Source: Escherichia coli (GTDB lineage: Bacteria > Pseudomonadota > Gammaproteobacteria > Enterobacterales > Enterobacteriaceae). From it: a stretch of DNA of 64,000 nucleotides. The notes below the pieces were generated by a model. The model did no database searches. It worked only from the letters and a program-made list of their open reading frames with translations, and had not been told where the DNA came from. The stretch is from NCBI RefSeq assembly GCF_046105845.1, contig NZ_CP151004.1. One strand, written 5' to 3'. How positions within the stretch are numbered: the stretch's first letter is position 1; the number at the start of each line of letters is the position of its first letter. Made by a program: the position numbers and the translations under genes. This document shows positions 1-64,000 of the stretch, piece by piece.

Positions 1-972
1 GTTAGCGCGCGGGCTAATAACCCTGAACCTGGTTTCCAGTTGATTAACCAGCGAATCACCCACAGCACGATTAACGACAATATTTGGGCATCGCTACAAA
101 ATGCTCAAATTCAGGCGTTGAAAACGCTCGACCAGCGTCCAGCGGAGAAATTCGCCCAGCAGATGTATGAGACGCGCTATGCTGATGACCGCACGAAATT
201 ACTGCAAGAAAATCAGATTGCACAGTTTACTGCCGCAGATGCGCTGGCTGCCGATCGCCAGTTGTTTTCATCTCCAGCGGATATCACGTTTGTCATTGTC
301 GGTAATGTCGCAGAAGACAAACTCGTGGCGTTAATTACGCGTTACTTAGGGTCAATCAAACACTCTGATTCGCCATTAGCCGCAGGTAAACCATTAACTC
401 GCGCGACGGACAACGCATCGGTTACTGTAAAAGAACAAAATGAACCTGTGGTACAGGTTTCACAGTGGAAGCGTTATGATTCCCGGACACCTGTTAATCT
501 GGCGACGCGTATGGCGCTCGATGCTTTTAACGTCGCACTGGCAAAAGATCTACGCGTTAATATTCGTGAACAGGCCTCTGGGGCATACAGCGTTTCTTCT
601 CGCCTCTCGGTTGATCCTCAGGCCAAAGATATCAGTCATTTGCTGGCTTTTACTTGTCAACCGGAACGACATGATGAACTGTTAACGTTAGCGAATGAAG
701 TGATGGTTAAGCGTCTGGCTAAAGGGATCAGTGAGCAAGAACTGAACGAATACCAGCAAAACGTTCAGCGCAGCCTCGATATCCAACAGCGTAGCGTTCA
801 ACAATTAGCGAACACCATTGTAAATAGTCTTATTCAATATGACGATCCTGCAGCATGGACTGAGCAGGAGCAATTATTGAAACAAATGACGGTAGAGAAT
901 GTTAACACTGCCGTTAAACAATATCTTTCTCATCCGGTGAATACCTATACCGGAGTATTATTGCCAAAATAA
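1..972 (+). CDS. pqqL: Zinc metallopeptidase PqqL (M16 family), C-terminal ~323 codons; 5' end lies outside the window
   Basis: Frame-1 reading frame open from window edge to stop at 970-972 (track ORF 40..972 is its internal-Met portion); translation recognised as PqqL C-terminus; sits upstream of gadB as expected. Confidence 0.85.
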   Translation, partial: VSARANNPEPGFQLINQRITHSTINDNIWASLQNAQIQALKTLDQRPAEKFAQQMYETRYADDRTKLLQENQIAQFTAADALAADRQLFSSPADITFVIVGNVAEDKLVALITRYLGSIKHSDSPLAAGKPLTRATDNASVTVKEQNEPVVQVSQWKRYDSRTPVNLATRMALDAFNVALAKDLRVNIREQASGAYSVSSRLSVDPQAKDISHLLAFTCQPERHDELLTLANEVMVKRLAKGISEQELNEYQQNVQRSLDIQQRSVQQLANTIVNSLIQYDDPAAWTEQEQLLKQMTVENVNTAVKQYLSHPVNTYTGVLLPK

Positions 973-978
973 TAACAG

Positions 979-1008
979 CCCCGTCAACACCTCGTTGGCG
1001 GGGATTTT
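979..1008 (+). terminator. Rho-independent terminator-like hairpin after pqqL (CCCCGTCAAC / GTTGGCGGGG stem, then ATTTT)
   Basis: 10-bp stem with one G-U pair and short loop followed by T-rich tract, read from sequence. Confidence 0.5.
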
Positions 1009-1234
1009 AGCAATATTCGCTATTTTTATGTAATAATTTTATAAATGCGTTCAAAATAATAACCAAGTACTAATAGTGATATTTTAAGGTCTGATTTTTA
1101 CGTGATAATTCAGGAGGCGTAGAAAGTGCATAAAAATAACAGCATAAAACACCTTGCCATCACCCAAGAATTCAATAATGTATTGATTTTCAATGATAAA
1201 ATATTATTCGCATAATATCTCACGATAAATAACA

Positions 1235-1254
1235 TTAGGATTTTGTTATTTAAA
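1235..1254 (+). promoter_or_regulatory. GAD box (GadX/GadW/GadE-binding element) upstream of gadB
   Basis: Sequence TTAGGATTTTGTTATTTAAA about 80 bp upstream of gadB start; matches the conserved 20-bp gad box as I remember it. Confidence 0.65.
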
Positions 1255-1333
1255 CACGAGTCCTTTGCACTTGCTTACTTTATCGATAAATCCTACTTTT
1301 TTAATGCGATCCAATCATTTTAAGGAGTTTAAA

Positions 1334-2734
1334 ATGGATAAGAAGCTAGTAACGGATTTAAGGTCGGAACTACTCGATTCACGTTTTGGTGCGAAGTCTA
1401 TTTCCACTATCGCAGAATCAAAACGTTTTCCGCTGCACGAAATGCGCGACGATGTCGCATTTCAGATTATCAATGACGAATTATATCTTGATGGCAACGC
1501 TCGTCAGAACCTGGCCACTTTCTGCCAGACCTGGGACGACGAAAATGTCCACAAGTTGATGGATTTATCCATTAACAAAAACTGGATCGACAAAGAAGAA
1601 TATCCGCAATCTGCAGCCATCGACCTGCGTTGCGTAAACATGGTTGCCGATCTGTGGCATGCGCCTGCGCCGAAAAATGGTCAGGCCGTTGGCACCAACA
1701 CCATTGGTTCTTCCGAGGCCTGTATGCTCGGCGGGATGGCGATGAAATGGCGTTGGCGCAAGCGTATGGAAGCCGCAGGTAAGCCGACCAACAAACCAAA
1801 CCTGGTGTGCGGTCCGGTACAAATCTGCTGGCATAAATTCGCCCGCTACTGGGATGTGGAGCTGCGTGAGATCCCTATGCGCCCCGGTCAGTTGTTTATG
1901 GACCCGAAACGCATGATTGAAGCCTGCGACGAAAACACCATCGGCGTGGTGCCGACTTTTGGCGTGACCTACACCGGTAACTATGAGTTCCCGCAGCCGC
2001 TGCACGATGCGCTGGATAAATTCCAGGCCGACACCGGTATCGACATCGACATGCACATCGACGCCGCCAGCGGTGGCTTCCTGGCACCGTTCGTCGCCCC
2101 GGATATCGTCTGGGACTTCCGCCTGCCGCGTGTGAAATCGATCAGTGCTTCAGGCCATAAATTCGGTCTGGCTCCGCTGGGCTGCGGCTGGGTTATCTGG
2201 CGTGATGAAGAAGCGCTGCCGCAGGAACTGGTGTTCAACGTTGACTATCTCGGTGGTCAGATTGGGACTTTCGCCATCAACTTCTCCCGCCCGGCGGGTC
2301 AGGTGATTGCACAGTACTATGAATTCCTGCGCCTTGGTCGTGAAGGCTATACCAAAGTACAGAACGCTTCCTACCAGGTCGCTGCCTATCTGGCGGATGA
2401 AATCGCCAAACTGGGGCCGTATGAGTTCATCTGTACTGGTCGCCCGGACGAAGGCATTCCGGCGGTTTGCTTCAAACTGAAAGATGGTGAAGATCCGGGA
2501 TACACCCTCTACGACCTCTCTGAACGTCTGCGTCTGCGCGGCTGGCAGGTTCCGGCCTTCACTCTCGGCGGTGAAGCCACCGACATCGTGGTGATGCGCA
2601 TTATGTGTCGTCGCGGCTTCGAAATGGACTTTGCTGAACTGTTGCTGGAAGACTACAAAGCCTCCCTGAAATATCTCAGCGATCACCCGAAACTGCAGGG
2701 TATTGCCCAGCAGAACAGCTTTAAACATACCTGA
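1334..2734 (+). CDS. gadB: Glutamate decarboxylase beta (PLP-dependent), 466 aa
   Basis: Track ORF 1265..2734; internal Met ([19 protein letters not shown]...) preceded by TAAGGAG RBS; full-length recognisable GadB sequence. Confidence 0.97.
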
Positions 2735-2754
2735 TAACGTTTAACGGTAACGGT

Positions 2755-2780
2755 GTCCCGAAACCCACCCGTTTCGGGAC
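2755..2780 (+). other. Intercistronic hairpin between gadB and gadC (GTCCCGAAAC / GTTTCGGGAC, 10-bp perfect stem)
   Basis: Perfect inverted repeat just after gadB stop; no following T-run, so likely an mRNA structural element rather than a strong terminator. Confidence 0.35.
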
Positions 2781-2889
2781 AATTTCCAAAGTCTGTTCAC
2801 TGGCATTAGCAACGGAAAATATTGTTCTGAATACGCTACAGAACAAAACAGGTGCGGTTCCGACAGGAATACCGTTTTAGGGGGATAAT

Positions 2890-4425
2890 ATGGCTACATC
2901 AGTACAGACAGGTAAAGCTAAGCAGCTCACATTACTCGGATTTTTTGCCATAACGGCATCGATGGTAATGGCTGTTTATGAATACCCTACCTTCGCAACA
3001 TCGGGCTTTTCATTAGTCTTCTTCCTGCTATTAGGCGGGATTTTATGGTTTATTCCCGTGGGACTTTGTGCTGCGGAAATGGCCACCGTCGACGGCTGGG
3101 AAGAAGGTGGTGTCTTCGCCTGGGTATCAAATACTCTGGGGCCGAGATGGGGATTTGCAGCGATCTCATTTGGCTATCTGCAAATCGCCATTGGTTTTAT
3201 TCCGATGCTCTATTTCGTGTTAGGGGCACTCTCCTACATCCTGAAATGGCCAGCGCTGAATGAAGACCCTATTACCAAAACTATTGCAGCACTCATCATT
3301 CTTTGGGCGCTGGCATTAACGCAGTTTGGTGGCACAAAATACACGGCGCGAATTGCTAAAGTTGGCTTCTTCGCCGGTATCCTGTTACCTGCATTTATTT
3401 TGATCGCATTAGCGGCTATTTATCTGCACTCCGGTGCCCCCGTTGCTATCGAAATGGATTCGAAGACCTTCTTCCCTGACTTCTCTAAAGTGGGCACCCT
3501 GGTTGTATTTGTTGCCTTCATTTTGAGTTATATGGGCGTTGAAGCTTCCGCAACCCACGTCAATGAAATGAGCAATCCAGGGCGTGACTATCCACTGGCT
3601 ATGTTACTGCTGATGGTGGCGGCAATCTGCTTAAGCTCTGTTGGCGGTTTGTCTATTGCGATGGTCATTCCGGGTAATGAAATCAACCTCTCCGCAGGGG
3701 TAATGCAAACCTTTACCGTTCTGATGTCCCATGTGGCACCGGAAATTGAGTGGACGGTTCGCGTGATCTCCGCACTGCTGTTACTGGGTGTTCTGGCGGA
3801 AATCGCCTCCTGGATTGTTGGTCCTTCTCGCGGGATGTATGTCACAGCGCAGAAAAACCTGCTGCCAGCGGCATTCGCTAAAATGAACAAAAATGGCGTA
3901 CCGGTAACGCTGGTCATTTCGCAGCTGGTGATTACTTCTATCGCGTTGATCATCCTCACCAATACCGGTGGCGGTAACAACATGTCCTTCCTGATCGCAC
4001 TGGCGCTGACGGTGGTGATTTATCTGTGTGCTTATTTCATGCTGTTTATTGGCTACATTGTGTTGGTTCTTAAACATCCTGACTTAAAACGCACATTTAA
4101 TATCCCTGGTGGTAAAGGGGTGAAACTGGTCGTGGCTGTTGTCGGTCTGCTGACTTCAATTATGGCGTTTATTGTTTCCTTCCTGCCGCCGGATAACATC
4201 CAGGGTGACTCTACCGATATGTATGTTGAATTACTGGTCGTTAGTTTCCTGGTGGTACTTGCCCTGCCCTTTATTCTCTATGCTGTTCATGATCGTAAAG
4301 GCAAAGGGAATACCGGCGTCACTCTGGAGCCAATCAACAGTCAGAACGCACCAAAAGGTCACTTCTTCCTGCACCCGCGTGCACGTTCACCACACTATAT
4401 TGTGATGAATGACAAGAAACACTAA
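2890..4425 (+). CDS. gadC: Glutamate:GABA antiporter (APC family), 511 aa
   Basis: Track ORF; ATG start; multi-pass membrane protein recognised as GadC; operonic with gadB. Confidence 0.97.
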
Positions 4426-4555
4426 CCATGTCTGAATGGTTATAAGATAAGGGAGCGATAATTCATCGCTCCCTTTTTCGTGCTTGCTGTCGTATTGACT
4501 TAACCGGGATAAGTACGAGAATGAGCGCACATCTGTTTACCGGAAACCAGCACAT

Positions 4556-5875
4556 ATGGATATCTGCTCCCGAAACGAGAAATTAGCGATTAGAAGACCA
4601 GCGGTACTGGTTGCACTGGCACTTTTACTGTGTAGTTGCAAAAGCACGCCTCCAGAGTCAATGGTGACACCACCAACAGGTTCGAAGCCACCAGCTACGA
4701 CGCAACAATCGTCACAACCGATGCGTGGCATCTGGCTGGCCACAGTGTCTCGCCTCGACTGGCCACCGGTTTCCTCGGTTAACATTAGTAACCCCACCAG
4801 CCGGGCCCGTGTACAACAACAGGCGATGATCGACAAACTGGATCATCTGCAACGTCTCGGCATAAACACGGTCTTTTTCCAGGTCAAGCCAGACGGTACC
4901 GCCCTGTGGCCATCGAAAATTTTGCCGTGGTCCGATCTTATGACCGGTAAGATTGGTGAAAATCCGGGTTACGATCCGCTGCAATTTATGCTCGACGAAG
5001 CCCACAAGCGTGGGATGAAAGTACACGCCTGGTTTAACCCCTATCGCGTATCGGTTAATACGAAGCCCGGTACTATCAGGGAACTGAATAGCACTCTGTC
5101 TCAACAACCAGCGAGCGTCTATGTGCAACACCGCGACTGGATCAGAACGTCCGGCGATCGCTTTGTCCTCGACCCGGGCATCCCTGAGGTTCAGGACTGG
5201 ATCACATCAATAGTCGCAGAAGTGGTTTCCCGCTATCCGGTAGATGGCGTGCAGTTTGACGACTATTTCTATACTGAGTCACCAGCTTCACGGCTAAATG
5301 ATAACGAAACGTACCGCAAATACGGAGGCGCATTTGCGTCAAAAGCAGACTGGCGGCGCAACAATACTCAGCAGTTAATTGCGAAGGTATCGCACACCAT
5401 TAAAAGCATTAAGCCGGAAGTCGAATTTGGCGTTAGCCCGGCAGGCGTGTGGCGTAACCGATCACACGATCCGCTCGGTTCCGATACCCGAGGCGCGGCA
5501 GCCTATGACGAATCATACGCTGACACCCGTCGATGGGTGGAACAAGGATTGCTGGATTACATTGCTCCCCAAATTTACTGGCCGTTCTCACGGAGTGCCG
5601 CACGTTATGACGTTTTGGCAAAATGGTGGGCGGATGTCGTTAAACCGACCAGGACCCGCCTGTATATCGGTATCGCCTTCTATAAAGTGGGTGAACCTTC
5701 AAAGATAGAGCCAGACTGGATGATTAACGGCGGCGTACCGGAACTGAAAAAGCAGCTCGATCTTAACGATGCCGTGCCAGAAATTAGCGGCACAATCTTG
5801 TTCCGTGAGGACTATCTGAATAAACCGCAGACTCAACAAGCGGTTAGCTATCTGCAAAGTCGTTGGGGCAGTTAA
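4556..5875 (+). CDS. yddW: Putative lipoprotein YddW (glycoside hydrolase-like family), 439 aa
   Basis: Track ORF; N-terminal signal with LLCSC lipobox-like motif; position between gadC and dosC. Confidence 0.85.
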   Translation: MDICSRNEKLAIRRPAVLVALALLLCSCKSTPPESMVTPPTGSKPPATTQQSSQPMRGIWLATVSRLDWPPVSSVNISNPTSRARVQQQAMIDKLDHLQRLGINTVFFQVKPDGTALWPSKILPWSDLMTGKIGENPGYDPLQFMLDEAHKRGMKVHAWFNPYRVSVNTKPGTIRELNSTLSQQPASVYVQHRDWIRTSGDRFVLDPGIPEVQDWITSIVAEVVSRYPVDGVQFDDYFYTESPASRLNDNETYRKYGGAFASKADWRRNNTQQLIAKVSHTIKSIKPEVEFGVSPAGVWRNRSHDPLGSDTRGAAAYDESYADTRRWVEQGLLDYIAPQIYWPFSRSAARYDVLAKWWADVVKPTRTRLYIGIAFYKVGEPSKIEPDWMINGGVPELKKQLDLNDAVPEISGTILFREDYLNKPQTQQAVSYLQSRWGS

Positions 5876-5892
5876 ACTCCCATTCTTACTTT

Positions 5893-5927
5893 GTAACAAG
5901 CCGGTGCTTTCCCCCCCGGCTTGTTAC
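5893..5927 (+). terminator. Terminator-like hairpin after yddW (12-bp perfect stem GTAACAAGCCGG / CCGGCTTGTTAC)
   Basis: Perfect 12-bp inverted repeat with 11-nt loop immediately 3' of yddW; weak T-tract. Confidence 0.45.
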
Positions 5928-6251
5928 CCTCTTGAAATATCCCACTAGTAATCATGCTTACTTAAGTCAAATTAACTACGCAATTAACCACACTTAGTTA
6001 AACAGTCATAAACCCCCTAATAAAAATGTATGAATATGAAAAAACATACGATATTCGCTGTCACCGAAAAATAATTACGATGGGCTATACTCTTCTGAAG
6101 AACAGTAGCGTAGATTGAAACTGTCCTAAGTCGCTTATTTGTTTTCAGTATATCTTCATATTTCAGGAGAATATGGTGCAGTTAGTCGATCTCGCACGTT
6201 GCGTTTCGTTTTGATTCCGTCTGCTTTCCCAGCCTTATAAGGGTGTGAATT

Positions 6252-7634
6252 ATGGAGATGTATTTTAAAAGAATGAAAGATGAGTGGACCGGGCTTGTCG
6301 AACAAGCAGATCCGCTCATTCGTGCTAAAGCCGCGGAAATTGCCGTTGCGCATGCCCATTATCTGAGTATTGAGTTTTACCGAATTGTCCGTATCGACCC
6401 GCATGCCGAAGAATTCTTGAGTAATGAACAAGTTGAGCGGCAGTTGAAAAGTGCGATGGAACGCTGGATTATTAACGTGCTTTCTGCCCAGGTTGACGAT
6501 GTCGAAAGGCTAATACAAATCCAGCATACCGTCGCGGAAGTGCATGCCCGCATAGGAATTCCGGTAGAAATTGTCGAGATGGGGTTTCGGGTGCTGAAAA
6601 AAATCCTCTATCCGGTAATCTTCTCTTCGGATTATTCCGCCGCAGAAAAACTTCAGGTCTACCATTTCTCTATTAACAGTATTGATATCGCTATGGAAGT
6701 GATGACCCGCGCGTTTACCTTTAGTGACAGTAGTGCCTCAAAGGAAGATGAAAACTATCGTATCTTCTCGTTACTGGAAAATGCCGAAGAAGAAAAAGAA
6801 CGGCAAATAGCCTCATTACTTTCATGGGAAATAGATATTATCTATAAAGTCCTACTGGATTCTGATTTAGGCAGTAGTTTGCCTTTAAGCCAGGCTGATT
6901 TTGGCCTGTGGTTTAACCATAAAGGTCGACATTATTTTAGCGGCATAGCCGAAGTGGGCCATATCTCCCGTCTGATTCAGGATTTCGACGGTATTTTCAA
7001 TCAAACCATGCGTAACACCAGGAATTTGAATAACAGAAGTTTGCGGGTGAAATTTTTATTACAGATAAGAAATACCGTATCGCAAATTATTACCTTGCTG
7101 CGTGAATTGTTTGAAGAAGTATCGCGCCACGAAGTCGGTATGGATGTACTGACGAAATTACTTAACCGCCGTTTCCTGCCGACGATCTTCAAACGCGAAA
7201 TTGCCCATGCCAACCGGACCGGTACACCGCTGTCAGTGCTGATTATTGACGTTGATAAATTCAAAGAGATTAACGATACGTGGGGCCATAACACTGGCGA
7301 TGAAATTCTGCGTAAAGTCTCTCAGGCCTTTTATGACAACGTCCGCAGTAGTGATTATGTTTTCCGCTACGGGGGCGATGAATTTATCATTGTTTTGACT
7401 GAAGCTTCGGAAAACGAAACGTTACGTACCGCAGAACGTATTCGCAGTCGGGTGGAGAAAACCAAACTGAAAGCCGCGAACGGCGAAGATATTGCCCTCT
7501 CACTTTCCATCGGTGCCGCCATGTTTAATGGTCATCCTGACTATGAGCGCCTCATTCAAATAGCCGATGAAGCTCTGTATATCGCCAAAAGACGAGGTAG
7601 AAACCGTGTTGAACTCTGGAAAGCCAGTCTTTAG
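6252..7634 (+). CDS. dosC: Oxygen-sensing diguanylate cyclase DosC (globin sensor + GGDEF), 460 aa
   Basis: Track ORF; GGDEF-domain C-terminus (RYGGDEF motif visible); recognised as DosC/YddV. Confidence 0.95.
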   Translation: MEMYFKRMKDEWTGLVEQADPLIRAKAAEIAVAHAHYLSIEFYRIVRIDPHAEEFLSNEQVERQLKSAMERWIINVLSAQVDDVERLIQIQHTVAEVHARIGIPVEIVEMGFRVLKKILYPVIFSSDYSAAEKLQVYHFSINSIDIAMEVMTRAFTFSDSSASKEDENYRIFSLLENAEEEKERQIASLLSWEIDIIYKVLLDSDLGSSLPLSQADFGLWFNHKGRHYFSGIAEVGHISRLIQDFDGIFNQTMRNTRNLNNRSLRVKFLLQIRNTVSQIITLLRELFEEVSRHEVGMDVLTKLLNRRFLPTIFKREIAHANRTGTPLSVLIIDVDKFKEINDTWGHNTGDEILRKVSQAFYDNVRSSDYVFRYGGDEFIIVLTEASENETLRTAERIRSRVEKTKLKAANGEDIALSLSIGAAMFNGHPDYERLIQIADEALYIAKRRGRNRVELWKASL

Positions 7635-7658
7635 ATGCGCCAGGATGCAGAGGTAATC

Positions 7659-10058
7659 ATGAAGCTAACCGATGCGGATAATGCCGCCGATGGCATTTTT
7701 TTCCCCGCCCTTGAGCAAAATATGATGGGCGCGGTGTTAATTAACGAAAATGATGAAGTGATGTTTTTCAACCCCGCCGCAGAGAAGCTCTGGGGGTACA
7801 AACGTGAAGAAGTTATTGGCAATAACATTGATATGCTGATTCCGCGGGATTTGCGTCCCGCGCATCCTGAATACATCCGTCACAACCGTGAAGGCGGTAA
7901 AGCGCGCGTCGAGGGGATGAGTCGGGAGCTGCAGCTGGAGAAAAAAGACGGCAGTAAAATCTGGACCCGTTTTGCGCTATCGAAAGTGAGCGCCGAGGGT
8001 AAAATTTATTACCTGGCGCTGGTACGAGATGCCAGCGTAGAAATGGCGCAAAAAGAACAGACCCGACAATTGATTATTGCCGTTGACCATCTCGACCGAC
8101 CGGTGATTGTCCTCGATCCGGAACGCCATATTGTGCAGTGCAATCGCGCATTTACCGAAATGTTTGGTTACTGCATTAGCGAAGCCAGCGGTATGCAGCC
8201 CGATACACTCCTGAACATTCCAGAATTCCCTGCTGATAACCGCATTCGTTTACAACAGTTGCTATGGAAAACCGCCCGCGATCAGGACGAATTTCTGCTG
8301 TTGACGCGCACCGGTGAAAAAATCTGGATTAAAGCCTCTATCAGCCCGGTCTATGATGTGCTCGCGCATCTGCAGAACCTGGTAATGACTTTCTCGGATA
8401 TCACCGAAGAACGGCAAATCCGCCAGCTTGAAGGCAATATTCTCGCCGCCATGTGCAGCAGCCCGCCATTTCATGAAATGGGGGAAATCATTTGTCGTAA
8501 CATCGAATCTGTTCTCAACGAATCGCATGTTTCGCTGTTCGCGCTGCGCAACGGGATGCCGATACACTGGGCGTCATCTTCGCACGGTACAGAAGTTCAA
8601 AATGCGCAAAGCTGGTCAGCGACCATTCGTCAGCGTGATGGCGCGCCGGCGGGGATCCTGCAAATTAAAACCTCGTCAGGAGCAGAAACCAGCGCCTTTA
8701 TCGAACGCGTGGCAGATATCAGCCAGCATATGGCCGCGCTGGCGCTGGAACAGGAAAAAAGCCGTCAGCATATTGAACAACTCATCCAATTTGATCCGAT
8801 GACCGGTCTGCCAAATCGCAATAACCTGCACAATTACCTCGATGACCTGGTCGACAAAGCCGTCTCTCCGGTGGTGTATCTCATCGGTGTTGACCATATT
8901 CAGGATGTGATTGATAGCCTTGGCTATGCGTGGGCCGATCAGGCATTGCTGGAAGTGGTCAATCGCTTTCGTGAAAAACTCAAACCGGATCAGTATCTCT
9001 GTCGTATCGAAGGTACGCAGTTTGTCCTCGTGAGCCTGGAAAACGACGTCAGTAACATTACCCAGATCGCCGATGAGCTACGGAATGTGGTCAGCAAGCC
9101 GATAATGATTGACGATAAACCATTCCCGCTTACCTTGAGTATTGGCATCAGCTACGACGTGGGTAAAAACCGCGATTACCTGCTCTCCACTGCTCACAAT
9201 GCAATGGATTATATTCGCAAGAATGGCGGTAACGGCTGGCAGTTCTTCAGCCCGGCGATGAACGAAATGGTAAAAGAGCGTTTGGTTTTAGGCGCAGCGC
9301 TGAAAGAAGCGATTAGCAATAACCAACTGAAACTGGTTTACCAGCCACAAATCTTCGCAGAAACGGGTGAACTCTACGGCATCGAAGCCCTTGCTCGCTG
9401 GCACGATCCCCTGCATGGTCATGTGCCCCCTTCACGGTTTATTCCTCTCGCAGAAGAGATTGGTGAAATCGAAAATATTGGGCGCTGGGTCATCGCGGAA
9501 GCTTGCCGTCAGTTAGCAGAATGGCGTAGCCAGAATATTCATATCCCGGCGTTATCCGTTAACTTGTCGGCGCTGCACTTTCGCAGTAATCAACTGCCTA
9601 ATCAGGTGTCTGATGCAATGCACGCCTGGGGTATTGACGGCCACCAGCTGACGGTGGAAATCACGGAAAGCATGATGATGGAACACGATACCGAAATCTT
9701 TAAGCGCATTCAGATCCTGCGCGATATGGGCGTGGGTTTATCGGTAGATGATTTTGGCACGGGCTTTTCCGGATTATCCCGCTTAGTCAGTCTTCCGGTA
9801 ACGGAAATCAAAATTGACAAAAGTTTTGTCGATCGTTGTCTGACCGAAAAACGCATCCTTGCCTTACTTGAAGCCATTACCAGCATTGGGCAAAGCCTTA
9901 ATTTAACCGTCGTGGCGGAAGGCGTCGAAACCAAAGAGCAATTTGAGATGCTACGCAAGATCCACTGTCGCGTTATTCAGGGATATTTCTTTTCCCGCCC
10001 CCTGCCCGCCGAAGAAATTCCAGGCTGGATGAGCAGCGTGTTACCGCTGAAAATCTGA
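7659..10058 (+). CDS. dosP: Oxygen-sensing c-di-GMP phosphodiesterase DosP (PAS-PAS-GGDEF-EAL), 799 aa
   Basis: Track ORF 7635..10058; start placed at internal Met MKLTDADNA...; EAL motif region present; immediately follows dosC. Confidence 0.93.
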   Translation: MKLTDADNAADGIFFPALEQNMMGAVLINENDEVMFFNPAAEKLWGYKREEVIGNNIDMLIPRDLRPAHPEYIRHNREGGKARVEGMSRELQLEKKDGSKIWTRFALSKVSAEGKIYYLALVRDASVEMAQKEQTRQLIIAVDHLDRPVIVLDPERHIVQCNRAFTEMFGYCISEASGMQPDTLLNIPEFPADNRIRLQQLLWKTARDQDEFLLLTRTGEKIWIKASISPVYDVLAHLQNLVMTFSDITEERQIRQLEGNILAAMCSSPPFHEMGEIICRNIESVLNESHVSLFALRNGMPIHWASSSHGTEVQNAQSWSATIRQRDGAPAGILQIKTSSGAETSAFIERVADISQHMAALALEQEKSRQHIEQLIQFDPMTGLPNRNNLHNYLDDLVDKAVSPVVYLIGVDHIQDVIDSLGYAWADQALLEVVNRFREKLKPDQYLCRIEGTQFVLVSLENDVSNITQIADELRNVVSKPIMIDDKPFPLTLSIGISYDVGKNRDYLLSTAHNAMDYIRKNGGNGWQFFSPAMNEMVKERLVLGAALKEAISNNQLKLVYQPQIFAETGELYGIEALARWHDPLHGHVPPSRFIPLAEEIGEIENIGRWVIAEACRQLAEWRSQNIHIPALSVNLSALHFRSNQLPNQVSDAMHAWGIDGHQLTVEITESMMMEHDTEIFKRIQILRDMGVGLSVDDFGTGFSGLSRLVSLPVTEIKIDKSFVDRCLTEKRILALLEAITSIGQSLNLTVVAEGVETKEQFEMLRKIHCRVIQGYFFSRPLPAEEIPGWMSSVLPLKI

Positions 10059-10071
10059 CAAATTCCTCTCG

Positions 10072-10094
10072 CCCGCACTCGCGGGTTTTCCTTT
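10072..10094 (+). terminator. Rho-independent terminator after dosP (CCCGC-ACTC-GCGGG then TTTTCCTTT)
   Basis: GC stem plus T-tract 14 bp after dosP stop. Confidence 0.5.
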
Positions 10095-10315
10095 AAAGTG
10101 ACACTGTCACTTAAATACTGTGATTTCAGCTACGATTCCGGGAGATTCCTTCCTTAACTTCCCCTCTTGCACCAAAACTGCACTACGCTGCACAAATGTT
10201 GATCAAAAGTTAAAAAATATAACTTTAAGCCAGCATTCTGGCGCTTATCCCGGCATGGCATGAGATCTGCATAAGCGGAAAGCGCAGCAATTTTTGTCTT
10301 ATACAGGAACCGTTT

Positions 10316-10897
10316 ATGTCGGATACCACCGAACTGGTTGATTTAGCCGTGATCTTCCCTGATCTGGAGATCGAATTGAAATACGCCTGCGCTGATAACA
10401 TCACAGGTAAAGCTATTTATCAGCAAGCGCGTTGTCTGTTACACAAGGATGCGATTACCGCGCTGGCGAAAAGTATCAGTATCGCCCAGCTGTCAGGCTT
10501 ACAACTGGTGATTTACGATGCGTATCGCCCACAACAAGCACAGGCGATGTTGTGGCAAACCTGCCCAGACCCGCAATATGTTGTTGATGTGGCGGTCGGT
10601 TCTAATCACAGCCGTGGCACGGCGATCGACCTGACGCTTCGTGATGAGCACGGGAACATCCTGGATATGGGTGCAGAGTTCGATGAAATGCACGAACGTT
10701 CCCATGCTTATCACCCTTCCGTCCCGCCCGCTGCTCAGCGCAATCGGCTGTTGCTGAATGCGATTATGACTGGCGGTGGCTTTGTCGGTATCCCGAGCGA
10801 ATGGTGGCACTTCGAATTACCCCTGGCAGCGAGTTACCCACTACTCGCTGATCAATTCACCTGTTTTATATCCCCTGGCACACAGCACGCCAGTTAA
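10316..10897 (+). CDS. ddpX: D-alanyl-D-alanine dipeptidase (VanX homolog), 193 aa
   Basis: Track ORF; ATG start; first gene of ddp operon. Confidence 0.93.
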   Translation: MSDTTELVDLAVIFPDLEIELKYACADNITGKAIYQQARCLLHKDAITALAKSISIAQLSGLQLVIYDAYRPQQAQAMLWQTCPDPQYVVDVAVGSNHSRGTAIDLTLRDEHGNILDMGAEFDEMHERSHAYHPSVPPAAQRNRLLLNAIMTGGGFVGIPSEWWHFELPLAASYPLLADQFTCFISPGTQHAS

Positions 10898-10910
10898 TCA
10901 GGAAACTGTC

Positions 10911-12461
10911 ATGAAGAGATCGATATCGTTTCGTCCTACATTGCTCGCGATCGTCCTTGCCACAACAATGCCGGTTGCGCACGCCGCCGTACCGAAAGAT
11001 ATGCTGGTGATCGGTAAAGCTGCCGACCCACAAACCCTCGACCCAGCGGTGACAATTGATAATAACGACTGGACAGTGACCTACCCGTCTTATCAGCGAC
11101 TGGTTCAGTACAAAACGGACGGTGATAAAGGCTCAACCGACGTTGAAGGCGATCTGGCGAGTAGCTGGAAAGCGTCTGACGATCAAAAAGAGTGGACGTT
11201 CACCCTGAAGGACAATGCTAAATTTGCCGATGGCACACCTGTCACTGCCGAAGCAGTAAAACTCTCTTTTGAGCGGTTACTAAAAATCGGCCAGGGGCCA
11301 GCAGAAGCATTTCCCAAAGATTTAAAGATTGATGCTCCCGACGAACATACGGTGAAGTTTACCCTTAGCCAACCATTCGCACCGTTCCTCTACACGCTGG
11401 CGAATGACGGTGCATCCATTATCAATCCGGCGGTCTTAAAGGAACATGCAGCGGATGATGCCCGTGGTTTCCTCGCGCAAAATACCGCTGGCTCCGGACC
11501 GTTTATGCTGAAAAGCTGGCAAAAAGGTCAGCAATTAGTTCTGGTGCCAAATCCGCATTACCCCGGTAATAAACCGAATTTCAAACGGGTATCGGTAAAA
11601 ATTATCGGTGAAAGTGCTTCCCGTCGCCTGCAGCTCTCCCGTGGCGACATTGACATTGCCGATGCGCTGCCGGTGGATCAACTCAACGCACTGAAGCAGG
11701 AAAACAAAGTCAATGTGGCAGAGTATCCGTCACTGCGCGTCACCTATCTGTATCTGAATAACAGCAAAGCGCCACTTAATCAGGCGGATCTGCGTCGGGC
11801 CATTTCCTGGTCTACCGATTATCAGGGTATGGTTAACGGCATTCTGAGTGGTAACGGAAAACAAATGCGCGGCCCGATTCCGGAAGGCATGTGGGGATAC
11901 GATGCGACGGCAATGCAATACAACCATGACGAAACGAAAGCCAAAGCCGAATGGGATAAAGTGACGAGCAAACCCACCAGCCTGACGTTTCTCTATTCTG
12001 ATAATGATCCGAACTGGGAGCCTATTGCTCTGGCGACACAATCCAGTCTCAACAAGCTGGGCATCAATGTGAAGCTGGAAAAGCTGGCGAACGCCACCAT
12101 GCGCGACAGAGTGGGTAAAGGTGATTACGACATTGCGATTGGCAACTGGAGCCCGGATTTTGCCGACCCGTATATGTTTATGAATTACTGGTTTGAGTCA
12201 GACAAAAAAGGTCTGCCGGGTAACCGCTCGTTCTATGAAAACAGTGAGGTCGATAAGCTACTGCGCAATGCGCTAGCGACCACCGACCAGACGCAGCGTA
12301 CCCGGGACTACCAGCAGGCACAGAAAATCGTCATTGATGACGCTGCTTATGTGTACCTGTTCCAGAAAAACTACCAACTGGCGATGAACAAAGAGGTGAA
12401 AGGTTTTGTGTTCAATCCCATGCTGGAACAGGTCTTCAATATCAATACCATGAGTAAATAA
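10911..12461 (+). CDS. ddpA: D,D-dipeptide ABC transporter periplasmic binding protein
   Basis: Track ORF 10776..12461; start at internal Met MKRSISFRPTLLAIVLATTMPVAHA (signal peptide). Confidence 0.92.
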   Translation: MKRSISFRPTLLAIVLATTMPVAHAAVPKDMLVIGKAADPQTLDPAVTIDNNDWTVTYPSYQRLVQYKTDGDKGSTDVEGDLASSWKASDDQKEWTFTLKDNAKFADGTPVTAEAVKLSFERLLKIGQGPAEAFPKDLKIDAPDEHTVKFTLSQPFAPFLYTLANDGASIINPAVLKEHAADDARGFLAQNTAGSGPFMLKSWQKGQQLVLVPNPHYPGNKPNFKRVSVKIIGESASRRLQLSRGDIDIADALPVDQLNALKQENKVNVAEYPSLRVTYLYLNNSKAPLNQADLRRAISWSTDYQGMVNGILSGNGKQMRGPIPEGMWGYDATAMQYNHDETKAKAEWDKVTSKPTSLTFLYSDNDPNWEPIALATQSSLNKLGINVKLEKLANATMRDRVGKGDYDIAIGNWSPDFADPYMFMNYWFESDKKGLPGNRSFYENSEVDKLLRNALATTDQTQRTRDYQQAQKIVIDDAAYVYLFQKNYQLAMNKEVKGFVFNPMLEQVFNINTMSK

Positions 12462-12462
12462 C

Positions 12463-13485
12463 GTGACCTTCTGGAGTATTTTACGCCAACGCTGCTGGGG
12501 GCTGGTGCTCGTGGTGGCGGGCGTCTGTGTGATTACGTTTATTATCTCGCATCTTATCCCCGGCGATCCGGCGCGGTTACTGGCGGGTGACCGCGCCAGC
12601 GATGCTATCGTGGATAATATTCGCCAGCAACTGGGACTGGACCAGCCACTGTACGTACAGTTTTACCGCTACGTCAGCGACCTGTTTCAGGGTGACCTGG
12701 GAACATCCATTCGTACCGGGCGTCCGGTGCTGGAAGAGTTGCGCATATTTTTCCCGGCGACGCTGGAACTGGCTTTTTGTGCCCTGCTGCTGGCACTCCT
12801 GATTGGCATCCCGCTGGGCATACTCTCTGCAGTCTGGCGAAATCGCTGGCTGGATCATCTGGTGCGAATAATGGCCATTACCGGAATCTCCACACCTGCG
12901 TTCTGGCTTGGGCTGGGCGTCATTGTGCTGTTTTATGGTCATCTGCAAATTCTTCCCGGCGGCGGAAGGCTTGATGACTGGCTGGATCCACCAACGCACG
13001 TTACCGGCTTTTATCTGCTCGATGCGCTGCTTGAAGGCAACGGTGAAGTCTTCTTCAATGCGCTGCAACATCTCATCTTACCGGCATTAACGCTGGCGTT
13101 CGTTCACCTGGGAATTGTCGCTCGCCAGATCCGCTCAGCGATGCTGGAACAATTGAGTGAAGACTACATTCGTACCGCCCGGGCCAGCGGCTTGCCCGGC
13201 TGGTATATCGTTTTATGTTATGCGCTACCCAATGCGTTGATCCCCTCGATTACCGTATTGGGGCTGGCGCTGGGCGATTTGTTGTATGGCGCAGTGCTCA
13301 CCGAAACCGTTTTTGCCTGGCCCGGAATGGGGGCATGGGTAGTGACATCAATACAGGCGCTCGACTTCCCTGCGGTGATGGGATTTGCCGTCGTGGTTTC
13401 GTTTGCTTATGTGCTGGTGAACCTGGTGGTGGATTTGCTCTATTTGTGGATTGATCCGCGTATCGGACGTGGAGGTGGTGAATGA
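12463..13485 (+). CDS. ddpB: D,D-dipeptide ABC transporter permease
   Basis: Track ORF (GTG start), DppB-like membrane protein. Confidence 0.92.
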   Translation: MTFWSILRQRCWGLVLVVAGVCVITFIISHLIPGDPARLLAGDRASDAIVDNIRQQLGLDQPLYVQFYRYVSDLFQGDLGTSIRTGRPVLEELRIFFPATLELAFCALLLALLIGIPLGILSAVWRNRWLDHLVRIMAITGISTPAFWLGLGVIVLFYGHLQILPGGGRLDDWLDPPTHVTGFYLLDALLEGNGEVFFNALQHLILPALTLAFVHLGIVARQIRSAMLEQLSEDYIRTARASGLPGWYIVLCYALPNALIPSITVLGLALGDLLYGAVLTETVFAWPGMGAWVVTSIQALDFPAVMGFAVVVSFAYVLVNLVVDLLYLWIDPRIGRGGGE

Positions 13486-14378
13486 TGCTAAGCGAGGAAA
13501 CGTCAGCCGTGCGCCCACCAAAACAAACGCGATTTAACGGTGCAAAACTGGTATGGATGCTGAAAGGCAGCCCGCTTACCGTGACCGGCGCAGTCATCAT
13601 TGTATTAATGCTACTGATGATGATTTTTTCACCGTGGCTGGCGACGCATGATCCCAACGCCATTGATTTAACCGCCCGCCTTTTGCCGCCTTCTGCGGCG
13701 CACTGGTTTGGCACCGATGAAGTGGGACGCGATCTGTTTAGCCGCGTACTGGTCGGCAGTCAGCAATCAATTCTCGCCGGATTAGTGGTAGTCGCCATTG
13801 CAGGTATGATGGGGTCGCTACTCGGGTGTCTATCCGGTGTGCTTGGCGGACGCGCAGACGCGATTATCATGCGCATCATGGACATTATGCTGTCGATTCC
13901 TTCGCTGGTGCTGACAATGGCACTGGCAGCCGCTCTCGGTCCGAGTTTGTTTAACGCCATGCTGGCGATTGCTATTGTGCGAATTCCCTTTTATGTGCGC
14001 CTGGCGCGGGGGCAAACATTAGTTGTTCGCCAGTACACTTACGTTCAGGCGGCGAAAACCTTTGGTGCGTCACGCTGGCATCTGATCAACTGGCATATTT
14101 TACGTAACTCCCTGCCGCCGCTGATTGTGCAGGCATCGCTGGATATCGGTAGCGCGATTTTAATGGCCGCCACGTTGGGATTTATTGGCCTGGGTGCTCA
14201 ACAACCGAGTGCTGAATGGGGGGCGATGGTGGCGAATGGTCGCAACTATGTGCTCGATCAATGGTGGTATTGCGCATTTCCGGGGGCAGCGATTTTGCTT
14301 ACCGCCGTCGGGTTTAATCTCTTTGGCGATGGTATTCGCGATCTGCTTGACCCGAAAGCAGGAGGAAAGCAGTCATGA
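13482..14378 (+). CDS. ddpC: D,D-dipeptide ABC transporter permease
   Basis: Track ORF; start overlaps ddpB stop by 4 nt. Confidence 0.92.
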   Translation: MMLSEETSAVRPPKQTRFNGAKLVWMLKGSPLTVTGAVIIVLMLLMMIFSPWLATHDPNAIDLTARLLPPSAAHWFGTDEVGRDLFSRVLVGSQQSILAGLVVVAIAGMMGSLLGCLSGVLGGRADAIIMRIMDIMLSIPSLVLTMALAAALGPSLFNAMLAIAIVRIPFYVRLARGQTLVVRQYTYVQAAKTFGASRWHLINWHILRNSLPPLIVQASLDIGSAILMAATLGFIGLGAQQPSAEWGAMVANGRNYVLDQWWYCAFPGAAILLTAVGFNLFGDGIRDLLDPKAGGKQS

Positions 14379-15361
14379 CCCAACCCGTTCTGGACATTCA
14401 ACAGCTGCATTTGAGTTTCCCCGGTTTTAACGGCGACGTTCACGCGCTCAACAATGTGTCATTGAAAATCAACCGCGGTGAAATTGTCGGTCTGGTGGGA
14501 GAATCCGGCTCGGGTAAATCAGTCACTGCAATGTTGATTATGCGTCTGCTACCGACGGGCAGTTATTGCGTACATCGGGGGCAGATTTCACTGCTGGGAG
14601 AAGATGCTCTTAACGCTCGGGAAAAGCAGCTTCGTCAGTGGCGCGGCGCACGAGTGGCGATGATCTTTCAGGAACCGATGACCGCCCTTAATCCGACACG
14701 TCGAATAGGTCTTCAGATGATGGACGTGATCCGCCATCATCAGCCAATAAGTCGTCGGGAAGCCAGAGCTAAAGCGATTGCCCTGCTGGAAGAGATGCAA
14801 ATCCCGGATGCCGTGGAAGTTATGTCGCGCTATCCGTTTGAGCTTTCAGGTGGTATGCGCCAGCGGGTAATGATTGCGCTGGCATTCTCCTGCGAGCCGC
14901 AATTGATTATTGCCGACGAACCGACTACGGCGCTGGACGTCACGGTACAGTTGCAGGTACTGCGTCTGCTTAAACATAAAGCCCGCGCCAGTGGAACTGC
15001 GGTACTGTTCATCAGCCATGATATGGCCGTGGTGTCGCAACTGTGCGATAGCGTTTACGTGATGTATGCCGGAAGCGTGATTGAGAGCGGCGTGACGGCA
15101 GACGTTATCCATCATCCCCGGCATCCGTATACCATTGGTTTGCTGCAATGCGCACCGGAACATGGAATACCGCGCCAGCCATTACCCGCCATTCCAGGGA
15201 CGGTACCAAACCTCACCCATTTGCCTGACGGCTGCGCTTTTCGCGATCGTTGCTATGCGGCAGGTGCACAGTGTGAAAACGTCCCGGCGCTGACAGCGTG
15301 TGGTGACAACAACCACCGCTGCGCCTGTTGGTATCCTCAGCAGGAGGTCATTAGTGTCTGA
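14375..15361 (+). CDS. ddpD: D,D-dipeptide ABC transporter ATP-binding protein
   Basis: Track ORF; Walker A GESGSGKS; overlaps ddpC stop by 4 nt. Confidence 0.92.
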   Translation: MTQPVLDIQQLHLSFPGFNGDVHALNNVSLKINRGEIVGLVGESGSGKSVTAMLIMRLLPTGSYCVHRGQISLLGEDALNAREKQLRQWRGARVAMIFQEPMTALNPTRRIGLQMMDVIRHHQPISRREARAKAIALLEEMQIPDAVEVMSRYPFELSGGMRQRVMIALAFSCEPQLIIADEPTTALDVTVQLQVLRLLKHKARASGTAVLFISHDMAVVSQLCDSVYVMYAGSVIESGVTADVIHHPRHPYTIGLLQCAPEHGIPRQPLPAIPGTVPNLTHLPDGCAFRDRCYAAGAQCENVPALTACGDNNHRCACWYPQQEVISV

Positions 15362-16280
15362 CACGTTATTAACGTTACGCGACGTCCATATCAATTTCCC
15401 TGCCCGAAAAAACTGGCTTGGTAAAACTACGGAACATGTTCATGCCATCAATGGTATTGATTTACAGATCCGTCGTGGTGAAACCTTAGGGATCGTCGGT
15501 GAGTCAGGCTGCGGCAAAAGCACCCTCGCACAGCTTTTAATGGGTATGCTGCAACCGAGCCACGGGCAGTACATCCGTTCAGGATCACAACGCATTATGC
15601 AGATGGTGTTTCAGGACCCGCTCTCTTCGCTTAATCCGCGCTTACCGGTGTGGCGCATCATCACGGAACCGCTCTGGATTGCTAAGCGTAGTAGTGAACA
15701 ACAGCGGCGAGCGTTGGCAGAGGAGCTGGCTGTGCAGGTGGGTATTCGTCCGGAGTATCTCGACCGCTTGCCTCATGCGTTCTCAGGCGGGCAGCGGCAA
15801 CGTATCGCCATTGCCAGAGCACTCTCTTCGCAGCCTGACGTGATTGTGCTTGATGAACCAACCTCGGCGCTGGATATCTCCGTGCAGGCGCAGATCCTCA
15901 ATTTACTGGTAACGCTACAGGAAAATCGCGAGCTGACTTATGTGCTGATTTCACACAATGTCTCGGTGATACGTCATATGAGCGATCGGGTGGCGGTGAT
16001 GTATCTCGGACAGATTGTGGAACTAGGAGACGCGCAACAGGTGCTGACAGCTCCGGCACATCCATACACCCGATTATTGCTGGATTCCCTCCCCGCCATT
16101 GATAAACCGCTGGAGGAAGAATGGGCATTACGTAAAACGGATCTGCCGGGAAACCGCACGTTGCCACAAGGCTGTTTTTTCCGCGAACGCTGCCCTCTGG
16201 CAACCCACGGATGTGAAGTCCGGCAATCATTAACAATAAGGGAGGACGGACGTGAGATCCGGTGCTGGCGGGCGCTGTAG
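15354..16280 (+). CDS. ddpF: D,D-dipeptide ABC transporter ATP-binding protein
   Basis: Track ORF 15300..16280; start placed at in-frame Val codon (VSDTLLTL...) overlapping ddpD stop, giving ~308 aa; Walker A GESGCGKS; exact start uncertain. Confidence 0.88.
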   Translation: MSDTLLTLRDVHINFPARKNWLGKTTEHVHAINGIDLQIRRGETLGIVGESGCGKSTLAQLLMGMLQPSHGQYIRSGSQRIMQMVFQDPLSSLNPRLPVWRIITEPLWIAKRSSEQQRRALAEELAVQVGIRPEYLDRLPHAFSGGQRQRIAIARALSSQPDVIVLDEPTSALDISVQAQILNLLVTLQENRELTYVLISHNVSVIRHMSDRVAVMYLGQIVELGDAQQVLTAPAHPYTRLLLDSLPAIDKPLEEEWALRKTDLPGNRTLPQGCFFRERCPLATHGCEVRQSLTIREDGREIRCWRAL

Positions 16281-16281
16281 A

Positions 16282-16334
16282 GACGCTAACAACGCATCAG
16301 GCAATCACGCGCCTGACGCGTCATCCGGCAACGC
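16282..16334. repeat. REP-like palindromic element between convergent ddpF and osmC
   Basis: CGCATCAGGC ... GCGCCTGACGCGTCATCCGGC motifs resembling REP consensus. Confidence 0.45.
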
Positions 16335-16335
16335 T

Positions 16336-16767
16336 TTATGATTTCAACTGGTAATCAAGCGTAATTTCAGCTTTCAGTACCTGAGAAACCGGGCATCCTG
16401 CTTTTGCTTTCTGGATAATGCCGTCAAAGGTGGCTGCATCAATACCCGGCACCGCAACTTCGCTCTTCAGTGCGATTTTAGTAATCGCAAAACCGGCATC
16501 CACTTTATCCAGCGACACATCGGCGGTGGTATCAATCGATGTTGGCGTGAATCCCGCTTCCCCCAGCATTAATGAAAGCGCCATTGAGAAACATGCGGCA
16601 TGCGCTGCGCCAATCAGTTCTTCAGGGTTGGTTCCTTTTTCGCCTTCAAAACGCGTGTTAAATCCATACGGCTGTTGGTTCAGCACGCCGCTCTCGGTGG
16701 ATACTGTTCCCTTCCCGCGTTTGATATCGCCTTCCCAGTGTGCCTGACCTTTCTTATGGATTGTCAT
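16336..16767 (-). CDS. osmC: Osmotically inducible peroxiredoxin OsmC, 143 aa
   Basis: Track ORF; recognisable OsmC sequence. Confidence 0.96.
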   Translation of the reverse strand: MTIHKKGQAHWEGDIKRGKGTVSTESGVLNQQPYGFNTRFEGEKGTNPEELIGAAHAACFSMALSLMLGEAGFTPTSIDTTADVSLDKVDAGFAITKIALKSEVAVPGIDAATFDGIIQKAKAGCPVSQVLKAEITLDYQLKS

Positions 16768-17111
16768 TGTTGCTCTCCTGTGGGTTTAAAAAGGAAATTA
16801 TAGACTACGTGAGAAACAGCACGAGGATAAGCAGGATATTCCGAATGAAATCCGGCGAAAACATTATTTCTGTACTTAAATTAAATTCCCACAATAGATA
16901 ACGGGGAATATATAATCCAAAAGATATTGTATCAATATTAATCGGATCACCCCAATTACAATCCCTATGAATATCATGGTGTTAAAATATAAAAATTATC
17001 AACCAGGACTAATCTTAACAACGAAGCGGCAAATATTTGCCATGCTGAATGTGCTTTATAAATCTGCGATCCGTAGCAGACACCATAAATACACAGACAC
17101 GGAGAATCACT

Positions 17112-17327
17112 ATGTTTACTTATTATCAGGCAGAAAATTCAACAGCAGAACCCGCTCTGGTTAATGCCATTGAGCAAGGCCTTCGGGCAGAGCACGGTGT
17201 TGTCACTGAAGATGACATTCTCATGGAGCTGACCAAATGGGTGGAAGCTTCTGATAACGACATCCTCAGTGATATCTACCAGCAAACGATCAATTATGTG
17301 GTCAGTGGCCAGCACCCTACGCTTTAA
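17112..17327 (+). CDS. bdm: Biofilm-dependent modulation protein, 71 aa
   Basis: Track ORF 17049..17327; start at internal Met MFTYYQAENSTAEPALV... Confidence 0.88.
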   Translation: MFTYYQAENSTAEPALVNAIEQGLRAEHGVVTEDDILMELTKWVEASDNDILSDIYQQTINYVVSGQHPTL

Positions 17328-17428
17328 GGTGCTATGCTTGATCGGCAACCTAATTTAGGGGTTTAGCACGTGTTTCTTCGCTACGGCGATGTTGTCCTTA
17401 AAACTAGCAACAGGATTGAGGAGTTAAA

Positions 17429-17566
17429 ATGAAATCGAACCGTCAGGCACGTCATATTCTTGGACTGGACCATAAAATTTCTAACCAGCGCAAAATAGTT
17501 ACCGAAGGTGACAAATCCAGCGTGGTAAATAACCCAACCGGCAGAAAACGCCCCGCTGAAAAGTAA
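17429..17566 (+). CDS. sra: Stationary-phase-induced ribosome-associated protein (S22), 45 aa
   Basis: Short ORF read from sequence ([45 protein letters not shown]) with GAGG-type RBS; too short for the ORF track; between bdm and maeA. Confidence 0.82.
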
Positions 17567-17722
17567 TTCATAACCATCAGTCCTCAATGACGATTAAACA
17601 CCATTGCCTGCGCAATGGTGTTTTTGTTTTTATCTGCTTTATACTTGGGGCCGACGCCCTGGCGGTAAAGCAAAGACGATAAAAGCGTGCCAGGGATGGA
17701 TATTCAAAAAAGAGTGAGTGAC

Positions 17723-19420
17723 ATGGAACCAAAAACAAAAAAACAGCGTTCGCTTTATATCCCTTACGCTGGCCCTGTACTGCTGGAATTTCCGTTGTTG
17801 AATAAAGGCAGCGCCTTCAGCATGGAAGAACGCCGTAACTTCAACCTGCTGGGGTTACTGCCGGAAGTGGTCGAAACCATCGAAGAGCAAGCGGAACGAG
17901 CATGGATCCAGTATCAGGGATTCAAAACCGAAATCGACAAACACATCTACCTGCGTAACATCCAGGACACTAACGAAACCCTCTTCTACCGTCTGGTAAA
18001 CAATCATCTTGATGAGATGATGCCTGTTATTTATACCCCAACCGTCGGCGCAGCCTGTGAGCGTTTTTCTGAGATCTACCGCCGTTCACGCGGCGTGTTT
18101 ATCTCTTACCAGAACCGCCACAATATGGACGATATTCTGCAAAACGTGCCGAACCATAATATTAAAGTGATTGTGGTGACTGACGGTGAACGTATTCTGG
18201 GGCTTGGTGACCAGGGCATCGGCGGGATGGGCATTCCGATCGGTAAACTGTCACTCTATACCGCCTGTGGCGGCATCAGCCCGGCGTATACCCTTCCGGT
18301 GGTGCTGGATGTCGGGACGAACAACCAACAGCTGCTTAACGATCCGCTGTATATGGGCTGGCGTAATCCGCGTATCACTGACGACGAATACTATGAATTC
18401 GTTGATGAATTTATCCAGGCTGTGAAACAACGCTGGCCGGACGTGCTGTTGCAGTTTGAAGACTTCGCACAAAAAAATGCGATGCCGTTACTTAACCGCT
18501 ATCGCAATGAAATTTGTTCCTTTAACGATGACATTCAGGGCACTGCGGCGGTAACAGTCGGCACCCTGATCGCAGCCAGCCGCGCGGCAGGTGGTCAGTT
18601 AAGCGAGAAAAAAATCGTCTTCCTTGGCGCAGGTTCAGCGGGATGCGGCATTGCCGAAATGATCATCGCCCAGACCCAGCGCGAAGGATTAAGCGAGGAA
18701 GCGGCGCGGCAGAAAGTCTTTATGGTCGATCGCTTTGGCCTGCTGACCGACAAGATGCCGAACCTGCTGCCTTTCCAGACCAAACTGGTGCAGAAGCGCG
18801 AAAACCTCAGTGACTGGGATACCAACAGCGATGTGCTGTCACTGCTGGATGTGGTGCGCAATGTAAAACCAGATATTCTGATTGGCGTCTCAGGACAGAC
18901 CGGGCTGTTTACGGAAGAGATCATCCGTGAGATGCATAAACACTGTCCGCGTCCGATCGTGATGCCGCTGTCTAACCCGACTTCACGCGTGGAAGCCACA
19001 CCGCAGGACATTATCGCCTGGACTGAAGGTAACGCGCTGGTCGCCACTGGCAGTCCGTTTAACCCAGTGGTATGGAAAGATAAAATCTACCCTATCGCCC
19101 AGTGTAACAACGCCTTTATTTTCCCGGGCATCGGGCTGGGCGTTATTGCTTCCGGTGCGTCACGTATCACCGATGAGATGCTGATGTCGGCAAGTGAAAC
19201 GCTTGCTCAGTATTCGCCGCTGGTGCTGAACGGCGAAGGTCTGGTACTACCGGAACTGAAAGATATTCAGAAAGTCTCCCGCGCAATTGCGTTTGCGGTT
19301 GGCAAAATGGCGCAGCAGCAAGGCGTGGCGGTGAAAACCTCCGCCGAAGCTCTGCAACAGGCCATTGATGATAATTTCTGGCAAGCCGAATACCGCGACT
19401 ACCGCCGTACCTCCATCTAA
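17723..19420 (+). CDS. maeA: NAD-dependent malic enzyme, 565 aa
   Basis: Track ORF 17687..19420; start at internal Met [18 protein letters not shown]...; an earlier in-frame Met gives a slightly longer form. Confidence 0.94.
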
Positions 19421-19427
19421 GCCTGCG

Positions 19428-19455
19428 CCCGGTAGTGAAGGCTACCGGGCAATTT
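19428..19455 (+). terminator. Terminator-like hairpin after maeA (CCCGGTAG / CTACCGGG stem)
   Basis: 8-bp stem, 6-nt loop, followed by T/C-rich tract. Confidence 0.45.
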
Positions 19456-19553
19456 CCCTCTCCCTTTTTCAGATCTCATCCATACTGGGTAGTGGCGAAT
19501 AAATCTCATTTGCCTCACCTGCTATGCAGAACATCATCCGAAAAGGAGGAACT

Positions 19554-20564
19554 ATGAAGGCTGCAGTTGTTACGAAGGATCATCATGTTGACGTTACGGA
19601 TAAAACACTGCGCTCACTGAAACATGGCGAAGCCCTGCTGAAAATGGAGTGTTGTGGTGTATGTCATACCGATCTTCATGTTAAGAATGGCGATTTTGGT
19701 GACAAAACCGGCGTAATTCTGGGCCATGAAGGCATCGGTGTGGTGGCAGAAGTTGGCCCAGGTGTCACCTCATTAAAACCAGGCGATCGTGCCAGCGTGG
19801 CGTGGTTTTACGAAGGATGCGGTCATTGCGAATACTGTAACAGTGGTAACGAAACGCTCTGCCGTTCAGTTAAAAATGCCGGATACAGCGTTGATGGCGG
19901 GATGGCGGAAGAGTGCATCGTGGTCGCTGATTACGCGGTAAAAGTGCCAGATGGTCTGGACTCGGCGGCGGCCAGCAGCATTACCTGTGCGGGGGTCACC
20001 ACCTACAAAGCCGTTAAGCTGTCAAAAATTCGTCCAGGGCAGTGGATTGCTATCTACGGTCTTGGCGGTCTGGGTAACCTCGCCCTGCAATACGCGAAGA
20101 ATGTCTTTAACGCCAAAGTGATCGCCATTGATGTCAATGATGAGCAGTTAAAACTGGCAACCGAAATGGGCGCTGATTTAGCGATTAACTCACGCACTGA
20201 AGACGCCGCCAAAATTGTGCAGGAAAAAACCGGTGGCGCTCACGCCGCGGTGGTGACAGCAGTAGCTAAAGCTGCGTTTAACTCGGCGGTTGATGCTGTA
20301 CGAGCAGGCGGTCGTGTTGTGGCTGTCGGTCTGCCGCCGGAGTCAATGAGCCTGGACATCCCACGCCTTGTGCTGGATGGTATTGAAGTGGTCGGTTCGC
20401 TGGTCGGCACGCGCCAGGATCTAACCGAAGCCTTCCAGTTTGCCGCCGAAGGCAAAGTGGTGCCGAAAGTCGCCCTGCGTCCGTTAGCGGACATCAACAC
20501 CATCTTTACTGAGATGGAAGAAGGCAAAATCCGTGGCCGTATGGTGATTGATTTCCGCCGCTAA
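19554..20564 (+). CDS. adhP: Zinc-dependent ethanol-active alcohol dehydrogenase, 336 aa
   Basis: Track ORF 19524..20564; start at Met [12 protein letters not shown] after AAGGAGG RBS; GHEGIG and Zn-ligand Cys motifs. Confidence 0.95.
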
Positions 20565-20680
20565 GAGGCCTTTGCTGCGACTGCCATGTTCGGGTCGCAG
20601 CATCGCACACTCTCCAACATGAAATGGCTAAATGGATTATTGTTGCGTAGGAAGGAACGCTACTGAGAGTAAAGACACTA

Positions 20681-20965
20681 ATGAAAATGGCCAATCATCC
20701 CCGCCCGGGGGACATTATTCAGGAATCACTGGACGAACTTAATGTCAGCCTGCGCGAGTTTGCCAGAGCAATGGAAATTGCGCCCTCAACGGCAAGCCGA
20801 TTGCTGACCGGAAAAGCAGCTTTGACACCAGAAATGGCGATTAAACTTTCCGTGGTGATCGGCAGTTCGCCGCAAATGTGGCTGAATCTGCAAAACGCCT
20901 GGAGTCTGGCAGAGGCAGAAAAAACGGTGGATGTGTCGCGATTACGCCGTCTGGTTACGCAATAA
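20681..20965 (+). CDS. yddM: HigA/VapI-family (XRE-type HTH) putative transcriptional regulator, 94 aa
   Basis: Track ORF; HTH-like segment; position between adhP and fdnI. Confidence 0.8.
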
Positions 20966-20996
20966 AAAAAATGGCGCTTCTTAAAGCGCCATTTTC
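20964..20996. terminator. Bidirectional rho-independent terminator shared by yddM (+) and fdnI (-)
   Basis: A-run, ATGGCGCTT / AAGCGCCAT perfect stem, T-run; lies between convergent genes. Confidence 0.6.
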
Positions 20997-21016
20997 AGCT
21001 TAAAGTTCAAAAGAGA

Positions 21017-31138: not shown

Positions 31139-32527
31139 ATGGCACTGCAAAATGAGAAAACTAGTCGTTATCTTTTGCGCGACTGGAAACCAGAAAATCC
31201 GGCCTTCTGGGAAAATAAAGGAAAACACATTGCACGAAGAAACCTCTGGATATCAGTCAGTTGTCTACTTCTTGCCTTCTGTGTCTGGATGCTATTTAGC
31301 GCAGTTACTGTTAATCTCAATAAAATCGGTTTTAATTTCACTACCGATCAACTCTTTTTATTAACCGCATTACCCTCCGTTTCTGGCGCATTATTGCGTG
31401 TCCCCTACTCCTTTATGGTGCCTATATTTGGTGGACGCCGATGGACGGTTTTTAGTACTGCAATCCTGATTATTCCTTGCGTCTGGCTCGGAATTGCCGT
31501 GCAGAATCCGAATACTCCTTTTGGGATATTTATCGTTATCGCTTTGCTATGCGGTTTTGCAGGTGCGAACTTTGCTTCGAGCATGGGCAATATCAGTTTC
31601 TTCTTCCCAAAAGCCAAACAAGGGAGCGCACTTGGGATTAATGGCGGATTAGGAAACTTAGGTGTAAGTGTGATGCAGCTGGTTGCACCGCTGGTCATTT
31701 TTGTACCCGTATTTGCCTTTCTCGGCGTCAATGGCGTACCGCAGGCCGACGGTTCGGTGATGTCGCTGGCGAATGCCGCATGGATTTGGGTGCCATTACT
31801 GGCGATTGCCACGATCGCCGCCTGGTCAGGGATGAATGATATCGCCAGTTCACGCGCGTCAATTGCCGACCAGCTGCCAGTGTTACAACGCCTGCATCTC
31901 TGGCTGCTGAGCCTGCTTTACCTTGCCACCTTCGGTTCGTTTATCGGTTTTTCTGCGGGTTTTGCCATGCTGGCGAAAACTCAGTTCCCTGATGTGAATA
32001 TTCTGCGCCTGGCGTTCTTTGGCCCATTTATTGGTGCCATCGCGCGGTCGGTTGGTGGTGCTATTTCCGATAAATTCGGCGGAGTGCGGGTGACGTTGAT
32101 CAACTTCATTTTTATGGCGATTTTCAGCGCCCTGCTGTTCCTTACCTTACCGGGCACAGGCTCCGGTAATTTCATCGCATTTTACGCCGTATTTATGGGG
32201 TTGTTTCTGACCGCAGGTCTGGGAAGTGGTTCTACTTTCCAGATGATCGCCGTCATCTTTCGCCAGATAACCATTTATCGGGTGAAGATGAAAGGCGGTA
32301 GTGATGAGCAAGCTCAGAGAGAAGCCGTCACCGAAACGGCGGCGGCTCTGGGCTTTATCTCAGCCATTGGCGCAGTGGGCGGCTTTTTCATTCCGCAGGC
32401 GTTTGGCATGTCGCTCAATATGACCGGCTCTCCGGTAGGCGCGATGAAAGTGTTTTTAATCTTCTACATCGTTTGTGTGCTGCTGACCTGGCTGGTTTAT
32501 GGTCGGCGGAAGTTCAGCCAAAAATAA
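31139..32527 (+). CDS. narU: Nitrate/nitrite transporter NarU (MFS), 462 aa
   Basis: Track ORF 31097..32527; start at Met MALQNEKTSRYLLRDW... Confidence 0.94.
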   Translation: MALQNEKTSRYLLRDWKPENPAFWENKGKHIARRNLWISVSCLLLAFCVWMLFSAVTVNLNKIGFNFTTDQLFLLTALPSVSGALLRVPYSFMVPIFGGRRWTVFSTAILIIPCVWLGIAVQNPNTPFGIFIVIALLCGFAGANFASSMGNISFFFPKAKQGSALGINGGLGNLGVSVMQLVAPLVIFVPVFAFLGVNGVPQADGSVMSLANAAWIWVPLLAIATIAAWSGMNDIASSRASIADQLPVLQRLHLWLLSLLYLATFGSFIGFSAGFAMLAKTQFPDVNILRLAFFGPFIGAIARSVGGAISDKFGGVRVTLINFIFMAIFSALLFLTLPGTGSGNFIAFYAVFMGLFLTAGLGSGSTFQMIAVIFRQITIYRVKMKGGSDEQAQREAVTETAAALGFISAIGAVGGFFIPQAFGMSLNMTGSPVGAMKVFLIFYIVCVLLTWLVYGRRKFSQK

Positions 32528-32534
32528 GAGATCG

Positions 32535-32605
32535 ATGCCTGACACGTCTTATCAGGCTACAACCGTGTCGCACCCGACAAGGCATCAGATCCCAATTCAT
32601 TCCTG
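32535..32605. repeat. REP-like nested palindromes in narU-narZ intergenic region
   Basis: GCCTGACACGTCTTATCAGGC and flanking GATGCCT...AGGCATC inverted repeats. Confidence 0.35.
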
Positions 32606-32621
32606 GAGCAGGAGTTATGTC

Positions 32622-35600
32622 ATGAGTAAACTTTTGGATCGCTTTCGCTATTTCAAACAAAAGGGCGAAACCTTTGCCGATGGTCACGGACAGGTGATGC
32701 ATAGCAACCGCGACTGGGAGGACAGCTATCGCCAGCGTTGGCAATTCGACAAAATCGTGCGTTCCACCCACGGTGTTAACTGTACAGGCTCCTGTAGCTG
32801 GAAAATCTACGTTAAAAATGGTCTGGTGACCTGGGAAATCCAACAGACCGACTACCCGCGCACTCGCCCTGACCTGCCCAATCATGAACCTCGCGGCTGC
32901 CCGCGTGGCGCAAGTTACTCCTGGTATCTTTACAGCGCTAACCGCCTGAAATACCCGCTCATTCGCAAACGACTGATTGAACTGTGGCGCGAAGCCCTCA
33001 AACAACACAGCGATCCGGTACTGGCGTGGGCATCGATTATGAACGATCCGCAAAAGTGCCTGAGCTACAAACAAGTGCGTGGGCGCGGCGGGTTTATCCG
33101 CTCCAACTGGCAGGAACTAAACCAGCTGATTGCCGCCGCTAACGTCTGGACCATCAAAACCTACGGCCCGGATCGCGTTGCCGGTTTCTCGCCGATCCCG
33201 GCGATGTCGATGGTTTCTTACGCCGCCGGAACACGTTATCTTTCACTATTAGGTGGCACCTGTTTAAGCTTCTACGACTGGTATTGCGACCTGCCGCCCG
33301 CCTCGCCGATGACCTGGGGCGAGCAAACCGACGTGCCAGAATCTGCCGACTGGTATAACTCCAGCTACATCATCGCCTGGGGGTCTAACGTACCGCAGAC
33401 ACGTACGCCGGACGCCCACTTCTTTACCGAAGTACGCTACAAAGGCACTAAAACCATCGCCATTACCCCTGACTACTCTGAAGTGGCCAAATTGTGCGAC
33501 CAGTGGCTGGCACCAAAACAAGGCACTGATAGCGCCTTGGCGATGGCAATGGGCCATGTGATTTTAAAAGAGTTTCATCTCGATAATCCCAGCGACTACT
33601 TTATCAACTACTGCCGCCGCTACAGCGACATGCCGATGCTGGTAATGCTGGAACCTCGCGACGATGGCAGCTACGTACCCGGGCGCATGATCCGCGCGTC
33701 TGACCTGGTAGATGGACTGGGCGAAAGCAACAATCCGCAGTGGAAAACCGTGGCGGTTAATACCGCAGGTGAACTGGTGGTGCCGAACGGTTCGATTGGT
33801 TTTCGCTGGGGAGAAAAAGGCAAATGGAATCTGGAATCTATTGCCGCCGGTACGGAAACCGAATTGTCATTAACCCTGCTTGGTCAACATGACGCCGTTG
33901 CAGGCGTGGCCTTCCCCTACTTTGGCGGCATTGAAAATCCGCATTTTCGTAGCGTAAAACATGATCCTGTCCTGGTGCGTCAATTACCCGTTAAAAACCT
34001 GACATTAGCCGATGGCAGCACCTGTCCGGTGGTTAGCGTTTATGATTTGGTACTGGCGAATTATGGCCTCGATCGCGGGCTGGAAGATGAAAACAGCGCG
34101 AAAGATTACGCTGAAATCAAACCGTACACCCCAGCCTGGGGTGAGCAAATTACCGGCGTGCCGCGCCAGTATATTGAAACCATCGCCCGTGAATTTGCCG
34201 ATACCGCCCATAAAACGCATGGGCGCTCGATGATTATCCTCGGTGCTGGCGTCAACCATTGGTATCACATGGACATGAACTACCGTGGGATGATCAACAT
34301 GCTGATCTTCTGCGGTTGTGTCGGGCAAAGCGGTGGCGGCTGGGCACACTATGTCGGTCAGGAAAAACTGCGCCCGCAAACCGGCTGGTTGCCACTGGCC
34401 TTTGCGCTCGACTGGAACCGACCACCGCGCCAGATGAACAGCACCTCGTTTTTCTACAATCATTCCAGCCAATGGCGCTATGAAAAAGTCTCTGCTCAGG
34501 AGTTACTTTCACCGATCGCCGATGCCAGTAAGTACAGCGGTCATCTGATTGATTTCAACGTTCGCGCCGAACGTATGGGCTGGCTACCTTCTGCGCCGCA
34601 GCTGGGGCGTAACCCGCTCGGGATTAAAGCTGAAGCCGACAAGGCCGGATTATCCCCCACAGAATTTACCGCCCAGGCGCTGAAATCGGGCGATTTACGC
34701 ATGGCCTGCGAACAACCAGATAGCGGCAGCAATCATCCGCGTAATTTGTTTGTCTGGCGTTCTAACCTGCTTGGCTCCTCCGGCAAAGGCCACGAGTATA
34801 TGCAGAAGTATCTGCTGGGGACCGAAAGCGGGATTCAGGGCGAGGAACTCGGTGCCAGCGACGGGATCAAACCGGAAGAAGTCGAGTGGCAAACTGCGGC
34901 GATTGAAGGCAAGCTCGACCTGCTGGTGACGCTCGACTTCCGTATGTCCAGTACCTGCCTGTTCTCCGATATCGTTCTGCCCACCGCCACCTGGTACGAA
35001 AAAGACGATATGAACACCTCGGATATGCATCCGTTTATTCATCCGCTTTCTGCGGCGGTCGATCCGGCGTGGGAATCACGCAGCGACTGGGAAATCTACA
35101 AAGGTATCGCCAAAGCCTTTTCGCAAGTGTGCGTGGGCCATCTTGGCAAAGAAACCGACGTGGTATTACAACCACTGCTGCATGACTCTCCGGCAGAACT
35201 CTCACAGCCGTGTGAAGTGCTCGACTGGCGCAAAGGCGAATGCGATCTGATTCCAGGTAAAACTGCGCCCAATATTGTGGCGGTGGAACGCGACTACCCT
35301 GCTACCTATGAACGCTTTACCTCGCTCGGGCCATTGATGGACAAACTTGGCAACGGCGGTAAAGGGATTTCGTGGAATACCCAGGATGAAATCGATTTCC
35401 TCGGCAAACTCAACTACACCAAGCGTGAAGGCCCGGCACAGGGGCGTCCGCTGATTGACACCGCCATTGACGCATCAGAAGTGATTCTGGCGCTGGCACC
35501 GGAAACCAACGGTCATGTTGCAGTCAAAGCGTGGCAGGCGCTGGGCGAGATAACCGGACGCGAACATACCCATCTGGCGCTGCACAAAGAGGACGAGAAG

Positions 35601-36362
35601 ATTCGCTTTCGCGATATTCAGGCGCAGCCACGTAAAATCATCTCCAGCCCCACATGGTCTGGTCTGGAAAGCGATCACGTCTCCTACAACGCCGGATATA
35701 CCAACGTTCATGAGTTAATTCCGTGGCGCACGCTGTCGGGACGCCAGCAGCTCTATCAGGATCATCCGTGGATGCGTGCTTTTGGTGAAAGCCTGGTGGC
35801 TTATCGCCCGCCTATCGACACCCGTAGCGTCAGTGAAATGCGCCAGATACCGCCAAACGGCTTCCCGGAAAAAGCACTTAACTTCCTGACGCCGCATCAG
35901 AAATGGGGCATTCACTCAACCTACAGTGAAAACCTGCTAATGCTGACCCTCTCTCGCGGTGGACCGATTGTCTGGATCAGCGAAACCGATGCCCGTGAAC
36001 TGACCATTGTCGATAACGACTGGGTGGAAGTGTTTAACGCCAACGGCGCGCTGACTGCCCGCGCGGTGGTCAGCCAACGTGTACCGCCGGGTATGACCAT
36101 GATGTATCACGCTCAGGAACGCATTATGAATATTCCTGGTTCGGAAGTAACTGGCATGCGCGGCGGCATTCATAACTCGGTCACCCGCGTTTGTCCGAAA
36201 CCAACGCATATGATTGGCGGTTACGCGCAGCTGGCCTGGGGCTTTAATTACTACGGCACCGTCGGCTCGAACCGTGACGAATTCATCATGATCCGCAAGA
36301 TGAAGAACGTTAACTGGCTGGATGATGAAGGTCGCGATCAGGTACAGGAGGCGAAAAAATGA
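32622..36362 (+). CDS. narZ: Respiratory nitrate reductase Z alpha subunit (Mo-bisMGD), 1246 aa
   Basis: Track ORF 32499..36362; start at Met MSKLLDRFRYFKQKGETFADGHGQ after GGAG RBS. Confidence 0.96.
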   Translation: MSKLLDRFRYFKQKGETFADGHGQVMHSNRDWEDSYRQRWQFDKIVRSTHGVNCTGSCSWKIYVKNGLVTWEIQQTDYPRTRPDLPNHEPRGCPRGASYSWYLYSANRLKYPLIRKRLIELWREALKQHSDPVLAWASIMNDPQKCLSYKQVRGRGGFIRSNWQELNQLIAAANVWTIKTYGPDRVAGFSPIPAMSMVSYAAGTRYLSLLGGTCLSFYDWYCDLPPASPMTWGEQTDVPESADWYNSSYIIAWGSNVPQTRTPDAHFFTEVRYKGTKTIAITPDYSEVAKLCDQWLAPKQGTDSALAMAMGHVILKEFHLDNPSDYFINYCRRYSDMPMLVMLEPRDDGSYVPGRMIRASDLVDGLGESNNPQWKTVAVNTAGELVVPNGSIGFRWGEKGKWNLESIAAGTETELSLTLLGQHDAVAGVAFPYFGGIENPHFRSVKHDPVLVRQLPVKNLTLADGSTCPVVSVYDLVLANYGLDRGLEDENSAKDYAEIKPYTPAWGEQITGVPRQYIETIAREFADTAHKTHGRSMIILGAGVNHWYHMDMNYRGMINMLIFCGCVGQSGGGWAHYVGQEKLRPQTGWLPLAFALDWNRPPRQMNSTSFFYNHSSQWRYEKVSAQELLSPIADASKYSGHLIDFNVRAERMGWLPSAPQLGRNPLGIKAEADKAGLSPTEFTAQALKSGDLRMACEQPDSGSNHPRNLFVWRSNLLGSSGKGHEYMQKYLLGTESGIQGEELGASDGIKPEEVEWQTAAIEGKLDLLVTLDFRMSSTCLFSDIVLPTATWYEKDDMNTSDMHPFIHPLSAAVDPAWESRSDWEIYKGIAKAFSQVCVGHLGKETDVVLQPLLHDSPAELSQPCEVLDWRKGECDLIPGKTAPNIVAVERDYPATYERFTSLGPLMDKLGNGGKGISWNTQDEIDFLGKLNYTKREGPAQGRPLIDTAIDASEVILALAPETNGHVAVKAWQALGEITGREHTHLALHKEDEKIRFRDIQAQPRKIISSPTWSGLESDHVSYNAGYTNVHELIPWRTLSGRQQLYQDHPWMRAFGESLVAYRPPIDTRSVSEMRQIPPNGFPEKALNFLTPHQKWGIHSTYSENLLMLTLSRGGPIVWISETDARELTIVDNDWVEVFNANGALTARAVVSQRVPPGMTMMYHAQERIMNIPGSEVTGMRGGIHNSVTRVCPKPTHMIGGYAQLAWGFNYYGTVGSNRDEFIMIRKMKNVNWLDDEGRDQVQEAKK

Positions 36363-37903
36363 AAATACGTTCGCAAGTCGGCATGGTGCTTAACCTCGAT
36401 AAATGTATCGGCTGCCATACCTGTTCGGTGACCTGTAAAAACGTCTGGACCGGACGCGAAGGCATGGAGTACGCATGGTTTAACAACGTCGAAACCAAAC
36501 CGGGCATTGGTTATCCGAAAAACTGGGAAGATCAGGAAGAGTGGCAAGGCGGCTGGGTGCGTGATGTGAATGGCAAGATCCGCCCGCGTCTGGGCAGCAA
36601 GATGGGCGTAATAACCAAAATCTTCGCCAACCCGGTGGTGCCGCAGATTGATGATTACTACGAACCTTTCACCTTCGACTACGAACATTTGCATAGCGCA
36701 CCGGAAGGCAAACATATCCCTACTGCTCGCCCGCGTTCACTGATTGACGGCAAACGGATGGACAAAGTGATCTGGGGGCCAAACTGGGAAGAACTGCTGG
36801 GCGGCGAATTTGAAAAACGCGCCCGCGACCGCAACTTCGAGGCCATGCAAAAGGAGATGTACGGGCAGTTTGAAAACACCTTCATGATGTACCTGCCGCG
36901 CTTGTGCGAACACTGCCTCAATCCCAGTTGCGTGGCGACCTGCCCAAGCGGCGCTATCTACAAACGCGAAGAAGACGGCATTGTGCTGATCGATCAGGAT
37001 AAATGCCGTGGCTGGCGTTTGTGCATTAGCGGTTGTCCGTACAAAAAAATCTACTTCAACTGGAAAAGCGGCAAGTCAGAAAAATGTATCTTCTGTTACC
37101 CACGAATTGAGTCAGGCCAACCCACCGTGTGCTCAGAAACCTGCGTGGGTCGCATCCGGTATCTGGGCGTGCTGCTTTACGACGCCGACCGCATCGAGGA
37201 AGCGGCGAGCACCGAGCGCGAAGTTGACCTCTATGAACGCCAGTGCGAAGTGTTCCTCGATCCGCACGATCCCTCAGTGATCGAAGAAGCCCTGAAACAA
37301 GGTATTCCACAAAACGTGATTGAAGCTGCCCAGCGTTCGCCAGTCTACAAAATGGCGATGGACTGGAAACTGGCGTTACCGCTGCACCCTGAATACCGCA
37401 CCCTGCCGATGGTCTGGTACGTTCCTCCGCTGTCACCGATTCAGTCTTACGCTGATGCGGGCGGTTTGCCGAAAAGCGAAGGCGTGCTCCCAGCCATCGA
37501 GAGCCTGCGTATTCCTGTGCAATATCTCGCCAATATGTTAAGTGCTGGCGATACCGGTCCGGTACTGCGGGCGCTAAAACGGATGATGGCGATGCGCCAC
37601 TATATGCGTTCACAAACCGTGGAAGGCGTTACCGATACCCGCGCCATTGACGAAGTAGGCCTGAGCGTCGCCCAGGTCGAAGAGATGTATCGCTACCTCG
37701 CCATTGCCAACTATGAAGACCGTTTTGTCATTCCAACCAGTCATCGGGAAATGGCGGGCGATGCCTTCGCAGAACGCAATGGCTGCGGTTTTACCTTTGG
37801 CGACGGTTGCCACGGCTCGGACAGCAAATTCAACCTGTTCAACAGTAGCCGTATCGATGCCATCAACATCACCGAAGTGCGCGACAAAGCGGAGGGCGAA
37901 TAA
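36359..37903 (+). CDS. narY: Respiratory nitrate reductase Z beta subunit (Fe-S), 514 aa
   Basis: Track ORF; Cys-cluster motifs; overlaps narZ stop. Confidence 0.96.
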   Translation: MKIRSQVGMVLNLDKCIGCHTCSVTCKNVWTGREGMEYAWFNNVETKPGIGYPKNWEDQEEWQGGWVRDVNGKIRPRLGSKMGVITKIFANPVVPQIDDYYEPFTFDYEHLHSAPEGKHIPTARPRSLIDGKRMDKVIWGPNWEELLGGEFEKRARDRNFEAMQKEMYGQFENTFMMYLPRLCEHCLNPSCVATCPSGAIYKREEDGIVLIDQDKCRGWRLCISGCPYKKIYFNWKSGKSEKCIFCYPRIESGQPTVCSETCVGRIRYLGVLLYDADRIEEAASTEREVDLYERQCEVFLDPHDPSVIEEALKQGIPQNVIEAAQRSPVYKMAMDWKLALPLHPEYRTLPMVWYVPPLSPIQSYADAGGLPKSEGVLPAIESLRIPVQYLANMLSAGDTGPVLRALKRMMAMRHYMRSQTVEGVTDTRAIDEVGLSVAQVEEMYRYLAIANYEDRFVIPTSHREMAGDAFAERNGCGFTFGDGCHGSDSKFNLFNSSRIDAINITEVRDKAEGE

Positions 37904-38598
37904 TGCAGATCCTCAAAGTGATCGGCCTGTTGATGGAGTATCCGGACGAGCTGTTGTGGGAATGTAAGGAGGACGCGCTGGCGTTGATCCGCCGCGACGC
38001 ACCGATGCTTACGGATTTTACCCGCAACCTGCTTAACGCGCCGCTGCTGGATAAACAGGCCGAATGGTGCGAAGTGTTTGACCGTGGACGTACCACATCG
38101 CTGCTGCTGTTCGAACATGTTCATGCCGAGTCCCGCGATCGCGGCCAGGCAATGGTGGACCTGCTGGCGGAGTATGAAAAGGTCGGCCTGCAGTTGGATT
38201 GTCGAGAACTGCCCGATTATCTGCCGCTGTATCTGGAGTACTTAAGCGTACTGCCGGACGATCAGGCGAAAGAAGGCTTGCTCAACGTTGCGCCGATCCT
38301 CGCCCTGCTTGGCGGACGCTTAAAACAACGCGAGGCTCCGTGGTATTCGTTGTTTGACGCCCTGCTGCATCTGGCGGGAAGTACACTTTCAAGTGACAGT
38401 GTCACAAAACAAGTAAACAACGAGGAGCGCGATGACACCCGCCAGGCGCTTGATGCAGTGTGGGAAGAGGAGCAGGTGAAGTTTATTGAAGATAACGCCA
38501 CGGCGTGTGACAGCTCGCCGCTTAATCAATATCAGCGACGCTTTAGCCAGGATGTCGCGCCGCAATATGTCGACATCAGTGCGGGAGGTGGGAAATGA
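37903..38598 (+). CDS. narW: Nitrate reductase Z assembly chaperone (delta), 231 aa
   Basis: Track ORF; start overlaps narY stop by 1 nt (TAATG). Confidence 0.94.
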
Positions 38599-39275
38599 TT
38601 CAGTATCTGAACGTCTTTTTTTATGATATCTACCCGTACATTTGTGCGACAGTGTTTTTCCTCGGCAGCTGGCTGCGCTACGACTACGGGCAGTATACCT
38701 GGCGCGCCTCCTCGAGTCAGATGCTCGATAAACGCGGGATGGTGATATGGTCGAATCTGTTCCATATCGGCATTTTGGGGATTTTCTTCGGGCACCTGTT
38801 CGGCATGTTAACGCCGCACTGGATGTACGCGTGGTTTTTGCCAGTGGCAGCGAAACAACTAATGGCGATGGTGCTCGGCGGTATTTGCGGTGTGTTGACG
38901 TTGATTGGCAGCGCAGGACTGCTGTGGCGCAGGCTGACTAATCAGCGTGTGCGTGCCACTTCCACTACGCCGGATATTATCATCATGAGCATTTTGCTGA
39001 TCCAGTGTCTGCTGGGGCTAAGTACCATACCGTTTTCAGCACAGTATCCTGATGGTAGCGAAATGATGAAGCTGGTGGGTTGGGCGCAAAGCATTGTCAC
39101 TTTCCGTGGTGGATCGTCAGAGATGCTCAACGGCGTAGCGTTCGTCTTCCGCTTGCATCTGGTGTTGGGAATGACCATCTTCCTGCTCTTCCCGTTCACC
39201 AGACTGGTGCATGTGTGGAGCGCGCCGTTTGAGTACTTTACTCGTCGGTATCAGATTGTGCGTTCGCGGCGATAA
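38595..39275 (+). CDS. narV: Respiratory nitrate reductase Z gamma subunit (cytochrome b), 226 aa
   Basis: Track ORF; overlaps narW stop by 4 nt. Confidence 0.95.
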
Positions 39276-39354
39276 TTTTCACCCTGGCCGGATAGCCCTT
39301 CGCTCTCCGGCCACTTGCAGGCTATGATAGTTCTCCAGCCACAGGAGAACGTTA

Positions 39355-40248
39355 ATGAAACCGCAGGTTTACCACGTCGATGCTTTTACCTCACAACCGT
39401 TTCGCGGCAATTCTGCCGGTGTTGTTTTCCCCGCCGATAATCTCAGTGAAGCGCAAATGCAGCTTATCGCCCGCGAATTAGGTCATTCCGAAACTGCTTT
39501 TCTGCTGCACAGCGACGACAGCGATGTGCGCATCCGCTACTTTACGCCAACAGTTGAAGTGCCGATTTGTGGTCACGCGACAGTAGCTGCGCACTATGTA
39601 CGTGCGAAGGTGTTAGGTTTAGGAAATTGCACGGTCTGGCAAACGTCACTGGCAGGAAAACATCGCGTGACTATCGAAAATCACAATGATGATTATCGTA
39701 TTTCACTGGAACAAGGTCCGCCGGGCTTTGAACCGCCGCTGGAGGATGAAGTACGCGCGGCGATTATCAACGCATTGCATCTTACTGAAGACGATATTCT
39801 GCCGGGTTTGCCGATCCAGGTCGCGACGACCGGGCATTCTAAAGTGATGATCCCGTTGAAGCCGGAAGTGGATATCGACGCTCTTTCGCCTGACCTTAAT
39901 GCGCTGACCGCTATCAGTAAACAGATTGGCTGCAATGGTTTCTTCCCGTTCCAGATCCGCCCAGGCAAAAACGAAACCGACGGTCGTATGTTCTCGCCTG
40001 CGATTGGTATTGTGGAAGATCCGGTGACTGGCAATGCCAATGGCCCGATGGGTGCATGGTTGGTACATCACAACGTATTGCCCCACGATGGCAACGTGTT
40101 GTGTGTTAAAGGCCATCAGGGGCGCGCATTGGGGCGTGACGGCGTGATTGAAGTAACGGTGACAATTCGCGATAACCAACCGGAGAAAGTCACCATTTCT
40201 GGCACAGCGGTGATTTTGTTTCATGCCGAATGGGCAATTGAATTCTGA
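39355..40248 (+). CDS. yddE: PhzF-family isomerase-like protein, 297 aa
   Basis: Track ORF; ATG start. Confidence 0.92.
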   Translation: MKPQVYHVDAFTSQPFRGNSAGVVFPADNLSEAQMQLIARELGHSETAFLLHSDDSDVRIRYFTPTVEVPICGHATVAAHYVRAKVLGLGNCTVWQTSLAGKHRVTIENHNDDYRISLEQGPPGFEPPLEDEVRAAIINALHLTEDDILPGLPIQVATTGHSKVMIPLKPEVDIDALSPDLNALTAISKQIGCNGFFPFQIRPGKNETDGRMFSPAIGIVEDPVTGNANGPMGAWLVHHNVLPHDGNVLCVKGHQGRALGRDGVIEVTVTIRDNQPEKVTISGTAVILFHAEWAIEF

Positions 40249-40255
40249 AACCGTT

Positions 40256-40320
40256 GCCTGATGCGCTTCGCTTATCAGGTCTATGTATGCCGGATAAGGC
40301 GTTTACGCCGCATCCGGCAA
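40256..40320. repeat. REP/BIME element (two palindromic units) between convergent yddE and nhoA
   Basis: GCCTGATGCGCTTCGCTTATCAGG and GCCGGATAAGGCGTTTACGCCGCATCCGGC, classic REP sequences. Confidence 0.75.
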
Positions 40321-40331
40321 CCTGACATAAA

Positions 40332-41177
40332 TTATTTTCCCGCCTCCGGGTGCGTATCAAACGCCGCCATCACCAGCGCTAACTCATCCACGGTAAAGCC
40401 ATGTTTCGCATCATCCACCCCCAGACCAAACTGTTCCTGCATCACGGCATATAACGACGCCACATCTGGTAGATTTCGCTGTTCCACCGCGTGCCCATTT
40501 TCATAATGGGTAAAATGAAAATTGGTCAGTGTCAGCTTGCCGCCGTCCGGCAAATGGCGGCACATCAGCAAATGATGGCGAAAATGCGACTGCGGCCAGT
40601 GCGCAGACCAGAAATTGCCCATTACATAATCGCTTTGTTGCTGCTCGCAGAGATCAAAACGGTACATCGACTGCCAGTGCTGATGATGATTAAACTGCAA
40701 CACCCAATCATCACCCTCCTGTAACAACCGATACTCTCCGTGTGGCGTGATCTGCACGAGATCGGGAACTAAACGAATCGGCGCGGTTAGCGTCTGTCCA
40801 CCGAAACCGACATCAGCAATCCATTTTTCCCCTTCCAGTTCCACCAACAGCAAACGATGGGTGCGCGGCGGTAATGCTGGCGGATTTGATAACACTACGC
40901 GCCCTAACAAGCTGCGAACGTTAAACCCCAGCTCGCGTAACACCCGCTCAAACACGCCATTCTGCTCAAAACAGTAACCGCCACGACGGGCTATCACCAG
41001 TTTCTCTTCCAGCGATTGATCATCAAGCTGTATTTCCCTCGGCAGCAAAACGTCGAGGTTTTCAAATGGAATGGTGCAATTGTGTTTCAGGTGCAATGCA
41101 CGAAGCGTATCAATATTGACCGCAGCAGCTCCCGACCAGTTAATACGGGCAAAATAGTGATTCAGAATGGGCGTCAT
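40332..41177 (-). CDS. nhoA: Arylamine N-acetyltransferase (N-hydroxyarylamine O-acetyltransferase), 281 aa
   Basis: Track ORF; recognisable NAT family sequence with catalytic Cys (RRGGYCFEQN). Confidence 0.95.
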   Translation of the reverse strand: MTPILNHYFARINWSGAAAVNIDTLRALHLKHNCTIPFENLDVLLPREIQLDDQSLEEKLVIARRGGYCFEQNGVFERVLRELGFNVRSLLGRVVLSNPPALPPRTHRLLLVELEGEKWIADVGFGGQTLTAPIRLVPDLVQITPHGEYRLLQEGDDWVLQFNHHQHWQSMYRFDLCEQQQSDYVMGNFWSAHWPQSHFRHHLLMCRHLPDGGKLTLTNFHFTHYENGHAVEQRNLPDVASLYAVMQEQFGLGVDDAKHGFTVDELALVMAAFDTHPEAGK

Positions 41178-41349
41178 CAGGCGTTTCCCTTAGTGGTTTT
41201 CTCAACTTATAACCTGGAATAGACGCCGCACCGGCTATTTTGTGCGATCGCGGACATGCATCACGTTTGCAAATCGCCAATCCCGTTAATTTCGTTACTT
41301 ATTGCGTTACGGACTACGCTTAAAAAAACCTTCTTCGCGAGGCGATACC

Positions 41350-41919
41350 ATGAGCCGATTTATCCCCGTCGAATTACACCATGCCAGCCGTCTGTTAAAT
41401 CATGGCGCAACTGTCATGATCACCAGTTTCGATGAGCAATCCCAGCGGCGTAACATTATGGCAGCAGCCTGGTCAATGCCGGTGGAGTTTGAACCGCCAC
41501 GTGTGGCGATTGTGGTAGATAAATCGACATGGACCAGGGAGTTGATTGAACGTAATGGTAAGTTTGGCATCGTTATCCCGGGTGTTGCAGCAACTAACTG
41601 GACGTGGGCGGTGGGAAGTGTGTCGGGGCGTGATGAAGATAAGTTTAATTGCTATGGTATTCCGGTTGTGAAAGGTCCGGTGCTTGGTTTGCCGCTGGTC
41701 GAGGAAAAATGTCTGGCGTGGATGGAGTGTCGCCTGCTACCTGCGACTTCTGCGCAAGAAAAATACGACACACTGTTTGGCGAGGTAGTATCAGCAGCGG
41801 CAGACGCACGGGTATTTGTCGAAGGCCGCTGGCAGTTTGATGATGATAAACTCAATACACTACATCATTTAGGTGCTGGCACGTTTGTTACCAGCGGCAA
41901 GCGTATTACCGCTGGCTAA
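41350..41919 (+). CDS. yddH: Flavin reductase-like domain protein, ~189 aa
   Basis: Track ORF 41302..41919; start at internal Met MSRFIPVELHHASRLL... Confidence 0.88.
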   Translation: MSRFIPVELHHASRLLNHGATVMITSFDEQSQRRNIMAAAWSMPVEFEPPRVAIVVDKSTWTRELIERNGKFGIVIPGVAATNWTWAVGSVSGRDEDKFNCYGIPVVKGPVLGLPLVEEKCLAWMECRLLPATSAQEKYDTLFGEVVSAAADARVFVEGRWQFDDDKLNTLHHLGAGTFVTSGKRITAG

Positions 41920-41987
41920 AGAATCATATGCAGCGACCGGTTTTTTAAGCAATGTTTCCATATGAGTTAAAAGCACATTTTATTTCA

Positions 41988-42185
41988 CGATTGTATATTC
42001 TTAGTGAAGATTAATTTATCCTCACCAACATCATAGTAATTGCGTATTATAGCTTCATTGATAAAGCCCTGTTTTGTATAAAATGCGCGGGCGGCACTAA
42101 AATCGATATGGCTGGAGGTCTCTACTAAAAGTAGTCTTGCGTGATTGGGACAGGTCAAGAAAAAGCAGTTTTGCAGTTTTTTATT
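41988..42185 (-). pseudogene. GNAT-family acetyltransferase C-terminal fragment (no start codon, ~60 codons)
   Basis: Minus-strand stop-to-stop frame translates ...HARLLLVETSSHIDFSAARAFYTKQGFINEAIIRNYYDVGEDKLIFTKNIQS with the A..FY.K.GF GNAT motif; no Met and no upstream acetyl-CoA-binding motifs. Confidence 0.4.
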
Positions 42186-42531
42186 TCAGGGCACAGTTGC
42201 GAAAATTGAATCCCTTATGGACTAATGTGAGAAAATTCCGAGGTATGACTGTTTTGATATAGTGGACAATCAAGCGTCTCGAATTAACAATGAATTTCAG
42301 GTGCCAAGCCTTACAATTTGTAGCATGACGGATATAGGACAACATTAGGAAATCGGACAGAAAATTCATCATAATAAAATGACAACTTATCTCTTTCTCT
42401 CACTTTCTGAGAAATTTCACAAAAGTATAAACTAAGCCAATATGCCTTTATATATAAAAAATACTCATGCTTATTTTTATCGGAAAAATCCAAAATTTTG
42501 TCAAGACCATCAAAAATATCTTTATCATGAT

Positions 42532-43448
42532 CTATATGTACTCTTGATGATGGATCGCTGTGGCGAACTTTTCTGCGGTTAAATCAGCAGAACTGATATA
42601 ATATCTGACCGTCATTTCTGGCTCTTTCTTTTGTTCTGCTATTATGGACCGAAAGGAGACTGCAACGCATAATTTCTTCAGTCCTTTCCATTCAAACGTG
42701 AAATCAATAAGTTCATCAGGGACATCGCAAACAATATGAAGACGGATTTCTTCTCTGCCGTGACTCTTTTCACTAATGGCGTAACTGTCATGTTCTGGAT
42801 TATTTAATTCTTTCAGTGGAAATTTTTCCTCAAAGGCTTTATTAAGCCGCCCCTGATTTCCTTTTACAGCGAATAAATAATCACCGCCCTGTTTTGTATC
42901 TTCTCTGCAATATCTTTCTGGCAACCCATCGCATCAGTTGTGATGATTTTTCCTTTAATATCCAGCATGTTAAGAAGTTCAGGGATAGCTGTAATTTCAT
43001 TGGATTTCTCATCCGTCCTGATCTGTCCGATGACCAGACTGTGCATTGTTGAGAACGCACTAATGACATGAATCGCTCCCTTGCGGCGACTCTTGTCATA
43101 AGAATGCCGGAGTGTTTTTCCATCAATTGCGATGACGTCTTTATCATCTGAAGAATGGCAGTCACGCATCCAGTTAATAAAGCACTCGTGAAATTTTGCA
43201 GGACTGATACAGGATACAACTCTGGCAATGGTATCGTGAACAGGAATACCATTATCAAAATTACCATATTGCTTCAAAAAATCGAGATGTGTTTCCCCAA
43301 AATCCTCTATATCTTCCCAGCCTTCTGCACCCGAAATAACGGCACAAATAGTCAACAGTAGAATATCCGATAATTTATGTTCCACTTTCCAGGCTTGTCT
43401 GTAATCGGGGATAATAGAAATATGTCCCATCAATTTTTTAAGTTCCAT
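42532..43448 (-). mobile_element. ISAs1-family (H-repeat-associated, YdcC-like) transposase, inactivated: frameshift after ~codon 187 and 3'-truncated
   Basis: Two overlapping minus-strand track ORFs (42864..43448, 42532..42924) in different frames; together match an H-repeat transposase up to ...TAEKFATAI, then diverge/stop; frame change maps to a short T-run near 42892-42895. Confidence 0.8.
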
Positions 43449-43836
43449 TTTGTTCTCCTTAATTATGTAAGGAGTATTTGATCATGTATAAGCAATAAAA
43501 ACAGCTTCAGGAAATAAGGAATATCGCAATTTTTAAACATAAAATGCGAATCGTTCAATACAAAAAAGCAGCGTTGCGTAATCTTTCCCTGATTAAATAC
43601 GCTACCGCCCTACCCTGATGACATGATCTGCACTGCACTATCATATCGACATGTTTCTCTACATGCGAAAAGATGTTTTATTTTTGGATTATATTAAATT
43701 GATATTTCATATAAAAAACGAAATTACATCAATCATATAAATAGTTGTACCAACTTTAATTACTATTCATAGCAAACAAATGGATATCCAGTTAACTACG
43801 CCAGTGATTCATTAACATTAACCTCCGGCATTATTG

Positions 43837-44454
43837 TTAAATAATTTCATTCCTTTTTAATACTTCTTGTAATTTCGGTAACTGACATACAGCATCAGCA
43901 ATCGCACTGATATTCGTAGCATTATCCTGAAACCATTCATGCCCCGGCCCCCATGTGCGCATGGTGCAGAGATAACAGTCCACCAGCGTTAGTTGCTCAC
44001 CAAAGGCATAAGGTTCAGCGGTCAATTGTGAATTCAGCCAGATATAAAGCGATTTGCGATATTCAATTACATTCCTCTTTAACTGTTCAGGCGCGTCAGG
44101 AGCCCAACGCTCAGGGTAATCGGCGAAAGTGAATGTTGGATAGACATTAGCAACCAGCCAGACCAATAGCCGTTGAAACTGCTGACGTTCGGCGCGCCCA
44201 AGCGGTGGCGCAAGGTCCGGGCGACGATCGAGAACCATCAATGCAATCGCCGCTGTCTCCGTCATAATCTCGTCATTTTCCAGCGCCAGTGTCGGAATCT
44301 GACACAACGGGTTCAGGGTTTTCAATAACTCGCGTGAAGTTCCCTCGTGGTCAAAACCACTGACATCAACGAACTGATAAGGAATATCAGCCAGTGTTAG
44401 CATCAGCTCACTGATTGTAGAGCCCCATCCGGGTACGCCATACACCTTAATCAT
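43837..44454 (-). CDS. yncG: Glutathione S-transferase family protein, 205 aa
   Basis: Track ORF; GST-fold N-terminus (MIKVYGVPGWGST...). Confidence 0.88.
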   Translation of the reverse strand: MIKVYGVPGWGSTISELMLTLADIPYQFVDVSGFDHEGTSRELLKTLNPLCQIPTLALENDEIMTETAAIALMVLDRRPDLAPPLGRAERQQFQRLLVWLVANVYPTFTFADYPERWAPDAPEQLKRNVIEYRKSLYIWLNSQLTAEPYAFGEQLTLVDCYLCTMRTWGPGHEWFQDNATNISAIADAVCQLPKLQEVLKRNEII

Positions 44455-44720
44455 ATGTCCCTCACAATCTTTTAAAGATTAAGTGTAGGACAGTACACAG
44501 GTTAACCAGCAAAAGGATTTGTCATTTTTTCGTCAGTTGTATTATTCCCCTTCAGGATTGTAAGGGGATGTTTTGCATCGTTTATCGATAACGGGTAGGA
44601 TGCTGCGCCGATAGTTTTATACCCATAAAGAATAATGGTGATAACTATCATCGCCAGGATGAATAAACATTGTTCATGGCAACTTATATGACTTTTTCAT
44701 TAAAGCAATCAGGGAGAGCA

Positions 44721-46220
44721 ATGAGTAAACACGACACCGACACTTCAGATCAACACGCCGCGAAACGCCGCTGGCTTAATGCCCACGAAGAGGGGTATCA
44801 CAAAGCGATGGGCAATCGCCAGGTGCAGATGATCGCCATTGGCGGCGCGATTGGCACCGGCTTGTTTTTAGGTGCAGGAGCCCGACTGCAAATGGCGGGG
44901 CCAGCACTGGCACTGGTCTATTTAATCTGCGGCCTGTTTTCATTTTTTATTCTGCGTGCATTGGGTGAGCTGGTGTTACACCGCCCTTCCAGTGGCAGTT
45001 TTGTCTCTTATGCCCGTGAGTTTTTAGGAGAGAAAGCCGCTTACGTTGCAGGCTGGATGTACTTCATCAACTGGGCGATGACGGGGATTGTCGATATTAC
45101 CGCCGTTGCACTGTATATGCATTACTGGGGTGCGTTTGGCGGCGTGCCGCAGTGGGTCTTTGCGCTCGCTGCGCTGACCATCGTTGGCACCATGAATATG
45201 ATTGGTGTGAAATGGTTTGCCGAGATGGAGTTCTGGTTTGCGCTTATTAAAGTGCTCGCCATTGTGACCTTTTTGGTCGTGGGTACAGTGTTCCTCGGTA
45301 GTGGTCAGCCGCTGGATGGCAACACCACTGGCTTTCATTTAATTACCGATAACGGCGGCTTCTTCCCCCACGGTTTGCTACCTGCGCTGGTGTTGATTCA
45401 GGGCGTAGTGTTTGCTTTTGCCTCCATTGAAATGGTGGGTACAGCTGCCGGAGAATGTAAAGATCCGCAGACCATGGTGCCTAAAGCGATTAACAGTGTG
45501 ATTTGGCGTATTGGCCTGTTTTACGTCGGCTCCGTGGTGTTGCTGGTTATGTTATTGCCGTGGAGCGCGTATCAGGCGGGGCAAAGTCCGTTCGTGACGT
45601 TTTTCTCTAAACTGGGTGTGCCGTACATCGGCAGCATTATGAACATTGTGGTGCTGACCGCTGCCCTCTCCAGCCTGAACTCAGGTCTGTACTGCACCGG
45701 ACGTATTCTGCGCTCGATGGCGATGGGCGGTTCCGCACCGAGTTTTATGGCGAAAATGAGTCGTCAGCATGTGCCGTATGCCGGGATTCTGGCGACACTG
45801 GTTGTGTATGTCGTCGGCGTATTCCTCAACTATCTGGTGCCGTCGCGCGTATTTGAGATTGTGTTGAACTTCGCGTCGCTGGGAATCATCGCTTCATGGG
45901 CGTTTATCATCGTGTGCCAGATGCGCCTGCGTAAAGCGATTAAAGAAGGCAAAGCAGCGGATGTCAGTTTTAAACTGCCTGGCGCGCCCTTCACTTCCTG
46001 GCTGACATTACTGTTTTTGCTGAGCGTCCTGGTGCTGATGGCGTTCGATTACCCGAACGGGACTTATACCATCGCGGCGCTGCCGATTATCGGTATTCTG
46101 CTGGTTATAGGCTGGTTTGGTGTGCGCAAACGCGTTGCTGAAATTCACAGCACTGCGCCAGTCGTCGAGGAAGATGAAGAACAACAGGAAATTGTGTTTA
46201 AACCTGAAACGGCGAGTTAA
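44721..46220 (+). CDS. ansP: L-asparagine permease (APC family), 499 aa
   Basis: Track ORF 44670..46220; start at Met MSKHDTDTSDQHAAKRRWLN... Confidence 0.94.
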   Translation: MSKHDTDTSDQHAAKRRWLNAHEEGYHKAMGNRQVQMIAIGGAIGTGLFLGAGARLQMAGPALALVYLICGLFSFFILRALGELVLHRPSSGSFVSYAREFLGEKAAYVAGWMYFINWAMTGIVDITAVALYMHYWGAFGGVPQWVFALAALTIVGTMNMIGVKWFAEMEFWFALIKVLAIVTFLVVGTVFLGSGQPLDGNTTGFHLITDNGGFFPHGLLPALVLIQGVVFAFASIEMVGTAAGECKDPQTMVPKAINSVIWRIGLFYVGSVVLLVMLLPWSAYQAGQSPFVTFFSKLGVPYIGSIMNIVVLTAALSSLNSGLYCTGRILRSMAMGGSAPSFMAKMSRQHVPYAGILATLVVYVVGVFLNYLVPSRVFEIVLNFASLGIIASWAFIIVCQMRLRKAIKEGKAADVSFKLPGAPFTSWLTLLFLLSVLVLMAFDYPNGTYTIAALPIIGILLVIGWFGVRKRVAEIHSTAPVVEEDEEQQEIVFKPETAS

Positions 46221-46228
46221 TTGCAAAA

Positions 46229-46251
46229 TTGCCCGGCTACGTGCCGGGCAA
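46229..46251 (+). terminator. Terminator-like hairpin after ansP (TTGCCCGGC / GCCGGGCAA)
   Basis: 9-bp stem directly after stop; weak T-tract. Confidence 0.45.
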
Positions 46252-46333
46252 ATTCAAATTACTGACGAAGGTGCCGGATACGGCGTGATAAAAGTCAGGC
46301 AAGTCTCTCCGTTTTCACCCTCGCCCATGTCGT

Positions 46334-47395
46334 TTATAGCGCAATACGAATCACATCGTCCGGCTGGGTTGCTTCCTGCTGTTTAGTGGATTTTTGTTTC
46401 ACACTGACATACAGCGTTTTACCATCGGCAGACAGCGCCAGGCTGTTCGGATGAGTCGGCGTATCGAACGTTTTCACCACTTTATAGCTTTTCGCGTCAA
46501 TCACACTGACTTTACCTGCCTGACGATGCGTTACGTAGGCTTCATTACGCGCGGGGTTAAACAGCACAGCCAGTGATTCCGGTGCCGCAACCTTCGCCAG
46601 AATATTGCCATTGCGGGTATCGACCACTAACACTTCTGCCGCTTTAGAATCGGTGATAAATGCACGCTGCCTGGCGGTATCAAGGCTGATGTTGATAAAG
46701 AAGTGCTCTTTGCCATCATCCAGCAGCTTTTTACGGCTGAGGATTTTATTGTCGGCGGTGTCGATGGTAATCAATTCGCCGTCAGCGTTAGTGGTGTAAA
46801 GACGTTTGCCTTTGCTATCCAGCGCTAAACCGGTACTCATTTTACCGGTGTTCTGGATGGCGGTTTTCAGTTTGATATTCTCGCCATCAACGACCCAAAT
46901 CACGCTATCTTTACCAATACCACTGATGTAAACGGTGTTCGTGGCATCATCAGCTACCAGCTCACGCGGTTGCAGCGGGCGCACCTCTTCCGTGCGCTTA
47001 CGATCATCCAGCACCAGACGGCCTTTCACTTCGCCCGTTTTGGCATCTATCGCCGTGACCGCGCTGTTTACGGTGTTACCAAACCACAACGTCTGAGTCG
47101 TGTTATTGATGGTGGCACCAAACGGCTTGAGATCGTTATGGATCGCCTGCGTCACTTCCAGAGTGACCGGATCAAGACGATAAACCACGCCACCTTTATC
47201 CAGTTTGCGGCTTTGCGAAGTGGCGAGCCACAGCGCGTTTTCTTGCTGGCTATAAGCCATTTCGTAGGCACCTTTACCTACCGCTTTACGCAGCATTTCT
47301 TCTGCGGCCTGCGTACTGAATGATGAAGCAACAAGCAATGAACCTAACAGTAATGAACCACGCAGGCGCGATGAAAACAGATGACGTAAATGCAT
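46334..47395 (-). CDS. yncE: PQQ-like/YVTN beta-propeller repeat protein with signal peptide, 353 aa
   Basis: Track ORF; signal peptide; recognised as YncE. Confidence 0.92.
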   Translation of the reverse strand: MHLRHLFSSRLRGSLLLGSLLVASSFSTQAAEEMLRKAVGKGAYEMAYSQQENALWLATSQSRKLDKGGVVYRLDPVTLEVTQAIHNDLKPFGATINNTTQTLWFGNTVNSAVTAIDAKTGEVKGRLVLDDRKRTEEVRPLQPRELVADDATNTVYISGIGKDSVIWVVDGENIKLKTAIQNTGKMSTGLALDSKGKRLYTTNADGELITIDTADNKILSRKKLLDDGKEHFFINISLDTARQRAFITDSKAAEVLVVDTRNGNILAKVAAPESLAVLFNPARNEAYVTHRQAGKVSVIDAKSYKVVKTFDTPTHPNSLALSADGKTLYVSVKQKSTKQQEATQPDDVIRIAL

Positions 47396-47636
47396 GACGA
47401 CTCCCTTTGATGAACCGATATTTTTGCTGCTTCACAATGCTTCGCTAAGCGTAATCATCGTTACGCTCTTGTTATAAATGGGAATGGTAATCATTATTTT
47501 CTCAAATGTGGAGCATTTCTTGCCGTTACGACTACAATTTTCTCAATTACTTAACGTATCGTGCCGTTTCGTTTTCCATAAATTTACAATTTTATTACCA
47601 TGGCGGCGTTTTCCCATTCTTAACCTGGCTTTTTTC

Positions 47637-49739
47637 ATGAAGATTTTTTCCGTCCGACAGACCGTTTTGCCCGCACTGCTTGTCCTTTCCCCCGTTGTTT
47701 TTGCCGCTGATGAACAGACCATGATTGTCAGTGCCGCACCGCAGGTGGTTTCAGAACTGGATACCCCAGCAGCCGTGAGCGTGGTGGATGGCGAGGAGAT
47801 GCGCCTGGCAACACCGCGCATTAACTTGTCCGAATCACTGACCAGCGTGCCTGGTTTGCAGGTACAAAACCGGCAGAACTATGCGCAAGATTTACAGCTG
47901 TCGATTCGCGGATTTGGCTCCCGCTCCACTTACGGAATTCGCGGTATTCGCCTGTATGTGGACGGTATTCCCGCCACCATGCCCGACGGACAAGGGCAAA
48001 CATCCAACATCGATTTAAGCAGTGTACAAAATGTGGAAGTGCTGCGCGGCCCCTTCTCTGCCCTGTATGGCAACGCCTCCGGCGGGGTGATGAATGTCAC
48101 TACGCAAACCGGACAGCAACCGCCAACCATTGAAGCCAGTAGTTACTACGGCAGTTTTGGCAGCTGGCGCTATGGGCTGAAAGCAACGGGCGCAACGGGC
48201 GACGGCACACAGCCTGGCGATGTCGATTACACCGTCTCAACCACGCGCTTTACGACCCACGGCTATCGTGACCATAGCGGCGCACAGAAAAATTTGGCCA
48301 ATGCCAAACTGGGCGTACGCATTGATGAAGCCAGTAAATTAAGCCTGATTTTCAATAGTGTGGATATCAAAGCAGATGATCCTGGTGGATTAACCGAAGC
48401 AGAATGGAAGGCGAATCCGCAACAAGCGCCACGCGCTGAACAGTACGACACGCGAAAAAGCATCAAGCAAACTCAGGCTGGGTTGCGCTATGAACGTAGC
48501 CTGAGCGCACAAGATGATATGAGTGTAATGATGTATGCCGGAGAGCGAGAAACGACCCAGTACCAGTCAATACCCATGGCACCACAACTTAACCCGTCGC
48601 ATGCGGGCGGCGTGATTACTCTGCAACGCCATTATCAGGGGATAGACAGCCGCTGGACACACCGTGGCGAGCTGGGCGTTCCGGTCACGTTCACTACTGG
48701 CCTGAACTACGAAAACATGAGTGAAAACCGCAAGGGCTACAATAACTTCCGCCTGTATAGCGGCGTGCCGGAATACGGGCAAAAAGGTGAGTTGCGCCGC
48801 GACGAACGCAATCTGATGTGGAACGTCGATCCCTATTTACAGACACAGTGGCAGCTGAGTGAAAAACTGTCGCTGGATGCTGGCGTGCGCTACAGTTCCG
48901 TGTGGTTTGATTCCAACGACCATTACGTTACTCCGGGTAACGGCGATGACAGCGGTGATGCCAGTTATCACAAATGGCTACCTGCCGGATCGTTAAAATA
49001 TGCAATGACCGATGCCTGGAATATCTATCTGGCAGCCGGGCGTGGTTTTGAAACGCCGACGATTAATGAGCTGTCTTATCGTGCTGACGGTCAAAGCGGT
49101 ATGAACTTTGGTTTAAAACCATCCACCAACGATACAATTGAGATCGGCAGTAAAACGCGTATTGGTGATGGGCTGCTTAGTCTCGCATTGTTCCAGACCG
49201 ACACCGATGATGAAATTGTTGTTGATAGCAGTAGCGGTGGGCGTACGACTTACAAAAATGCCGGAAAGACCCGTCGTCAAGGCGCTGAACTGGCATGGGA
49301 TCAACGTTTCGCGGGAGATTTTCGCGTAAACGCGTCCTGGACCTGGCTCGATGCGACCTATCGCAGCAATGTGTGCAATGAACAGGATTGTAACGGTAAC
49401 CGGATGCCAGGGATCGCCCGTAATATGGGCTTTGCGTCGATAGGTTATGTACCGGAAGATGGCTGGTATGCAGGTACGGAAGCGCGTTACATGGGCGATA
49501 TTATGGCAGATGATGAAAATACGGCCAAAGCGCCGTCTTATACTCTCGTCGGCTTATTCACCGGGTATAAATACAATTACCACAATTTAACTGTGGATTT
49601 ATTTGGTTGTGTCGATAATTTATTCGATAAAGGATACGTTGGTTCTGTCATTGTCAATGAGTCAAACGGGCGATATTACGAACCTGCGCCCGGGCGAAAT
49701 TATGGTGTCGGCATGAATATTGCGTGGCGATTTGAGTAA
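47637..49739 (+). CDS. yncD: TonB-dependent outer membrane receptor, 700 aa
   Basis: Track ORF 47478..49739; start at Met MKIFSVRQTVLPALLVLSPVVFA (signal peptide); C-terminal ...AWRFE barrel terminus. Confidence 0.92.
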   Translation: MKIFSVRQTVLPALLVLSPVVFAADEQTMIVSAAPQVVSELDTPAAVSVVDGEEMRLATPRINLSESLTSVPGLQVQNRQNYAQDLQLSIRGFGSRSTYGIRGIRLYVDGIPATMPDGQGQTSNIDLSSVQNVEVLRGPFSALYGNASGGVMNVTTQTGQQPPTIEASSYYGSFGSWRYGLKATGATGDGTQPGDVDYTVSTTRFTTHGYRDHSGAQKNLANAKLGVRIDEASKLSLIFNSVDIKADDPGGLTEAEWKANPQQAPRAEQYDTRKSIKQTQAGLRYERSLSAQDDMSVMMYAGERETTQYQSIPMAPQLNPSHAGGVITLQRHYQGIDSRWTHRGELGVPVTFTTGLNYENMSENRKGYNNFRLYSGVPEYGQKGELRRDERNLMWNVDPYLQTQWQLSEKLSLDAGVRYSSVWFDSNDHYVTPGNGDDSGDASYHKWLPAGSLKYAMTDAWNIYLAAGRGFETPTINELSYRADGQSGMNFGLKPSTNDTIEIGSKTRIGDGLLSLALFQTDTDDEIVVDSSSGGRTTYKNAGKTRRQGAELAWDQRFAGDFRVNASWTWLDATYRSNVCNEQDCNGNRMPGIARNMGFASIGYVPEDGWYAGTEARYMGDIMADDENTAKAPSYTLVGLFTGYKYNYHNLTVDLFGCVDNLFDKGYVGSVIVNESNGRYYEPAPGRNYGVGMNIAWRFE

Positions 49740-49747
49740 TTACCTTG

Positions 49748-49769
49748 ATGCCCGGTATTTGCCGGGCAT
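49748..49769. terminator. Bidirectional terminator between yncD (+) and mcbR (-) (ATGCCCGG-TATTTG-CCGGGCAT)
   Basis: 8-bp perfect stem flanked by T/A runs between convergent genes. Confidence 0.55.
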
Positions 49770-49774
49770 TTAAT

Positions 49775-50440
49775 TTAACGATTGTATTGCTGGTATAAAA
49801 TAGCAATATTTTGTTGCATAATTTCAGCAAGAAAATGTCTGCATCCCTCTTTGTCTTTTGCTTTTAACGCGGCGAGTAATAGACGATAGTTTTCTATACG
49901 CTCCCGTAATTCCGCTGGATTAATCGCTTCATAGAGATAATGTAAACCAGGTCCCATCCTGACCCACAGTTGCTCAATCATCTCACACAAGATGGGCATA
50001 TTTGAACGATAATAAATCGCTAAGCGAAATAGCCTGTTCGCATTAATGATTTGTTCCATTTCGCCCTTTTCTTGCGCCTGCTGTAATTTCTCGAGCAATT
50101 CCTCGAGTTCCGCCAGGTCTTGCGGGGTGAGGTTTTCAACAGCCAGAGCAACTGCCATTAATTCCAGTTCGTAGCGGATCCGATTGATTTCGTCTAATTG
50201 ACGTTTCCCCACTTCCGGAACTGTAAATGCTTGCGCTGGTGCGACAGAAAGCGCATTCACCGAAACCAGACGTAATAATGCTTCACGCACAGGTGTAATA
50301 CTCATACCTAATTGCTCCGCCAGATTTTTAGTAATCAGGCGTGCGCCAGGTTTTAGTGCTCCAATACTAAGCTGATGTTTCAGGTCGTTCTCAACCTTCA
50401 TAGTTAAACTGATATGCGGTATTTTTTCCGTTCCAGGCAT
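49775..50440 (-). CDS. mcbR: GntR/FadR-family transcriptional regulator McbR (YncC), 221 aa
   Basis: Track ORF; N-terminal winged HTH. Confidence 0.92.
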   Translation of the reverse strand: MPGTEKIPHISLTMKVENDLKHQLSIGALKPGARLITKNLAEQLGMSITPVREALLRLVSVNALSVAPAQAFTVPEVGKRQLDEINRIRYELELMAVALAVENLTPQDLAELEELLEKLQQAQEKGEMEQIINANRLFRLAIYYRSNMPILCEMIEQLWVRMGPGLHYLYEAINPAELRERIENYRLLLAALKAKDKEGCRHFLAEIMQQNIAILYQQYNR

Positions 50441-50638
50441 GTTATTTCCTTCAGGTGTTTTCGTTCCAACTCTGCCAGCACAGCAGAAGTCGTTTACCTG
50501 GCGTATGAAGCTGAATAATCATTATCCACTCACCTTTATTGTTATTAGCTACAGAACAGAGAAGTGGTAAGTTAATTAAAGCTGGAAATAAGCTTTTTGT
50601 CTGGATTTTTATGGCGACTTTACGCCGCCGTCGTATCT

Positions 50639-51676
50639 TTAATCATCACCCGCCACGCGGATCACCACTTTGCCGAAGTTTTTACCCTTCAGCAGGCCGA
50701 TAAATGTCTGTGGCGCATTCTCTAAACCGTCAGTAATTTCTTCGCGGTAGTGGATTTTATCCTCTTTCACCCATTGCCCCATCTCCTTCTGAAACTCATG
50801 GATGCGGTGACCATAATCCTGAGCGATAATAAATCCTTGCAAGCGAATACGTTTTTTCAGCACTGTAGCCATCAACAGAGGTAAACGATCCGGACCGGGT
50901 GGTAGCTCTGTAGCGTTATAGCTGCTCACTAAGCCACAAACGGGAATGCGCGCAGATGTATTAAGTAAAGGTAGCACTGCATCAAATACCTTACCGCCCA
51001 CGTTTTCATAATAGATATCAATACCTTTTGGGCACGCTTTCGCCAGTTGTTCGGCAAAATCATCCGCATGGTGATCAAGGCATACATCGAAGCCTAACAC
51101 CTCGGTAGCATGGCGGCATTTTTCCGCGCCACCGGCTATCCCCACCACCCTGCAACCTTTAAGTTTGCCGATTTGACCCACCGTCGCCCCCACTGGTCCT
51201 GTCGCCGCAGCTACCACCAGCGTTTCGCCCTCTTTGGGCTGACCGATATCCAGCAGCCCCATATAAGCGGTAAAGCCTGGCATCCCCAGCACACCCAGCG
51301 ACCACGATGGATTTTGCGGATGATCGCCAAGTTTCACCAGTTCATCACCACTGGATATGTCATAGTCCTGCCATCCACTGTAGCCCAGTACCCAGTCGCC
51401 AGGCTGATAATCAGGATGATTCGACTCCACGACACGGCTCACCGTGCCGCCGACCATCACGCCGCCAATATCAACAGGCGGTGAATAAGATGGCTCATCG
51501 CTCATACGTCCACGCATATACGGGTCCAGGGACAAATAAACTGTGCGCAGTAACACCTGTCCTTCACCCGGTGTGGCGACATCATCTTCTTCAAGACGGA
51601 AATTCTCCGGAACCGGTGCGCCATGCGGACGCGAGGCCAGAACCCAACGGCGGTTACGCTGCTTTTGTTGCCCCAT
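50639..51676 (-). CDS. curA: NADPH-dependent curcumin/dihydrocurcumin reductase (MDR superfamily), 345 aa
   Basis: Track ORF 50639..51769; start at internal Met MGQQKQRNRRWVLASRPHG... Confidence 0.92.
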   Translation of the reverse strand: MGQQKQRNRRWVLASRPHGAPVPENFRLEEDDVATPGEGQVLLRTVYLSLDPYMRGRMSDEPSYSPPVDIGGVMVGGTVSRVVESNHPDYQPGDWVLGYSGWQDYDISSGDELVKLGDHPQNPSWSLGVLGMPGFTAYMGLLDIGQPKEGETLVVAAATGPVGATVGQIGKLKGCRVVGIAGGAEKCRHATEVLGFDVCLDHHADDFAEQLAKACPKGIDIYYENVGGKVFDAVLPLLNTSARIPVCGLVSSYNATELPPGPDRLPLLMATVLKKRIRLQGFIIAQDYGHRIHEFQKEMGQWVKEDKIHYREEITDGLENAPQTFIGLLKGKNFGKVVIRVAGDD

Positions 51677-51856
51677 AATGCTCTCCTGTGCTTTTAGCAT
51701 GAATCCATCAATAGTAGCAGGCTCACGGGATTGGTTTTGTTTGCAGCCGTCACATCCCCTCTGCAACACGCAATAATTTCATCGAGGAATCCGTTGCTTC
51801 GGGCTGTTTTCGATAGTATTGATAACATCATCATCATTATTTTATCGAGGCCAGAC

Positions 51857-52375
51857 ATGTCCATCCGTTTTGCCCGCAAAGCCGACTGTGCTGCCATTGC
51901 GGAAATTTATAACCACGCCGTGTTGTATACGGCGGCTATCTGGAATGACCAAACGGTGGATGCAGATAACCGCATTGCCTGGTTCGAAGCGCGGACTTTA
52001 GCAGGTTATCCGGTGCTGGTGAGTGAAGAAGATGGCGTCGTTACAGGATATGCCTCGTTTGGCGACTGGCGTAGTTTCGATGGTTTTCGCCATACCGTGG
52101 AACATTCGGTTTATGTCCATCCCGATCATCAGGGCAAAGGTCTTGGGCGTAAATTGTTAAGCCGATTGATTGATGAAGCGCGGGATTGCGGGAAGCATGT
52201 CATGGTCGCCGGGATCGAATCGCAAAATCAGGCGTCTTTGCATCTGCACCAGTCGTTGGGATTTGTCGTCACCGCACAAATGCCGCAGGTAGGCACTAAA
52301 TTTGGGCGCTGGCTGGATCTGACATTTATGCAGTTGCAACTCGACGAGCGCACTGAACCGGACGCGATTGGATGA
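51857..52375 (+). CDS. mnaT: GNAT-family L-amino acid N-acyltransferase MnaT (YncA), 172 aa
   Basis: Track ORF 51731..52375; start at internal Met MSIRFARKADCAAIAEIYNHAV... Confidence 0.9.
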   Translation: MSIRFARKADCAAIAEIYNHAVLYTAAIWNDQTVDADNRIAWFEARTLAGYPVLVSEEDGVVTGYASFGDWRSFDGFRHTVEHSVYVHPDHQGKGLGRKLLSRLIDEARDCGKHVMVAGIESQNQASLHLHQSLGFVVTAQMPQVGTKFGRWLDLTFMQLQLDERTEPDAIG

Positions 52376-52821
52376 ATCAGTCGCTTACCCTTGCTTTTTT
52401 GATTGCCGCCGGAATTGGTCTGGTAGTCCAGAACACGTTGATGGTGCGCATCACCCAGACCTCCTCTACCATTCTCATCGCCATGTTGCTGAACTCTTTG
52501 GTAGGAATTGTGCTGTTCGTTTCTATTTTATGGTTTAAACAAGGCATGGCGGGGTTTGGCGAACTGGTGTCCAGCGTGCGCTGGTGGACACTTATACCTG
52601 GCTTGCTGGGATCGTTTTTTGTCTTCGCCAGTATCAGCGGATATCAGAATGTGGGAGCGGCGACAACTATTGCGGTACTGGTCGCCAGCCAGCTGATTGG
52701 CGGTCTGGTGCTGGATATCTTCCGCAGCCATGGCGTACCACTACGGGCGTTGATCGGCCCAATTTGTGGCGCAATTTTACTTGTGGTTGGTGCCTGGCTG
52801 GTGGCCAGGCGCACATTTTAA
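52372..52821 (+). CDS. ydcZ: Inner membrane protein YdcZ (DMT-like), 149 aa
   Basis: Track ORF; overlaps mnaT stop by 4 nt. Confidence 0.9.
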   Translation: MNQSLTLAFLIAAGIGLVVQNTLMVRITQTSSTILIAMLLNSLVGIVLFVSILWFKQGMAGFGELVSSVRWWTLIPGLLGSFFVFASISGYQNVGAATTIAVLVASQLIGGLVLDIFRSHGVPLRALIGPICGAILLVVGAWLVARRTF

Positions 52822-53055
52822 TCAGAGGATGGTGCCACCTTTGGTTAACTGTTCGTGGCGCGCTTCCATATCTTCTTTATGCTTGCGACCGTGATGGGCG
52901 ATCGCTGTGCGCAGACGCTGCTGCTGGGTGTAGCGATCTTCCCGACTTAACTCCGCGTCATCGCTCAGGGCGATTAATAATTCGTTCATATGGGCAATGA
53001 CGCTCTCTTCAATCGCGGCATCCACGCGCGCGATGACTTCATCCAGATGCGACAT
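52822..53055 (-). CDS. ydcY: Uncharacterised protein YdcY, 77 aa
   Basis: Track ORF; conserved position. Confidence 0.85.
   Translation of the reverse strand: MSHLDEVIARVDAAIEESVIAHMNELLIALSDDAELSREDRYTQQQRLRTAIAHHGRKHKEDMEARHEQLTKGGTIL

Positions 53056-64000: not shown

Follow-up and report, generated by a model that had tools for sequence, protein, structure and literature searches.

The yncG-yddH site in described strains

In Escherichia coli, the chromosomal site between yncG and pptA has been described as Rhs "position 6", at which some strains carry vestiges or relics, and it is inferred to be ancestral in the species, with a relic found even in E. albertii (Jackson et al. 2009, PMC2935791). 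In strain CFT073, the genes c1882-c1889 form a cryptic operon that is regulated by RfaH and silenced by H-NS (Hustmyer et al. 2022, PMC9765446). An ops sequence at CFT073 1715753-1715764, identical to the one in the DNA analysed here, was bound by RfaH in ChIP-seq; the c1882 promoter is silenced by H-NS/StpA, and it took a delta-hns delta-stpA double mutant for RfaH to be seen at this site (PMC9765446).

The cargo carried between the same flanking genes varies from strain to strain, and alternative cargo was seen in eight other strains. Strains 536, 118UI and CFT073 have PAAR-VgrG-M35 effector islands, strains 1190, JNE070796, 2012C-4502 and AF40 have a VgrG-Rhs-immunity operon together with ISAs1, and K-12 has rhsE' and H-repeats. 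Genes for vgrG/PAAR are found at the site in 536, 118UI, CFT073, 1190 and JNE070796, and in AF40 and 2012C-4502 the Rhs cargo lies between two ISAs1-family copies in direct orientation. The K-12 order is yncG-yncH-rhsE'-ydcD-yncO-yncI'-ydcC-pptA-yddH, which agrees with the order given in a first-pass annotation of our sequence. In other strains, a leader on the yncG side, with an ops that loads RfaH, would drive a PAAR/VgrG-Rhs (or other effector)-immunity operon toward yddH, with ISAs1 (H-repeat) copies at one or both operon ends.

The interval between yddH and yncG in the window

The window, the whole 64-kb stretch of DNA that was analysed, is E. coli-like chromosome that is colinear with K-12 in inverted orientation. 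We call it E. coli-like because identity over the flanking core genes reaches 98.0-98.7% with the best-matching genome among 5,426 of E. coli, and 97.4% with K-12. Its yddH and yncG are both intact and lie 1,917 bp apart (41920-43836), and the GC content of this interval is 36.3%, as against 51.1% and 49.8% in the flanks. Synteny with K-12 and the eight other strains places the interval between yncG and pptA/yddH, as in Rhs position 6. From the comparisons below, we consider it probable (about 85%) that this stretch is what is left, without function, as a scar of ancestral position 6, a T6SS auxiliary effector island between yncG and pptA/yddH. Here the cargo would have been lost, leaving the leader, a crippled ISAs1 copy and truncated accessory genes proximal to yddH. 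The features are as follows.

41350 to 41919, plus strand: yddH (flavin reductase-like), left boundary, 189 aa, 181/189 identical to K-12 YddH
41920 to 41967, minus strand: probable pptA 3' relic, about 16 codons, HMETLLKKPVAAYDSL versus K-12 QMEALIKKPGYSMNA in a local alignment
41985 to 42146, minus strand: last 51 codons, with the stop codon, of a GNAT gene of about 155 aa, from alignment with strain 2012C-4502
42147 to 42310, no strand: non-coding remnant from junction J1 to the stop codon of a 211-aa ORF, colinear with 1190, AF40, 118UI and ETEC1738
42311 to 42551, minus strand: 3' end (about 80 codons) of the 211-aa ORF, from tblastn with the AF40 and 118UI proteins at 81-82% identity
42552 to 43591, minus strand: ISAs1-family H-repeat remnant (ydcC-like), 1,040 of 1,290 bp, 96.5% identical to K-12 ydcC nucleotides 1-898
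43592 to 43836, minus strand: putative orphaned 5' leader of the lost island, 245 bp, 31% GC, directly downstream of the yncG stop codon
43598 to 43635, minus strand: JUMPstart-like element with ops GGCGGTAGCGTA, the ops running from 43609 to 43598, 6 bp from the IS terminus
43837 to 44454, minus strand: yncG (GST-like), right boundary, 205 aa, 200/205 identical to K-12 YncG

The boundary genes have domain matches (Flavin_Reduct in Pfam at 4.7e-21 for yddH; GST_N_2 and GST_N_3 for yncG), homology to K-12 on the yddH side extends to 41927, and all relics inside the interval share the minus strand. Searches of the whole 64-kb window by blastn and tblastn detected no rhsE, ydcD, yncH or yncO, no recognisable pptA gene apart from the 3' trace of about 16 codons, and only nucleotides 1-898 of the 1,137 of ydcC, which bears out the first-pass claim that the Rhs-associated genes of K-12 are missing. 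The interval has room for fragments only. It holds no rhs core ORF, C-terminal tip or immunity ORF (K-12 rhsE and ydcD queries were unmatched across the 64-kb window) and no vgrG/PAAR or effector/immunity ORFs. Its small AT-rich ORFs had no match in a Pfam search, and its internal repeats are chance-level short matches.

Compared with position 6 as described and with K-12 RhsE, the window shares the site and its flanking genes, the same ISAs1/H-repeat (96.5% to ydcC) and an ops-containing block, but lacks the rhs core, tip, immunity gene, vgrG, yncH and a functional pptA. Its two ends also differ from those of K-12: the yddH-proximal end is a GNAT-type haplotype rather than pptA, and the yncG-proximal end is a leader of the B2/118UI type, where K-12 has its yncH spacer. 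The lineage would thus be without, at this locus, the T6SS/Rhs toxin-immunity module, PptA and YncH that most E. coli carry there, and the interval is best annotated as pseudogene fragments, not as genes.

The relic assigned to the pptA 3' end, supported by about 45 nt at about 70% identity, is probable; it occupies the syntenic, convergent position beside the yddH stop when aligned to the pptA 3' ends of K-12 and 504239, the latter alignment extending to window position 41964. Next to it, the GNAT gene is cut by J1, a 463-bp deletion at about 42144-42146 that, relative to 2012C-4502, took out the first 104 codons and with them the acetyl-CoA motif QRQGVG. The 57-aa ORF of the remaining fragment has no Pfam match, and the acetyl-CoA-binding motif (Q/R-x-x-G-x-G/A) belongs to the deleted part. 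The full-length homologue in 2012C-4502, complete save for one nonsense codon, matches Acetyltransf_7, Acetyltransf_1 and Acetyltransf_10 in Pfam. Strain 1190 shares this deletion, as do the 237 genomes having the whole 632-bp segment.

Beyond J1, the AT-rich stretch 42147-42551 has a GC content of 32.6% (about 33-38% in its non-coding part, 42147-42310). The first-pass annotation had described these roughly 400 bp as free of ORFs, which does not hold, since they contain the 3' end of the 211-aa ORF. That ORF is intact in AF40 and 118UI and is annotated as "aminopeptidase" or hypothetical in other genomes; the full protein belongs to no family in Pfam or NCBIfam. The GNAT fragment, the AT-rich stretch and the transposase remnant listed in the same annotation are real, but the 245-bp leader and the pptA trace had been overlooked. 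The GNAT-type yddH-proximal haplotype is a minority one, found in 660 of the 5,426 genomes, as against 4,653 with the pptA type, and the yddH side of the window is closest to the arrangement of 1190, 2012C-4502 and ETEC1738 (96.5%).

The ISAs1 remnant and junction J2

With IS ends set from intact copies and from the points at which flanks diverge, the remnant retains its left terminus at 43591 (...GATCTTTCCCTG on the plus strand). Its right 249 bp are deleted at J2 (42551|42552), and this loss takes in the right inverted repeat as well as the C-terminal end of the transposase (about 80 codons). A -1 frameshift in a T run after 42891 further divides the transposase into ORF fragments at 43448-42864 and 42924-42532. 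The remnant matches DDE_Tnp_1_assoc (PF13808, 1.8e-33), DDE_Tnp_1 (PF01609, 2.8e-12) and the NCBIfam profile transpos_ISAs1 (NF033564, 1.9e-69), the last over only profile positions 1-159 of 314; the second transposase ORF has no Pfam match. It thus resembles the ISAs1 family (H-repeats, ISEc1/ISEc5, about 1,290 bp) in its transposase N-terminal domains and left terminal repeat CAGGGAAAGAT, but differs in being frameshifted and without the right inverted repeat. A complete element has both terminal inverted repeats and an uninterrupted ORF of about 378 aa, and this structure is absent here. Since the right inverted repeat and the C-terminal codons are gone and the ORF is frameshifted, this copy cannot transpose, and it is a remnant rather than an active member of the family. 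The flanks of the remnant come from different ancestral contexts.

We infer the following order of events. A yddH-proximal haplotype with the GNAT gene and the 211-aa ORF may first have replaced most of pptA, after which the J1 deletion would have truncated GNAT. An ISAs1 copy would then have come to lie inside the 211-aa ORF, as in 1190, 2012C-4502 and ETEC1738, and the island between that copy and a leader-proximal ISAs1 would have been lost, most likely by homologous recombination between two directly oriented copies. J2, a 258-bp deletion, would subsequently have removed 9 bp of flank (TTCACAATA) and the right end of the IS, and the -1 frameshift would finally have ended the transposase.

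The recombination step is supported by the directly oriented ISAs1 pairs that flank cargo in AF40 and 2012C-4502, and by the J2 left breakpoint, which is only 9 bp away from where the IS is inserted in the 1190/2012C-4502/ETEC1738 arrangement. It is unproven, however, because SNP phasing of the remnant against nine other ISAs1 copies gave a mosaic and no clean hybrid of yncG-side and yddH-side copies; the non-coding 5' end was the more variable part in all comparisons.

This SNP pattern, being no proof of a hybrid IS, also leaves room for a simpler, though rather unlikely, course in which a single deletion ran from inside the leader-proximal ISAs1 (42552) to inside the 211-aa ORF (42551). Such a deletion would have taken the right end of the IS along with all of the VgrG/Rhs cargo and a second IS, if there was one. 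One event would suffice, the junction has a near-microhomology (TGAT..TTC), and the 5' 152 bp of the IS plus the leader show 0 differences to 118UI over 43438-43601, forming one uninterrupted leader-proximal unit. However, the breakpoint would then have fallen within 9 bp of the 1190-type insertion by chance, which corresponds to roughly 18 in 1,100 positions (about 2%), and the closeness of the window's yddH side to the arrangement carrying that insertion also speaks against a single deletion.

The leader sequence and the distribution of the arrangement

The leader is 99.5% identical to that of strain 118UI, is matched at >=99% in 216 genomes, and shares 244 of its 245 bases with the yncG-c1882 leader of CFT073. 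With the CFT073 T6SS auxiliary island (PAAR-VgrG-effector), the window thus has in common the leader with its ops GGCGGTAGCGTA and, next to it, 152 bp of ISAs1 5' end, but the operon that the leader serves there is wholly absent. CFT073, 536 and 118UI have only these 152 bp of the IS at the leader end, against 1,040 bp in the window.

The ops matches the 12-nt consensus GGCGGTAGnnTG (non-template strand of the 5' leader) at 11 of 12 positions. About 34 of the 38 nt of the JUMPstart-like element (alignment columns 73-110) are nearly identical in seven loci whose flanks are otherwise unalignable, and the ops differs in one strain among them; the ops-containing block is also conserved upstream of rhsE' in K-12. 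Between 41500 and 44700, the sole match in an Rfam scan was a sub-threshold JUMPstart hit (RF01707, 19.7 bits, where the gathering cutoff is 35; E = 0.09 for 501 bases).

The exact contiguous arrangement of the interval was found in none of the 5,426 complete E. coli genomes and is thus not the common configuration. As a class, collapsed junctions without Rhs are common: the yddH-yncG distance is within 3 kb in 652 of these genomes (12%), and such Rhs-less collapse of this hotspot has already been described. The first-pass view of an eroded, alternative configuration at a variable Rhs/H-repeat hotspot is upheld by the differing cargo between the same flanks elsewhere and by the published position 6. 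The junctions of HS, 504239/TW11681 and strain 10 are likewise Rhs-less and compact (0.7-2.5 kb) with at most one IS, and the single ISAs1 copy of HS is also 3'-truncated. Unlike the window, HS and 504239 have pptA and yncH, and strain 10 has only an IS1 and a truncated yncG. Since their breakpoints differ from those of the window, these are independent erosion events.

A putative precursor, with a window-type leader, a full ISAs1 and the 211-aa ORF fragment, was present in none of the complete genomes, and an exact-match scan of GTDB species-representative genomes with a 38-mer across J2 gave no match. Four Logan assemblies, independent of one another, show the identical arrangement, and in a fifth the interval is again identical but its flanks are diverged by 1.25% (runs ERR4034258, SRR28309099, SRR31211662, SRR12605517 and SRR22254475). 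Because these independent assemblies agree, we rejected an assembly artefact as the origin of the arrangement. A literature search on the five run accessions found nothing. Both junctions, J1 and J2, can serve as clean markers of the lineage; J2 was seen in 0 of 5,426 complete genomes, whereas public sequencing runs with it number at least five. The finding is mainly housekeeping and opens no long-standing question.

The short interval, and the 12% of complete genomes that are compact here, could also suggest an ancestral site that was never occupied, or a simple intergenic region, with K-12 and others gaining islands later. We give this reading very little credence. The interval has the island's own leader, with an ops identical to the RfaH-bound site of CFT073, an IS remnant without its right end, and three truncated genes with fuller (intact or near-complete) versions in other strains. 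The compact genomes do not share the same breakpoints or the same IS content, as would be expected of losses that occurred independently, and position 6 has been inferred to be ancestral, with its relic in E. albertii (PMC2935791). The reading is thus already contradicted.

It is improbable, too, that the remnant is still regulatory, with the leader loading RfaH and readthrough into the convergent yddH-nhoA exerting antisense modulation. The relics and the ops all lie on the minus strand, pointing toward the yddH 3' end, the ops has the same sequence as a site at which RfaH binding was shown by experiment, and no terminator-like site was found on that strand, such sites in general being no more frequent than in shuffled sequence. 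However, promoter-like matches, among them 43715-43688 and 43669-43640 on the minus strand of the leader, do not exceed chance (8 found versus 8.6 expected from shuffled sequence), and the CFT073 promoter is H-NS/StpA-silenced, with RfaH there only in the double mutant. Still less probable is the specific mechanism in which relief of H-NS would let the leader promoter and the ops recruit RfaH for terminator-resistant transcription into yddH-nhoA. If true, a decayed T6SS/Rhs island would have turned into an antisense regulator that acts on core metabolic genes and depends on RfaH. That the 1.9-kb scar is exactly identical in two lineages whose flanks have diverged would fit such a role, but is equally explained by recent recombination.

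Two different ISAs1-family members sit 1 and 6 bp downstream of ops. Precise targeting of ops by ISAs1 was considered and rejected: in 504239, HS and 2012C, the distance from ops down to the IS end is 132, 310 and 375 bp, and neither at rhsB nor at rhsC does the K-12 H-repeat adjoin a leader ops. Within the scar, the surviving ops leader appears to be a naturally occurring example of a site for RfaH loading that has been parted from its operon, and it could be used as a control locus for RfaH/H-NS studies.

Relics between yddH and yncG

The window, a stretch of E. coli-like chromosome, aligns colinearly with K-12 MG1655 1,573,378-1,506,258, in the opposite orientation and at ~97.4% identity. 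Its genes here run narZYWV, yddE (39355-40248), nhoA (40332-41177, minus strand), yddH (41350-41919, plus strand), the 1,917-bp interval, yncG (43837-44454, minus strand), ansP, yncE and pqqU. The boundary genes yddH and yncG are intact (181/189 identical to K-12 YddH and 200/205 to K-12 YncG). The K-12 order given in the first-pass annotation proved exact, namely yncG, yncH, rhsE (pseudogene), ydcD, yncO, yncI (pseudogene), ydcC, pptA and yddH, and the Rhs-associated genes that it reported as missing are indeed absent: blastn and tblastn with K-12 queries detected no rhsE, ydcD, yncH, yncO or recognisable pptA gene in the 64 kb, apart from a pptA-like trace of ~16 codons. Only ydcC among the K-12 junction genes had a match (nucleotides 1-898 of 1,137, 96.5% identity). 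The interval has 36.3% GC and its flanks 51.1% and 49.8%, and every coding relic in it is encoded on the minus strand.

Features of the interval
41920-41967, minus strand: probable pptA relic, ~16 codons like the pptA 3' end (HMETLLKKPVAAYDSL vs QMEALIKKPGYSMNA), in syntenic position
41985-42146, minus strand: GNAT fragment, the 3'-terminal 51 codons of a GNAT gene of ~155 aa
42147-42551: AT-rich stretch, first an intergenic remnant, then the 3'-terminal ~80 codons of a 211-aa ORF (42311-42551, minus strand)
42552-43591, minus strand: ISAs1-family H-repeat remnant, 1,040 of 1,290 bp (PF13808, 1.8e-33; NF033564, 1.9e-69)
43592-43836, minus strand: orphaned leader, 245 bp, 31% GC

The GNAT fragment and transposase remnant of the first-pass inventory stand; the AT-rich DNA that it called ORF-free contains a gene fragment, and the pptA trace and the leader had been overlooked. 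The resemblance of 41920-41967 to pptA is weak (~45 nt, ~70% identity), and a pptA 3' relic is the probable assignment. In 2012C-4502 the GNAT gene is complete save one nonsense codon, and the reconstructed protein matches Acetyltransf_7, _1 and _10. A 463-bp deletion in this gene (junction J1, 3-bp overlap at 42144-42146), common to strain 1190 and the window, took away the first 104 codons and with them the QRQGVG motif; the 632-bp segment spanning J1 is whole in 237 of the 660 genomes with the GNAT-type haplotype. AF40 and 118UI have the 211-aa ORF intact, and its protein matched no family in Pfam or NCBIfam. On its right side the ISAs1 remnant is short by 249 bp, with the right inverted repeat among them (junction J2, 42551/42552), and a 1-bp deletion in the T run after 42891 breaks the transposase frame. 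Its left terminus (...GATCTTTCCCTG), at 43591, is the point at which eight aligned loci diverge.

The orphaned ops leader

On the minus strand, 43598-43635 matches JUMPstart at 19.7 bits, below the Rfam gathering score of 35, and the ops-like site of the leader, GGCGGTAGCGTA, agrees with the ops consensus at 11 of 12 positions. A conserved block (~34 of the 38 nt of this JUMPstart-like element) is nearly identical in 504239, 2012C-4502, 118UI, 536, AF40 and K-12, where it lies between yncH and rhsE', and the sequence on both of its sides is unalignable between K-12-type and window-type flanks. The AF40 ops differs. The CFT073 leader matches window 43592-43836 at 244 of 245 positions and has an identical ops at 1715753-1715764; the PAAR gene c1882 lies 313 bp downstream of it. 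By ChIP-seq, RfaH binds eight leader ops sites, this one among them, and its operon, c1882-c1889, is described as cryptic, H-NS/StpA-silenced and T6SS-related (PMC9765446). Since the window leader is nearly that of CFT073 and the operon is absent, we infer that the window has kept the RfaH-loading leader of a lost operon.

ISAs1-family left ends lie 1 bp downstream of the common ops in AF40 (L008 18210-18217; a different family member), 6 bp downstream in the window (43592-43597), 118UI, 536 and CFT073, and 132, 310 and 375 bp downstream in 504239, HS and 2012C-4502 (loci L005, L017 and L003). IS copies have arrived here repeatedly and independently, a short way into the island leader, without a fixed distance to ops. 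K-12 rhsC (L019 3629-3640) and rhsB (L020 4238-4249) also each have an ops-like GGCGGTAGCATT on the coding strand, ~46 nt into the coding sequence; these sites are probably just codons of the conserved N-terminus. Ops-like sites within coding regions were unbound by RfaH in the CFT073 study (PMC9765446).

Cargo at the hotspot and formation of the scar

All cargo has been lost from the window, and other strains carry varied cargo between the same flanks, which supports the earlier proposal of an eroded alternative configuration of an Rhs/H-repeat hotspot. In 1190 and JNE070796 the order is leader, yncH, VgrG, Rhs core, immunity gene and ISAs1, then the 211-aa ORF fragment and GNAT fragment; in 2012C-4502 and AF40 an Rhs core and immunity gene lie between two directly oriented ISAs1-family copies; and in 536, 118UI and CFT073 PAAR-VgrG-M35 effector islands lie between a 152-bp IS 5' end and an internal/3' IS fragment. 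K-12 has rhsE' with two H-repeats. The site is Rhs position 6 (yncG to pptA) of Jackson et al. 2009, inferred there to be ancestral in E. coli, although E. albertii and some strains are reported to retain no more than vestiges or relics of it (PMC2935791), and yncG..yddH is also classed as a variable genomic region in a 2026 comparison (PMC12928451). The phenomenon is recurrent decay of a known hotspot and, as such, is already known. By annotation, yncG is frameshifted or truncated in four strains with junction cargo, CFT073 (L016 2408-3026), 536 (L004 14702-15302), AF40 (L008 18458-19057) and JNE070796 (L021 18958-19447), so the boundary gene itself often decays.

The island would have been lost by homologous recombination between leader-proximal and yddH-proximal ISAs1 copies in direct orientation, as the same two-copy architecture in AF40 and 2012C-4502 suggests, and a 258-bp deletion would afterwards have taken the IS right end. 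We favour this two-step history mainly because J2 has its left breakpoint 9 bp away from the ISAs1 insertion point of the 1190/2012C/ETEC1738 arrangement. Under a single random deletion such proximity has a chance of ~2% (rough estimate). SNP phasing of the IS remnant gave a mosaic pattern that favours neither history, so one large deletion is a less probable but serious alternative. The interval is judged from its sequence to be an inert scar, since it has no intact ORF, the IS is immobile and the GNAT fragment has no cofactor motif. Putative ops/RfaH-dependent read-through towards the convergent yddH is speculative and unlikely, given H-NS silencing of the leader promoter in CFT073.

Frequency, lineage and neighbouring differences

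Arrangements among 5,426 complete E. coli genomes
pptA present: 4,653 genomes (86%)
K-12-type yncH spacer present: 3,837 (71%)
Window-type leader, at least 80% covered: 695 (13%)
Window-type leader, at least 99% identical: 216
GNAT-type segment present: 660 (12%)
yddH-yncG distance within 3 kb, by a chimeric query with 2.5 kb per flank: 652 (12%)
Window interval contiguous: 0; best 87%, in two pieces

The interval is therefore not the common E. coli configuration, the case that would have refuted the first-pass reading. Compact genomes vary in content: HS has yddH-pptA-ISAs1 (3'-truncated)-yncH-yncG, a single intact ydcC is present in 504239 and in TW11681, and strain 10 has IS1 only, plus a truncated yncG. 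Public sequencing runs contain the exact 194-aa frameshifted transposase ORF in 10 contigs. Among the loci retrieved, four are 99.97-100% identical to the window, and in a fifth, SRR22254475, the whole interval is identical and the flanks differ at 1.25% of positions. The arrangement is thus real, heritable, present in at least two lineages, and rare. The junction 38-mer had no exact match in GTDB species-representative genomes. Best matches of only 98.0-98.7% for the flanking core genes among the 5,426 RefSeq genomes indicate a lineage without a close representative in that set.

The nhoA-yddH segment beside the hotspot (40249-41500) is unusually divergent (best complete genome 98.0%), and sampled loci are 93-97% identical to window 41001-42551. 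In SRR22254475 the differences are concentrated in 41250-41500 (16) and 48000-48250 (15), and 41800-44000 is identical, a pattern suggestive of mosaic recombination about the junction. Three independent Logan contigs stop at 40290, within the yddE-nhoA spacer; its equivalents in K-12 (L002 16876-16914) and 504239 (L005 1489-1527) match Rfam naRNA4 (REP-type) below threshold, and IS1397 is inserted there in 118UI. A REP/BIME repeat in this spacer is the probable cause of the breaks in short-read assemblies.

Elsewhere, window 60779-61017 lacks ~444 bp of K-12 1,509,241-1,509,686, taking in hicA together with the 5' portion of hicB; the remaining 67-aa ORF (60779-60982, minus strand) matches the C-terminal DNA-binding part of HicB, and the HicAB toxin-antitoxin pair appears deleted or decayed in this lineage. 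In place of the K-12 fragments yddL, yddK and yddJ, window 26979-30827 encodes an intact 366-aa porin (Porin_1, 2.2e-134), then two leucine-rich-repeat ORFs (421 and 425 aa), with 27263-28794 and 29127-29768 having no K-12 counterpart.

What the first reader, a model, noticed from the sequence alone, without database searches (positions are those of the whole stretch)
41988..42185. Orphan GNAT acetyltransferase C-terminal fragment
A minus-strand stop-to-stop frame encodes the C-terminal ~55 residues of a GNAT fold (...SAARAFYTKQGFINEAII...), with no start codon and no upstream acetyl-CoA-binding motif. It is either a remnant of a deleted gene or evidence of a recombination breakpoint next to yddH.
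Basis: seen in the sequence. Interest (0 to 1): 0.3.

Follow-up and report, generated by a model that had tools for sequence, protein, structure and literature searches.

The report
Leftover tail of a deleted acetyltransferase gene
This is the dead last third of a small GNAT acetyltransferase gene, left when a roughly 463-base deletion removed its promoter and first 103 codons in a gene-shuffling hotspot of the E. coli chromosome; it is an ordinary gene remnant.

Summary
Window 41988-42143 (minus strand, stop codon 41985-41987) encodes the last 51-52 residues of a 155-aa GNAT acetyltransferase. It is 94% identical to residues 105-155 of the intact gene that E. coli VE-T9 carries at the same place beside yddH (tblastn E 7e-29). 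Residues 1-104, including the acetyl-CoA motif QRQGVG, occur nowhere in the window.

Compared with VE-T9, the window lacks 463 bp: 157 bp upstream of the gene plus about 103 codons. The ends share at most 3 bp.

They are spacer DNA that follows an unrelated 211-aa gene, and only the last 80 codons of that gene survive (42311-42551). Beyond it lies a crippled H-repeat/ISEc1 element (42552-43591). A roughly 45-bp relic of pptA sits between the fragment and yddH.

About 238 of 5426 complete E. coli genomes share this deletion. About 416 others carry the whole gene with a premature stop.

Verdict: a non-functional pseudogene remnant at the known RhsE/T6SS variable site. Low interest.

The parts
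41985..42143 (-). GNAT acetyltransferase 3' remnant: codons 104-155 of a 155-codon gene plus its stop codon (41985-41987). It keeps the C-terminal third, which aligns to the C-terminal part of the GNAT profiles, and lacks the N-terminal two thirds including motif A.
   Evidence: tblastn of the VE-T9 GNAT: residues 105-155, 94% identity, E 7e-29. Family alignment. blastn against L017 and L003. NCBIfam rimI profile positions 101-129 of 132.
42141..42146 (.). Deletion junction. Relative to E. coli VE-T9 (L017), bases 4906-5368 (463 bp) are missing: 157 bp upstream of the GNAT start plus about 103 codons. The two blastn segments overlap by 3 bp, so there is little or no microhomology.
   Evidence: window 42551..42144 matches L017 4504..4905; window 42146..41300 matches L017 5369..6216. 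Four-way alignment. The same junction, with CAC at codon 104, occurs in L001, L009 and L010.
42144..42310 (-). Spacer DNA that normally follows the 211-aa gene.
   Evidence: Collinear with L009 5242-5405 and L017 up to position 4905.
42311..42551 (-). 3' fragment (last about 80 codons plus stop) of an uncharacterised AT-rich 211-aa gene. The gene is annotated 'hypothetical protein' or 'aminopeptidase' in other E. coli and has no Pfam or NCBIfam match.
   Evidence: The window frame ...[75 protein letters not shown] matches the C-terminus of the L009 4606-5241 product. Family scans are empty.
42552..43591 (-). Defective H-repeat (ISAs1-family ISEc1, ydcC-like) element. 1040 of 1291 bp are retained. 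A 1-bp deletion near 42896 frameshifts the transposase. The last 249 bp of the element, plus 9 bp of flank, are deleted relative to strain 1190.
   Evidence: blastn against L001 and K-12. Indel map and tblastn of YdcC, with residues 1-210 in frame -3 and 176-305 in frame -2. ORF list.
41920..41964 (-). Probable relic of the 3' end of pptA (tautomerase). About 45 bp, about 70% identical to K-12 pptA, at the same distance from the yddH stop; it reads ..METLLKKP.. against K-12 ..MEALIKKP..
   Evidence: Alignments; K-12 PptA translation. Weak on its own (short and diverged), but supported by its position.
41350..41919 (+). yddH (flavin reductase family), the conserved neighbour. It is intact and converges on the fragment.
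   Evidence: ORF list; annotation of the homologous genes.

Best explanation
The fragment is a non-functional pseudogene remnant. A 155-aa accessory GNAT acetyltransferase, RimI-like and of unknown substrate, once sat beside yddH, downstream of a two-gene AT-rich cassette (186-aa and 211-aa genes). This arrangement survives in E. coli VE-T9. A single deletion of about 463 bp, with at most 3 bp of microhomology, removed the gene's upstream region, its start codon and about 103 codons. The lost codons include the N-terminal two thirds of the fold and the acetyl-CoA motif A (QRQGVG, residues 84-89). The last 51-52 codons were left fused to the spacer behind the 211-aa gene. Later events removed the 186-aa gene and the 5' part of the 211-aa gene next to an H-repeat/ISEc1 copy. 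In the window's lineage, a further 258-bp deletion then clipped the end of that IS. The remaining peptide cannot form a GNAT fold or bind acetyl-CoA. Shown directly: the homology, the breakpoint, the absence of the 5' part, and the shared junction in about 238 E. coli genomes. Inferred: the order of events, and that the fragment is not expressed.
For: The intact gene lies at the same locus in VE-T9. The collinearity break defines a 463-bp deletion. Only residues 105-155 are found in the window. The family alignment places motif A upstream of the break. The full-length orthologue passes the Pfam gathering scores for Acetyltransf_7, _1 and _10, and it aligns over its whole length to PDB 2r7h, a putative GNAT, at E 2e-13. 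The identical junction is present in strain 1190, an ST69-type strain and CB6837, which indicates one ancient event. The 405-bp flank occurs in 238 of 5426 genomes, always once per genome. Among truncated alleles, non-synonymous differences equal or exceed synonymous ones (4:1, 3:2, 3:1), which fits relaxed constraint. No promoter-like site lies upstream on the minus strand. Other E. coli alleles of the same gene are also decayed. Codon 72 is TGG>TGA in L003, and ATCC 25922 has that change plus a 1-bp deletion. A 126-aa truncated form exists (P0012). Motif A is altered to G87E in VE-T9 and G89R in L003.
Against: A 57-aa TTG-initiated ORF exists and is annotated as a hypothetical protein in some records, so expression of a small peptide is not formally excluded. 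The synonymous/non-synonymous counts are too small to be statistically meaningful. The fragment is still 94% identical to the intact allele, so its decay since the deletion is modest. Pfam finds nothing in the fragment alone.
Confidence: 0.93

Rival explanations
1. The truncation was produced by the neighbouring H-repeat/ISEc1 element, either by IS-mediated adjacent deletion or by recombination between H-rpt copies. On this reading the fragment marks an IS junction.
For: An H-rpt copy lies 405 bp away. Other alleles show H-rpt pieces fused near the same point: P0003 joins transposase residues directly to ARLLLVETSS. The junction between the IS end and the 211-aa gene in strain 1190 does look like an IS-adjacent deletion of 1404 bp.
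Against: The GNAT junction is not at an IS end. It joins the GNAT to spacer DNA of the 211-aa gene, and both sides are collinear with VE-T9, which has no H-rpt there. In ST69-type genomes the same junction sits about 1.8 kb and two intact genes away from the nearest H-rpt fragment.
Confidence: 0.04
2. The 57-aa ORF (TTG 42158 to 41988) is a real small gene that has been retained for a new function.
For: The ORF is open in the window and in L001, L009 and L010. It is annotated as a hypothetical protein in some E. coli records. The haplotype persists in about 238 genomes despite 4-7% flanking divergence.
Against: I saw no Shine-Dalgarno sequence upstream of the TTG (read), and no promoter-like site was found. 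Amino-acid changes accumulate at least as fast as silent ones. One third of a GNAT fold is unlikely to fold on its own. The ORF stays open simply because it inherits the old reading frame.
Confidence: 0.03
3. It is a complete GNAT gene broken only by frameshifts, with the N-terminal part lying in other frames just upstream.
For: An A-run (AAAAAA) at the upstream stop and overlapping 60- and 63-aa ORFs in the other two frames initially suggested this.
Against: tblastn with the full 155-aa protein finds no match to residues 1-104 in any frame of the window. The upstream ORF is the C-terminus of the unrelated 211-aa gene.
Confidence: 0

Closest known systems
GNAT (Gcn5-related N-acetyltransferase) superfamily: an uncharacterised 154-157-aa RimI-like subfamily of Enterobacterales (e.g. 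E. coli VE-T9 WP_284345355.1, Salmonella P0013, Phytobacter P0026). Nearest solved structure: PDB 2r7h, 'putative D-alanine N-acetyltransferase of GNAT family'.
   Same: Residues 105-155 are 94% identical to the E. coli orthologue and 80% identical to the Salmonella orthologue. They align to the C-terminal third of the GNAT profiles and of 2r7h.
   Different: Only one third of the domain remains. There is no motif A, no N-terminal part of the fold, no start codon and no promoter region. It descends from the family but is not a working member. The family's substrate is unknown, and the RimI scores are far below the equivalog cut-offs.
H-repeat / ISEc1 (ISAs1 family), the ydcC element of the K-12 RhsE region
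   Same: The adjacent 1040 bp are 96% identical to K-12 ydcC/H-rpt. They lie in the same orientation and at the same chromosomal site.
   Different: The window copy is frameshifted and lacks its last 249 bp. It did not create the GNAT junction.
K-12 arrangement pptA-yddH, a convergent overlapping pair listed as an excludon candidate in PMC12288877
   Same: Same yddH neighbour. A relic of about 45 bp of the pptA 3' end is still recognisable.
   Different: pptA itself is gone. The GNAT remnant occupies its place, so the convergent coding overlap no longer exists.

Membership tests
GNAT acetyltransferase superfamily | Significant match to a GNAT profile (Pfam Acetyltransf_1/7/10) at or above the gathering score | tested here: not met
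   The 66-aa fragment alone has no Pfam hit even at E<=10. NCBIfam rimI scores 20.6 bits against a cut-off of 86.4, E 3.8e-4. The full-length orthologue does pass: PF13508 34.9 vs 27, PF00583 28.7 vs 20.7, PF13673 24.2 vs 23.6. Descent from a member is therefore shown, but membership of the fragment itself is not.
GNAT acetyltransferase superfamily | Acetyl-CoA-binding motif A (Q/R-x-x-G-x-G/A) | tested here: not met
   The motif is QRQGVG at residues 84-89 of the family. The window retains only residues 104-155.
GNAT acetyltransferase superfamily | Complete domain of about 150 residues, including the N-terminal substrate-binding part | tested here: not met
   tblastn finds no residues 1-104 in any frame of the 64-kb window.
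GNAT acetyltransferase superfamily | Homology of the retained segment to the C-terminal part of bona fide GNATs | tested here: met
   E 7e-29 to E. coli VE-T9 and E 2e-27 to Salmonella P0013. It aligns to 2r7h residues 128-173 through the orthologue.
RimI (ribosomal protein S18-alanine N-acetyltransferase) equivalog | Score above the TIGR01575 / NF007025 equivalog cut-offs | tested here: not met
   The full-length orthologue scores 33.9 vs 86.4 and 24.1 vs 173. It is RimI-like only in the general GNAT sense.
ISAs1-family IS (H-rpt / ISEc1), for the neighbouring element | Complete 1291-bp element with both ends and an intact 378-aa transposase | tested here: not met
   1040 bp are retained. There is a 1-bp frameshift near 42896, and the last 249 bp are deleted.
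GNAT-type toxin of a toxin-antitoxin pair (TacT/AtaT-like) | Conserved small antitoxin gene immediately upstream | tested here: not met
   Intact homologues have unrelated neighbours in Salmonella (integrase island), Phytobacter (IS3, marR/MFS) and E. coli. No conserved partner gene is present.

The most novel reading that the evidence does not exclude
The GNAT gene beside yddH has been inactivated in E. coli in several independent ways: a 5' deletion (about 238 genomes), TGG>TGA at codon 72 with or without a frameshift (about 416 genomes), a C-terminal truncation (P0012), and substitutions at the motif-A glycines even in 'intact' ORFs. This could reflect selection for loss of the enzyme rather than neutral decay. 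Alternatively, replacing pptA may have abolished the convergent pptA-yddH transcriptional overlap and so changed yddH expression.
Probability: 0.1. Interest if true: 0.35.

Novelty: already known. Interest (0 to 1): 0.1.

Why it matters
It matters little in itself. It is a well-resolved example of how the yncG-yddH (RhsE/T6SS) hotspot of E. coli accumulates gene wreckage. It shows that annotation pipelines sometimes call the leftover 57-aa ORF a hypothetical protein when it should be flagged as a pseudogene remnant. The shared deletion junction is a clean, phylogenetically informative marker for a set of about 238 sequenced E. coli genomes, ST69 strains among them.

Tried and rejected
The following led nowhere or were rejected.

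1. A Pfam scan of the fragment alone gave no hit. I attribute this to its length, because the orthologue passes.

2. I tested the idea that the upstream 60- and 63-aa ORFs are frameshifted N-terminal GNAT pieces. It is rejected: they belong to, or overlap, the 3' end of an unrelated 211-aa gene.

3. I tested the idea that the H-rpt made the break. It is rejected by collinearity with VE-T9.

4. Two exact-match scans of GTDB species representatives, one with the window-specific IS-deletion junction and one with the GNAT deletion junction, found nothing. The exact source strain is therefore unidentified. Flanking identity places it in the E. coli/Shigella group, at 99.4% to ST69-type strains across narU-narZ.

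5. Pfam and NCBIfam scans of the 186-aa and 211-aa cassette proteins gave no significant family match; the only hit was a sub-threshold Phage_min_tail match for the 186-aa protein.

6. The literature search found no description of this GNAT. It found only the Rhs site table and the pptA-yddH excludon listing.

7. The promoter/terminator scan found nothing on the relevant strand.

Full report
**Observation.** The minus-strand stop-to-stop frame at window 41985-42188 reads *NKKLQNCFFLTCPNHARLLLVETSSHIDFSAARAFYTKQGFINEAIIRNYYDVGEDKLIFTKNIQS*. A mechanical ORF of 57 aa starts at TTG 42158. On the fragment alone, Pfam finds nothing even at E<=10. NCBIfam gives a sub-threshold RimI hit (E 3.8e-4) that aligns residues 30-57 to profile positions 101-129 of 132, the very end of a GNAT domain. 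Homology settles the question.

**Locus.** The surrounding genes are narV, yddE, nhoA and yddH (+ strand, 41350-41919). After the region in question come yncG (43837-44454, minus strand) and ansP (44670-46220). This is the E. coli K-12 b1453-b1465 neighbourhood. There the interval between yncG/yncH and yddH holds rhsE, ydcD, yncI, the H-repeat transposase gene ydcC and the tautomerase gene pptA. It is listed as Rhs site 5, 'b1455-b1461', in PMC3032704. Other E. coli carry a PAAR-VgrG-M35 peptidase T6SS island at this place. The window belongs to the E. coli/Shigella group. It is 99.4% identical to ST69-type strains across narU-narZ and at best 99.0% across ansP-yncE, but only 93-96% identical to the best E. 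coli matches across yddH and the fragment. The locus is therefore a mosaic.

**The intact gene.** A protein search with the fragment returned short E. coli products. Some of them extend upstream into ...MLWISPSHQRQGVGHLLINEIEKELTIKQARLLLVETSS..., which is the GNAT motif A. Their contigs put the gene directly beside yddH. In L003 the reading frame 4776-5243 is a complete 155-codon GNAT gene interrupted by TGA at codon 72. Related sequences have TGG at that codon. ATCC 25922 has the same TGA plus a 1-bp deletion in an A-run. E. coli VE-T9 has an uninterrupted 155-aa ORF, annotated 'GNAT family N-acetyltransferase', at the same position beside yddH.

A search with the reconstructed protein found intact 154-157-aa homologues, 55-81% identical, in Salmonella, Enterobacter (on a plasmid), Phytobacter, Kluyvera, Citrobacter, Serratia, Yokenella and Aeromonas. 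Their genomic contexts are unrelated and often mobile: an integrase island in Salmonella, and IS3 with marR/MFS neighbours in Phytobacter. The full-length protein passes the Pfam gathering scores for Acetyltransf_7, _1 and _10. It aligns end to end with PDB 2r7h, a putative GNAT (E 2e-13). It is far below the RimI equivalog cut-offs. It is thus an accessory GNAT of unknown substrate.

**Breakpoint.** tblastn of the VE-T9 protein against the whole window finds only residues 105-155, at 42140..41988 (94% identity, E 7e-29), and nothing for residues 1-104. At the DNA level, window 42146..41300 matches VE-T9 L017 5369..6216 (94.6%), and window 42551..42144 matches L017 4504..4905 (90.4%). The window therefore lacks L017 4906-5368, which is 463 bp. 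That stretch comprises 157 bp upstream of the GNAT start plus about 103 codons. The two matching segments overlap by 3 bp, so this is an illegitimate deletion with little or no microhomology.

Motif A (QRQGVG, residues 84-89) and everything N-terminal of it are gone.

**What lies upstream.** Window 42311-42551 is the 3' end (about 80 codons) of an AT-rich 211-aa gene. In ST69-type strains this gene follows a 186-aa gene behind the VgrG/M35 island. Neither protein has a significant Pfam or NCBIfam match. Window 42552-43591 is an H-repeat/ISEc1 copy. The element is 1291 bp long in K-12 and in strain 1190. The window copy has a 1-bp frameshift near 42896 and lacks the last 249 bp of the element plus 9 bp of flank, a 258-bp deletion relative to strain 1190.

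In strain 1190 the complete IS end abuts the middle of the 211-aa gene. Relative to the ST69-type arrangement this is a 1404-bp deletion that starts exactly at the IS end, which fits an IS-adjacent deletion. The GNAT junction, by contrast, is not at an IS end. It is shared by genomes in which the nearest H-rpt piece is about 1.8 kb away. The IS therefore did not truncate the GNAT.

**pptA relic.** Between the GNAT stop and the yddH stop, about 45 bp (41920-41964) align with the 3' end of K-12 pptA. Identity is about 70%, the distance from the yddH stop is the same, and the peptide reads METLLKKP against MEALIKKP. This suggests that the GNAT-bearing segment once replaced most of a divergent pptA allele. 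The evidence is short and only suggestive.

**Distribution.** Among 5426 complete E. coli genomes, 660 contain DNA of this GNAT and 433 cover at least 80% of the gene region. About 416 of these are at least 99% identical to the TGA-bearing L003 allele. The 405-bp flank that accompanies the truncated allele occurs in 238 genomes, once each and always on the chromosome. Strain 1190, WP8-S17-ESBL-12, CB6837 and the window all share the junction codon CAC, which indicates a single origin. Among the truncated alleles, non-synonymous differences equal or exceed synonymous ones (4:1, 3:2, 3:1). This fits relaxed constraint, although the counts are small. Other alleles are also damaged: a 126-aa truncated form (P0012), G87E in motif A of VE-T9, and G89R in L003.

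**Mechanism and verdict.** The fragment is a dead remnant. It lacks a promoter (none detected), a credible start codon, the acetyl-CoA site and two thirds of the fold. The most likely history is as follows.

- An accessory GNAT was acquired beside yddH, at the expense of pptA.
- A 463-bp deletion removed its 5' part.
- IS-adjacent and further small deletions trimmed the upstream cassette and the IS itself.

Shown directly: the homology, the breakpoints and the distribution. Inferred: the order of events and the lack of expression.

The frameshifted-whole-gene rival is refuted. The IS-mediated junction and the functional small ORF remain unlikely. This is an ordinary pseudogene remnant in a known hypervariable site, so novelty and interest are low.

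Noticed in passing
window 42552-43591 (-): The H-repeat/ISEc1 (ydcC-like) copy is doubly defective. A 1-bp deletion near 42896 splits the transposase into 194-aa and 130-aa ORFs. A 258-bp deletion removed the last 249 bp of the element plus 9 bp of flank, so it can no longer transpose.
   Followed up: yes
window 42311-42551 (-): A second orphan fragment: the last 80 or so codons of an uncharacterised AT-rich 211-aa gene. In ST69-type E. coli this gene follows a 186-aa gene behind a VgrG/M35-peptidase T6SS island. Neither protein matches any Pfam or NCBIfam family, and they may be orphan effector/immunity genes.
   Followed up: partly
window 41920-41964 (-): A roughly 45-bp relic of the pptA 3' end (about 70% identical to K-12) lies between the GNAT stop and the yddH stop. 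pptA itself is absent, so the K-12 convergent pptA-yddH overlap (listed as an excludon candidate in PMC12288877) is lost.
   Followed up: partly
window 30000-33000 versus 41300-42551: Mosaic ancestry. The window is 99.4% identical to the ST69-type strain WP8-S17-ESBL-12 across narU-narZ, but only 93.1% identical to the same strain across yddH and the fragment. This implies a recombination boundary somewhere between about 33 kb and 41 kb. The yddE-nhoA region has its best match (98.8%) in a different strain, which carries pptA instead.
   Followed up: partly
window ~40250-40331 (yddE-nhoA intergenic): A query spanning yddE-nhoA hits a median of 11 places per E. coli genome. The intergenic ORF translation (..CRIRRLRRIRQ..) looks like a REP/BIME-type repeat.
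   Followed up: no
window 30000-33000: E. coli records annotate a leucine-rich-repeat domain protein gene between narU and narZ under the match to this stretch. I did not examine it.
   Followed up: no
L017 5063-5530, L003 4776-5243, L018 1577-2050: Even the 'full-length' E. coli alleles of this GNAT look decayed. VE-T9 has G87E in motif A. L003 has G89R plus TGA at codon 72. ATCC 25922 adds a 1-bp deletion. An allele with an unaltered motif A (QRQGVG) and an open full-length frame was not seen among the few E. coli copies examined.
   Followed up: partly
window 43592-43836: Between the left end of the H-rpt and yncG, the window has none of the yncH, rhsE, ydcD or T6SS island content seen in other strains. 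This is the most reduced version of the locus among those compared.
   Followed up: partly
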